Origin: an uncultured Methanosarcinales archaeon
GTDB taxonomy: Archaea > Nanobdellota > Nanobdellia > Woesearchaeales > CG1-02-33-12
Length of the DNA: 36,452 bases
Assembly (NCBI GenBank): GCA_964458955.1
Contig: CAYWLA010000002.1
Coordinates: 1 to 36,452, forward strand
Direction of reading: 5' to 3'
This document shows positions 1 through 36,452 of the stretch, one piece after another. Numbering within the stretch: the first letter of the stretch is position 1; every line of letters begins with the position of its first letter. The notes beneath the pieces are model-generated. The model saw only the letters and a program-made list of their open reading frames with translations. It had not been told where the DNA came from and did no database searches. A program made the translations under genes and the position numbers.

Positions 1-105
1 ATTGCAAGTATTCTTGGGGCCCAGTAAAGGGCTTTCTTTGGTTTTTTCTCCATATATTGATATGTATATAGAATATTATATTTAAATAATTCGGTTTTGG
101 CGATT

Positions 106-272
106 CCCCATCTTTAGCGAGATGCTTCAGCTTGGGGTGAAGCCAAAAGGCACCGAAGGTGCCATAAAAAGCGAAGCTTTTTCTTTTAGTGCTTTAATAA
201 AACAATTGCGTAGCGAATTTGGCGCTAGAAGTATGAGCTCATACAAGCTGCCGTTACGACAACCTGTATGAG
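106..272 (+). promoter_or_regulatory. Highly structured tnpA leader / IS left-end hairpin cluster
   Basis: Five perfect stems can be read directly: GCTTC/GAAGC (124-143), GGCACC-GAA-GGTGCC (149-163), AAAAAGC-GAA-GCTTTTT (166-182), TAGCG/CGCTA (211-227) and CTCATACA/TGTATGAG (238-272). The last stem overlaps the GAGGTG Shine-Dalgarno at 270-275. Confidence 0.5.
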
Positions 273-281
273 GTGAACAAT

Positions 282-728
282 ATGAGTAGTGTAAACTCTG
301 AGTTAAAAAGCCTTTCGCATAGCAAAGGCCAAAATTGGTATCATGTAATACTTGTTCCAAGAGCAAGGTACCCAGTGTTTAAGTATGAAGCAACAAAAAA
401 ATTATGCGAAGAAGGGATAAAGAAAACATGCAAGAACAATAAAATAAGTATATTTGCCTATGAAGTAATGCCAGACCACGTGCATCTGTTCATTTCTTGC
501 CCGCCAAGGAAATCAATCTTAAAGGTATGTGCAGTAATTAAAGGCGGAAGTTCTCATTACATAAGAGAAGAGATGCCTGCATTAAGGAGATATCCAAGAT
601 TGTGGAGCAAGGGAGTATTTTACAGAAGTGTGGGAAATGTAAGTGCAGACGCAATAGACAATTACATTAAGAACAGCAAAGGAAACCAATGGAAGAAGAC
701 GCGGGAAATGCAGGAAGCATTATTTTAA
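282..728 (+). CDS. tnpA: IS200/IS605-family Y1 (HUH) transposase TnpA
   Basis: ATG 282 lies 6 nt after GAGGTG; the ORF-track start at 273 is GTG. Family layout is present: YHVILVPRARYPVF, HUH motif PDHVHLFIS, LWSKGVFYRSVGNVS, and the catalytic-Tyr helix AIDNYIKNSKG. Length is ~148 aa. Confidence 0.9.
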   Translation: MSSVNSELKSLSHSKGQNWYHVILVPRARYPVFKYEATKKLCEEGIKKTCKNNKISIFAYEVMPDHVHLFISCPPRKSILKVCAVIKGGSSHYIREEMPALRRYPRLWSKGVFYRSVGNVSADAIDNYIKNSKGNQWKKTREMQEALF

Positions 729-732
729 CTTT

Positions 733-783
733 TAATGCGGGCGGTAGAAACCCTGAGCTTTAGCGTACAGGGTAGCCCGCATT
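733..783 (+). terminator. Extended GC-rich hairpin plus T-run: tnpA terminator and/or IS right-end recognition hairpin
   Basis: A 10-bp outer stem TAATGCGGGC/GCCCGCATTA (733-742 / 774-783) encloses an inner stem CCCTG/CAGGG (751-755 / 768-772). It is followed by ATTATTTTTT. Confidence 0.5.
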
Positions 784-834
784 ATTTTTTATCTCATTTT
801 TATTATTTTACAAAAAAGGAGATAGTCAATTACC

Positions 835-850
835 GAAAGGTTTTTATATT
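835..850 (+). promoter_or_regulatory. BRE/TATA-like archaeal promoter (GAAAGGTTTTTATATT)
   Basis: The motif lies ~25-30 nt upstream of ATG 873. The same AAAGGTTTAWAT-type box recurs upstream of several other + strand genes, which implies short or absent leaders. Confidence 0.5.
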
Positions 851-872
851 TGTTATCACTTTAAAATTAGAA

Positions 873-2018
873 ATGGTGCCTAATGAACTGAAAGGGGATG
901 TAGAAAAAAAGTTTTCTAACATAAGTCTCAATCTAAAAAGATCTTTTTCTAAGGTAAAAAATGACATACAAAAAGTAGCCAAAACAAATGAAGAACGTAT
1001 TGATGAGCTAAACAAAAAACTAATTGATTTTGAGGATGAATATGTTGAAAAGCAGGAGTTTAACAATAAAATAGATTCTTTCAGTAAAAAATATAATAAT
1101 TTAAGAAGAGAAATAAAGAAAAGAGAAAAGCTAAAAAAAGAGTTAAAAGAGGCATTAAAGCTAAGAGAAGCTGTTAATTCTATTGCTGAAGATATTAAAA
1201 AGATTAACGGCGTTAAAAAGGAGTTTGAAAAGTTTAAGGATTCAGTTGTCAGCAAAGAAGAATTTAATATGCAGGCAAACAAGTTTGACGCCAGAATCAA
1301 GAAAAGAGCGCAGGACATAAATAATACAAAAAAAGAGCTTGATGAACTGGAAAAAAGATTCATTGATGAATCATATTTCAACAAACAGCTTTCTGACTTG
1401 AGGCAGGAAATTCAGCTAGTAAGAAAAAATTCTGTTGAAAATAATTATTTTAGAAAAAGTCTAAACAGGCTTGATTCAAGGTTCAAAGGGATAATTAACT
1501 TTTTGAAAAAACATCCTGAAATAAAAAAAGAAGACAAAAAAAAGATTGATGAAATAGAAAAATCTCAGGGAAAAGAAGAAAGCGCATTAAAAAGCGCCTG
1601 GAACGGGATAGTTGATTTCTTCACAGAAGAGGTAGAGAAATCTGAAGAGGAAAAGCCTGAAAAAATCAAGAAAAAAAAAGAACCTAAAAAAGAAAAAAAA
1701 CATAATAAGGGATTCTGGAAGGCAGTTGTTGATTTTTTTACAGAAGATGAGTCTAAGGAAGAATGGTTTGAAAAAAGAGAAAAACAAAAGAAAAAAGAGA
1801 AAAAGCCAAAAAAAGTCCTGAAAAAAACCGATAAAAAAAATAAATTCATCAAGTATGTGTTTGTTTTAGTTGGTGTTTCAATAATCTTTCTTCTTTACTA
1901 TTCAAATTTTTGGACTAAAATCATTGGATTCATAATCTCCTACAAATACAACATTTTGCTTGGGATAATTATTCTGGCAATTATAATTTTTCTTAGTGAA
2001 AGAAAAGAAAAAAAGTGA
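873..2018 (+). CDS. Lys/Glu-rich coiled-coil protein with C-terminal transmembrane anchor (function unknown)
   Basis: The start is moved to ATG 873 because 735-872 covers the IS hairpin and the promoter box. The protein has long heptad-like K/E-rich stretches and two W-x-x-[IV]-VDFFTE-[ED] repeats 39 aa apart. Two hydrophobic helices lie at the C-terminus (FIKYVFVLVGVSIIFLLYY, ILLGIIILAIIIFL). Confidence 0.6.
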   Translation: MVPNELKGDVEKKFSNISLNLKRSFSKVKNDIQKVAKTNEERIDELNKKLIDFEDEYVEKQEFNNKIDSFSKKYNNLRREIKKREKLKKELKEALKLREAVNSIAEDIKKINGVKKEFEKFKDSVVSKEEFNMQANKFDARIKKRAQDINNTKKELDELEKRFIDESYFNKQLSDLRQEIQLVRKNSVENNYFRKSLNRLDSRFKGIINFLKKHPEIKKEDKKKIDEIEKSQGKEESALKSAWNGIVDFFTEEVEKSEEEKPEKIKKKKEPKKEKKHNKGFWKAVVDFFTEDESKEEWFEKREKQKKKEKKPKKVLKKTDKKNKFIKYVFVLVGVSIIFLLYYSNFWTKIIGFIISYKYNILLGIIILAIIIFLSERKEKK

Positions 2019-2261
2019 TTATTCTCTTGGAGAAATTTTAATTAATTTTTCTTTGTTTTTAAAGCCTTTAACTATCCTAACATCTTTCTTTAATTCTCTT
2101 GAAAGGAGCTTAACAAGCTCTATATTTGCCTTGTTATCCTGAGCAGGGGCTTTTATATCAATAATGTACGCTTCTTTTTCAGAATTAAACTTAACAATCC
2201 TGCTCTTCGGTGAATTAGGTTTCAAAATAATCTTGATTATGCCTTGTTTTATTTCTTTCAT
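2019..2261 (-). CDS. DUF167 (YggU-like) family protein
   Basis: MKEIKQGIIKIILKPNSPKSRIV...IDIKAPAQDNKANIELVKLLSRELKKDVRIVKGFKNKEKLIKI matches the DUF167 pattern (P.A....I......V...P.dGKAN.el...L.......V.I..G..s..K.i.I). ATG 2261 overlaps the tfs stop as ATGA. Confidence 0.75.
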   Translation of the reverse strand: MKEIKQGIIKIILKPNSPKSRIVKFNSEKEAYIIDIKAPAQDNKANIELVKLLSRELKKDVRIVKGFKNKEKLIKISPRE

Positions 2262-2578
2262 CAGCTGTAATCCCGCCAGATGTGATTGCATTTGGTGCAT
2301 TTGAGGAATTTTGTCTCTGGCTCATCACCTGCCCTTGTCTGCACAAGCCAATAGTATGCTTTCTTATTTTCGCACTCAGAGCATTCAGCTTCCATTATAG
2401 GAAGACTTTTAGAATCGTCACCTTCTATGATGTCAATTTCCTTTTCTTTTACAGTCTTTTCAACAATCTTAGTTTTTTCAAGATCATTGCTTGCATAACT
2501 GCATGAAGAGCATGCCATAACTCTTTTCCCATCTATTTTCTTTGGCAATAATAAAGACCCGCATTTTGGACAAAACAT
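2261..2578 (-). CDS. tfs: Transcription factor S (TFIIS / RpoM-like)
   Basis: It has an N-terminal zinc ribbon (CPKCGS...CSSC) and a C-terminal zinc ribbon (CSEC...CTKC) containing the acidic-loop motif QTRAGDEPET. Length is 105 aa. GGAGGT lies 4 nt upstream of the ATG. Confidence 0.85.
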   Translation of the reverse strand: MFCPKCGSLLLPKKIDGKRVMACSSCSYASNDLEKTKIVEKTVKEKEIDIIEGDDSKSLPIMEAECSECENKKAYYWLVQTRAGDEPETKFLKCTKCNHIWRDYS

Positions 2579-2587
2579 TTTTACCTC

Positions 2588-3244
2588 CTATTTAATAAAA
2601 AAATTTAATAAATCAACAAACCATATCTTGATGTAGCCAAGGTAAGGAACCTTAAAAACAGCCTTGCCTAATACCTGGTTTTGCTTGATATCTGACTCAT
2701 AAATACAACCATCCTGGAAACATCCATTAATCTGGCGGCTATTAGTAAGATAATTATCCCCTTTAGTTTGATATGTTATAGTACCATCATTTTCTTCTAT
2801 GATAATCACCCTGTGGATTATTGGATCTGGCTTTGGATTTGTTCTGGCACCTTGAAATACAATTATGTCTCCTATCTTAAGATTGTCAGAATTTGCTCTC
2901 CAAAGAATCATTATATCTCCTTTGTTAAAGCCATTCTTCAATGGAAATTCCTCAAATGAGCTTTTTACTATTCCAATGCTTGAATAATATTCTTCGCTGT
3001 TCTGCCACCATGTATCAAAATTATAATTATGTTCCATACTATTACTAACAACTGCAACTATTGGGTAGGATGTTCCTAAAGCAAGACCAAGCCCAGGATA
3101 AACTATGAACTTTATAAGAATAAACGCAAGTATGATATTTATAATCCAGCTCCAAATGCTATTATCTTCCCAGATAAAGTGCCATAAGTTCTTCCATGTT
3201 TGTTTTAGGTTTTTTTTATTCATAGGAAAGAGGTTTTTAGACAT
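2588..3244 (-). CDS. Signal peptidase I, archaeal/Sec11 type (S26B)
   Basis: An N-terminal TM helix is followed by VVSNSMEHN (catalytic Ser box), GDIIVF, IIHRV (His box) and TKGDNY. Confidence 0.8.
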   Translation of the reverse strand: MSKNLFPMNKKNLKQTWKNLWHFIWEDNSIWSWIINIILAFILIKFIVYPGLGLALGTSYPIVAVVSNSMEHNYNFDTWWQNSEEYYSSIGIVKSSFEEFPLKNGFNKGDIMILWRANSDNLKIGDIIVFQGARTNPKPDPIIHRVIIIEENDGTITYQTKGDNYLTNSRQINGCFQDGCIYESDIKQNQVLGKAVFKVPYLGYIKIWFVDLLNFFIK

Positions 3245-3312
3245 TTAAATAAAAAACTATCGGTTTTGATGAATCAAATAGTTATTTATACAACTACTGG
3301 TTTCATTATGTT

Positions 3313-4329
3313 ATGGAATTATGCACTAAATGCGGGGAAAAAGAAATATTTCTGGATGGTTTTTGTAAAAAATGCTATCTAAACAAGAATCCATTACTGA
3401 TATCTTTTAAGCCGGTGAAGATTCTTATATGCTTCTTTTGCCGTAAATACTTCTCTAATGGGAAATGGACAGGATTTAGAAAGCTTGAGGATGTAGTCAA
3501 AGATATTGTGCAAAAAAGATTAGTGTTTAATGATGCTGCCAAGATAAGTTCATTTAAACTTAGGCCAGTAATCCCAAAATACAAGGATGGGCCAAATGTA
3601 AAAGTAGACATTCAAACAGAAATTACTGTTTTTGGCACTTATCCTAACAAAAAAACAGTTGTGAAAGAGGAATATGTCCTCCCAGTAAAGGTAATTTTTA
3701 TCCTTTGCCCGAAATGCAGCAGGCACAAAAGCGGCTATTTTGAGGGCATACTGCAATTAAGGAATGTTGATGATGAAGTAGTAGAATATGCTGTTGCTGA
3801 AGCCAAAAAACAAAATCAAAGGGGGATTTTTATAAGCAAACAATTAAAAGTCAGAAACGGATTTGACATTTACCTGACAAAAAGGGGATATATACATGAG
3901 CTTGGCAGAGAACTCTTGAACAAGTTTGGCGGTGAAACAAAAGCCAGTAAAAAATTGTTTTCAAGGGATAAGATGAGAAGCAGGGACATCTACAGGGTAA
4001 ATGTTCTTTTCAGGCAGTCAAAATTCAAGAAAGGCGATATTCTAAATATAGACAATGAGCTATTTAAGGTAAGAAATATTGACCGCCATCTTACAGTTGT
4101 CAACATAAAAACAGGAAAGAAAACATCAATAATGCCAAAACATCTCAAAGTTAAGGCTGCTGAAGAGGTTAAAGAAACAATAGTTTCGCTGGTATTTCCA
4201 CATATTGAGATACTGCATCCAGAAACATTCCAGTCTGTAAATCCAGAAAATATCAAGAACAGGAAATTCAAAATTAACCAGAAAGTAAGAGTTGTTGTTT
4301 TAGAAAGCAATGTATGGCTTGTTGATTAG
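3313..4329 (+). CDS. NMD3-family protein (ribosome large-subunit biogenesis/export adaptor homologue)
   Basis: Cys pairs are CTKCGE...CKKC and CFFC...CPKCSR, followed by the NMD3-typical GYFEGILQLR motif. The ~340 aa length is typical of archaeal NMD3. Confidence 0.7.
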   Translation: MELCTKCGEKEIFLDGFCKKCYLNKNPLLISFKPVKILICFFCRKYFSNGKWTGFRKLEDVVKDIVQKRLVFNDAAKISSFKLRPVIPKYKDGPNVKVDIQTEITVFGTYPNKKTVVKEEYVLPVKVIFILCPKCSRHKSGYFEGILQLRNVDDEVVEYAVAEAKKQNQRGIFISKQLKVRNGFDIYLTKRGYIHELGRELLNKFGGETKASKKLFSRDKMRSRDIYRVNVLFRQSKFKKGDILNIDNELFKVRNIDRHLTVVNIKTGKKTSIMPKHLKVKAAEEVKETIVSLVFPHIEILHPETFQSVNPENIKNRKFKINQKVRVVVLESNVWLVD

Positions 4330-4330
4330 T

Positions 4331-4924
4331 TTAAAGATATATTCTCATTAAATAGAGTATAGTTCCTGCTACGAGCGGGACAATTATGTTATCATCAACT
4401 ATCTGGTTATTCATCCTTAATTCAACAGCCTCTGCGGTCATTGCACCGAATGATGCAAGGAAAGCAGATAAAGGGCTTACAAAGAGCATTGCCCCGAGAA
4501 ATCCAGTGATAGCACCTGCAATATTTCCTTCTATTGATTTAAGGCAGTTAAGGGGATGCTTTTTCCTTCCAAAATGCCAGCCAAATAGATGTGAAACTGA
4601 ATCTCCAAAAGTTAGTATCATTATTGATGCAAGCGCAATATCCCTTTCAAAAAGCTGAAGAACAAGCAAACATCCCACTAAAAAAGAAATAGTCCCTTTT
4701 CCTGGAAATGTTTTTAGTGTATCTTTTCTTTCAAATAGTTTCAGAAAAGAATAAATCAATGGAAGATTAAATTTCCTGCTGAGAATAGAGATTAGAATTC
4801 CAGCAATAAGTATAATAAACAAGATTAATGAATTTAATATATTGTTAACTAGCAGAATAATAATTGCCAGTCCAAGGCATATGTGGAATGCCTGCCTTCT
4901 TACCTCAAACCTGTTAATTTCCAT
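4331..4924 (-). CDS. Polyprenol (dolichol) kinase / cytidylyltransferase-family membrane protein
   Basis: It is polytopic. The C-terminal motif block GDSVSHLFGWHFGRKKHP...KSIEGNIAGAITGFLGA is typical of the CTP-dependent CDS/dolichol-kinase superfamily. Confidence 0.55.
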   Translation of the reverse strand: MEINRFEVRRQAFHICLGLAIIILLVNNILNSLILFIILIAGILISILSRKFNLPLIYSFLKLFERKDTLKTFPGKGTISFLVGCLLVLQLFERDIALASIMILTFGDSVSHLFGWHFGRKKHPLNCLKSIEGNIAGAITGFLGAMLFVSPLSAFLASFGAMTAEAVELRMNNQIVDDNIIVPLVAGTILYLMRIYL

Positions 4925-5472
4925 TTTCTTTCCTTGAGCTTTATTATGAACAAGCCTGTTAAGTAACCAATTAAAGATCCTGCAACAACATCACTTAGAT
5001 AGTGAACCCCTATATAAATCCTGCTAAATGCAACAAATGATGCAGATAAAATCCAGAGCAGCTTTAGCTTTGGGTATGTTTTATTAAGAATTGAAAGTGC
5101 TGCAAATGCAACAGCTGCATGTGCGCTTGGAAACGAATAATCCGGAAGGTGATATAAAAAGTTCATTGATATTTCCAGTGGCCTGGGCCTTGCTATTACA
5201 AACTTTAATATGTATGTTATTATATAAGAAAAAATAATTCCTAATCCCAATGGAAATACCCACTCCCTCTTCTTTTTGTTAAGCAAAAGAAAGAATATTA
5301 AAATAACTATAATAACCAACATAGAGCTGAAATTTGCAAGTAAATGTGAAAGGTAATCAAAAATTTGATTTTTAATTAAAGGTATTATTTTTAATATTAA
5401 ATTATCAGCTAAAAAACTTAATAACAGAACAAATGCTATTATTATTAAATAATATTTTTTTATGATATTAAT
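4900..5472 (-). CDS. PAP2-family phosphatase (polyprenyl-diphosphate / phosphatidate phosphatase)
   Basis: All three PAP2 motifs are present: KFVIARPRP (C1), PSAH (C2) and SRIYIGVHYLSD (C3). The start is uncertain. There is no ATG/GTG/TTG between the upstream stop (5460) and Met at 5322, yet the N-terminal TM region is clearly coding. I propose ATT 5472, 7 nt after AGGTG. The ORF-track GTG 5643 would overlap the upstream gene by 184 nt. Confidence 0.7.
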   Translation of the reverse strand: MNIIKKYYLIIIAFVLLLSFLADNLILKIIPLIKNQIFDYLSHLLANFSSMLVIIVILIFFLLLNKKKREWVFPLGLGIIFSYIITYILKFVIARPRPLEISMNFLYHLPDYSFPSAHAAVAFAALSILNKTYPKLKLLWILSASFVAFSRIYIGVHYLSDVVAGSLIGYLTGLFIIKLKERKWKLTGLR

Positions 5473-5921
5473 TGTAGAACACCTGTGCTTATTATTGTTA
5501 CAATTGTGCCTGCTATTAACACTCCGATTATATTTGCTATGATAAACTTTTTGAAGTTTAGGCCAATTACATAAGCTCCTAATGCCCCTGTGTAAACCCC
5601 TGAGCCAGGCAATGGGACTCCTATGAACAATGCAACGCCCCACTCACCATATTTGTCAACAGCTTTTTGTATCTTTTTCTGAGTCTTTATGACTATCTTA
5701 TTATATGGGTTTGAAAATATTTTATATCGCAGGAAAAACTTCACAAACTTTTCAAGCATGAAATAAATTAAAATTCCAAGAATAATGTTTGCTATTACGC
5801 AGACTATGAAAACAGTTGGCCAGGGCATCCTTAAAACATTAATGCCATAGGGTATACTGGCCCTTAATTCAAGAAAAGGCAACAGTGTTATAAATATCAA
5901 ATACACTAGATTATTAATCAT
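5460..5921 (-). CDS. Small multidrug-export-like membrane protein (COG2426 / Sm_multidrug_ex family)
   Basis: The LPFLELRASIPYG and GVPLPGSGVYTGALGAYV motifs are characteristic of this family. It has 4 predicted TM helices. Confidence 0.65.
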   Translation of the reverse strand: MINNLVYLIFITLLPFLELRASIPYGINVLRMPWPTVFIVCVIANIILGILIYFMLEKFVKFFLRYKIFSNPYNKIVIKTQKKIQKAVDKYGEWGVALFIGVPLPGSGVYTGALGAYVIGLNFKKFIIANIIGVLIAGTIVTIISTGVLQLIS

Positions 5922-6083
5922 AAATTAAAAAAATGAAAGATGTATATAAAGGTTTTCAATATGACTTTTTTAAAATTAAATATATAAAAGAGCATTACAA
6001 TATTCTTTTCTTATTATTTGTATATCCAAATAAATATTTATAAATCTCTCTAGTTTTCTCACAAATTTTTTATTTGTTTTACC

Positions 6084-7517
6084 TCATTCAATATACCCAA
6101 TATTCAGATATGCCTTATCAAATCTCTTGAGGTTAGGTTCATTCTCATTCTGTGCTTTCAATAAAACTCCTTTATTATCACTTATAAGGTAATTTATTAT
6201 AGAGGTTATATCAAATGTATATTCTCCATTCTCATTTATCTCTTGTGAACTGACAATTGTTGGATCAAAACTTGGTTTATTGCTCCAGCTTGCAGTATTA
6301 AGATTCCATTTCTCCGTAATCTTATGCACTGCTACTGCTTGTTTTCCATATTCATCTCCTTCCAGCACCAGCAGATCTACTTTGTTTATTACTAATTCTG
6401 CATCTTTTATTTTCTTATTTTTAATATCCCTTAAATCAAAGTTTATTAATGTCCAAGTCTTGTTTCCGTTTAATAAGACACCAGTGTAGCAGTCATCATA
6501 CATTAAGTAAACTTTATCAGGAAATTTCTCACTAAGGAATCTACAATTTCCTTTAATTTCTATATGTTTCATTGGTTCTTCAATGCAGGCTCCATCTTTG
6601 CAGCCATTTGGGCAATAATATTCTTCTTCCTGCACAAATCCATTTTTATCACAATACCCTTCAATCAATAATCCATAAAATTCAGGAATATCAGCCGCAT
6701 CAGAACACACATCAACAAACTCTCTTGTTTCCACACCATATTTTGCTGCATAGTATTCATCACTCTTTCCTTTTACAGTTCCGTTTACATAATAATTTTT
6801 GCCGCCATCAGAGTCTGTGCATATTGGAGTTGGTTCTTCAGGCTCTTCTTCAGGTGATTCTTCAGGGCAGCAGCATGTTCCTGCAACTGGAAATATCCAC
6901 AAGAAGTTCTTTTTACATTTTGTTGAAGTCTTTTTATAGCCCCTATTACAATCCAAAAGGGTATCACAATAACAATCACCTGAACATTTAGAATATTCAA
7001 CAGTAGGAAGAGTTGTTTCTTCTTCTGTCTCGTCTTCCACTTCTTCTTCCTCTTCTACTACTTCTTCTGTCTCAGGTTCAGGTGGAACAGCTGACTCTTC
7101 TACAAGTGCACCATCTTTACATATGTATCCAGAGATTGATTTTGGCTCATAGTTTATAGTTAAATCATTAAAACATGTCCATTCCTTGAGTGTTGTTGAA
7201 TCAACACATTCATCTGTTTGACTATTTATTGTCATTGTACCTGATGTTATTGTACAAGTTCCCTTAGTAAGATAATCTTTCCCATTATCTGTATCTGTGC
7301 ATTTTGGTACTGCTGGGCAGCACCAGTTTCTCTTGAATATTAATCCACATTTTTCTGTTGCTTTTTCATAACCATTTGGACATTTGCTCCAAATAGTAAG
7401 AGGACAATTACAACCTCCTGGGTTATTGGCTGCCTTAACTGTTAATGAGAAAATGCTTCCTAACAAAACTAAACCAAATAAAATCATAAAGAATATTTTA
7501 ATTGTTTTATTTTCCAT
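6084..7517 (-). CDS. Secreted Cys-rich protein with internal duplication, acidic linker and C-terminal DNRLRE-like domain
   Basis: A signal peptide (MENKTIKIFFMILFGLVLLGSIFSLTVKA) is followed by two copies of a C-x-C...GY-x-K...KC...CCP...CTD[TS]D-x-GK-[DN]-Y module. They are separated by an EEVVEEEEEVEDETEEE linker. The C-terminal block ITEKWNLNTASWSNKPSF resembles the W-x-E-x-x-x-T-W-x-N-x-P signature of DNRLRE-type domains. Confidence 0.6.
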   Translation of the reverse strand: MENKTIKIFFMILFGLVLLGSIFSLTVKAANNPGGCNCPLTIWSKCPNGYEKATEKCGLIFKRNWCCPAVPKCTDTDNGKDYLTKGTCTITSGTMTINSQTDECVDSTTLKEWTCFNDLTINYEPKSISGYICKDGALVEESAVPPEPETEEVVEEEEEVEDETEEETTLPTVEYSKCSGDCYCDTLLDCNRGYKKTSTKCKKNFLWIFPVAGTCCCPEESPEEEPEEPTPICTDSDGGKNYYVNGTVKGKSDEYYAAKYGVETREFVDVCSDAADIPEFYGLLIEGYCDKNGFVQEEEYYCPNGCKDGACIEEPMKHIEIKGNCRFLSEKFPDKVYLMYDDCYTGVLLNGNKTWTLINFDLRDIKNKKIKDAELVINKVDLLVLEGDEYGKQAVAVHKITEKWNLNTASWSNKPSFDPTIVSSQEINENGEYTFDITSIINYLISDNKGVLLKAQNENEPNLKRFDKAYLNIGYIE

Positions 7518-7628
7518 TTTTTATGCACCTCATATCTTCTTTGATTATTTTAATTGTTTTAATTACTTTGATTTTCTTTAATTATTTTAATTATCTTAAT
7601 TTTTTAACTATTTAACTATTTTTTTAAA

Positions 7629-8126
7629 CTAAGCCTTCTTAACCAAAACACCATCACCAAGGCCTTCAAGCCTTAACTTCAGTCTGCTGCTGCTTATTGG
7701 AATGCAAAGTAGCGGTATATCATCATCATCCATTCTAATTTTTGAAAGTTTCATTGGCTCTATTGCATTTCCCATAACAAGAAATACATTATTTCCTGTT
7801 TCATCATTTATAGAATCTGCAATCCAAGGATTTATATCCTCGGGTAAAGAAAGAGGAGGACACTCAGGAGCATTACATATTTGATAAAAGCATATTTCCT
7901 TTACTTTTGACGGAACACTGTATGTCTTTGTCTTGACAGAGCCATAATCAGAACTAATTGTTTTAAAATCTTTTTCTAAGTCATCTTTAAATTGTATAAA
8001 TTCAACCTGTTCTGCGTTCTCGTTAAGACCTTTTATTGCATTGTAGCCATAAAGCAATATACCTGCAGTTATTATTAGTGTAAGAATATAGATAAATACC
8101 TGGCCTTGAATCTGCCCTTTTCTCAT
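7629..8126 (-). CDS. Possible class III (type IV pilin-like) signal-peptide protein
   Basis: The N-terminus MRKGQ|IQGQVFIYILTLIITAGILLYGY has a short basic head, a KG-Q junction and then one hydrophobic helix. The rest has no recognisable motif. Confidence 0.4.
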   Translation of the reverse strand: MRKGQIQGQVFIYILTLIITAGILLYGYNAIKGLNENAEQVEFIQFKDDLEKDFKTISSDYGSVKTKTYSVPSKVKEICFYQICNAPECPPLSLPEDINPWIADSINDETGNNVFLVMGNAIEPMKLSKIRMDDDDIPLLCIPISSSRLKLRLEGLGDGVLVKKA

Positions 8127-8167
8127 TTTATACCTTTTTGTATATTAGTATATAATTTATTAAGAAA

Positions 8168-9412
8168 CTAGTATATAAACATTTCTATTTTTTTGACTTT
8201 TTCCTTAAGGTATTTGGTTTTTTTCAGGAATTTAATCAGCTCTTCTGGCTTTCTAAATTCTCTTTTTACCTTTGCGCAGATTCTTTTGCCCTGAATAAAT
8301 GTTTCCCTGTGCTTTTTCATGAATGCATTAACATTTTCCTTGTTTTGGATTGGAGGCCCAAGCCTGTTAGAATATTCAGAAAGAACTTCATCCTTAAGAA
8401 TAAACCAGAATAAGACTTTTTTTTTCTTGTCCCATTTCCATCCTTTCTCATAAATGCTAAATTCATTTAGAACAAGATTTTTGTCCACATAATTAAATGC
8501 CTTCAATAGTTTAGAGCCAACAACATCCTCTTTTCCATCAAGTGCCTTAACATCAAGCAAAACAAGCTTTTTGCCCTTTGACTTGTCTTTAAGCTCTTTA
8601 ACAGTAATTTCTTTTTTCTCAAAAAATCTCTTTGACGATTTTTTTAAAAAGCTCTCTGCAGATTTCTTAAACAAAATGAAATTTTCCTTGCTTAAAACAG
8701 AAGCAGCATTTCTCTCTGGCTGGATAGGGTCTATCACAATAAGAGGGCCTAGTTTTGACTTGTTCAGCCTTTCCAAAGCGCTTCCATCATAGTAATTATT
8801 AAAGTCAACAACCTCTTGCTCCTTCCATTTAAGGGCATTTTTCAATAAAGGAATAAATCCCTTATAATAAATTACCAATATATCAAGAACATGGCCGGAA
8901 AATCCCCTCATGTATGACTCTGCTCCATAAATATTGCATGATTTGCAAAATGCTTTTGCTAATCTTATATCATCTGCTAATTTTTGATTTTTATTTAAAT
9001 TATCCTTTACCCATTTCACATGCAATGGTGAGCAGTCTGTTATATTCATCGCCTGCTCTGCTTTTTTTATATCCAAAACAGGAATAATCTCAAAATTTAT
9101 TCCATTTGATTTGAAATTAAAATAATCCCTTGAGCCATGAATCCTATTAACCATTGGAAAAGTCTTAAGCACTTTCTCAAGCAAACCAGATATATCTTTT
9201 TTTTTGTAATTTAAATTAAACTTAACAAAGATATCGCAGTCATAATCATTTTTTAAGAATGTCCCTTTTGCTATAGAGCCGCCAAGAATAGCTATGGCCA
9301 TAATTTTGTTTTTTTTAATCCTGGAGTTTATACTGCCTAAAACAATAGTGCATTTATCAACTGCACCTTTTTCTGGCCTTAATTCTTCAATAACCTGCTT
9401 TAAAAGTTCCAT
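8168..9412 (-). CDS. cca: CCA-adding enzyme (archaeal class I tRNA nucleotidyltransferase)
   Basis: The Pol-beta NTase motif GGSIAKGTFLKNDYDCDIFV is present, the length is ~415 aa and the archaeal-type body domains follow. ATG 9412 is preferred over TTG 9424. Both tRNAs in the window lack an encoded CCA. Confidence 0.8.
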   Translation of the reverse strand: MELLKQVIEELRPEKGAVDKCTIVLGSINSRIKKNKIMAIAILGGSIAKGTFLKNDYDCDIFVKFNLNYKKKDISGLLEKVLKTFPMVNRIHGSRDYFNFKSNGINFEIIPVLDIKKAEQAMNITDCSPLHVKWVKDNLNKNQKLADDIRLAKAFCKSCNIYGAESYMRGFSGHVLDILVIYYKGFIPLLKNALKWKEQEVVDFNNYYDGSALERLNKSKLGPLIVIDPIQPERNAASVLSKENFILFKKSAESFLKKSSKRFFEKKEITVKELKDKSKGKKLVLLDVKALDGKEDVVGSKLLKAFNYVDKNLVLNEFSIYEKGWKWDKKKKVLFWFILKDEVLSEYSNRLGPPIQNKENVNAFMKKHRETFIQGKRICAKVKREFRKPEELIKFLKKTKYLKEKVKKIEMFIY

Positions 9413-9528
9413 ACACTTATCCAAAGCTGTTTTCTATAAAAGTTTTGTGTTTTAGGTTAACCAAAAGCTATATATAGAAGCAATATTTCAATGTTTTAGT
9501 TAAAAATTATAAAAAGAGGATTTAATTA

Positions 9529-12500
9529 ATGACAAGGATTAATAAACTCGTAATCAGGGGATTTAAGTCATTTGCAAAAAAAACAGAATTTGTTTTCAGC
9601 AATAATTTTAACTGCGTTCTTGGTCCAAATGGCTCTGGTAAATCAAATGTAATGGATGCATTATGTTTTGTTCTTGGAAGGATGAGCTCAAAAAGCCTTA
9701 GAGCTGAAAAGTCTGCAAACCTCATATACAATGGCGGAAAAAAAGGGGCTCCTGCTAAAAATGGAGAGGTAAGCATATATTTTGATAATTCCAGCAAAAT
9801 ATTCCCATCTAACTTACCAGAGGTTAAAATTACAAGGATTGTAAATAAAACTGGAGCAAGTGTTTACAAAATAAATGATGAAAGAAGAACACGGCAGCAG
9901 GTTCTTGACATGATGTCTGTTGCAGCAGTTGACCCAGATGGCTATAATATAATCCTGCAGGGAGATATAAACAAGTTTGTTGAGATGTCTCCTGAGCAGA
10001 GGAGATTAGTGGTTGAGGAGATAGCAGGAATTTCAATATATGAAGACAAAAAAAAGAAAGCCCTTAATGAGCTTGATAAGGTTGAGGGCAAGCTAAATGA
10101 AGCTGACATAATACTTGCGGAAAGGCAGACATACCTAAAAGAACTAAAATCAGAACGTGACCAGGCTTTAAAGTACAAAAAGATGAGTGACAACATAAAG
10201 CAGAACAAGGCAACATACCTTAATATCCAGGTAATAAAAAAAGAAGATAACCAAAAAAAATTTGAATCTGAGATTAAGGCATGCAGCGATAAAATAAAAG
10301 ATATTCAGGATAAGATAAAGAACCTAAAGAAAACAGTTTCTGATAAAAGAAATGAAATAAACAATATAACAAAAGAAATTGAAGAAAAGGGGGAGAAAGA
10401 TCAGCTTGATATGCAGAAAAAGGTTGAGCAGTTAAGGGTTGATATTGAGACAAACAAAACAAGGATAGCAACATGCGGGAATGAGCTTGTAAAGATTGAC
10501 TCAAGAAAAGACCGGCTGCAAAAAGACCTTACAGAAATTCATGAAAAAATTGATAGCCTGATATCAGAAAAATCAAAGCTGGAAAAAATAAAAAAAGGCA
10601 AAAATGAAAATGTTCTAGAACTTGAGGACTCTATAAAGAATTTCAAGAAAAAACATAAGGTAGACAACCTGGATGATATTGAAAAAGAGATTGGAGAAGT
10701 TGAAAAACAGGAGGAAGAAGGGCAAAGAGAAATACAAATTCTCAGGGAGAAACAGCAGGAACTTCTAAGGGAAAAGGACAGGGTTGAATATCAAATCCAA
10801 AATATCGAAGCTGCAATGCAAAAGGTCTTTGATGTTGAGAAAGAAAACAAAGAAGATATGGAGAACCTAAATGAAAAGAAAAATGATTTCAAGAAAAAAA
10901 CACTTGATCTCAATAAGTTCTTAAATGAGGACTCGTCACTTGCAGCCCAATTAGCAAAATCAAATGATAACCTATTATCCGCAAAAGGGGAGCTTGAAAG
11001 ATTAAAAGTAAAAAATATTGGAATAACTGAAAAAGCATCAGCAAACATTGCTGTTAAAAGCATCCTTGAGCAAAAAAACAAGATTAATGGAATTTATGGA
11101 ACTGTTGCTGGATTAGGCCATGTGTCTGCAAAATACTCCATGGCTTTAGAGGTTGCAGCTGGCTCAAGAATACAGAGCATCATAGTTGAAGATGATAAGG
11201 TTGCTGAAACATGCATAAAATACCTTAAAAATAACAGTCTTGGAGTTGCAAATTTTCTGCCATTAAACAAGATAAAAGGGGCAACACCAGATAATGATGT
11301 GAAAAAAGTATTGTCTTCAAACGGAGTTCACAATCTAGCAATAGAGCTTGTTTCGTTTGACAGCAAATTCAAAAAAGCATTCTCTTATGTCTTTGGAAAA
11401 ACAATAGTTGTTGACAACATCAATGTTGCCAGGCGAATTGGAATAGGAAGCTACAGGATGGTCACCCTTGAGGGGGATTTGATTGAAACAAGCGGCTCAA
11501 TGCAGGGTGGTTACAGGAAAAAATCAAGAATAAACTTCCAGCAGGAAGATTTGACAAAAGACTTGCAGGAGTGCGAGAAAAAAGTGAATGATCTTCAGGA
11601 GGTTTTTGACATTCTCCATCGCCGCAGGTCAGAAGTCGAGGAAAATATCACTAAACTAAGAAATGAAAAATCATCTCTTGAAGGAGAGATAATAAAACTG
11701 GAAAAAAGCCTCCATCTTGAAACAGGAGACACAGAGGCCTCAGGAAAGCAAAAAAATAACTTAAAAGACAACTTAAAAGAAATTGATAATCAGATAGCTG
11801 GTACAGAAAAACACATAGAAGGAAGCAACAAAAATCTGGCATCAATAAAAACAAAAAAACAGGAACTGAGAATAAAAATCAGTGGATTGAGAAACCCAAC
11901 ATTGCTTGCTGAGCTTAACACATTTGAAGATAAAAAGCAGGAAATAAAGAATGAGATTCTTGAGATTGACTCAAAGGTAAGCAGCATTAGCATGCAGATA
12001 AATGACATACTGAAGAGGGATGAAGAAAATATAGGGAAGATACTCAAAGAGCAGGAAAAGGAAAAAAAGGATTTCTCAGCAGAGCTCGGGCAGATAAAAG
12101 AAAGGATAAAAAAACAGAAAGAAGAGCTGGTTAAAAAAGAGGAAATCCAGAAAGAGTTCAGGACAAAGTTTAAGGAATTGTTCAGGAAAAGGGATAATAT
12201 CAATAATGAAATCCTTAAGAGTGAAAGTGAGATAATGAACAAAGAGGACCAAAACAGGGGCACTGAAACAAATATGAACAATCTCTCGATGAAAAATGTT
12301 GAGGTTAAGGCAGAGCTTGCAGGATTGAAAAAAGAATCTGAGCAGTATGAGGATGTTGAGCTGCTAGAAGAAAAAAGTGAGGAATCACTCAAAAGGGAAA
12401 TTAACAGGTTTGAGGCACTTATCGGAGAGTTTGGTGCTGTAAACATGAGGGCCCTGGAAGTTTATGACAACATAGAAAAAGAATATAAAAAATTGCTTGA

Positions 12501-13020
12501 TAAAAAGGATCTGCTTGCATCAGAGAAAAAAGATGTTATTGCTATGATAGATGAGGTTGAGAACAAGAAAAAAGAGCTGTTTATGGTTACCTTTGATGCA
12601 GTTAATGAAAACTTCAAAAATATTTTTTCTAAGCTTACCTCAAAAGGAGCTGCATCAATTGTTTTAGAAAATGAGAAAGAGCCTTTTGAAGGGGGATTAA
12701 GAGTAAAAGTTAAAATAACAGGAAGTAGGTTTATGGATATACATTCATTATCAGGTGGAGAAAAAAGCCTTACAGCACTGGCGTTCATATTTTCAATCCA
12801 GGATTATAAGCCAGCATTATTTTATGTGCTTGATGAGGTTGATGCTGCACTTGACAAGCATAATTCAGAAAAGCTTGCAAAACTTATCATGAAATATTCT
12901 GAACAAGCGCAGTATATTGTAATATCACACAATGACAGCATAATAACAGAAGCAGATACACTTTATGGTGTTTCCATGGGTGCTAATGGGGTAAGCAATG
13001 TTACAAGCCTGAAGATATAA
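9529..13020 (+). CDS. smc: SMC chromosome segregation ATPase
   Basis: It has Walker A GPNGSGKSN, two long coiled-coil arms, a hinge (GIYGTVAGLGHV...ALEVAAGSRIQSIIVEDD), the signature LSGGEKSLTALAF and Walker B FYVLDEVDAALD. Length is 1163 aa. Confidence 0.95.
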   Translation: MTRINKLVIRGFKSFAKKTEFVFSNNFNCVLGPNGSGKSNVMDALCFVLGRMSSKSLRAEKSANLIYNGGKKGAPAKNGEVSIYFDNSSKIFPSNLPEVKITRIVNKTGASVYKINDERRTRQQVLDMMSVAAVDPDGYNIILQGDINKFVEMSPEQRRLVVEEIAGISIYEDKKKKALNELDKVEGKLNEADIILAERQTYLKELKSERDQALKYKKMSDNIKQNKATYLNIQVIKKEDNQKKFESEIKACSDKIKDIQDKIKNLKKTVSDKRNEINNITKEIEEKGEKDQLDMQKKVEQLRVDIETNKTRIATCGNELVKIDSRKDRLQKDLTEIHEKIDSLISEKSKLEKIKKGKNENVLELEDSIKNFKKKHKVDNLDDIEKEIGEVEKQEEEGQREIQILREKQQELLREKDRVEYQIQNIEAAMQKVFDVEKENKEDMENLNEKKNDFKKKTLDLNKFLNEDSSLAAQLAKSNDNLLSAKGELERLKVKNIGITEKASANIAVKSILEQKNKINGIYGTVAGLGHVSAKYSMALEVAAGSRIQSIIVEDDKVAETCIKYLKNNSLGVANFLPLNKIKGATPDNDVKKVLSSNGVHNLAIELVSFDSKFKKAFSYVFGKTIVVDNINVARRIGIGSYRMVTLEGDLIETSGSMQGGYRKKSRINFQQEDLTKDLQECEKKVNDLQEVFDILHRRRSEVEENITKLRNEKSSLEGEIIKLEKSLHLETGDTEASGKQKNNLKDNLKEIDNQIAGTEKHIEGSNKNLASIKTKKQELRIKISGLRNPTLLAELNTFEDKKQEIKNEILEIDSKVSSISMQINDILKRDEENIGKILKEQEKEKKDFSAELGQIKERIKKQKEELVKKEEIQKEFRTKFKELFRKRDNINNEILKSESEIMNKEDQNRGTETNMNNLSMKNVEVKAELAGLKKESEQYEDVELLEEKSEESLKREINRFEALIGEFGAVNMRALEVYDNIEKEYKKLLDKKDLLASEKKDVIAMIDEVENKKKELFMVTFDAVNENFKNIFSKLTSKGAASIVLENEKEPFEGGLRVKVKITGSRFMDIHSLSGGEKSLTALAFIFSIQDYKPALFYVLDEVDAALDKHNSEKLAKLIMKYSEQAQYIVISHNDSIITEADTLYGVSMGANGVSNVTSLKI

Positions 13021-14143
13021 CCTCCCTTAGCGCTTCCTCTATCCCTTCAGTTGTTTTATTCCAGTTATAAAATTCTATAATTGTCTTTCTTGCATTTTCC
13101 CCTATTTTTACCCTAAGTTTCTCGTCATCCAGCAGAACAGCCAGTTTTTTGGATAGTTCGTAAGGGTTTTGCTTATTAAAGAAAAATCCATTATAACTGT
13201 TTTTTATATAATTCTTAATGTAGCCTACTGGTGTTGAAACAACCGCAATACCACACGACATTGCTTCCATTGTGGATAAAGAAGATGTTTCTGTTAATGA
13301 TGGCATAACATAAATATCAATTGCCTGAAGATAAGGCACTATCTCCTCGGCATATTCAACGATAATTACATTCTTTTTTGACTCAAGCATTATTCTCAGT
13401 TCCTTAACCCCTTTTCCTATTATTAATAAAATAAGATTATCATATAGTTTCCTTAACCTAAGAAAAGCCCTGTAAAGTGTTACAAGATCTTTCTCGCGCC
13501 CAATTCTGCCACTGAATCCAATGACTACATGCTCTGGATTAATTCCTATTTTTTTCTTTGCATCCTTTTTGTTTTCTGCCGGCCTAAATTTAGATGTGTC
13601 TGCTCCAAGATGAACAACCTTTTTCTTTGTTCTTATGTTATGCCAATTTAGTATCTCTGCAACCTCACCTGAAGGGACAATAAGCAGGCTGCATCTGTTA
13701 TACAGGCATCTTGCAGCTGCCTTTGTAAAGAGGTTTATTGAATTCCTAAATGGATTTCTTCGAGAGATGCTCTTTGAGAATAGCTCCCATTCAATAGAAT
13801 GTATGTATGCTGCAAGGGGTTTTCTAAAAAATCTTGCAGCTAGTATCGCAGGAGCACCTATTGGGCCTATTGTCTGGGTCCAAACTATATCTGCTTGCTT
13901 AACAGCTTTTATAACTTTTCTAATGCAAAATTTAGCAGGGGTATAATCTCCGACACGGATTCTTGAAAGCGGTATTCTGATAATGTTAATATCCTTGAAC
14001 TCTGCCAGTTGGCCATTGAATCTTGGTGCAATAACAGTGATATCATAATCAGATGAAAGCTTAGGCAGGATTTCATTGAGAAATCTTGCAATACCATCCC
14101 ATCTTGGAAGAAAAGAGTCTGTTGCTATCAAAAGCTTTTTCAT
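13001..14143 (-). CDS. Glycosyltransferase family 4 (GT-B fold)
   Basis: The N-terminus KKLLIATDSFLPRWDGIARF and the C-terminal E-x7-E-type region (PSLTETSSLSTMEAMSCGIAVVST) are present. ATG 14143 overlaps the upstream stop as ATGA. Its 3' end overlaps smc convergently by 20 nt. Confidence 0.8.
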   Translation of the reverse strand: MKKLLIATDSFLPRWDGIARFLNEILPKLSSDYDITVIAPRFNGQLAEFKDINIIRIPLSRIRVGDYTPAKFCIRKVIKAVKQADIVWTQTIGPIGAPAILAARFFRKPLAAYIHSIEWELFSKSISRRNPFRNSINLFTKAAARCLYNRCSLLIVPSGEVAEILNWHNIRTKKKVVHLGADTSKFRPAENKKDAKKKIGINPEHVVIGFSGRIGREKDLVTLYRAFLRLRKLYDNLILLIIGKGVKELRIMLESKKNVIIVEYAEEIVPYLQAIDIYVMPSLTETSSLSTMEAMSCGIAVVSTPVGYIKNYIKNSYNGFFFNKQNPYELSKKLAVLLDDEKLRVKIGENARKTIIEFYNWNKTTEGIEEALREVISSGL

Positions 14144-14790
14144 TTTATTTTGTAAAATTTTTCTGCATATTTGCAATCATTTTTTAACCCGTTCATAAAC
14201 GCTGTTATATAAACTCCCAGATAAGGGGGCAGCATTGCAATAATCTGGCTCTTAAAGCAATGAAGTGCTTTGAGTTTTATCTTAAATGTATCACTTATAT
14301 CAATGTAAACCTTTGGAAGTTGCCTTTTTTTTATGTCAACTGCATTCCATACATCAAATCCAAGAAGGTCACCTTTATAGTTAATCTCATCAAGAGTTTT
14401 ATTTATAATTTTATAAACTGCCCTGTGGTCTTCATGCACATCATCAGGCACATGGGTGAATATTCTTGAAGGATTTTTTTCCTTCAAAAGTTTTTTTAAT
14501 TTGTCCTTAAGATTCTTGTTCTCAACTTCTTCAAAAAATTTTCCTTCTTTAATGCCAAAGAAAACAACTCCTGAGCCGCCAATTACCTCATCAGCTGCCT
14601 GTGCTTCTTTGACTCTTATCTCAACACTAACCCTTTTTTTAAGCCAAACATGGGAGGTTTCACCATATGAGAAAATAATTGTAAAGATTTCTTTTCCTTC
14701 TTTGGCATATTTGGCTAGTGTTCCGCCCGGCCCGAGTATCTGGTCATCAGAGTGCGCGCATATAACAAAGATGGATTCTTTTTTTTCCAT
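14140..14790 (-). CDS. PIG-L / LmbE-family N-acetylglucosaminyl deacetylase
   Basis: VICAHSDDQILGPGGTL (AHPDD-type zinc motif) and HEDH are present. Length is ~216 aa. Confidence 0.8.
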   Translation of the reverse strand: MEKKESIFVICAHSDDQILGPGGTLAKYAKEGKEIFTIIFSYGETSHVWLKKRVSVEIRVKEAQAADEVIGGSGVVFFGIKEGKFFEEVENKNLKDKLKKLLKEKNPSRIFTHVPDDVHEDHRAVYKIINKTLDEINYKGDLLGFDVWNAVDIKKRQLPKVYIDISDTFKIKLKALHCFKSQIIAMLPPYLGVYITAFMNGLKNDCKYAEKFYKIK

Positions 14791-14864
14791 AGAATTAATT
14801 AAAATGCGTTTATTAATTAAGCTTTCGTTTTATATGATTTCCGGAGATTTTCCGGCTTTTTATA

Positions 14865-14878
14865 AAAAGATTTAAATA
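14865..14878 (+). promoter_or_regulatory. BRE/TATA-like promoter (AAAAGATTTAAATA)
   Basis: It lies ~30 nt upstream of ATG 14903. Confidence 0.4.
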
Positions 14879-14902
14879 CTTTCATTATTTTAGAATAGTA
14901 AA

Positions 14903-15361
14903 ATGAGTCCAGCAAATTATATAGCTAGTAAAGAAACAAAAGATTCACATTCACTAACAGATATATTGAAGGGTATGTTGTATTATATACCCACAGAAAA
15001 GATTTTGGGTAGTCCAGTATATATAAATAGAACAATACATAAAATAAAACCAAATTATAGTTTATTAAATGATTTTATTTTTAGTGAAAAAGGGATTTCT
15101 TCTTTATCTCAAAAATTATTAGACGTTCTTTTTGGATTACTTCTAATAGGGGGAATATATTATCCATGGCCCTCTCTTCCACACTATAGTTCTATACTTA
15201 ATATAAGGCCTGGTTTTAAAAAAGTTATAAAGGAAGTAACCCTACTTAAGTTTAGTAAAGAAGAGTTAAAGCAGTTAGAAGAAATAGCCAATGACTATAT
15301 TTTGAAGCAACCTCCATATTCAAAATTAACAAGGATATTGATTCAAAATCTTCAAAATTAA
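14903..15361 (+). CDS. Hypothetical protein (orphan)
   Basis: A 152-aa ORF with a promoter box upstream and no motif I recognise. Its last 13 codons and stop lie inside a 32-bp tandem repeat. Confidence 0.45.
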   Translation: MSPANYIASKETKDSHSLTDILKGMLYYIPTEKILGSPVYINRTIHKIKPNYSLLNDFIFSEKGISSLSQKLLDVLFGLLLIGGIYYPWPSLPHYSSILNIRPGFKKVIKEVTLLKFSKEELKQLEEIANDYILKQPPYSKLTRILIQNLQN

Positions 15362-15395
15362 CAAGGATATTGATTCAAAATCTTCAAAATTAACA
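15321..15395. repeat. 32-bp perfect tandem repeat, ~2.3 copies (CAAAATTAACAAGGATATTGATTCAAAATCTT)
   Basis: Copies run 15321-15352, 15353-15384 and a partial third at 15385-15395. The repeat duplicates the 3' end of the 152-aa ORF. Confidence 0.9.
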
Positions 15396-15460
15396 ATTAA
15401 AATCATAAAAATTCTAGATCAAGTAAATTCTTTATTTAATTTTATATTTCTTAAAATAAG

Positions 15461-15534
15461 TGGGGCGACGGGAATTTGAATCCCGGACAACATGATCTTC
15501 AGTCATGTGCTCTCCCAGGCTGAGCTACCGCCCC
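15461..15534 (-). tRNA. tRNA-Phe (GAA)
   Basis: The reverse complement folds as a cloverleaf: acceptor GGGGCGG/TCGCCCC, D arm GCTC...GAGC, anticodon arm CATGA-CTGAAGA-TCATG (anticodon GAA), T arm CGGGA-TTCAAAT-TCCCG and discriminator A. No CCA is encoded. Confidence 0.9.
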
Positions 15535-15561
15535 ATAATAAGAATAAAATTAATTTAATTT

Positions 15562-15912
15562 TTATTCGACGTCTTCTTCAGCAGTTTCTTCTGAATCTGA
15601 TTCTGTCTCTGAGCTTTCATTTGCTTTGCCAACAACTTCTAAAGTGCCCTGCCTCCCTGTTGTTAGCTGAGGTGTGCCCTGCCATTCATTGACAAAACCA
15701 TTCTTAATCTGGACTGTGTCCCCGACTTTAATCTTGTCAATATCATCATTCCACAAGCTTAAATTTATTTCTCCGGTCTCATCCTTGAGTTTTGCAGTTG
15801 CAACCCTTCCGGTCTTTCCAAACTTGTTAAATTCCCTTACTTCGCCTACTTCAACAACCTCTGCTGTGAGGTCAACATTTCCCTGTTTTATTTCTAAATC
15901 TTTTATTGCCAT
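15562..15912 (-). CDS. ssb: Single-OB-fold ssDNA-binding protein with acidic C-terminal tail
   Basis: The OB core (VDLTAEVVEVGEVREFNKFGKTGRVATAKLKDETGEINLSLWNDD...) is followed by the acidic tail SSETESDSEETAEEDVE. This is the layout of short archaeal SSBs. GAAGGTG lies upstream. Confidence 0.7.
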   Translation of the reverse strand: MAIKDLEIKQGNVDLTAEVVEVGEVREFNKFGKTGRVATAKLKDETGEINLSLWNDDIDKIKVGDTVQIKNGFVNEWQGTPQLTTGRQGTLEVVGKANESSETESDSEETAEEDVE

Positions 15913-16087
15913 TTATTACACCTTCTATGTTTTATTTAAAGAAAACGCAGATGATTTAAAAAGCTTTTTATTTGTAATTTCTTGAATGCAAAATGTTTTT
16001 CATTATTTCTTCGTGAGTTATTAAACAGATTGTTATTTATCTGCAAACCTCAGTTTATAGTATTTTGACAATTTTTTATAAGAAAAC

Positions 16088-16103
16088 GAAAGATTTAAAT
16101 ATA
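16088..16103 (+). promoter_or_regulatory. BRE/TATA-like promoter (GAAAGATTTAAATATA) of the mntA-hepT operon
   Basis: It lies immediately upstream of the twin operators and ~30-45 nt from the candidate starts. Confidence 0.45.
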
Positions 16104-16141
16104 ACCTTTATTATGGTTATTATAACCTTAATTGAGGTTAT
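16101..16141. promoter_or_regulatory. Twin palindromic operators ATAACC-N8-GGTTAT x2
   Basis: The half-sites are ATAACC 16101-16106 / GGTTAT 16115-16120 and ATAACC 16122-16127 / GGTTAT 16136-16141. They span the predicted transcription start and the first codons of the antitoxin gene. Confidence 0.5.
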
Positions 16142-16656
16142 TTAAAATGAGCTTACTAAGATTTTTGAATTCAAATAAGAATGCCAGAAAAGTATTTGGC
16201 AAAAGGGAATTAAAGATAATTGAAAAGCAATTATTAGGGTTAAATTTAACACAATCAGAAAAAAACAGGCTTTCAAGGGATATAAGACAGAAACTTGAAT
16301 TTATTAAAGAAGCATCCAGATTTTCTGAAGAATTTAAGCTTAAGAAGGGATTTGAAATAAAAAAGGTGGTTGAAGAAGCAAAAAAAACTATTTTAAATGA
16401 TATTCTTTTTAGAAAGATTAAAAAAGTCTTATTATTTGGCTCTTTGGTTGAGAACAAATTCACTTTCAAATCTGACATAGATATAGCAGTAAAATTTGAT
16501 AATGTAAATATAAAGGAATCTGCCCTTTTTAGAAAAAGAATTTCAGGCAAAGTTAACCAAAAAGTAGATGTTCAAGTTTACAATCACCTGCCTAGCAAGA
16601 TTAAAAAAGAGATTGACAATAAGGGAAGAATATTATATAAAAATGAGAATAAATGA
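16132..16656 (+). CDS. mntA: MNT-type minimal nucleotidyltransferase (antitoxin MntA-like) with ~75-aa N-terminal extension
   Basis: The Pol-beta NTase motif LLFGSLVENKFTFKSDIDIAV is present. The start is either TTG 16132 or ATG 16147. The gene overlaps the downstream HEPN gene by 14 nt. Confidence 0.75.
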   Translation: MRLFKMSLLRFLNSNKNARKVFGKRELKIIEKQLLGLNLTQSEKNRLSRDIRQKLEFIKEASRFSEEFKLKKGFEIKKVVEEAKKTILNDILFRKIKKVLLFGSLVENKFTFKSDIDIAVKFDNVNIKESALFRKRISGKVNQKVDVQVYNHLPSKIKKEIDNKGRILYKNENK

Positions 16657-17056
16657 TAAAATAAGGGAAATTGAGAATTATCTTTCTGAATTAGAGGAGA
16701 TTATGCCAAAAAGTTTCCATGAGTATAAAACTGAATTGAAAACAAAGGCGGCCTGTGAAAGGTACTTTGAGAAGATTATAGAAGCAGTAATTGATTTAGC
16801 CTTTTTAATAATTAAGGATAAAGGATATAAGATTCCTGAAGAAGATAAAGAGGCATTTGATATTCTTGCACAAGAAAAAATTATTTCGCAAGAATTAGCT
16901 ATAAGATTTAAAGAAGCAAAAGGAATGAGGAATATAATAGCCCATCAATATGGGAAAACTGATGATGAATTAATTTTTCACTCAATTACACAAGAGTTAG
17001 AATCAGATGTAAATGAACTAATCAAATTTCTTAAGCATACCAAAAAATTGCAGTAA
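16643..17056 (+). CDS. hepT: HEPN-domain (DUF86) toxin HepT-like
   Basis: The R-x4-H HEPN motif RNIIAHQYG lies near the C-terminus. Length from ATG 16643 is ~137 aa, in the canonical position downstream of MNT. Confidence 0.8.
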   Translation: MRINDKIREIENYLSELEEIMPKSFHEYKTELKTKAACERYFEKIIEAVIDLAFLIIKDKGYKIPEEDKEAFDILAQEKIISQELAIRFKEAKGMRNIIAHQYGKTDDELIFHSITQELESDVNELIKFLKHTKKLQ

Positions 17057-17114
17057 GGAATCATAAAACAAGTTATATCTGCTTTAATGAATGTTATATC
17101 CAATTGAGTTTTTC

Positions 17115-17128
17115 AAAAGGTTTATATT
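17115..17128 (+). promoter_or_regulatory. BRE/TATA-like promoter (AAAAGGTTTATATT)
   Basis: It lies ~25 nt upstream of ATG 17151. Confidence 0.45.
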
Positions 17129-17150
17129 CTTTCAATTTTTTTAATTAATT

Positions 17151-17582
17151 ATGAATAACAAGATTTCAATTATGATTGGTGGTAGTATGACCTTTGCCTC
17201 TAAAATGGAAGAAGCTAAAAAAGTCCTAGAAAAACTAGGTTTTAATGTAAATATCCCTCTTGATACTTATCGTATAATTAAAGACCCAGGAAAAAAATAT
17301 GATATTAAACTCCTAAAAAAATTAGGAGTTGGTAGAGGCGACGCAGAATTAGTAGCAAAAAGCGACGCTTTCTTAGTTTTAAATTACAAAAAAAATGATA
17401 TTAAAGGTTATATTGGTCCTGGAGCTTATCGTGATATCTGTGTAGCTTGGTGGTTAAAAAAGAAAATTTTTTTCCTCTTTCCATACGATGAAACTCAAAA
17501 TAACCACAAATATGAAATGTTAGGATTTGCACCGATAATTTTAGATGGAAAAATTGAAAATATCAAATCTTATTTGTTTTGA
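17151..17582 (+). CDS. Hypothetical protein, nucleoside 2-deoxyribosyltransferase-like / SLOG-type Rossmannoid (tentative)
   Basis: The layout is ISIMIGGSMTF...(helix)...AELVAKSDAFLVLNY....KGYIGPGAYRDICVAWWLKKKIFFLFP. It mimics the NDT-like pattern of an N-terminal G-rich strand, D-x-x-x-x-x-D-a-v-v and G-x-x-x-[ED]-h-x-x-A. This is a weak, by-eye assignment. Confidence 0.35.
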   Translation: MNNKISIMIGGSMTFASKMEEAKKVLEKLGFNVNIPLDTYRIIKDPGKKYDIKLLKKLGVGRGDAELVAKSDAFLVLNYKKNDIKGYIGPGAYRDICVAWWLKKKIFFLFPYDETQNNHKYEMLGFAPIILDGKIENIKSYLF

Positions 17583-17631
17583 AAAACTTAACTCCCTACG
17601 GAAGATATAACAGGAATTCTGATGTTAATAG

Positions 17632-19095
17632 TTATTCCAAATCCCTAAATTCAATCTCTTTATCTATGAGTTTCCTTATAATATCTTTTATCTCAGCTAT
17701 CTTTATTCTAACTTGTTTCGTTGTATCCCTGTCTCTTATTGTAACTGTTTTGTCTTTTAATGAGTCAAAGTCAACTGTTATGCAGAAAGGGGTTCCAATC
17801 TCATCTGCTCTTGCATATCTTCTTCCAATAGAACCAGAGCGGTCATAACTTGTATTAAAGTATTTTTTTAAGTTTGCATGAATTTCCTTTGCTAATTTCT
17901 CAAGCTCTGGCTTGCCCATTAAAGGAAAAATGCCTGCTTTTATCGGAGACAGTTTAGGGTCAAGCTTTAAAACAATATTTCCTCTATTTTTATCATCATT
18001 ATAAGCATCAAACATAAACACAAGGAATGCGCGCCCAACACCAAGGCTTGGCTCTGCAACAACATGCGGAACAATTTTCTTGTTTGTTTCCTGGTCAAAT
18101 ATGCTCAAATCTTTCTTTGAATGCTTTATATGCTGCTGCAAGTCAAAATCACTTCTGTCTGCTATTCCCTCAAGCTCTTTCCATCCAAATGGAAAATTAT
18201 ATTCAATGTCCCAGCAGTCAGAGGAATAATGTGCAAGCTCATCTTTAAGATGCTGTCTTATCCTGAAATTGTCTGGATTTGCCCCGAGGCTGATAAACCA
18301 TTTATGTTCTGTTGCAAGCCAGTATGTAAGCCATTCCGTGTTTATTATCTTGTTTTTTAATGCCTGTTCTATTGTCATCTTTTTAGGATTTTGATTTTTC
18401 TTCTGTGTTTCCTCTGAAAGAACATTTATCTCGTGTTTTAAAACATCTTTTATGAAAGGGCATTTTTTTGCATTATCAGGATGAACAAAATATTCTATTT
18501 CCATCTGCTCAAACTCACGGCATCTGAATAAAAAATCTCTTGGTGATATTTCATTCCTGAATGCCTTGCCAATCTGTGCAATTCCAAAAGGCAGTTTTAA
18601 TCTTGAGCTTTCTGCGACAAGCTTGAAATTTGCGAAGATTAGCTGTGCTGTCTCTGGCCTCAAGTAAGCAGTGCTGCCCTCTACTGGCCCAACATTAGTT
18701 TTGAACATAAGGTTAAGGTCTCCTATAACATCATATTCTCCGCTGCATTCACATTTTAGTTTTCCTATTTCACTCTTGTCTATCTTGTTTGGCTTTTTGC
18801 ATTTTTTGCATTTTACATGGACATCACTGAAGTTTTCGACATGGCCGGAAGCCTCCCAAACACTTGGATTTGTTATAATGCTTCCGTCAATGCCTACTAT
18901 ATCCTCTCTCTCCTGAACATGGAATTTCCACCATTCCATTTTGATATTATTATTTATTTCAACGCAATTCGGCCCAAAGTCAAAGAATCCTGACAGGCCT
19001 CCGTAAATCTCTCCACTAGGAAATACAAGGCCTTTCTTTTTGCAGAAAACGGCCATATCTTCAATTGATAGCTTATTATCTGCCATAATAGACAT
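17632..19095 (-). CDS. glyS: Glycine--tRNA ligase (archaeal/eukaryotic alpha2 type)
   Basis: Supporting motifs are FPSGEIYGGLSGFFDFGP, LRPETAQLIF, FRNEISPR, a class II core and a C-terminal anticodon-binding domain (...GTPFCITVDFDS). Length is 487 aa. Confidence 0.95.
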   Translation of the reverse strand: MSIMADNKLSIEDMAVFCKKKGLVFPSGEIYGGLSGFFDFGPNCVEINNNIKMEWWKFHVQEREDIVGIDGSIITNPSVWEASGHVENFSDVHVKCKKCKKPNKIDKSEIGKLKCECSGEYDVIGDLNLMFKTNVGPVEGSTAYLRPETAQLIFANFKLVAESSRLKLPFGIAQIGKAFRNEISPRDFLFRCREFEQMEIEYFVHPDNAKKCPFIKDVLKHEINVLSEETQKKNQNPKKMTIEQALKNKIINTEWLTYWLATEHKWFISLGANPDNFRIRQHLKDELAHYSSDCWDIEYNFPFGWKELEGIADRSDFDLQQHIKHSKKDLSIFDQETNKKIVPHVVAEPSLGVGRAFLVFMFDAYNDDKNRGNIVLKLDPKLSPIKAGIFPLMGKPELEKLAKEIHANLKKYFNTSYDRSGSIGRRYARADEIGTPFCITVDFDSLKDKTVTIRDRDTTKQVRIKIAEIKDIIRKLIDKEIEFRDLE

Positions 19096-19142
19096 AATTA
19101 AAAACCTCTAATATAAAATTGTTTCTATCTAAGTGGTTCAAC

Positions 19143-19463
19143 ATGGAAACAAACAAATATAATCTGTGTGTTGAATGTTTTATGGAAGAGGCCATTACAA
19201 TTTCAGTGGGAGAGAAAAAGACCTTAAAGCCGGGTTTTATGAAGTGGATGGGCCTTGTATACTGCGGAATGCCAAATGAAAATACTTTTTCTCTGAGCTA
19301 TATGGAGACTGCTGGTTACCAAGGATATGCTCTAAATTTGTTTTATCCAAAGATCATGAGCAAGATAAAAATAAAAAATATTGAGTTTAATGTCTTGAGT
19401 GTAACACCTGAGAAAATCATAATCCAGCAGGTAAAAAACCCATTAGGCAAGAGTTCTTTTTGA
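19143..19463 (+). CDS. Hypothetical protein
   Basis: An ORF from ATG 19143 (the ORF-track start 19119 is TTG) with no recognised motif. Confidence 0.35.
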   Translation: METNKYNLCVECFMEEAITISVGEKKTLKPGFMKWMGLVYCGMPNENTFSLSYMETAGYQGYALNLFYPKIMSKIKIKNIEFNVLSVTPEKIIIQQVKNPLGKSSF

Positions 19464-19472
19464 TTATTTGGC

Positions 19473-19487
19473 AAAAATATTTAAATG
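19473..19487 (+). promoter_or_regulatory. BRE/TATA-like promoter (AAAAATATTTAAATG)
   Basis: It lies ~25 nt upstream of ATG 19508. Confidence 0.4.
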
Positions 19488-19507
19488 ATTGAATTTACCT
19501 AAAATTA

Positions 19508-20005
19508 ATGGAATATGCTGAAAAATTCTCATTCAATGTAAAATGGAATTATAAAACAATTGTCTTATTTTTATCCTTAATGATCCTGCCTAATTTATTA
19601 GGCCTAATAAACTTAAACACTGTTTGGGGTTTTAAGATTCATTTTTTTCAGATAGCTGTTTTTATTGCGGCATTAATATACGGCCCAAAAGGAGGAATGT
19701 TGTCAGGATTAGTTGGTTCTTTGTATTCTGCCTTTGTTATGGGCAATCCATATATTGCAATAGGTAATGCTATTCTTGGATTTTTTGTTGGCTTGTTTGT
19801 AAGATACAAGTTTAATACAATTATTGCAGTAATGTTAGCTTATCTTATTCAGCTGCCATGGTTAATTATCACTGATTATTATTTGGTAAGTTTACCAACC
19901 AATTTTATCTTGAAGTTGATTTTAGCATTGGCAATATCAAATCTGATATGGGCAATAGTAGCAAATTACACTGTAAAACCAATTAAAGAATCCTTAAGAT
20001 GTTAA
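19508..20005 (+). CDS. Polytopic membrane protein, ECF-transporter S-component-like (tentative)
   Basis: It has about 5 TM helices and Gly-rich helices (ALIYGPKGGMLSGLVGSLYSAF, NAILGFFVGLF) reminiscent of ECF substrate-capture subunits. It overlaps the next gene by 7 nt. Confidence 0.45.
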   Translation: MEYAEKFSFNVKWNYKTIVLFLSLMILPNLLGLINLNTVWGFKIHFFQIAVFIAALIYGPKGGMLSGLVGSLYSAFVMGNPYIAIGNAILGFFVGLFVRYKFNTIIAVMLAYLIQLPWLIITDYYLVSLPTNFILKLILALAISNLIWAIVANYTVKPIKESLRC

Positions 20006-20400
20006 GTCCTGATTTTACAAAATACTCCCTTGCATTAATTAAAGATAATAATATTGTATTTTCCTCAGATAAGTCTGGTTTAAGACCTTTAATAGAATGT
20101 GTAAAGAAATATAAATCTAAATTCAAGGATTGCACATTACATGACAAGGTTGTTGGGCTTGCATCCGCCAGGTTTATAGTGTATTCAAATATGATTTCTC
20201 TGGTTATTACTGATGTTGCTTCAAAACCAGCTGAAGAGTTATTAAATAAAAATAATATAATACTAAAATCAAATAAGATTGTTAATAATATTTTAAATAA
20301 AGATAAATCAGCTATCTGTCCAATGGAGATAAAAGCTCAGGGAATAGACAACAATAAGGATTTTTTCTTGGAAATAAATGATATATTTTATCCCTCATGA
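19999..20400 (+). CDS. DUF1893 (TM1506-like) domain protein
   Basis: IVFSSDKSGLRPLIE...LHDKVVGLASARFIVYS...AEELLNKNNI...AICPMEI matches my recollection of the DUF1893 pattern (DKVVGKAAA ... CPME). Confidence 0.55.
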   Translation: MLSPDFTKYSLALIKDNNIVFSSDKSGLRPLIECVKKYKSKFKDCTLHDKVVGLASARFIVYSNMISLVITDVASKPAEELLNKNNIILKSNKIVNNILNKDKSAICPMEIKAQGIDNNKDFFLEINDIFYPS

Positions 20401-20485
20401 TGAATCAAGAGTTATTTCCTTTCGGTCAATCTTTTCCTTTAAGAGAAGTATGGCCAGTGTTGAGGTATTTTCAATTTACTCAAAT

Positions 20486-20500
20486 AAAAGGATATTTATA
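20486..20500 (+). promoter_or_regulatory. BRE/TATA-like promoter (AAAAGGATATTTATA)
   Basis: It lies ~25 nt upstream of ATG 20523. Confidence 0.4.
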
Positions 20501-20522
20501 GAATAAAGTATTATAATTAAAG

Positions 20523-20957
20523 ATGACAAAAAAGATAATAAAAAGGCTAAAGGAGCATTTTAAGGAAGTGCTGGGAATAAAGACTTCTCCCCACTCGATT
20601 GCATTAGGATTTGCAATAGGCACATTCATAGCAATACTTCCCACCTTGGGCTTTACATATCTTATTGCTATTATTGTTATGCTGGCATATGCAAAAGAAA
20701 GCAAGATTGCTCTTTTTGGCGCTTTGCTGCTTTGGAATCCTTTTGTGCTGTTTCCAATTTACACATTGAGCTATAGGCTTGGTGATTTCATACTAAAAGG
20801 TTCTCCTGCAATATATCCTCTGCAGGGGATTGAGCAGTTTAGGTATTCAACTTTAAAGTTTTTAGCAGGAAATTTTATTATAGCAGTGTTTTTTTCTGTA
20901 ACCAGTTATTTTATTATAAGGAAATTAGTAAGCTACAGCAGAAAAACAAAGATTTAA
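20523..20957 (+). CDS. DUF2062-family membrane protein
   Basis: SPHSIALGFAIGTFIAILPTLG followed by further TM helices is typical of DUF2062. Confidence 0.6.
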   Translation: MTKKIIKRLKEHFKEVLGIKTSPHSIALGFAIGTFIAILPTLGFTYLIAIIVMLAYAKESKIALFGALLLWNPFVLFPIYTLSYRLGDFILKGSPAIYPLQGIEQFRYSTLKFLAGNFIIAVFFSVTSYFIIRKLVSYSRKTKI

Positions 20958-20982
20958 AAGCAACTTCTAATAAACGGCCGGG

Positions 20983-22374
20983 ATGGATGACAAAGAAGAA
21001 AAAATAAAAAAGAGCCTTAAGTATTCAATCTTTGACGGGGCATTCTATTGGATGATGGTTGGCTTTGGCGAGTCATTCATTGCAGCATTTGCTGTTTTCC
21101 TCAAGGCAACAAATATCCAGCTTGGATTGCTGAGTTCCCTGCCAAAAGCATTTGGCTCATTATCACAACTTTTCTCAAACTGGCTTATCAGAATTTTCAA
21201 AACAAGGAAAAGAATTGTCTGCATAAGCTCATTCCTTCAGGGATTTATGTACATACCCATTGCGCTTGTTTTTTTCTTTGGTGAGCTTAGCATACCTATT
21301 TTGATAATTTTTGTCTGTCTTTACTGGGTTTTTGGAGTCATAGGAAATCCTGCATGGAGCAGCTGGATGGGTGACCTTGTAAGCGATGAAAACAGGGGAG
21401 ATTATTTTGGAAACAGAAACAAAATCGGAAACCTTGTATCGTTTGTGTCACTTCTTTTGGCAGGCTATATACTCCAAAAGTTTTCAACAGGGACTTTTAT
21501 GGAATATACAGGATTCTCCATAATCTTCTCGCTTGCATTCATTTCAAGGATAATCTCATTTTTTTATCTAACAAAGCAATATGAGCCTGAATATGAGTTT
21601 GCGCCAAATGCAAATTTCAGCTTTATGCAATTTGTTAAGCAGGCAAGGTTCAGAAATTACGGGCTTTTTGTTTTTTATCTCAGTCTGATGAATTTTGGTG
21701 TTTACATATCAGCACCTTTTTTCACTCCTTACATGCTTTATGACCTGAAACTTAATTATACCACATTTACAATGATAACTGCAATCGCACTGATCACAAA
21801 ATTCGCGATGATGCCTGTATGGGGAAAGTTGTCTGACAAATACGGAACAAAAAAAGTTCTTGTACTGGCAGGATTCCTAATGCCTGCAACACCTATTTTA
21901 TGGATTTTTTCAACAAATATCTACTATCTTATGTTTGCACAGGTTTTTGCCGGCTTTTCATGGGCAGGATTTGATATAGCATCATTTAATTTTATTTTTG
22001 ACACCACAAAACGGGAAAAAAGAGCAACCTGTGTTGCTTACTATAATGTGCTCACCGGATTTGCAATATTTGTTGGAGCAATACTTGGTGGATTAATTGT
22101 AAAATACAATTCATTTTTCTGGTCAAAATATTACATTGTTTTCATAATAAGCTTTGTGATGAGGTATGCTGCCTCATTTATATTCCTGCCAAAACTCAGG
22201 GAAGTGAGAATTGTTGAGGAAATATCAAGCCGCAAACTGCTCATGAAAGCACTCACAACAAGGCCTTCAAGCGGCCTAGTCTCAAACATAATGAATTTTA
22301 GGAGAAACAACAATGGAAATGTTAAAAGCCCTCGTTTTATGTTTAAGCTTCCGATGCGCAAGAAAAAACCATAA
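20983..22374 (+). CDS. MFS-type transporter
   Basis: It has about 12 TM helices in two six-helix halves. An MFS-like loop (GKLSDKYGTKKV) opens the second half. Confidence 0.75.
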   Translation: MDDKEEKIKKSLKYSIFDGAFYWMMVGFGESFIAAFAVFLKATNIQLGLLSSLPKAFGSLSQLFSNWLIRIFKTRKRIVCISSFLQGFMYIPIALVFFFGELSIPILIIFVCLYWVFGVIGNPAWSSWMGDLVSDENRGDYFGNRNKIGNLVSFVSLLLAGYILQKFSTGTFMEYTGFSIIFSLAFISRIISFFYLTKQYEPEYEFAPNANFSFMQFVKQARFRNYGLFVFYLSLMNFGVYISAPFFTPYMLYDLKLNYTTFTMITAIALITKFAMMPVWGKLSDKYGTKKVLVLAGFLMPATPILWIFSTNIYYLMFAQVFAGFSWAGFDIASFNFIFDTTKREKRATCVAYYNVLTGFAIFVGAILGGLIVKYNSFFWSKYYIVFIISFVMRYAASFIFLPKLREVRIVEEISSRKLLMKALTTRPSSGLVSNIMNFRRNNNGNVKSPRFMFKLPMRKKKP

Positions 22375-22396
22375 TCAATTAAGAGAAAAGTATGAA

Positions 22397-22620
22397 TTAA
22401 TTTTTTCTGAGCCACTCAATCTCATCCTTGTCAAGCTCAAACTCCTGTGCAATCTTGCCTGATAGCTCTTTGTTTTTTTTAAATATTAAAGATAAGTATG
22501 GCAATGTATCCTGCAATGCCCTTCTTGAAGAGGTATGTGTTTTCTCTGCAATCTTTGATGCAATGCTCTTTCTTTTCTGATGCTTTATGTTTGCTCTCAA
22601 CAGCTTAAGAATTCTTTTTG
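22397..22620 (-). pseudogene. Detached duplicate of the rfcL 3' end (C-terminal ~70 codons)
   Basis: It translates to ...SKRILKLLRANIKHQKRKSIASKIAEKTHTSSRRALQDTLPYLSLIFKKNKELSGKIAQEFELDKDEIEWLRKN*. This is near-identical to the C-terminus of the intact RFC large-subunit gene 1,289 bp away. No upstream RFC domains are present. Confidence 0.85.
22416..22567. repeat. 152-bp perfect direct repeat, copy A
   Basis: It is base-for-base identical to 23705-23856 by hand alignment. Homology continues outside with mismatches. Confidence 0.9.
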
Positions 22621-22623
22621 AAA

Positions 22624-23001
22624 TTATGGTTTTTTAGAATAATTTTTACTCAAAGTTTTATAAGCATCCCTGATTCTCCCAACAAGCCCATAACCAAGTG
22701 TATTGGTTTCTTCAAGTCCTTTTTCTCTTGAAATAATATCTGCTGCTGTAATTAAATTAGTAACCAACAAACCAATACCAGGATTACGTATATAACACAC
22801 ACTCATGGCTATTACTGCAGAAGTCTCAAGAGTTATTGGTAGACTACTTTTACAAAAATTAAGCCAATCTTTTCTCCCATCATATTTTTCCTCTGAAAAT
22901 TCTATTTGTAAAGGGCTATTTAGCAACTCTGTTCTGTTACCTAGCAAATAGTCTCTAATTCCCTGTATTATTTTCTCATAGTTTTCATTCATTTTATACA
23001 A
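22624..23001 (-). CDS. Hypothetical protein (cassette gene 1, 125 aa)
   Basis: An ORF with ATG, transcribed divergently from the 189-aa ORF. It has a central moderately hydrophobic stretch (SAVIAMSVCYIRNPGIGLLVTNLITAADII) and no motif I recognise. Confidence 0.45.
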   Translation of the reverse strand: MYKMNENYEKIIQGIRDYLLGNRTELLNSPLQIEFSEEKYDGRKDWLNFCKSSLPITLETSAVIAMSVCYIRNPGIGLLVTNLITAADIISREKGLEETNTLGYGLVGRIRDAYKTLSKNYSKKP

Positions 23002-23116
23002 ATTAGAATTAATAACAGTTATATAAATCTTTCTCTCATAACTACTTTTTAGGGATAAAAATAGTAAGATTTATAAAGTATAATAAAACTATAATTAAAA
23101 TAATCCTGGATGCAAA

Positions 23117-23686
23117 ATGACAATAGGAAAAAACCAAAATAAAAGTGCTGATATTAAAAATAACAAAAGTTTAGGTTATATTATAAAGGAATTTTCAAAT
23201 ATCAAGGTTGATATTAAGGGAAGGGGCAGCAAGGACTCTTATTATATTGATAATTTAGGGATTCCTCTGAATAATACAAGTGAAACATTGGCATATGCTT
23301 TAGCATCAGAAATTGAAAAAACCAATCGTTTTATAGGTGCAACTATTGATTTCTATGCTAAAGGTGTAAGGGGATATGATGAATCAGAAGATAAATTCCT
23401 TTTTAGGGATCAGTGCTTGCATTGGTTAATTGAATATTTTGCAAAAAAAGAACTTGTTTATGGGATAGTAATAAATCATAAAAAAATTAGCAAAACACCA
23501 AGAATTCTAGAAAGTGCATCACAAATGAAGGAATTTTTTCAAAAGGAAGGTGATTGGCATGACTCAAAGAAAGTTGCAGGAACAATTTTTGTTCCCTCAG
23601 AAAAATATACAAAATATATCTGGGGATTTGATTATAAGTTAAAGGATTTAAAGAGGTTTATTGATTTTAAGCAAAATACTAATTAA
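23117..23686 (+). CDS. Hypothetical protein (cassette gene 2, 189 aa)
   Basis: An ORF with ATG whose stop overlaps the rfcL stop convergently. No motif recognised. Confidence 0.5.
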   Translation: MTIGKNQNKSADIKNNKSLGYIIKEFSNIKVDIKGRGSKDSYYIDNLGIPLNNTSETLAYALASEIEKTNRFIGATIDFYAKGVRGYDESEDKFLFRDQCLHWLIEYFAKKELVYGIVINHKKISKTPRILESASQMKEFFQKEGDWHDSKKVAGTIFVPSEKYTKYIWGFDYKLKDLKRFIDFKQNTN

Positions 23687-24897
23687 TTATTTCTTCCCAA
23701 CCATTCAATCTCATCCTTGTCAAGCTCAAACTCCTGTGCAATCTTGCCTGATAGCTCTTTGTTTTTTTTAAATATTAAAGATAAGTATGGCAATGTATCC
23801 TGCAATGCCCTTCTTGAAGAGGTATGTGTTTTCTCTGCAATCTTTGATGCAATGCTTTTTCTTTTCTGGTACTTCATTTTTGCTCTCCATAGCTTAAGGA
23901 TTCTTGTTGTCGGCTTGTAAGAAGTAAACCCCTTATATTTTTCATCTTTTGCAACAGCAACTCCTGCTGATATCATTGCATTTACATAAATAAGAAATCT
24001 CCAGTGCTGCCACCTTCTTATTCTTCCGTTAAAAACATCTGCCCTTGACAAATAATCATAAGCCCTTGCCAAATCTTCTGGCTTTTGGTATTCATCTGGA
24101 AGGTTCTGGTCAATCCATAAAATCTGCTTGCCAATATCCTCTTCAACATTCTCAAATGCCCTTATTGCAATGTTTATGTCTGTTGTCTTGAAAACTTTCA
24201 TTAATGCGCTAATCATGTTTTCTGTTCTGTTCCTGTCAGAAAGCTCATTTAAATCTTCGTTTTTAAGCTCTTTTTTTTCATGAGCTAATGTCTGCAAATC
24301 GTTTATTGCAGATCTTAAATCTCCTGCAGCATGTCTTGCCAATGATTTTAATGCATCTTCATCAAATTTTATTTTTTCTTCTGCGCATATGCTTTTTAAA
24401 ACAGAGAAAACAGACAGGTAGTTAAGTGTGTGGAATTGAATAAGTTCTGATTTTTTTCTTAATGCATTAAGTTTCTGCTCATAAGGGTTAGTTGCAGTCA
24501 TAATAACCGGAAAGATGCTTTTATCAATTAGTTTTGCAAGTGCAGATATTCCTCCCCTGTCATTTTTTCCTGAAAGCCCATCAATCTCGTCAACAAGGAT
24601 TATTTTATTGTTTGAAAAAAGACTTCTCTGCATTATTGCAGGGCCAAGTGTTGATTCTATGCTGCTCTTGTTCCTGAAGTCAGATGCATTTAATTCAAAG
24701 ACTTCATAGTTTAAATCAGCTGCAATGGCATAAGCAGAGCATGTCTTTCCAACTCCTGACTGGCCATATATAATTGCTGCTTTTTTTTTCTGATTTTTGA
24801 AATTAAGAATAAAGTTTTTTAGTTCTAAGAGTGCCTTGTCATGGCCTTTAAGTTCACTTGTATTTTTTGGCTGGTATTTCTTTGTCCATGGAGTCAT
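23683..24897 (-). CDS. rfcL: Replication factor C large subunit
   Basis: MTPWTKKYQPKNTSELKGHD (the W-x-x-KY-x-P start), Walker A GQSGVGKTCSAY, ELNASDFR and Walker B ILVDEIDG are present. ATG 24897 is preferred over TTG 24909. Confidence 0.9.
   Translation of the reverse strand: MTPWTKKYQPKNTSELKGHDKALLELKNFILNFKNQKKKAAIIYGQSGVGKTCSAYAIAADLNYEVFELNASDFRNKSSIESTLGPAIMQRSLFSNNKIILVDEIDGLSGKNDRGGISALAKLIDKSIFPVIMTATNPYEQKLNALRKKSELIQFHTLNYLSVFSVLKSICAEEKIKFDEDALKSLARHAAGDLRSAINDLQTLAHEKKELKNEDLNELSDRNRTENMISALMKVFKTTDINIAIRAFENVEEDIGKQILWIDQNLPDEYQKPEDLARAYDYLSRADVFNGRIRRWQHWRFLIYVNAMISAGVAVAKDEKYKGFTSYKPTTRILKLWRAKMKYQKRKSIASKIAEKTHTSSRRALQDTLPYLSLIFKKNKELSGKIAQEFELDKDEIEWLGRNN
23705..23856. 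repeat. 152-bp perfect direct repeat, copy B (inside rfcL 3' end)
   Basis: Identical to 22416-22567. Confidence 0.9.
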
Positions 24898-25036
24898 AAA
24901 TAATAACAATAGAAAGGAGTTTATTAAGGTTTTGGTTGAATATCTTTCAATTTAACATGAAAATATTTCTTAAAGTCAATAATCCTGCGAAAAAAACTAG
25001 CAAACCCTTATTAAAAATAATTCTTCATAACATCAT

Positions 25037-26341
25037 ATGGATTTAAACAAATACAGAAGAGACTTAAGAGTTCAGAGAAAAGATATTCTCCTGAATAAGA
25101 TATTTCAAAGTAAAAGAGACAAGAATCCTTTAGAGATTATAATAGAAACAGAAAACAATAGGAAAGTAAAAGAAAATGCAGCAAAAGAGCTTGGAAAGCT
25201 AGGAAAAATAACTCATATCTTCAAAACCATTCCTTATATTGGAATTATCTGCACAGGGGAGGATGCAGAGCAGATATCCAATAAGATCTATAGAAAAGAT
25301 GTTAACAGAATTTTTGAAAAAAGTTTTAGAAATACTCTTAGTGTAATGAAATCAGTTGACCTGTCAAACAAATTCTCAATTATTCCAACAAAAAGTAATT
25401 CAAAGGTTTATTTCAGCCCAAAAGAAAGTTTATGGAACCTTGAAAATATAGGCGCTTATGAAGCACAGAAATCATCAAGAGGAAAAGGAGCAAGTATCGC
25501 AATAATTGACACTGGCGTTGATTATACCCATCCAGAGGTAAGGTCAAACTTTACAAGAAAAAAAGGGCATGATTTTATCAAAGATGATGAAAACCCAATG
25601 GATGAGAATGGGCATGGGACTCATGTTGCAGGAACATGTTCTGGAAAAAACTGCGGTGTTGCACCAGATGCAACATTATATGCTGTAAGGGTTCTTGATG
25701 AAAATGGGTCTGGATCAGACATGACTGTGGCAGCTGGAATTGAGTGGGCAATGCTTAATAATATGGATATTGCAAGTATGAGCCTCGGCGGACCAACAGC
25801 TTCAAGGGCGCTTGAAGAGATATGCAGGCTTGCATCACAGAATAATGTATTGCTTGTTGCAGCCGCAGGAAACAGTTATAAAGGCCCAGAATACCCTGCT
25901 GCTTTTGGTGATTGTGTAATTGCAGTTGCAGCTGTTGACAGGAATAACAAGCATGCTGACTTTAGCAATATTTGGGAAACAAATGATATCTCTGCTCCTG
26001 GTGTTGGGATTTATTCCTCTTACCCTGGCGGGGAATATAGGGTATGGGACGGAACATCAATGGCAACACCACATATTTCAGGAGCTTTAGGATTGCTAAT
26101 ATCCAAGACAAAAAATCCAAACTTTGCTGAGGAAATAATGTATAAAACAGCTAAAAGGCTTGAATCAAGTGAGCCATATGACAACAGCTGGGTGTTTGGT
26201 GCAGGGCTTGTAAGGGCAGACAATATGCTAAAAAATGCTAGTTGCAATGGGAAAATTAATGATATCCTTAGAAGAAAAAATAAAAATTATAATTATACAT
26301 TAAAAAAAGCAGGAAAAATAGCTTGGAGGATAATCTGGTGA
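25037..26341 (+). CDS. Subtilisin-like serine protease (peptidase S8) with N-terminal propeptide
   Basis: The catalytic triad motifs are AIIDTGVDYTHPE (Asp), HGTHVAGT (His) and GTSMATPHISG (Ser). Confidence 0.9.
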   Translation: MDLNKYRRDLRVQRKDILLNKIFQSKRDKNPLEIIIETENNRKVKENAAKELGKLGKITHIFKTIPYIGIICTGEDAEQISNKIYRKDVNRIFEKSFRNTLSVMKSVDLSNKFSIIPTKSNSKVYFSPKESLWNLENIGAYEAQKSSRGKGASIAIIDTGVDYTHPEVRSNFTRKKGHDFIKDDENPMDENGHGTHVAGTCSGKNCGVAPDATLYAVRVLDENGSGSDMTVAAGIEWAMLNNMDIASMSLGGPTASRALEEICRLASQNNVLLVAAAGNSYKGPEYPAAFGDCVIAVAAVDRNNKHADFSNIWETNDISAPGVGIYSSYPGGEYRVWDGTSMATPHISGALGLLISKTKNPNFAEEIMYKTAKRLESSEPYDNSWVFGAGLVRADNMLKNASCNGKINDILRRKNKNYNYTLKKAGKIAWRIIW

Positions 26342-26343
26342 AA

Positions 26344-26649
26344 ATGGAAAAAAATCAGGAAAATGATGTTGGAAAAGTCACTGAAAATCTCTATAATATA
26401 AAGATTAAGCCAGAATATGCAAAAGATGATTGCATAAGGAAAAAACTTGAAGAAATGGGATTAAAGATAAAGGTAGGACTTGAATCAACACAAACATATA
26501 ATATTGAGATTCCTTTTCCTAAAGGAATAAAAGAATCAGAAAAAGAAAGTTACCTTGAAATAAAATTAAATGAATTAAAGCCTTATGTGGTATATTTTGA
26601 AAAATCAACAGAAATGAAAATATTATATAATGGTTCTAATCCAGTTTAA
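26344..26649 (+). CDS. Hypothetical small protein downstream of the S8 protease
   Basis: ATG 26344 lies 3 nt after the protease stop. Length is 101 aa with no recognised motif. The 3' end overlaps mre11 convergently. Confidence 0.4.
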   Translation: MEKNQENDVGKVTENLYNIKIKPEYAKDDCIRKKLEEMGLKIKVGLESTQTYNIEIPFPKGIKESEKESYLEIKLNELKPYVVYFEKSTEMKILYNGSNPV

Positions 26650-27859
26650 TTATTTTTTCAATATCTTCTTTAATTCTTTTCTCAAAGTCAGCAACACGCT
26701 CGCCTTCATCTTTTTCTTTAGATAATATATCCATCAGATGCTTTGTGAGTTTTTCTTCTTTTTCAGCACTAAGAGCATCAATTTTTATTTGTCCTATGCT
26801 CTCTTTTATCAATGAATCTTCAACTTCTTCAACAGAGCTTATTTTTGCATTAATTTTATCTAATTCTTTTGCAGTTAGTTTAGCTGTATTTTTCATTACA
26901 AAATAAGCGCCATTATCATAAATTTTAGTAAATATGTCTCTCATGTTTATGTCAGATGGCTTTCCTGAATCCAAAGTTCCAGCTAATCTTATTGTTACAA
27001 TTGTGTTAATAAATTCCCTACCTTTTATTTTATCTTCAAGCTCTGCTCTTATCTGCTCAGGGCTTTTATTATTGCAGTCAAGGTTTAATGAAAAAACATT
27101 GTAAATAACAATTGGCTCATATTTAAGCTCAAGCTTGGCTGTTTTCTCAACAATGTAAAAACCACCGTTCTCAAGCTTTTCAAGCTCGCTGAAGCTGTTT
27201 GGAAACAATGGCCCAGGATATGCTATAAGCCCGTAACCTGGCTCTTTTTTGCTGAATACATGATGAACATGCCCGCCGGCATAATAATCAAAGTTTTTTG
27301 GCAGCAGTGATAATGCCTGCGATTCCATTAAATTAAGCTCTTCTGGCTTGAATTCAGTTAAGGCAGTGTGAAACATGAATATCTTAAAGCCCTGCTCCTC
27401 TTCAAGGCCCCTCCTGACAAGAGAGCCATACTGCCTTTTGTCAAGCATTCCCTTTCTTCCATAAATGCCTGTTATTTTTGCCCCTGTTTTTTTGTCAATG
27501 GTGAATTCAAGGTTTAATTTTTCATCAATTATTTTCCCTTTCATGACATTTATTAAGAGGCCTGCTTTTTCCAGAACATCAATTATTGTTTTTCCGCTTG
27601 GAGAAAAATCATGAGAGCCAGGGATTACATAAGATGGAATATTGCTGTCTTTTAATTCCTTGAGTTTTGTAACAACTACCTTTAAGGCGTCTATGCTCGG
27701 CAGGGCTGTGTTGAATAAATCTCCAGCTATCAATACAAAATCAACCTGCTTTTCAATGCAGATGTTTACTGCTTTTAGAAAGGCCTTTGTGCTTGCATCC
27801 CTTAATTTTGGGTCTCTCCAAGAGCCGATGTGGCAGTCTGCCATATGTGCAAATTTCAT
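26636..27859 (-). CDS. mre11: Mre11-type DNA double-strand-break repair nuclease (calcineurin-like phosphoesterase)
   Basis: The phosphoesterase motifs appear in order: MKFAHMADCHIG, IAGDLFN, GSHD, FMFHT and GGHVHH. The start is set at ATG 27859. Confidence 0.85.
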   Translation of the reverse strand: MKFAHMADCHIGSWRDPKLRDASTKAFLKAVNICIEKQVDFVLIAGDLFNTALPSIDALKVVVTKLKELKDSNIPSYVIPGSHDFSPSGKTIIDVLEKAGLLINVMKGKIIDEKLNLEFTIDKKTGAKITGIYGRKGMLDKRQYGSLVRRGLEEEQGFKIFMFHTALTEFKPEELNLMESQALSLLPKNFDYYAGGHVHHVFSKKEPGYGLIAYPGPLFPNSFSELEKLENGGFYIVEKTAKLELKYEPIVIYNVFSLNLDCNNKSPEQIRAELEDKIKGREFINTIVTIRLAGTLDSGKPSDINMRDIFTKIYDNGAYFVMKNTAKLTAKELDKINAKISSVEEVEDSLIKESIGQIKIDALSAEKEEKLTKHLMDILSKEKDEGERVADFEKRIKEDIEKIIKLD

Positions 27860-27997
27860 TTTATCCCTAACATTAGAATATGATTTAATATAAAAAAGTA
27901 TAGTTTTGTTTTGACTATTCACATCTTATATATAAAAATAAAAATGTTTAAACAAGCAAAAAATTTGTTTAATATGAATTAAATTCAATTTTTGTGC

Positions 27998-28330
27998 CTA
28001 TTGATTGTGCCTGCCACATCTATTTCTTCCATGAGGTTCTTCAAATGTAAAATTGCCACCCTCTATTTTTATTGCTTTACCATTTACAATAGCATCAGCA
28101 ATTTTTTTCCTCGCAGATCGGATTAATCTATGAAAGGTTGGTTGTGAAATATTCATTTTTTTGGCACATTCTTCCTGTTCTAATCTTTCTAAATCTTTTA
28201 ATCTCACAGCTTCAAATTCGTCAATAGTTAGGATAGATTCTTCCAATTCCCTTAATGGAATGCCTCTCGGCTTAAAATAAGTGACATTTGGTTCTGAAAA
28301 GATTCTTCTGCAAAGTCTCGGTCTTGCCAT
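27998..28330 (-). CDS. DUF134 (UPF0251) putative DNA-binding protein
   Basis: MARPRLCRRI...YFKPRGIPL...LTIDEFEAVRLKDLERLEQEECAKKMNISQPTFHRLIRSARKKIADAIVNGKAIKIEGG matches the family pattern, including the sigma-70 region-4-like HTH. Confidence 0.8.
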   Translation of the reverse strand: MARPRLCRRIFSEPNVTYFKPRGIPLRELEESILTIDEFEAVRLKDLERLEQEECAKKMNISQPTFHRLIRSARKKIADAIVNGKAIKIEGGNFTFEEPHGRNRCGRHNQ

Positions 28331-28393
28331 ATTATGAATACTTATTCACATTCCTATTTAAATTTTACGAAAATAAAAAAGCAAGAAAAAAGT

Positions 28394-28636
28394 TTACTTC
28401 ATTTCTTTCAATCTTTTCTCTATCTCTTGCTTTTCCAAATCAATTTCTTTAAGCTCTGCTTCAAGGACTTTCTTTTCTTCAGCTTCAGATAGAGCAACTG
28501 GTTTTGTGTATCTAAAACCCATTCCTCTACTAAAACCTCGCCCAAATCCTCTTCGCATTCCGCAACCACAAGGTCCAAGTCCTCTTCCGGTAAGAGCACC
28601 CAAACCTAAAGGTCCTGTTCTGTCTTGTCCTGGCAT
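28394..28636 (-). CDS. DUF5320-family small protein
   Basis: The N-terminus MPGQDRTGPLGLGALTGRGLGPCGCG is followed by a C-terminal coiled coil. GGAGGT lies 8 nt upstream. Confidence 0.75.
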   Translation of the reverse strand: MPGQDRTGPLGLGALTGRGLGPCGCGMRRGFGRGFSRGMGFRYTKPVALSEAEEKKVLEAELKEIDLEKQEIEKRLKEMK

Positions 28637-28679
28637 TTTGTTTTACCTCCTATGTTTTATTTAATTAAAAGAAACTATA

Positions 28680-28811
28680 TTAGCAGTTTCCTTTTTTTCC
28701 GCCTTTCTTTTTTCCTATTCCTTTTCCACCGGCTCTTCCTTTACCTTGTCCTCTTCCATCTCTTGATCCTGCTGAACCACTTCTTGGTCCTGTTCCATCT
28801 TTATTTGGCAT
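28680..28811 (-). CDS. Unannotated 43-aa Gly/Lys-rich peptide with DUF5320-like N-terminus
   Basis: Hand translation gives MPNKDGTGPRSGSAGSRDGRGQGKGRAGGKGIGKKKGGKKGNC*. GGAGGT lies 8 nt upstream of the ATG (28811). It is below the ORF-track length cutoff. Confidence 0.5.
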   Translation of the reverse strand: MPNKDGTGPRSGSAGSRDGRGQGKGRAGGKGIGKKKGGKKGNC

Positions 28812-29077
28812 TTTTATCTACCTCCATATGTTTAATTATGAATATATATTCATAATAACTATATAAATGTTTCGGTAAAAAGAGGGTGACAATCAAAAAG
28901 ATAGGCAATTAATTTTAATGTAGGCACAAAAACTCCTTCGCAACTTTGTTGTTAGACCACGCTGCGCTTTCGTCGCTATCGCTCCTTAAGGCATATGACA
29001 GCAACTATATATGTTATACCCACAACAAGTTAACAAGGCCAGTTTCCAAAAAGAATATAAATTAAATCATATTTTTC

Positions 29078-29536
29078 ATGCTTATGCCAGAAAAAAAAGA
29101 TGTGATAATCAAGTTTATTAAAGAATGGACTATTGGTTATGTAAAGCACAGGGATATTTTAACCAAGAATATAATTGATATAAAAGAAGAGCCAGACAGG
29201 GTTATTGTTAAGTTCAAGGAAAAAGAACAGGTATTTTTGATAAGGCCAACTATAAATGATTCTGTTATTAAAGAGGTAAACAAAAACATTAGCATTGTTA
29301 TGCTGAACTCAAAGGAAAACCTTGACTTTCTTATGAATAAATGGAATAAATTAATAAAATTTGAAAAACTAACACTCTTTTTTATAAATCCCTTTTCAGA
29401 GCCTGACAAGAAATGGTTTATCTCGCCTTACATACACAATAAAATATGTGATGAGGATTCTTTAAGGCTCGGCCTCAAGACAATGTTTGAGACTGTTGAG
29501 GCTATAACAGAAAAAGATATAATTAAAAAAATATGA
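29078..29536 (+). CDS. Hypothetical protein
   Basis: A 152-aa ORF (ATG 29078 or 29084) with an A/T-rich TATA-like box at ~29048-29064. No motif recognised. Confidence 0.5.
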   Translation: MLMPEKKDVIIKFIKEWTIGYVKHRDILTKNIIDIKEEPDRVIVKFKEKEQVFLIRPTINDSVIKEVNKNISIVMLNSKENLDFLMNKWNKLIKFEKLTLFFINPFSEPDKKWFISPYIHNKICDEDSLRLGLKTMFETVEAITEKDIIKKI

Positions 29537-29594
29537 AAATCATCCTCTTACATGGCTGAAGAATCTCCTCCCAAAATCAAGTTTTTTATATATG

Positions 29595-30749
29595 TCATTT
29601 TGATATGTAGGTATCAAAATAACCCTGAATTAGGATTATGGGTGTCCCCTTGTCTCCACTTCCGCTTGTTAGGTCACATAAGCTACCTACTAAATCACTG
29701 TATTGCCTTGGTGTTGTTCCTTGTGAAGACATACTACCAGTAAGATTTTCTTTCTTTTCTTTTATTATATATTTTCTAACTGCTTTAATTGTCTCTTTCT
29801 TGTTTAATTTCCTTAATTTATCAGCAAGGTATTTCAGTTTAATTTCATTTGGTATCCCTATAAGGCCAGAGGTAAAATCAGGGCTTACAACAGGATCTGC
29901 CAATTCCCATATTCCGCACACAGGATCTTTAAAAGCACCGTCTGCATATATCATAACCTCAACATGCTTTCCAGTAATTTTTTTTATCCCTGCCTGTATT
30001 AGTTTTACATATCTTCTACCAAATTTGTCTTTAACCCTTGGGAATAATTTTAAAAGTTCACCTCTGGATTTATTTGAGCCCAATAACCCATACTTCTCAT
30101 TATATCCCCTTCCATTTAGGGGAGTTGTACAAAGGTTATCAAGACCAAGGACAATATCAGCTCCTGCTTCCCTCAAAATCCTTTTTGTTCTTTGCCTTGT
30201 GTGGATATCTGCTGCAATAACCTGTTTTGTATGCTTAAGAATCTCCTTTGGGTCATTTGAAAGAAGTATTACTGCATCTGCATTCTCTGACTCAATTATC
30301 TCCCTGTAATAATGCACATAGTTTATTCCTGTAAATGGATGCTTAAAATCTCCAAACTTTTTGTTGTATTCCTCTTCTGTCAATACTTTCTTGTATGGAT
30401 TTATTTCTGCTCTATAAAGATCATTATTATCAATGATTGGATTACCTACCTCATCATTAGGATAACTCAACAGAAGGATTATTTTCTTTGAGTTTTTTGC
30501 AGCAGCCCTTGCTATTGCCCTTAGTATCATTGAAAAACGATTTCTGCTTAGTATTGGAAAAACAATTCCTATATCTTCACTGAACTTTGCAACTATTTCT
30601 TCTGAGATATCCTCTAGAGAGATGAAATTGCCTTGAGCCCTTGCAACAAGGGATTCTGTAATTCCAATTATATCATTATTTCTAATATTATACCTGTTGA
30701 TTCCAAGAATTTTTTTAAATTGATTCTCTGATTCCCATGACCTTCTCAA
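29595..30749 (-). CDS. CofE-like (F420-0:gamma-glutamyl ligase family) protein; N-terminus probably extends to ~30839
   Basis: DIIGITESLVARAQGN, YGLLGSNKSRGELLKLFP and HVEVMIYADGAFKD resemble the CofE fold family. The ORF-track start 30749 is TTG. The same frame stays open for 32 more codons (KIKRRIGTVIRGIRAPIIKPGHNIVKVVINS), which look like the family N-terminus. Confidence 0.55.
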   Translation of the reverse strand: MRRSWESENQFKKILGINRYNIRNNDIIGITESLVARAQGNFISLEDISEEIVAKFSEDIGIVFPILSRNRFSMILRAIARAAAKNSKKIILLLSYPNDEVGNPIIDNNDLYRAEINPYKKVLTEEEYNKKFGDFKHPFTGINYVHYYREIIESENADAVILLSNDPKEILKHTKQVIAADIHTRQRTKRILREAGADIVLGLDNLCTTPLNGRGYNEKYGLLGSNKSRGELLKLFPRVKDKFGRRYVKLIQAGIKKITGKHVEVMIYADGAFKDPVCGIWELADPVVSPDFTSGLIGIPNEIKLKYLADKLRKLNKKETIKAVRKYIIKEKKENLTGSMSSQGTTPRQYSDLVGSLCDLTSGSGDKGTPIILIQGYFDTYISK

Positions 30750-30946
30750 TGAATTAATAACTACCTTAACAATATTGTGGCCTGGTTTTATTATTGGAGC
30801 TCTTATACCCCTAATAACTGTTCCAATTCTTCTTTTGATTTTAACACCCCTATTTCAAAATTGATTTCTGTATTATTTAAATTTTTCCATTTGTTTGTTA
30901 TTTAAAAATAAGAACAAAGAAGAACAAGAATTAAAAAATAAAAAAT

Positions 30947-31657
30947 TTATTTCAGATAATAAACTATGTTCACATTAGCTGTAACCTTTACATCAGAGGG
31001 CATTATTGTTGCAGCCTCTTCAACCGCTAATTCTCCTGCGGCCTTCACCATATCATATCTATAGGGCATGTAATAGAAGTTGCTTTCTGAAACTGTTTTT
31101 ATTTTTCCCAGTTTTGCTCCTAGGCTTTCTGCAAGTATTTCTGCTTTTTCCTTTGCATTTTTAGCTGCCTCTGACAATGCCTGTTTTTTGTATTCCTGCT
31201 CTTTTTCTTGAGTTAATCCAAAGTTTATGTTATTGATCTGGTTTGCCCCGTTATTAACAGCAATATCAACTATTGTTCCAACTTTTGTTAAGTCAGCTGT
31301 CTTTATCTTTAGTGTTTGTGTTGCCCTCCATCCAATAACCTTTGAGCCCTCATCCTGTGTCCATGTTCTTTCCTCATACAGATTTAAGCTCTCTGTCTCA
31401 ATGTCATCTTCTGATATGCCTTTATATCTTAGGCCATCAATTATTGCATTAACAACCTTATTTGCTTCTGATTGTGCCTCTTCTGCAGTGTCCTTTACAA
31501 TAGAAATCCCCGCCCATACCTCTGCCTCATCTGGGTCAAATGTAAGCTCCGATGTTCCCTGTGCATTTAGTGTATTCCCTTCATTTGTCTGTTGGCATCC
31601 TGTCAAACCGATTAAGGCAATAACCAGCAATATTCCAAAAATCATATGTATTTTCAT
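30947..31657 (-). CDS. SIMPL-domain (DUF541) lipoprotein
   Basis: ATG 31657 lies 7 nt after GGAGGT. The signal peptide carries a lipobox (LIGLTGC). A SIMPL-like body follows (GTSELTFDPDEAEVWAGISI..., KGISEDDIET...). Confidence 0.75.
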   Translation of the reverse strand: MKIHMIFGILLVIALIGLTGCQQTNEGNTLNAQGTSELTFDPDEAEVWAGISIVKDTAEEAQSEANKVVNAIIDGLRYKGISEDDIETESLNLYEERTWTQDEGSKVIGWRATQTLKIKTADLTKVGTIVDIAVNNGANQINNINFGLTQEKEQEYKKQALSEAAKNAKEKAEILAESLGAKLGKIKTVSESNFYYMPYRYDMVKAAGELAVEEAATIMPSDVKVTANVNIVYYLK

Positions 31658-31714
31658 TTTAAATACCTCCATACAACAAGAATAATCTTGTTTCTTTTAA
31701 GCTTTTACCTTATC

Positions 31715-31730
31715 TTCGGTTAAAACCGAA
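31715..31730. terminator. Short perfect palindrome TTCGGTTAAAACCGAA just downstream of yggS
   Basis: It is visible directly in the sequence, 9 nt past the yggS stop on the minus strand. Its role as a terminator is an inference. Confidence 0.3.
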
Positions 31731-31738
31731 ACATGAAT

Positions 31739-32428
31739 TTATTTTCTTTCTCCAAAGATTGCTGTTCCGATTCTTACCATGTTGCTTCCTTCTTCTATGG
31801 CAACCTTATAGGAATTTGTCATTCCCATGGACAGTGTTTTCATGCTCACATTAGGCAGGTTAAGGGCCTTGATCTTGTCAAAGATTTCTTTTGTTCTCTT
31901 GAAATATTGCCTGGAGTTCTCAGGGTCTCCAAACCTTGGGCCCATTGTCATCAAGCCCTCTACTCTTATATGCTCCAATTTTGAAATATTTTTAATTAAA
32001 TTTTTTATATATTCCTCAAATGGCTCATGCTCATCTGGTTTTATGCCTGCTTTTGAATCCTCGCTGCCAATGTTTATTTCTATATAAACAGGCATTATGG
32101 TTTTTCCAGCTGCTTCAACCCTCTTGTCTATTGCCTGTGCTTTTTCATATGAATCAACAGTCTGTATTATATCAAAAATAGGAATGACTTTGTTTATCTT
32201 GTTTTTTTGTAGATGGCCAATCATATGCCATTTGACTTTTTTTGTTATTTCGCCAAGCTGCTCATGCATTTCCTGCGCTTCCTGAACATAATTTTCTCCA
32301 AGGTCAGTAGCGCCTGCCTCAATAAGCTCTTCTATTTCTTCCTTTGTTCTCTGCTTTGCAGCTATAACCAAGGTTACATGGCCTGGGATTTCTCTTCTAA
32401 TTTTTTTATAATTTTCAGCTATGCTCAT
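31739..32428 (-). CDS. yggS: YggS-family pyridoxal-phosphate homeostasis protein
   Basis: VTLVIAAKQRT (PLP Lys), GENYVQE, WHMIGHLQKNK and LSMGMTNSY are present. ATG 32428 is preferred over GTG 32437. Confidence 0.9.
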   Translation of the reverse strand: MSIAENYKKIRREIPGHVTLVIAAKQRTKEEIEELIEAGATDLGENYVQEAQEMHEQLGEITKKVKWHMIGHLQKNKINKVIPIFDIIQTVDSYEKAQAIDKRVEAAGKTIMPVYIEINIGSEDSKAGIKPDEHEPFEEYIKNLIKNISKLEHIRVEGLMTMGPRFGDPENSRQYFKRTKEIFDKIKALNLPNVSMKTLSMGMTNSYKVAIEEGSNMVRIGTAIFGERK

Positions 32429-32626
32429 TTCAGCCACAAAATAAAGCTTGGGTTTTGTTATTTATATAAGTTATGCTAAAGAAATTGTTTGAATTGGAAT
32501 CTGCAATATCAGGCTGCATTGTCAGGGCAAAACAACACAGCCTGATTTATTTAATTTTCAGAACTCTAAATTCATCTGTTGCTATTGCACTTGTATTTGA
32601 GTAGAGCATTTCAATAGATGTATAGT

Positions 32627-32678
32627 GTTAATGGTTAACAACGAAAGGTTTAAATAGTTGTTTATGTTAATTATTAAC
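32627..32678. promoter_or_regulatory. Left pair of 13-bp palindromes (GTTAATGGTTAAC 32627-32639; GTTAATTATTAAC 32666-32678) flanking a BRE/TATA box (GAAAGGTTTAAATA 32643-32656)
   Basis: Read directly from the sequence. ATG 32682 follows 3 nt after the second palindrome. The arrangement is that of operators bracketing a promoter. Confidence 0.6.
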
Positions 32679-32730
32679 AGGATGGAAGAAGATCTAAAAA
32701 ATAAAGCAAATAAGGTTGTTAATGCAATAA

Positions 32731-33087
32731 TTGATAGCCTGTATAGCAGAAAAATTAGGCATGCGTTCTGAATCTGCTTCTAATTTTTTCAATGCTTTAT
32801 TTGCAGCAGATGATTCTATCCTTGCTAAGATTGGTGAAAGACCAAAAGATCACACTGAGAGATTCAGGGTATTAAAACTAAAGTTTCCTGGATTATATAT
32901 TATAACTGACAAGCTGTTCTCAACTTATAGAAGAACTTACACTCAGGAATTGAAAAAAGAAGAATTAGAACTGGTTAAAAAGAGGATTAAAGATGCATTT
33001 AAAAACACAAATATTAAAATCCCAACAGATGAAGAAATTAAAGAAAAACTTACAGAACTTGTTAAAAAAGGAAAAATACTTGGTTGA
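32731..33087 (+). CDS. HTH-like protein fragment/ORF (middle frame of a three-frame module)
   Basis: It begins directly after a TAA, with TTG 32731 or ATG 32761 as possible starts. IAEKLGMRSESASNFFNAL looks like an HTH recognition region. A 29-codon ORF (32682-32771) in the previous frame supplies a plausible N-terminus, and the C-terminus (KLTELVKKGKILG*) reads on into the NTase ORF after a +1 shift. Confidence 0.4.
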   Translation: MIACIAEKLGMRSESASNFFNALFAADDSILAKIGERPKDHTERFRVLKLKFPGLYIITDKLFSTYRRTYTQELKKEELELVKKRIKDAFKNTNIKIPTDEEIKEKLTELVKKGKILG

Positions 33088-33586
33088 TGTATATATCTTT
33101 GGCTCAGCATTAAAAGGTAAAGAAGAACCAAAAGATATTGACTTGATCAGTTTATTTAGAGATAAAGACTATAAGCTTATCGAAGACATAAATTATGAGA
33201 TTAAAAAAATTGGAGATAAACTTGAGCTTAATCTGCATATAGAACCCCTAATTGTCGACGACATGTTTAGCAATAGAGCACACAGAAACATAATTCATGA
33301 GGGGTTTAGCATTAAGAACATGAAATCAGTAAGTAGCATACTGAATTTTGATTCTTTCTTAATTATAAGGTATGGGCTAAGAGATAAAAAAGCCTCTGAT
33401 AAGGTTAGATTTTCATATGCTTTATTTGGCAGAAAAAAAGGAGAAGGGGTTCTGGCTGGATTAAAGGGAAGAGAACTCGGCAAGGGAAGCATTTTAATTC
33501 CAATAGGCAAAGAAGCGGTTATTACATCTTTTTTCAAGCAATGGGGTGTAGAATTCAAAAAACAAAGAGCAATTCTATTTAGTTAA
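32993..33586 (+). CDS. Nucleotidyltransferase-domain protein (Pol-beta superfamily), possibly the 3' part of a frameshifted gene
   Basis: VDVYIFGSALKGKEEPKDIDLISLF is a G-S...D-x-D NTase motif. It is followed by a ~110-aa C-terminal region of unknown type. The first ~25 codons overlap the previous ORF. Confidence 0.6.
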   Translation: MHLKTQILKSQQMKKLKKNLQNLLKKEKYLVDVYIFGSALKGKEEPKDIDLISLFRDKDYKLIEDINYEIKKIGDKLELNLHIEPLIVDDMFSNRAHRNIIHEGFSIKNMKSVSSILNFDSFLIIRYGLRDKKASDKVRFSYALFGRKKGEGVLAGLKGRELGKGSILIPIGKEAVITSFFKQWGVEFKKQRAILFS

Positions 33587-33632
33587 TAATTAACAAAATA
33601 AGTTATAAAAGAGTTATTTGTTAATCATTAAC
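33582..33632. repeat. Right pair of 13-bp palindromes (GTTAATAATTAAC 33582-33594; GTTAATCATTAAC 33620-33632), a mirror image of the left pair
   Basis: The reverse complement AGTGTTAATGATTAACAA...TGTTAATTATTAAC aligns with the left end AGTGTTAATGGTTAACAA...TGTTAATTATTAAC. Spacing is 38 versus 39 bp. The first palindrome contains the NTase stop codon. Confidence 0.6.
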
Positions 33633-33744
33633 ACTCGCAAAAAACTCACAAGAACAAAATAGAATTAAAATGTTTCTATTATTCATTTTTTATTTAATAT
33701 TATTAAACTTTTTGTGAATAATAGTATCTTAAGCTTAATTTTGT

Positions 33745-33816
33745 TATAAATAAATACGGCTGCCGGGATTCGAACCCGAATTGCGACCTTGGGAAGGTCG
33801 AATCATAGCCATTAGA
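33745..33816 (-). tRNA. tRNA-Gly (CCC)
   Basis: The reverse complement folds with acceptor ACGGCTG/CAGCCGT, anticodon arm CGACC-TTCCCAA-GGTCG (anticodon CCC), T arm TCGGG-TTCGAAT-CCCGG and discriminator A. The D stem is weak (3 bp plus a mismatch). No CCA is encoded. Confidence 0.8.
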
Positions 33817-33877
33817 CCACAGCCGTATAATAACCAAGAAAACAAAGGGATTTAAAAGATTTTTGGAAAAAGCTTGT

Positions 33878-34525
33878 TTATGATTTGCTAATTAATATAA
33901 TTAAATCCCTGCCGAATGTATTTGAGCTTAAAATTTTAAATTTCTCTTCTCTTAAAAGTCTTTTTAATTCCCAGGGTGTAAAGAAGTAATAATATCTTTG
34001 GTAAGGTTCTTTGCGTATGTGCCATGGTATAAAAATATTCTTCTTCCTAAACAAAAATCTTAGCTGAAATTTGTTCCGCAGAATTATAAGTGCCTTGCCT
34101 TTATGTTTTAGAACTCTCCATATCTCCCTTATTGCTTGAATCCTTTCATCTTTATTTAGGTGATGCAGTATAAATATAGATAAAACATAGTCAAAGTACT
34201 GCGATTTGAATGGCAATTTTGTTGCGTATGCTTGTTTCAGATTGACATTCAGCATATGCTTTTTACAGTATTTTTCTGCTATTTCCAGCATTTTATTGCT
34301 AAAATCAATACCATAGCAGTTGAATTCATTATATGAAAAAGACAGTAGATTGCGGCAATTTCCGCAGCCTATATCAAGAATTTTTCCATGCTGCCAGGTT
34401 TCTGCATATTCTTTAAGTATCAGAGCGATTTTCTGCAATGGTTTTTGTCTGGATAAATTCCAGTTTGATGCAATTGTGTTCCAAATTTTTCTCTGTGCTT
34501 TCTGGGTTGTTAATTCCTTTGCCAT
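33878..34525 (-). CDS. Class I SAM-dependent methyltransferase
   Basis: Motif I is ILDIGCGNCRN, followed by an acidic post-I residue (YGIDFS) and Rossmann-like order. ATG 34525 is preferred over TTG 34564. Confidence 0.8.
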   Translation of the reverse strand: MAKELTTQKAQRKIWNTIASNWNLSRQKPLQKIALILKEYAETWQHGKILDIGCGNCRNLLSFSYNEFNCYGIDFSNKMLEIAEKYCKKHMLNVNLKQAYATKLPFKSQYFDYVLSIFILHHLNKDERIQAIREIWRVLKHKGKALIILRNKFQLRFLFRKKNIFIPWHIRKEPYQRYYYFFTPWELKRLLREEKFKILSSNTFGRDLIILISKS

Positions 34526-34527
34526 TG

Positions 34528-35106
34528 TTATCTTCCTTGCACAAGAAATATTATTGTTGCACAAATTATCCCTACAAATATCATCCTAAAACCAGCCAAA
34601 ACCAAATTCTCCTTATTAAGCTTACCAAGAAAAGCTCCTATAAAGAATAATACAGAAAAGGCGAGAACAATTGAGATGTAGTAAGCCATTTTGAGATTTG
34701 CTATAAAGATGAAAGGTAATATTATGAATAAAGCAACAAGTATTGAAGGCAAGCCATTAACCAAAGCAAGGATGAATGCTGCAAATTTATGGGCTCTTGC
34801 TATAGGCGATTTTTTCAGGCTTATTGATATTTTTCTTTCGAGCTTTTTTATCTTGCTTTTTCTCTCTGCATTCTCTGCCATATAGGCCCCTGAGATTCCA
34901 GAAACAGTAACAGCAATTGCCGCACCTATTATTGTTGTGATAATAATCTCACTTCCAAGATTTGAAAAGAAGCTTGCAAGTAAAATACCCAATGTCATTA
35001 GAACACTATCAAAAATATTCATTGTAAAATATCTTCTTGCGATTTCGTTTATTTCTGCTATTTCCCAGAAATTTTTCACATTTCTAAGAGTTTTTTTGTA
35101 ATTCAT
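34528..35106 (-). CDS. VIT1/CCC1-family (iron/manganese transporter-like) membrane protein
   Basis: ARRYFTMNIFDSVLMTLGIL and GAAIAVTVSGISGAYMAENAERKS resemble the VIT family signature (G-x-x-D-G..., G-E-Y-x-S). It has 5 TM helices. ATG 35106 is preferred over TTG 35130. Confidence 0.55.
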   Translation of the reverse strand: MNYKKTLRNVKNFWEIAEINEIARRYFTMNIFDSVLMTLGILLASFFSNLGSEIIITTIIGAAIAVTVSGISGAYMAENAERKSKIKKLERKISISLKKSPIARAHKFAAFILALVNGLPSILVALFIILPFIFIANLKMAYYISIVLAFSVLFFIGAFLGKLNKENLVLAGFRMIFVGIICATIIFLVQGR

Positions 35107-35280
35107 TTTACCTTTTTTAAAATTAAACAACTTTATATCCTATTTTAGGAGATTAACTAAAGCTTATTTAATTTTAGTTTAGTCAATATACATTAAAATA
35201 AGGAATATATAAATATTGCTATAAAAAGAAATTCGCATTCTCTATAAGGCAGGAGGTGAGATTGGTTTAGAAGAGTTTTG

Positions 35281-35295
35281 AAAAGGTTTATTAAG
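35281..35295 (+). promoter_or_regulatory. BRE/TATA-like promoter (AAAAGGTTTATTAAG)
   Basis: It lies ~25-30 nt upstream of GTG 35311 / ATG 35320. Confidence 0.4.
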
Positions 35296-35319
35296 TAATT
35301 CTACTTTTAAGTGGTTATT

Positions 35320-36378
35320 ATGAGCAACTCAAAAAATAATTGGGCAATGTATTTTGAAGGAATCCCTAAAGGAGAAATAAAGAAAAAAAAACTCATAAAG
35401 GATGAGTTTAAGAGTATAGAAGAAATAATTGAAACTCTTTCTGGGATTAAACAAAATGAGTATATTTACATTCAAAAAGGGGTTAATACCCTGCCAAGAG
35501 TAAGTGACGGAACTATTGTTTCAGGCAACTGGTTCTGGAAGAGAGGAAAAACAGCGAATGTCCCATATATAACAGCAGGTAAGTGTAAAAAAGACAGAAT
35601 AAATCCTCAGGAAGAAGTTATAAAAACACTGGAAAAAATAAGCAATTCAAAGTATAAGGATTTTTACAGAAGAGGAACTAGCTGGACAGGTATAATTGAC
35701 AAAAGAAAGAGAATAATCCCTTTAATATATTTGGTTTTAGGGTATAAACTTTATGCGTTGATGGAGCAAGAGGGAATAAAGCCAAGAGTTAGGGGTTATG
35801 GAAACCAGGCAAGGGTAGAAGGGATTATCTCAAGATATGACCCAAATGAGCAAAGAGATATTGATTTAAGGTCTTTGCCAGTAACAAAAAAGGATGGTGA
35901 ATATTTTGCAGAAGTTTGGAACCTTGAATCACATAGCACTTCACCAGGATGGTCATTCAGGACAATTGATCATAAATACAAGCCAAAGGAAATCGTTTTT
36001 GGACCTGAAGAAATAGCAGCATATATTTTTAGGTCAACAACAGAAAAAATTTACAGAAAAAAGAGAGACAAATCATACAGGAAAATAACAATAGAAGAAG
36101 AACCAGAACCTATTATGCTAAATCCTTTTTTGATACCATCGCCCTTGCTTGTAGAATTCAATCATAAATTGAGCAATAATATAATAACATACCATGAGAT
36201 AATAAAAGATGATGGAAGAAAAGAAGATAGTGATAAAAAATTGATTTACAGCCAAAGAAACTGTTTATTATTTCATGCAGTAGGAATAAAGAAACCAAGG
36301 AGTTGCTTTATTGTTAGTGAGAATTTAAACAAGCAGGTTATCAAATTTATTAAAAGTTATATAAATAAAATAGAATAA
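35320..36378 (+). CDS. Hypothetical protein (352 aa orphan)
   Basis: A long uninterrupted ORF with a promoter box and non-repetitive, protein-like composition. No catalytic or binding motif recognised. Confidence 0.5.
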   Translation: MSNSKNNWAMYFEGIPKGEIKKKKLIKDEFKSIEEIIETLSGIKQNEYIYIQKGVNTLPRVSDGTIVSGNWFWKRGKTANVPYITAGKCKKDRINPQEEVIKTLEKISNSKYKDFYRRGTSWTGIIDKRKRIIPLIYLVLGYKLYALMEQEGIKPRVRGYGNQARVEGIISRYDPNEQRDIDLRSLPVTKKDGEYFAEVWNLESHSTSPGWSFRTIDHKYKPKEIVFGPEEIAAYIFRSTTEKIYRKKRDKSYRKITIEEEPEPIMLNPFLIPSPLLVEFNHKLSNNIITYHEIIKDDGRKEDSDKKLIYSQRNCLLFHAVGIKKPRSCFIVSENLNKQVIKFIKSYINKIE

Positions 36379-36393
36379 AAATAAAAAAAACTA

Positions 36394-36452
36394 TCAGTCC
36401 TCTTCTTCCTCAGGATTATAGCTAGGCACAGCTGCCTTGCTTATTATTATTA
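36394..36452 (-). CDS. 3' end of a gene continuing beyond the window (partial)
   Basis: The minus-strand frame reads ...IIISKAAVPSYNPEEEED* with TGA at 36394-36396. Only ~19 codons are visible. Confidence 0.3.
   Translation of the reverse strand, partial: IIISKAAVPSYNPEEEED

Follow-up and report, generated by a model that had tools for sequence, protein, structure and literature searches.

The essential clamp-loader gene for the RFC large subunit (RFC-L) in the window, the whole 36,452-nt stretch of DNA analysed here, is followed by a two-gene insert that lies between direct repeats of the gene's own 3′ end. It is reasonably likely that this arrangement arose by Campbell-type insertion of a circularised fragment of a related chromosome, followed by gene conversion and loop-out, without the participation of an integrase. 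The inserted DNA would have come, as one contiguous stretch of 1,289 bp, from the chromosome of a related member of the Woesearchaeota, and would comprise the last ~205 nt of RFC-L, two small genes referred to here as ORF189 and ORF125, and 15 nt from the tail of the next gene. This reading is built on the anatomy of the repeats and junctions, the reciprocal mosaic of the two repeat copies, strain haplotypes, the empty sites of relatives, a circular assembly path and a protein with the ending predicted for an empty site.

In the proposed pathway, the fragment would first have circularised through a 10-14-nt microhomology (AAGAATTCTT). The circle would then have recombined with a resident chromosome in which RFC-L was convergent on the gene for an MFS transporter, through a single crossover in RFC-L homology situated ~15-25 nt before the stop codon. 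Such a crossover would duplicate the RFC-L 3′ end, endowing the functional gene with a new terminus (GRNN*) and leaving a dead copy (copy A) beside the MFS gene. Gene conversion between the copies would subsequently have erased the differences in their middle portion, giving rise to the 152-nt perfect core of the window strain, and homologous recombination between the copies would yield a 1,289-bp circle together with a restored empty site. Host recombination would be sufficient for all of these steps, with no involvement of integrase, Rep or transposase.

Organization of the locus

The features of the locus are collected in Table 1. The RFC-L product is a 408-aa protein with AAA and RFC lid domains, and the stop codon of its gene forms a 4-nt overlap with that of ORF189. 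The repeats represent a duplicated segment of RFC-L that flanks the insert in direct orientation; the core sequences are identical base for base over 152 nt at an offset of 1,289 nt, and a repeat search returned a 221-nt pair (22400-22620 and 23689-23909) of 94% identity. An earlier note on this DNA had described ~220-bp direct repeats with a 152-bp perfect core and a 1,289-bp period, diverged arms with a 3-nt indel (EWLRKN* versus EWLGRNN*), a functional RFC-L end in copy B with a detached copy A beside the MFS gene, and two divergent ORFs of 125 and 189 aa sharing a 115-bp AT-rich region. Direct comparison of the copies, their alignment, the gene and domain calls, and the assignment of ORF125 to the minus strand and ORF189 to the plus strand all agree with this description. 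The extent of the repeat requires one amendment, in that the 221-nt pair is indeed found but the homology derived from RFC-L stops at ~22616, and what lies beyond is a 10-14-nt microhomology.

Table 1. Features of the RFC-L cassette locus, with positions in the window
Feature	Position	Strand	Remarks
Resident 93-aa gene	19119..19463	+	source context of the junction J remnant
MFS transporter gene	20983..22374	+	resident left flank of the insertion; Pfam MFS_1, 5.5e-34
Copy A, detached RFC-L 3′-end pseudogene fragment (~205-220 nt)	22397..22616	-	adjoins the MFS gene
Candidate integration crossover in copy A	22412..22423	.	copy B counterpart 23701-23712; change of clade affinity between columns 202 and 215 of the alignment
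152-nt perfect core, copy A	22416..22567	.	identical to 23705-23856
Junction J, 15-nt remnant of 93-aa gene tail (AAG AAT TCT TTT TGA)	22607..22621	+	
ORF125	22624..22992	-	122 aa from ATG; 125 aa from upstream TTG at 23001
AT-rich divergent intergenic region	23002..23116	.	115 bp, 19% GC, TATA-like boxes facing both directions
ORF189	23117..23686	+	small uncharacterised protein family
RFC large-subunit (RFC-L) gene	23683..24909	-	right flank and recombination anchor; Pfam AAA, RFC1-5-like lid, Rad17; named homologues
Copy B, functional RFC-L 3′ end	23686..23909	-	

The spacer between the two cassette genes is probably a bidirectional promoter, and an Rfam scan of 22000-24300 gave no matches. 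The genes around the cassette are of the housekeeping type (MFS, RFC-L, subtilase, Mre11-like and similar), and the only transposase within the 36-kb window is an IS200-like Y1 gene at 273-728, ~20 kb from the cassette. An IS200/IS605-dependent (PATE-like) origin was considered and rejected, the comparison of the IS flanks (273-2018) with 22300-24000 having given only chance AT-rich matches of 8-16 nt.

Empty sites and the inner boundary

In three sister genomes (L024, L025 and L046), RFC-L has a single 3′ end and is directly convergent on the MFS gene, an arrangement that the earlier note had envisaged as the empty site. L024 resembles the window at 94% of amino acids in RFC-L and 98% in MFS. 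In L045, the sister of L046, RFC-L ends in GRNN and is followed by ORF189. In addition, a 403-aa protein (P0183) encoded on an 8,924-bp ENA contig combines the body of the window RFC-L with the EWLRKN ending, as predicted for the empty site. P0183 would represent the empty-site RFC-L of the same strain, with its adjacency to MFS deduced from the C-terminus alone, and its strain of origin might have lacked the insertion from the outset instead of having lost it.

At its inner end, copy A terminates in a microhomology joint (AAGAATTCTT, 22607-22616, the first 10 nt of junction J). This sequence is common to the interior of RFC-L and the tail of the 93-aa gene, the shared stretch amounting to 10-14 nt, and 22607-22621 corresponds to the last five codons of that gene, whose place in all relatives is beside ORF125. 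In L012, L013, L015, L021, L022 and L049, the ORF125 stop codon is followed by TT, after which the tail of the 93-aa gene, which is convergent, appears in reverse complement. The window retains CCATAATTTCAAAAAGAATTCTT after ORF125 and then turns into RFC-L sequence, which at the matching point reads CAACAAGAAT(C/T)CTT. Because this is a microhomology joint to a chromosomal gene, the inner boundary is not an att site. The donor order RFC-L-ORF189-ORF125-93aa has been pieced together from L043, L045 and L012 and is not seen on one contig.

The repeat copies form a reciprocal mosaic

The ancestry of the copies was assessed at the 24 sites of difference between A2 and B2, the haplotypes of the least-homogenised strains, with clade assignments that draw on about 5-12 informative sites in 224 nt among lineages that are themselves mosaic. 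In alignment columns 9-202, copy A matches an "other" RFC-L clade (L045, L046, L026-28 and L012), and in columns 215-232 it matches L024, its stop-side 15 nt being of the resident type (EWLRKN*). Copy B2 matches the resident L024/L025 clade in columns 9-202 and L045 in columns 215-232, where its last ~15 nt encode GRNN*. At the protein level, the two RFC-L clades are marked by RAN..SSKR versus RAK..SSRR. Both copies therefore switch clade at one common breakpoint, which is the signature of a single Campbell-type crossover, and the reciprocal pattern of A2 and B2 points to one coherent donor and one coherent recipient. Outside this population (P0136 and P0142), the EWLGRNN ending occurs only in P0018 of L045, which carries ORF189. 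Judged by these matches, the last ~15 nt of the functional RFC-L (GRNN*) arrived with the cassette; the proposal in the earlier note that the cassette had inserted at the rfcL 3′ end carrying its own version of that end is thus upheld by the correspondence of the GRNN* end with L045.

A linear molecule could generate a similar layout. Homology-facilitated illegitimate recombination (HFIR), or unequal crossover between diverged homologous chromosomes, would proceed without a circle: homology in RFC-L, or at a point further downstream, would anchor a linear 93aa-tail-ORF125-ORF189-RFC-L fragment, the opposite end of the fragment would be joined at AAGAATTCTT inside the recipient RFC-L, and the recipient's own 3′ end would become copy A. 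One event suffices for this route, the observed gene order results, and the microhomology joint is exactly of the HFIR type (3-10 bp joints, PMC6382021). We nevertheless regard it as unlikely, for it predicts a copy A that is all recipient and a copy B that is all donor, whereas both switch clade at columns 202-215. The internal 190 nt of copy A have markers of the other clade, and L024-like sequence is found in its last 15 nt and in the MFS flank; each parent would need an independent yet coincident mosaic breakpoint. For the Campbell-type insertion, the molecule that integrated would accordingly have been a circle and not a linear fragment. Identity to L024 in the two flanks of the cassette was tried as a discriminator between Campbell-type insertion and HFIR and was set aside, only MFS being unusually similar (~98.5%). 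The same gene, with flanks at ~90-93%, exemplifies the mosaicism of these lineages.

The two cassette genes

ORF125 encodes a conserved lineage-specific protein, with homologues of 54-100% identity (33% in L029) and a dN/dS of 0.25-0.44, and in relatives it belongs to this chromosomal neighbourhood. The protein appears to be all-helical with a hydrophobic centre, as judged from hydropathy and from an AlphaFold2 (AF2) model that is helical and of low confidence. L012 and L049 have the spacer sequence conserved upstream of ORF125, and in L042 and L044 it is found between a different 180-aa gene and ORF189. When the window is compared with L045, 11 of 354 sites differ in the DNA of ORF189 (97% nucleotide identity), as against 128 of 1215 in RFC-L (89.5% identity; Fisher p = 3e-6), a disparity that argues for transfer of ORF189 between lineages. 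The GC content of the cassette is 28.6%, compared with 33.1% for the window (4th percentile), and in tetranucleotide distance it does not stand out, 14% of windows being further away; the composition thus does not clearly point to a distant origin.

No Pfam, PHROG or PADLOC match was obtained for ORF125 or for ORF189, which agrees with the earlier observation that the cassette contains no integrase, Rep or transposase. For the ORF189 family, neither PDB sequences searched with a profile nor Pfam, against which 24 members were scanned, gave a match. The AlphaFold2 models of the two ORFs have pLDDT values of 48 and 53, and a Foldseek search of the PDB with the low-confidence ORF189 model returned nothing with E < 0.07. 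No relatives of either ORF were found in IMG/VR, and an exact-pattern scan for the core and a protein scan for ORF189 were both empty in a metagenome contig collection that evidently lacks these JGI samples. A remote relative of ORF189 (P0150) lies on an 864-bp contig, where the gene context is uninformative. Two of the earlier characterizations consequently need revision: the cassette is not an "orphan", given that ORF125 is a conserved neighbourhood gene in relatives and ORF189 has a small family, and it does not resemble a "satellite-like mobile unit", given that ORF125 is a chromosomal neighbourhood gene and neither ORF is found on viral contigs.

Strain variation and the origin of the perfect core

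The same R-X-R layout is present in nine further metagenome contigs, drawn from JGI and ENA sample records and two assembly pipelines, with consistent haplotypes, and the repeat is therefore not an assembly artefact. Comparison of the haplotypes of copy A (A1, A2 and A3) and copy B (B1 and B2) reveals that the 152-nt perfect core is specific to the window strain. The haplotype pair A1/B1 occurs in the window contig only, and a near-perfect core is also present in L008. In co-occurring strains the copies differ at up to 9 further core positions, and the longest identical run is 85 nt (A2/B2). These strains are ~99.9% identical elsewhere, with differences that fall almost entirely within the repeats. 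Between L004 and the window, for example, there are 11 differing positions in 12.9 kb, of which 10 lie inside the two repeat copies, and each of the repeat differences brings the two copies of the window closer together, a distribution that is indicative of gene conversion. On these comparisons the perfect core is a gene-conversion product that postdates the insertion, the direction of conversion being deduced from the haplotypes. Copy A also carries three private non-synonymous changes (W to L, M to I and Y to H) at residues that are invariant across the RFC-L relatives listed.

Conversion of this kind might also be accommodated if the resident 3′ end of RFC-L had been duplicated in situ long ago; the edges of the copies would have diverged while the middle was homogenised, and sister lineages would have lost the cassette repeatedly by recombination between the repeats. 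Gene conversion is clearly active at the locus, conversion that spares the edges yields a perfect core with diverged arms, and the three private substitutions in copy A are degenerative, all of which such a history would explain. It is very unlikely even so, since copy A has at least 5 derived or diagnostic states of a different RFC-L clade, junction J holds foreign sequence from the 93-aa gene tail, and the lineage that matches ORF189 at 97% identity reaches no more than 89.5% in RFC-L; moreover, independent losses would be required in L024, L025 and L046.

A circular contig and possible continued excision

A 1,430-bp MEGAHIT contig (L011) overlaps itself by 141 nt at its termini and, apart from one mismatch, reproduces the 1,289-bp unit of L003, L004 and L009 in exact rotation. 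The one repeat that it contains has the stop side of B2 and the internal side of A2. The A2 and B2 copies share only 85 identical nt, less than the k of 141, and the loop is therefore not a trivial graph collapse. The earlier note had suggested that the cassette could excise precisely as a 1,289-bp circle and that junction sequences of such a circle might be found; L011 is a circular assembly path of just this length, joining the cassette ends through one hybrid repeat. The cassette thus seems still to loop out, with L011 as the putative physical circle, although L011 could instead be the junction of a tandem duplication. The alternative that the earlier note had raised, of a small circle entering by Campbell-type recombination, is the best fit to the reciprocal mosaic, the empty sites and L011 combined.

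Almost no weight can be given to the idea that the repeat, or the circular contig, was made by an assembler. The 152-nt identity does exceed common k-mer sizes, and the exact A1/B1 combination is limited to the window contig. Against these points, the R-X-R layout recurs in nine other contigs from two pipelines with consistent haplotypes, a near-perfect core exists in L008 as well, and the L011 junction requires 141-mers that span variant sites specific to different copies.

Three crossovers can be deduced at the locus, and their positions differ: that of integration at columns 202-215, that of L011 at columns 103-187, and that of the L045/L046 boundary ~110 nt before the stop codon. This bears on a further scheme, in which the cassette would be a non-autonomous attL/attR element, satellite-like and served in trans by an integrase encoded elsewhere, and the 152-nt core would act as the att site. 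In its favour, the insertion lies at a conserved gene's 3′ end, for which the element provides a substitute; the direct repeats are accompanied by an empty site and a circular form; and the IS200-like Y1 transposase is encoded in the same window. The scheme is nonetheless highly improbable: the core is not conserved between strains, the three crossovers occupy three positions, the inner boundary is a microhomology joint to a neighbouring chromosomal gene, no recombinase is encoded in or near the cassette, the IS ends have no similarity to the cassette ends, and the cargo genes are native to this chromosomal neighbourhood in relatives. The att-like interpretation of the repeats in the earlier note fails on the strain-dependent core, the microhomology of the inner joint and the varied crossover positions.

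Beyond the Campbell-type insertion itself, one may speculate, with little confidence, that the 1,289-bp unit constitutes a mobile element, minimal and devoid of an integrase, existing as a multi-copy circle in some cells and spreading between Woesearchaeota lineages through homologous recombination by the host at an essential gene's 3′ end, with ORF189 and/or ORF125 promoting its maintenance, excision or transfer. Hints in this direction are that ORF189 moves with its promoter into different contexts, that it is 97% identical across lineages that are ~10% diverged, and that the assembly of L011 as an isolated loop suggests a considerably higher coverage than at the chromosomal junctions.

Implications

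The locus is a new, well-documented example of a familiar mechanism, from an uncultivated archaeon of the Woesearchaeota (DPANN). DPANN archaea are uncultivated, and their gene gain and loss are largely inferred from comparisons; this locus permits the base-by-base reconstruction of one gene gain, with both recombination products on record in public metagenomes. It would exemplify integrase-free cassette exchange, driven by host recombination, between lineages that are ~10% diverged, and it flags the interval from the tRNA synthetase gene to RFC-L as a hot spot of gene turnover. It also carries a caution for genome scans, namely that a perfect core with diverged arms can be a gene-conversion tract and not an att site.

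Comparison with known systems

In Campbell-type insertion-duplication, circular DNA enters a chromosome by a single crossover through shared homology, as with suicide plasmids and in Hfr formation, and can loop out again through the direct repeats. The RFC-L locus shares the duplication of the homology segment as direct repeats around the insert, copies that are reciprocal hybrids of incoming and resident alleles, and the regeneration of circle and original site by recombination between the repeats. Unlike the usual case, the proposed circle is not a plasmid but a 1.3-kb piece of chromosome closed at a microhomology, devoid of replication or transfer genes, and the setting is an essential replication gene of a natural, uncultivated DPANN archaeon.

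Integrative elements that rely on an integrase insert at the 3′ ends of genes for tRNAs or proteins and bring a replacement end, creating attL and attR. Insertion at a 3′ end with an incoming new end is a feature shared by the cassette, as are direct repeats, an empty site and a circular form. In contrast to these elements, the cassette has no integrase, its crossover position varies, its repeats consist of diverged homologous coding sequence, ~205 nt in length, where those elements have a short identical core, and one of its boundaries is an illegitimate joint to another chromosomal gene.

HFIR is described in naturally transformable bacteria (by de Vries and Wackernagel in 2002 and by Prudhomme et al. 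in 2002; summarised in PMC6382021). There, too, a homologous anchor on one side is paired with a joint at short microhomology, and foreign genes are gained beside a conserved gene. The reciprocal mosaic at RFC-L is better suited to a circular than to a linear intermediate, and the host differs in being an archaeon.

Finally, homologous recombination shapes population structure in Ca. Forterrea, another DPANN archaeon (PMC5905446). Patchy SNP clusters and allele exchange among co-occurring DPANN strains are common to both, and what sets the present locus apart is that it concerns one gene-gain/gene-loss event, both recombination products of which can be reconstructed base by base.

Anatomy of the locus and variation among strains

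The direct repeat described in the earlier note is present: the 152 nt at 22416-22567 recur unchanged at 23705-23856, offset by 1,289, and this core lies inside a repeat of ~221 nt whose two copies, A and B, share 94% identity. The two genes of the intervening cassette, ORF125 and ORF189, are arranged around a spacer of 115 bp with a GC content of 19% (33% for the window). The order MFS-copy A-ORF125-ORF189-copy B-RFC-L, where RFC-L is the clamp-loader large-subunit gene, recurs in nine other contigs, taken from sample records of JGI and ENA. They match the window at 99.6-99.9% identity, their SNPs being tightly clustered; the repeat layout is no artefact.

Features of the window, with positions and strands
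Feature	Position	Strand	Remarks
IS200-like Y1 transposase gene	273-728		Pfam Y1_Tnp, 2.6e-30
427-aa ORF after the transposase gene	735-2018		No Pfam match
Nucleotidyltransferase (MNT-like) and HepT-like gene pair	16147-17056		Toxin-antitoxin-type module, assigned from Pfam matches of the equivalent genes in locus L002
NUDIX hydrolase gene remnant	20403-20475		73 nt of the 3' end, in the TM1506-DUF2062 spacer
MFS transporter gene	20983-22374
Copy A, detached RFC-L fragment	22397-22620		22 nt downstream of the MFS gene
ORF125		-	Between copies A and B
AT-rich spacer	23002-23116
ORF189		+	Between copies A and B
Copy B		-	RFC-L 3' end
RFC-L	23683-24909	-	408 aa; AAA and RFC lid domains

Among strains, copy A occurs in three haplotypes (A1-A3) and copy B in two (B1 and B2). 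The co-occurring contigs L003, L004 and L009 are A2/B2 and carry 9 further copy-to-copy differences inside the "core", leaving 85 nt as the longest identical run; the perfect 152-nt core is thus strain-specific. L004 and the window differ at 11 positions in 12.9 kb, 10 of which fall within the repeats, and at each of these 10 the window has the state of its own other copy. These patterns make recent gene conversion between the copies, not a conserved recombination core, the best reading of the 152-nt identity.

Empty sites and the source of the cassette

The empty site that the earlier note proposed to look for exists. In two relatives, L024 (94% and 98% amino acid identity in RFC-L and MFS, respectively) and L025 (92% in RFC-L), RFC-L is directly convergent on MFS and has a single 3' end, without the cassette. 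A second lineage displays the same polymorphism: RFC-L of L046 is likewise convergent on MFS without a cassette, while that of L045, which is the same except for its final ~35 residues and has ...EWLGRNN at its end, is followed by ORF189 with the same 4-nt stop overlap as in the window. Between L045 and the window, ORF189 differs at 11 of 354 DNA sites and RFC-L at 128 of 1215 (p = 3e-6), and the cassette has therefore moved between lineages recently.

The inner boundary of copy A is informative as to origin. Downstream of the ORF125 stop, six relatives have TT and then, reverse-complemented, the tail of a 93-aa gene (CCATAA TT TCAAAAAGAA[T/C]TCTTGCC). The window retains CCATAATTTCAAAAAGAATTCTT and then changes to RFC-L sequence, AAGCTGTTGAGAGC; RFC-L itself reads CAACAAGAAT(C/T)CTTAAGCT at the corresponding point. 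Copy A thus ends on its inner side in an illegitimate joint within a 10-14-nt microhomology, AAGAATTCTT (22607-22616). This motif is a perfect 10-nt palindrome with GAATTC inside. The cassette would then be a contiguous chromosomal segment, comprising ~205 nt of the RFC-L 3' end, ORF189, ORF125 and 15 nt of the 93-aa tail, whose likely source is a genome arranged like L043, L045 and L012.

Mode of integration

The 24 sites that distinguish A2 from B2 reveal a reciprocal mosaic. Over alignment columns 9-202, copy A has the states of the other RFC-L clade (L045, L046, L026-28 and L012; protein markers RAN...SSKR) and B2 those of L024/L025 (RAK...SSRR); over columns 215-232, copy A has L024 states and B2 those of L045. 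Both copies are accounted for by one reciprocal crossover at 22412-22423 / 23701-23712, in which a donor circle of the other clade would have recombined with a resident chromosome of the L024/L025 clade, each of the two being coherent in itself. Homology-facilitated illegitimate recombination (PMC6382021), the nearest alternative mechanism, and unequal crossover are rival routes to the same order of genes, but under them the copies should be unmixed, whereas those observed are mosaic. The mosaic thus favours Campbell-type integration, the circle insertion that the earlier note gave as an alternative. Copy A also carries three private non-synonymous changes (W->L, M->I and Y->H) at residues invariant across all RFC-L relatives examined; after the insertion it evidently drifted as a pseudogene.

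Probable loop-out of the cassette

A candidate circular-junction sequence, also sought by the earlier note, is L011 (MEGAHIT k141, 1,430 bp), which has a 141-nt terminal direct overlap and is, with one mismatch, an exact rotation of the 1,289-bp unit of L003, L004 and L009. The one repeat in L011 is a hybrid, B2 on the stop side and A2 on the internal side, with the crossover lying within the 85-nt identical run. Since 85 nt is shorter than 141, the assembled loop needs recombinant 141-mers that really exist, whether in a circle or in a tandem duplication. The predicted reciprocal product, the window RFC-L body with an EWLRKN ending, matches exactly a protein from an 8,924-bp ENA contig (P0183, 403 aa). 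Elsewhere along its length P0183 is amino-acid-identical to window RFC-L, an identity that speaks for a recent excision and against an old lineage into which the cassette was never inserted.

The cassette genes

Neither ORF has a match in Pfam, PHROGs or PADLOC, neither occurs in the viral contigs searched, and fold and PDB searches returned no matches, the structure models being of low confidence. ORF125 homologues reach down to 54% identity (33% in L029), with dN/dS of 0.25-0.44. In relatives (L012-L023, L049) ORF125 always occupies this neighbourhood, tail-to-tail with the 93-aa gene next to a class II tRNA synthetase; L012 and L029 additionally have RFC-L immediately upstream of it. ORF189 has few close relatives and a dN/dS of 0.41-0.91; an exhaustive profile search recovered a small family of 34 representatives with a ~165-aa core and motifs such as FVPSxxYTxxxWGFxY. 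Together with the same upstream spacer, it adjoins ORF125 and RFC-L in the window, L043 and L045, and a different 180-aa gene and a NUDIX gene in L042 and L044. The spacer, with TATA-like boxes in both directions, is ~86-90% conserved (L042 531-660; L044 155-273), even with another gene on one side. Promoter and ORF189 appear to move as one module.

The surrounding region

From the tRNA synthetase/93-aa gene to RFC-L (17600-24900), contents differ in almost every relative (L012, L015, L021, L025, L026, L029, L046 and L049 compared), variously including ORF125, ORF189, NUDIX, one or two MFS genes, DUF2062, ECF-S, TM1506 and orphans of 147, 164/177, 180 and 192 aa; this interval is a gene-turnover hot spot in the clade. 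The NUDIX remnant, 83-85% identical to NUDIX genes of L025, L046 and L044, is a scar of a gene replacement that took place earlier in this variable region. The MFS gene is ~98.5% identical in nucleotide sequence to L024 4845-6233, with flanking RFC-L, subtilase and copy A at 73-96%, which suggests that it alone was recently exchanged as an allele. Clusters of 17-32 SNPs per 100-300 nt (19154-19466, 29431-29527 and 31592-31877), one spanning the 93-aa gene, separate co-occurring, otherwise identical contigs and look like imported recombination patches. Homologous recombination has been reported to shape DPANN populations (PMC5905446).

The ORF after the Y1 transposase gene occupies the slot that in IS200/IS605 elements is normally that of TnpB. 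The flanks of 273-2018 show no similarity to the cassette ends, and the transposase was rejected as an unrelated candidate for the cassette mover.

Comparison with known systems

The locus resembles integrase-borne elements in its gene-3'-end target and the replacement of that end, but the likeness goes no further: a recombinase is absent, the core is not conserved, and crossover points vary. The att-like, satellite-element reading of the earlier note is not supported. The locus instead works like Campbell-type insertion-duplication followed by direct-repeat loop-out. The recombination mechanism is a known one, of which this uncultivated archaeon offers a new example resolved unusually well.

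What the first reader, a model, noticed from the sequence alone, without database searches (positions are those of the whole stretch)
32627..33632. ~1-kb HTH/nucleotidyltransferase module bracketed by mirror-image pairs of GTTAAT-N-ATTAAC palindromes, ~110 bp from tRNA-Gly
I found four copies of a 13-bp palindrome in the window, and all four flank this module. Two lie upstream (32627-32639 with one mismatch, 32666-32678 perfect). Two lie downstream (33582-33594 and 33620-33632, both perfect). The intra-pair spacing is almost identical at 39 and 38 bp. The two ends align as ~55-bp imperfect inverted repeats: AGTGTTAATGRTTAACAA, a spacer containing a TATA-like box, then TGTTAATTATTAAC. On the left the palindromes bracket a BRE/TATA box and end 3 nt before an ATG, which is a textbook repressor-operator layout. 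On the right the mirrored copy overlaps the NTase stop codon, and its spacer carries a TATA-like TTTTATAA on the minus strand. That box would drive antisense transcription into the module. There are two readings. One is a small mobile or MITE-like cassette with long TIRs inserted near a tRNA, though I see no target-site duplication. The other is a self-contained module regulated from both ends by its own HTH protein through convergent sense/antisense promoters. I do not know a described element family with this architecture.
Basis: partly seen in the sequence, partly recalled or inferred. Interest (0 to 1): 0.7.

Follow-up and report, generated by a model that had tools for sequence, protein, structure and literature searches.

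The report
Mobile archaeal toxin-antitoxin cassette, operators both ends
The 1-kb block is a small HEPN/nucleotidyltransferase toxin-antitoxin cassette of DPANN archaea that carries pairs of the same 13-bp protein-binding palindrome at both of its ends and turns up at different places in related genomes, so it is a self-contained, movable gene unit and not a feature of the neighbouring tRNA.

Summary
Four GTTAAT-N-ATTAAC palindromes lie exactly where stated, and 0.21 are expected by chance.

The gene content was misread. Gene 1 is a HEPN-fold protein, not an HTH. In this window it is frameshifted by a 37-nt patch copied from the nearby SIMPL gene. Gene 2 is an MntA-like minimal nucleotidyltransferase with an extra, uncatalogued C-terminal domain.

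About 19 related lineages were recovered from Nanoarchaeota/Woesearchaeota DNA, and 12-13 keep the four-site layout:
- The upstream pair sandwiches a strongly conserved BRE/TATA. The ATG follows 0-5 nt after the second palindrome, which is a classic autorepressed, leaderless promoter.
- The downstream pair sits on the nucleotidyltransferase stop codon with the same 38-39 bp spacing, but has no conserved promoter on either strand.

The cassette moves. Copies 94-97% identical lie in three unrelated contexts. A relative has an empty tRNA-Gly/YggS site and carries the cassette upstream of rpl3 instead. In six lineages, 22-98-nt direct repeats of host DNA flank it. Permuted flanks in the window, and a permuted operator arrangement in one lineage, hint at circular or tandem intermediates.

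The tRNA adjacency is coincidental. I rate this a new variant of a known kind (HEPN-MNT toxin-antitoxin). The role of the 3' operator pair and the way the cassette inserts are unresolved.

The parts
32627..32639 (.). P1, outer upstream operator palindrome GTTAATGGTTAAC (1 mismatch), immediately upstream of the BRE
   Evidence: The same position is conserved in 12 lineages.
32640..32656 (+). BRE-like AACGAAAGG plus TATA box TTTAAATA, the promoter of the cassette operon
   Evidence: Consensus AACRAAAG-N-TTTAWATA at a fixed offset from P1 in 12 lineages. PWM self-scores are 12.8-22.3 for 11 of the 12 (the twelfth, L013, did not fit the fixed frame), against a shuffled 95th percentile of 3.9.
32666..32678 (.). 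P2, inner upstream operator palindrome GTTAATTATTAAC. It covers the predicted transcription start and ends 3 nt before the ATG, which implies a leaderless mRNA.
   Evidence: The P2-to-ATG gap is 0-5 nt across lineages. The start-site position is inferred from the usual archaeal TATA-to-start distance.
32682..32771 (+). 5' fragment of the HEPN-fold gene (29 codons, then a premature stop caused by a frameshift)
   Evidence: The intact gene is 131-139 aa in L007, L009 and L010.
32704..32740 (+). Templated patch: 36/37 nt identical to the coding strand of the SIMPL gene at 31431-31467 (minus strand). It replaces 12 nt with 22 nt and so frameshifts gene 1.
   Evidence: Microhomologies AGCAAA and TGATRGCC sit at its two edges.
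32731..33087 (+). Remainder of the HEPN-fold gene in the +1 frame (118-codon ORF; ATG at 32761 gives the 108-aa product that gene callers report). It overlaps the NTase gene by 59 nt, as in intact relatives.
   Evidence: P0062. AF2 pLDDT is 92 on the 95%-identical intact P0060. The Foldseek top hit is HEPN AF_0298 (2hsb, TM 0.69/0.76).
33029..33586 (+). Minimal nucleotidyltransferase (MntA-like, residues ~1-95) fused to a conserved ~85-aa C-terminal domain with strand/helix order b-a-(a)-b-b-a-b and motif SDKVRFSYALFGR
   Evidence: Pfam Polbeta/NTP_transf_2. AF2 pLDDT is 91. Best folds are MntA antitoxins 6m6u, 7bxo, 8xeo and 5yep. The C-terminal domain has no Pfam or PDB sequence hit but matches 611 clusters elsewhere.
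33582..33594 (.). P3, inner downstream palindrome GTTAATAATTAAC. Its left half supplies the NTase stop codon TAA.
   Evidence: The stop codon lies inside or next to P3 in 9 lineages.
33620..33632 (.). P4, outer downstream palindrome GTTAATCATTAAC, 38 bp from P3
   Evidence: P3-P4 spacing is 38-39 bp in all lineages that have the pair.
33633..33667 (+). A-rich tail that travels with the cassette. It reads as oligo-T on the minus strand (TTTTTT next to P4).
   Evidence: Shared by the window, L007 and L009 up to about 33663-33667, and mostly deleted in L010.
32505..32614 (.). Carried-over flank: a relic 3' end of a gene plus a terminator hairpin. It matches L043 565-456 at 87% over 110 nt.
33668..33730 (.). 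Carried-over flank: matches L043 675-613 (region upstream of a Fic gene) at 94% over 64 nt. In L043 it lies 57 nt from the other flank, but in the opposite order.

Best explanation
Window ~32613-33667 is a two-gene HEPN-MNT (type VII-like) toxin-antitoxin cassette of DPANN archaea, and it carries its own regulatory DNA at both ends.

The 13-bp palindromes are operators for a dimeric DNA-binding protein encoded by the cassette. That protein is most likely the nucleotidyltransferase acting through its highly conserved C-terminal domain, alone or in complex with the HEPN protein. This assignment is inferred, not shown.

P1 and P2 sandwich the BRE/TATA and the transcription start of a leaderless operon, so binding there represses the cassette's own promoter. 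P3 and P4 lie on the stop codon with the same spacing. They form a second operator set that is conserved as binding sites without a conserved promoter. I think this set cooperates with the first one by looping, giving a four-site complex. I also think it acts as a protein roadblock that ends the operon's transcript and shields the cassette from convergent neighbours. Together these would make expression independent of where the cassette lands.

The unit from P1 to P4 plus a short tail is what moves between genome sites. Insertion is probably done by host illegitimate recombination or break repair, not by a dedicated transposase. It often duplicates 20-100+ nt of target, and it probably passes through circular or tandem intermediates.

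In this window the copy is decaying. Its HEPN gene is frameshifted by a templated patch, while the nucleotidyltransferase gene is intact.
For: Shown:
- The palindromes are significant and found only with the cassette.
- Gene 1 has a HEPN fold and gene 2 has an MntA-like fold.
- The four-site layout, with 38-39 bp spacing at both ends, is present in 12-13 of ~19 lineages whose NTases are only 36-67% identical.
- The upstream unit holds a near-invariant BRE/TATA, and the ATG follows 0-5 nt after P2.
- P3 overlaps or abuts the stop codon in 9 lineages.
- The downstream spacer has no conserved BRE/TATA, yet its palindromes are as well kept as the upstream ones.
- L014 and L029 lack a downstream pair but have both unit types in tandem upstream, so they still have four sites.
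- An MNT antitoxin binding its own two-palindrome promoter is documented for Shewanella SO_3165 (PMC4621449).
- A 27%-identical homologue on Thermococcus barophilus plasmid pTBMP1 has different half-sites (TCATGAGAAC). They flank its TATA and recur at the 3' end of its NTase gene; 5 hits against 0.40 expected.

Mobility:
- Cassettes 94-97% identical have unrelated flanks in three contexts.
- L040-L042 have an empty site, with the YggS start 17 nt from tRNA-Gly. L041 belongs to the same MAG as L010, where the cassette sits upstream of rpl3.
- Host flanks between those genomes are 86-89% identical, against 94% for the cassette.
- Host direct repeats of 22-98 nt flank the cassette in 6 lineages. 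Inverted and shuffled controls show nothing comparable.
- The window's flanks are permuted relative to L043.
Against: - No DNA-binding domain is recognised in either protein, and no structure or docking of a protein-DNA complex could be run. Which protein binds is therefore a guess.
- Four lineages (L005, L013, L027, L050) manage with the upstream pair only, so the 3' pair is not indispensable.
- In L015/L031 the 3' pair directly precedes a histone-fold gene, with the ATG 1 nt after P4. There it behaves as a promoter/operator and not as a pure roadblock.
- P2-P3 distances vary from 898 to 916 bp without constant helical phase.
- The link between a 3' pair and a convergent downstream gene is weak: 8 convergent against 5 co-directional where the pair is present, and 0 against 3 where it is absent (about p=0.1), and it partly rests on ORF heuristics.
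- The HEPN protein lacks a conserved Rx4-6H motif, and the gene order is the reverse of typical MNT-HEPN pairs. Toxin-antitoxin function is therefore assumed, not shown.
- No flanking repeat is detectable in the window itself.
Confidence: 0.6

Rival explanations
1. P3-P4 is the promoter/operator of a third cassette gene (a small histone-fold protein). That gene has been lost in the window lineage, so the right-hand pair here is a relic.
For: - In L015/L031 a 59-aa histone-fold ORF starts 1 nt after P4, mirroring the P2-ATG arrangement. It lies inside the 92-nt flanking host repeats, so it belongs to the cassette.
- L005/L006/L022/L023 also have a histone-fold gene (Pfam CBFD_NFYB_HMF) just after the NTase.
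- The A-rich start of the P3-P4 spacer resembles the BRE side of the upstream unit.
Against: - At least ten lineages without a third gene keep P3 and P4 as perfect or near-perfect palindromes at exact 38-39 bp spacing, while the TATA between them has decayed. A relic would lose the palindromes too.
- In L019 the host repeat starts 1 nt after P4, so that cassette ends at P4.
- The lineage that has the histone gene but no palindromes (L005) shows the two features are separable.
Confidence: 0.2
2. The cassette is an autonomous transposable element of a new kind. A cassette protein binds the two palindrome pairs as element ends and promotes excision as a circle and re-insertion, with widely staggered target cuts.
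For: - Homology between copies starts and stops at the palindrome pairs.
- In L019 the host repeats abut P1 and P4 to within 0-1 nt.
- Flanking direct repeats occur in 6 lineages.
- L014/L029 have a head-to-tail arrangement of the two unit types, 5 nt apart.
- The window's carried-over flanks are circularly permuted.
- Every lineage sits in a different context.
- The NTase C-terminal domain has the strand/helix order of Cas2-like domains (my inference).
Against: - No transposase, integrase, Cas1 or HUH domain is present in 1 kb.
- Repeat length varies from 22 to 98+ nt. The distance from repeat to palindrome varies from 0 to 38 nt on the left and from 1 to 231 nt on the right.
- Old host flanks are carried along.
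- L007 lacks half of P1.
- Only one copy is present in the 36-kb window, and there is no sign of multiple copies per genome.
- The circle would have been opened at arbitrary points, not at the ends.
Confidence: 0.12
3. One reading: the right-hand unit is a mirror-image promoter that drives an antisense RNA into the module, giving convergent sense/antisense control.
For: - The window has TTTTATAA on the minus strand at 33603-33610.
- Read on the minus strand, many lineages show a T-rich octamer about 9 nt from P4, preceded by purines. L011 (AAAGAGG-TTTAAAATA) and L028 (AAAAAAGAG-TTTATATC) look promoter-like.
Against: - The PWM built from the upstream promoters scores downstream spacers -13 to +7.6 on the minus strand and -8.3 to +3.3 on the plus strand. 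That is within the shuffled range (95th percentile 3.9), against mostly 18-22 for the real promoters.
- The spacer is quasi-symmetric (A-run ... T-run), so its orientation cannot be called.
- In L015 the unit plainly serves a plus-strand gene.
Confidence: 0.1
4. The block is an integron-type gene cassette and the palindrome units are attC-like recombination sites.
For: - Archaeal integrons, including some in Nanoarchaeota, are reported, and toxin-antitoxin genes are the commonest annotated cassette function (PMC9668308).
- The cassette is ~1 kb with an imperfect palindromic element at its 3' end.
- The half-sites resemble the GTTRRRY/RYYYAAC cores (6/7 each; my reading).
Against: - From R''-like to R'-like core is only 39 nt. 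To my knowledge that is below known attC sizes, and there is no room for L boxes.
- The upstream unit is a bona fide promoter.
- No cassette array or intI appears in any of ~19 contexts. The neighbours are housekeeping genes.
- Host direct repeats flank the insertions, which integrase recombination does not produce.
Confidence: 0.03

Closest known systems
HEPN-MNT (HepT-MntA) type VII toxin-antitoxin systems, e.g. Shewanella oneidensis SO_3166/SO_3165
   Same: - Adjacent HEPN-fold and minimal-nucleotidyltransferase genes.
- The NTase domain's best structural matches are MntA antitoxins (6m6u, 7bxo, 5yep, 8xeo).
- The NTase G-S...D-x-D motif is invariant.
- Invariant tyrosines (Y87, Y91) sit in the C-terminal part of the HEPN protein, where AMPylation is proposed for such pairs.
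- The Shewanella MNT binds its own promoter, which holds two palindromes.
   Different: - The gene order is HEPN first, whereas MNT is 'almost always' 5' (PMC3710099).
- The HEPN protein has no conserved Rx4-6H motif.
- Neither protein reaches any Pfam, NCBIfam or PADLOC HEPN/MntA threshold.
- The NTase carries an extra ~85-aa domain.
- The promoter is an archaeal BRE/TATA with a leaderless start.
- A second operator pair sits at the 3' end.
Operons with auxiliary operators and repressor-mediated DNA looping (lac O1/O2/O3, gal OE/OI, deo). This comparison is from general knowledge.
   Same: Identical operator sequences lie both at the promoter and far downstream, at or after the coding region. 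This suggests one multimeric repressor contacting both sets.
   Different: Here each end has two operators at a fixed 38-39 bp spacing, and the distal set lies exactly on the operon's stop codon. Looping was not tested. No toxin-antitoxin system with a 3' operator set is known to me.
IS elements and MITEs with terminal inverted repeats and target-site duplications
   Same: - A short unit bounded by similar sequences at both ends.
- Near-identical copies in unrelated contexts, plus an empty site in a relative.
- Flanking direct repeats of target DNA.
   Different: - No transposase.
- The ends are palindromes, so they have no orientation.
- Repeats are long and variable (22-98+ nt), not fixed and short.
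- Boundaries are imprecise and old flanks are carried along.
Integron gene cassettes with attC sites, including archaeal integrons (PMC9668308)
   Same: About 1 kb, often toxin-antitoxin genes, with an imperfect palindromic site at the 3' end, and reported in the same archaeal phylum.
   Different: The unit is too short for an attC. It is not in arrays and has no integrase nearby. The upstream unit is a promoter, and host duplications flank the insertions.
Thermococcus barophilus MP plasmid pTBMP1 genes TERMP_RS10980/RS10975 (annotated as a hypothetical protein and a nucleotidyltransferase domain-containing protein)
   Same: - A distant member of the same two-gene family: 34% identity for the HEPN-like protein and 27% for the NTase, including the C-terminal domain.
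- The same gene order and overlapping genes.
- Inverted half-sites flank the TATA, and a copy recurs at the 3' end of the NTase gene.
   Different: The operator sequence is different (TCATGAGAAC). Only one clear 3' half-site is present, and it lies inside the coding region. The genes are plasmid-borne in a cultured euryarchaeon.

Membership tests
HEPN-MNT (type VII) toxin-antitoxin | Adjacent genes for a HEPN-fold protein and a minimal nucleotidyltransferase | tested here: met
   Both AF2 models are confident (pLDDT 92 and 91). Foldseek top hits are HEPN AF_0298 (2hsb, TM 0.69/0.76) and MntA chains (prob 1.00). The genes overlap by 59 nt.
HEPN-MNT (type VII) toxin-antitoxin | NTase catalytic motif G-[GS]-x9-13-D-x-[DE] | tested here: met
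   G25, S26, D36 and D38 are invariant in 25 sequences.
HEPN-MNT (type VII) toxin-antitoxin | Rx4-6H RNase motif in the HEPN toxin | tested here: not met
   The invariant residues are H62, R65, Y87, R88 and Y91. No histidine lies 5-7 residues after a conserved arginine. The HEPN-T family, which includes the best structural match 2hsb, often lacks the H (PMC3710099).
HEPN-MNT (type VII) toxin-antitoxin | MNT gene 5' of the HEPN gene | tested here: not met
   HEPN is 5' in all lineages. The literature says MNT is almost always 5'.
HEPN-MNT (type VII) toxin-antitoxin | HEPN toxicity neutralised by MNT-catalysed AMPylation of a tyrosine | not testable with these tools
   Only the invariant tyrosines Y87 and Y91 are seen.
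HEPN-MNT (type VII) toxin-antitoxin | Sequence membership in the curated models (NCBIfam MntA_antitoxin, Pfam HEPN/DUF86) | tested here: not met
   MntA_antitoxin scores 17.4 bits against a cut-off of 60. Gene 1 has no HEPN-family hit. One distant homologue is named UPF0332 by its source.
Transposon / MITE | Terminal inverted repeats specific to the ends | tested here: inconclusive
   Similarity between the ends lies in palindromes, which read the same in both orientations. Direct and inverted alignments score alike. The spacers are not conserved between ends.
Transposon / MITE | Target-site duplication of fixed short length | tested here: not met
   Flanking repeats of 22, 36, 49-54, 61(+34), 92 and 98 nt occur in 6 lineages. 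None is found in the window or in 8 others.
Transposon / MITE | A transposase, either encoded (autonomous) or supplied by a related autonomous element | tested here: not met
   There are only two genes, and neither matches a transposase or integrase family. No larger related element was found.
Integron gene cassette | attC site of about 57-141 nt with R''/L''/L'/R' boxes (size range from memory) | tested here: not met
   The R''-like to R'-like span is 39 nt with a 25-nt spacer.
Integron gene cassette | Located in an array of cassettes and/or next to intI | tested here: not met
   About 19 contexts all show single cassettes between housekeeping genes.
Autoregulated operon with operators flanking an archaeal promoter | Conserved BRE/TATA between two identical palindromes, with the start codon just downstream | tested here: met
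   Seen in 12 lineages, with an ATG gap of 0-5 nt.
Autoregulated operon with operators flanking an archaeal promoter | A cassette protein binds the palindromes | not testable with these tools
   Only co-occurrence is shown: the palindromes are found nowhere else in 245 kb.

The most novel reading that the evidence does not exclude
The HEPN-MNT cassette is a new kind of archaeal mobile element. Its own end-binding protein (the nucleotidyltransferase with a Cas2-like C-terminal domain) would synapse the two palindrome pairs. It would promote excision as a circle and re-insertion with widely staggered target breaks. That would account for the long variable flanking repeats, the head-to-tail operator junction in L014/L029 and the circularly permuted flanks in this window.
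Probability: 0.12. Interest if true: 0.85.

Novelty: new variant of a known kind. Interest (0 to 1): 0.55.

Why it matters
HEPN-MNT pairs are described as very common toxin-antitoxin modules in archaea, yet how they are regulated and how they spread is largely unknown there.

This family is a compact, comparatively well-defined case:
- It has a 13-bp operator and a textbook archaeal promoter.
- It has a second operator pair exactly at the operon's end, which suggests a cassette that carries its own insulation or looping sites so that it works wherever it lands.
- It has traceable movements between near-identical genomes of DPANN archaea. These organisms have tiny genomes, and their routes of gene gain are poorly understood.

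The long flanking duplications and permuted junctions, if confirmed, point to an insertion route (host- or cassette-driven) that has not been described for such modules.

The operator and binding-protein pair could also serve as an orthogonal regulatory part for archaeal genetics. The Thermococcus barophilus plasmid homologue offers a cultivable system in which to test these ideas.

Tried and rejected
- **Fused gene.** I joined the three ORF pieces into one 303-aa protein to test for a pseudogenised fusion. All 59 homologues were stand-alone ~185-aa NTases, so that idea was rejected.
- **HTH in gene 1.** Pfam shows nothing and the fold is HEPN.
- **tRNA as a target.** No tRNA lies near any other cassette. 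One cassette is next to an SRP RNA gene, which I treat as coincidence.
- **Known RNA in or around the module.** Rfam finds only the tRNA.
- **Promoter orientation of the right-hand unit.** The PWM test was uninformative on both strands.
- **Viruses and plasmids as carriers.** No palindrome pair occurs in IMG/VR and there is no phage hit. The only plasmid hit is the distant Thermococcus one.
- **Sequence searches of PDB with profiles** of gene 1, the NTase and the C-terminal domain gave nothing meaningful. Pfam on the C-terminal domain alone gave nothing.
- **Flank homology among the three contexts** of the 94-97% cassette: none beyond about 14 nt on the left and 35 nt on the right. A 29-nt L007/L010 similarity was borderline and was dropped.
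- **L001 versus L003** looked like a downstream polymorphism but is the same sequence with different gene calls.
- **More contexts via P0060** returned only the rpl3 site.
- **Fold of the C-terminal domain.** I could not run a fold search on it separately. 'Cas2-like' rests only on the order of strands and helices.
Full report
**1. Observation**

A search for GTTAATNATTAAC at <=1 mismatch finds exactly four sites in the 36,452-nt window: 32627, 32666, 33582 and 33620. The expected number is 0.21, and no shuffle out of 100 reached four. The spacings are 39 and 38 bp. P2 ends 3 nt before an ATG, and P3 contains the stop codon of the nucleotidyltransferase (NTase) gene. tRNA-Gly(CCC) lies on the minus strand at 33754-33827.

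The claimed ~55-bp inverted repeat is not specific. Each site is itself a palindrome, so the two ends align as direct repeats (72-75%) just as well as inverted repeats (73-81%).

**2. Genes**

The module reads as three ORF pieces in three successive frames. A search with an artificial fusion of the three returned only stand-alone proteins of ~185 aa matching the last piece. The NTase is therefore a separate gene at 33029-33586.

Close relatives (L007, L009, L010) have an intact upstream gene of 131-139 aa. In the window that gene is frameshifted. An alignment shows that 12 nt have been replaced by 22 nt. The resulting 37-nt stretch (32704-32740) is 36/37 identical to the coding strand of the SIMPL gene 1.2 kb away (31431-31467, opposite strand), with microhomology at both edges. 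This looks like a templated (template-switch) mutation.

Gene 1 is not an HTH:
- It has no Pfam, NCBIfam or PADLOC match.
- Its AlphaFold2 model (pLDDT 92) is an all-helical bundle.
- Its best PDB matches are HEPN proteins: AF_0298 (2hsb, TM 0.69/0.76, rmsd 2.0), 2q00, 4nqf, 1wol and HepT chains.
- One distant sequence relative is labelled UPF0332 by its source.

The NTase model (pLDDT 91) matches MntA antitoxins of HEPN-MNT systems in its first ~95 residues (6m6u, 7bxo, 8xeo, 5yep). It then has a second domain with the order b-a-(a)-b-b-a-b. This domain contains the most conserved stretch of the protein (SDKVRFSYALYGR). It has no Pfam or PDB sequence match. It is nevertheless widespread: 611 clusters at E<=0.001. 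It occurs alone, as tandem pairs, fused to NTases, and once together with a NucS-type nuclease domain. Calling it Cas2-like is my inference from the order of strands and helices only.

**3. Family and architecture**

Related loci come from MAGs labelled Nanoarchaeota or Woesearchaeota and from metagenomes. About 19 lineages can be told apart (cassette <90% identical).
- 12-13 have two palindromes upstream and two downstream, always 38-39 bp apart within a pair and 898-916 bp between P2 and P3.
- Four lineages have only the upstream pair.
- L014 and L029 have four sites upstream and none downstream.
- No site with <=1 mismatch occurs away from a cassette in 245 kb examined.

The upstream spacer is nearly invariant: AACRAAAG-N-TTTAWATA at a fixed offset from P1. 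The start codon follows 0-5 nt after P2. This is an archaeal BRE/TATA promoter of a leaderless mRNA, with operators on both sides.

The downstream spacer keeps only an A-rich start and a T-rich end. A PWM built from the upstream promoters scores it within the shuffled range on both strands. P3 contains or abuts the NTase stop codon in nine lineages, so the downstream pair has evolved as part of the cassette.

Two variants are informative:
- In L015/L031 a histone-fold ORF starts 1 nt after P4 and lies inside the flanking host repeats. Another lineage (L005 group) also has a histone-fold gene downstream, but without palindromes.
- In L014, the extra upstream unit has a spacer of the downstream type (AATAAGCCTATTTTA, as in L011 and L012). 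It sits 5 nt before the promoter unit. This is a head-to-tail, circularly permuted arrangement.

**4. Mobility**

Window 32621-33634/33667 is 94-95% identical to L009, L010/L017 and L007/L008, and those copies are 96-98% identical to each other. The flanks are unrelated, except that L009 and L010 share the rpl3-upstream site. That gives three contexts for one cassette.

Relatives L040-L042 share 86-89% nucleotide identity with the window across SIMPL, YggS, tRNA-Gly, the methyltransferase and VIT1. In them the YggS start codon is 17 nt from the tRNA-Gly gene and there is no cassette. L041 belongs to the same MAG as L010 (accession prefix CAYOHL01), where the cassette lies upstream of rpl3.

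L038 is 98.5% identical to the window up to 32480 and then diverges, with no palindromes in the 240 nt before its contig ends. L021 and L045 share the cassette (93%) and the left flank (90%) but not the right flank. No other cassette is near a tRNA.

**5. Flanking repeats and permuted flanks**

In six lineages the cassette is bracketed by direct repeats of host sequence:

| Locus | Repeat length | Identity |
|---|---|---|
| L010 | 36 nt | 97% |
| L011 | 61 nt, plus a second of 34 nt | 87% (61-nt repeat) |
| L019 | 49-54 nt | 89% |
| L028 | 98 nt | 90% |
| L015/L031 | 92 nt | ~75% |
| L001 | 22 nt | 95% |

In L019 the repeats abut P1 and P4 to within 0-1 nt. Direct alignment scores are 19.5-73, against 9-13 for inverted controls and <=16.5 for shuffles. 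Where the repeats can be read, one copy is the intact 3' end of a host gene and the other is a relic.

No such repeat is seen in the window or in eight other lineages.

The window's own flanks tell a related story. 32505-32614 is a relic gene end plus terminator hairpin, and 33668-33730 is a second piece of foreign flank. They match two segments that lie 57 nt apart in L043, but in the opposite order. This is what one expects if the cassette arrived from a site where it was flanked by a duplication of that segment, or via a circle opened inside it. About 14 nt left of P1 and about 35 nt right of P4 also travel with the cassette.

**6. Interpretation**

The gene pair, the folds and the promoter layout place this with HEPN-MNT toxin-antitoxin modules. 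For the Shewanella module, the MNT antitoxin has been shown to bind its own promoter, which holds two palindromes (PMC4621449).

What is new is the second operator pair at the 3' boundary and the cassette-like behaviour. I favour the view that all four sites are bound by a cassette protein. The upstream pair would repress the promoter. The downstream pair would cooperate with it through looping and act as a roadblock at the operon's end. Four points fit this view:
- The palindromes are retained without a promoter between them.
- L014/L029 still have four sites, differently arranged.
- There is a weak trend for the 3' pair to face convergent neighbours (8 of 13 with the pair, against 0 of 3 without; about p=0.1).
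- A 27%-identical homologue on a Thermococcus barophilus plasmid has different half-sites that flank its TATA and recur at the 3' end of its NTase gene (5 hits against 0.40 expected).

Which protein binds is inferred, not shown.

Movement is best explained by horizontal transfer plus host illegitimate recombination at staggered breaks, with addiction-type selection trimming the unit to its functional minimum. An active, cassette-encoded transposition mechanism is not excluded, but nothing resembling a transposase is present and the boundaries are imprecise.

**7. Caveats**

- All relatives come from metagenome assemblies. Many contigs are short, and gene orientation downstream of several cassettes rests on ORF heuristics.
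- The HEPN protein lacks the canonical Rx4-6H motif, and the gene order is the reverse of the usual one. Toxin-antitoxin function is therefore assumed by analogy.
- No protein-DNA modelling could be run.

Noticed in passing
window 32704-32740 and 31431-31467: A 37-nt stretch inside gene 1 is 36/37 identical to the coding strand of the SIMPL gene 1.2 kb away, in inverted orientation. It replaces 12 nt with 22 nt between short microhomologies and frameshifts the HEPN gene. It looks like a template-switch mutation. It is also present in L016, an independent assembly of the same population.
   Followed up: yes
L040, L041, L042 (e.g. L041 3243-3500): The orthologous tRNA-Gly in these relatives appears to carry a ~130-nt insertion in the T-arm (GCCGGGAC[...]TGAACCCGG). 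Neither ARAGORN nor Rfam calls it. It may be a non-canonical tRNA intron.
   Followed up: partly
L009 2336-3481 (minus strand): A 381-aa ORF with a C-terminal CxxC...CxxC pattern, which by eye looks TnpB/IS605-OrfB-like. It lies in ~1.3 kb that is present between rpl3 and rpl4 in L009 but absent from the otherwise collinear L010.
   Followed up: no
L014 2224-2492: An archaeal SRP RNA gene (Rfam RF01857, 112 bits) lies 54 nt upstream of the cassette in L014. This is the second cassette next to a stable RNA gene, after the tRNA-Gly in the window.
   Followed up: partly
L010 / L041 (MAG CAYOHL01, GCA_964403775.1): This MAG is labelled 'uncultured Methanosarcinales archaeon'. Its contigs are collinear with, and 85-89% identical to, Nanoarchaeota-labelled sequence (L009) and to the window. 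The taxonomic label is probably wrong.
   Followed up: no
window 32480 onward compared with L038 and L041: The interval between the YggS start and the 3' end of tRNA-Gly is hypervariable among close relatives. It is 17 nt in L041 and a 1.3-kb block in the window. In L038, which is 98.5% identical up to 32480, the sequence there is unrelated.
   Followed up: partly
L040-L042 (e.g. L041 4174-4847) compared with window ~31672-31739: Relatives carry two TMP-TENI (thiamine-phosphate synthase-like) ORF pieces between YggS and SIMPL, apparently a split gene. The window and L038 lack them.
   Followed up: no
L052 264-277 (T. barophilus pTBMP1): A perfect 14-bp palindrome GTTATCATGATAAC lies ~50 nt upstream of a ParD/PIN toxin-antitoxin pair. 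It shares the TCATGA core with the half-sites of the neighbouring HEPN-like/NTase operon.
   Followed up: no
L001 3688-3942 (also L002-L004, L048): In these lineages gene 1 is called as only 84 aa, ending right after the YRRTYT motif and lacking the last two helices. Either it is truncated or a second frameshift is present.
   Followed up: no
window 33671-33718: A 15-codon hydrophobic ORF (MFLLFIFYLILLNFL) lies in the carried-over right flank between the cassette tail and the tRNA. It is probably a chance ORF in AT-rich DNA.
   Followed up: no
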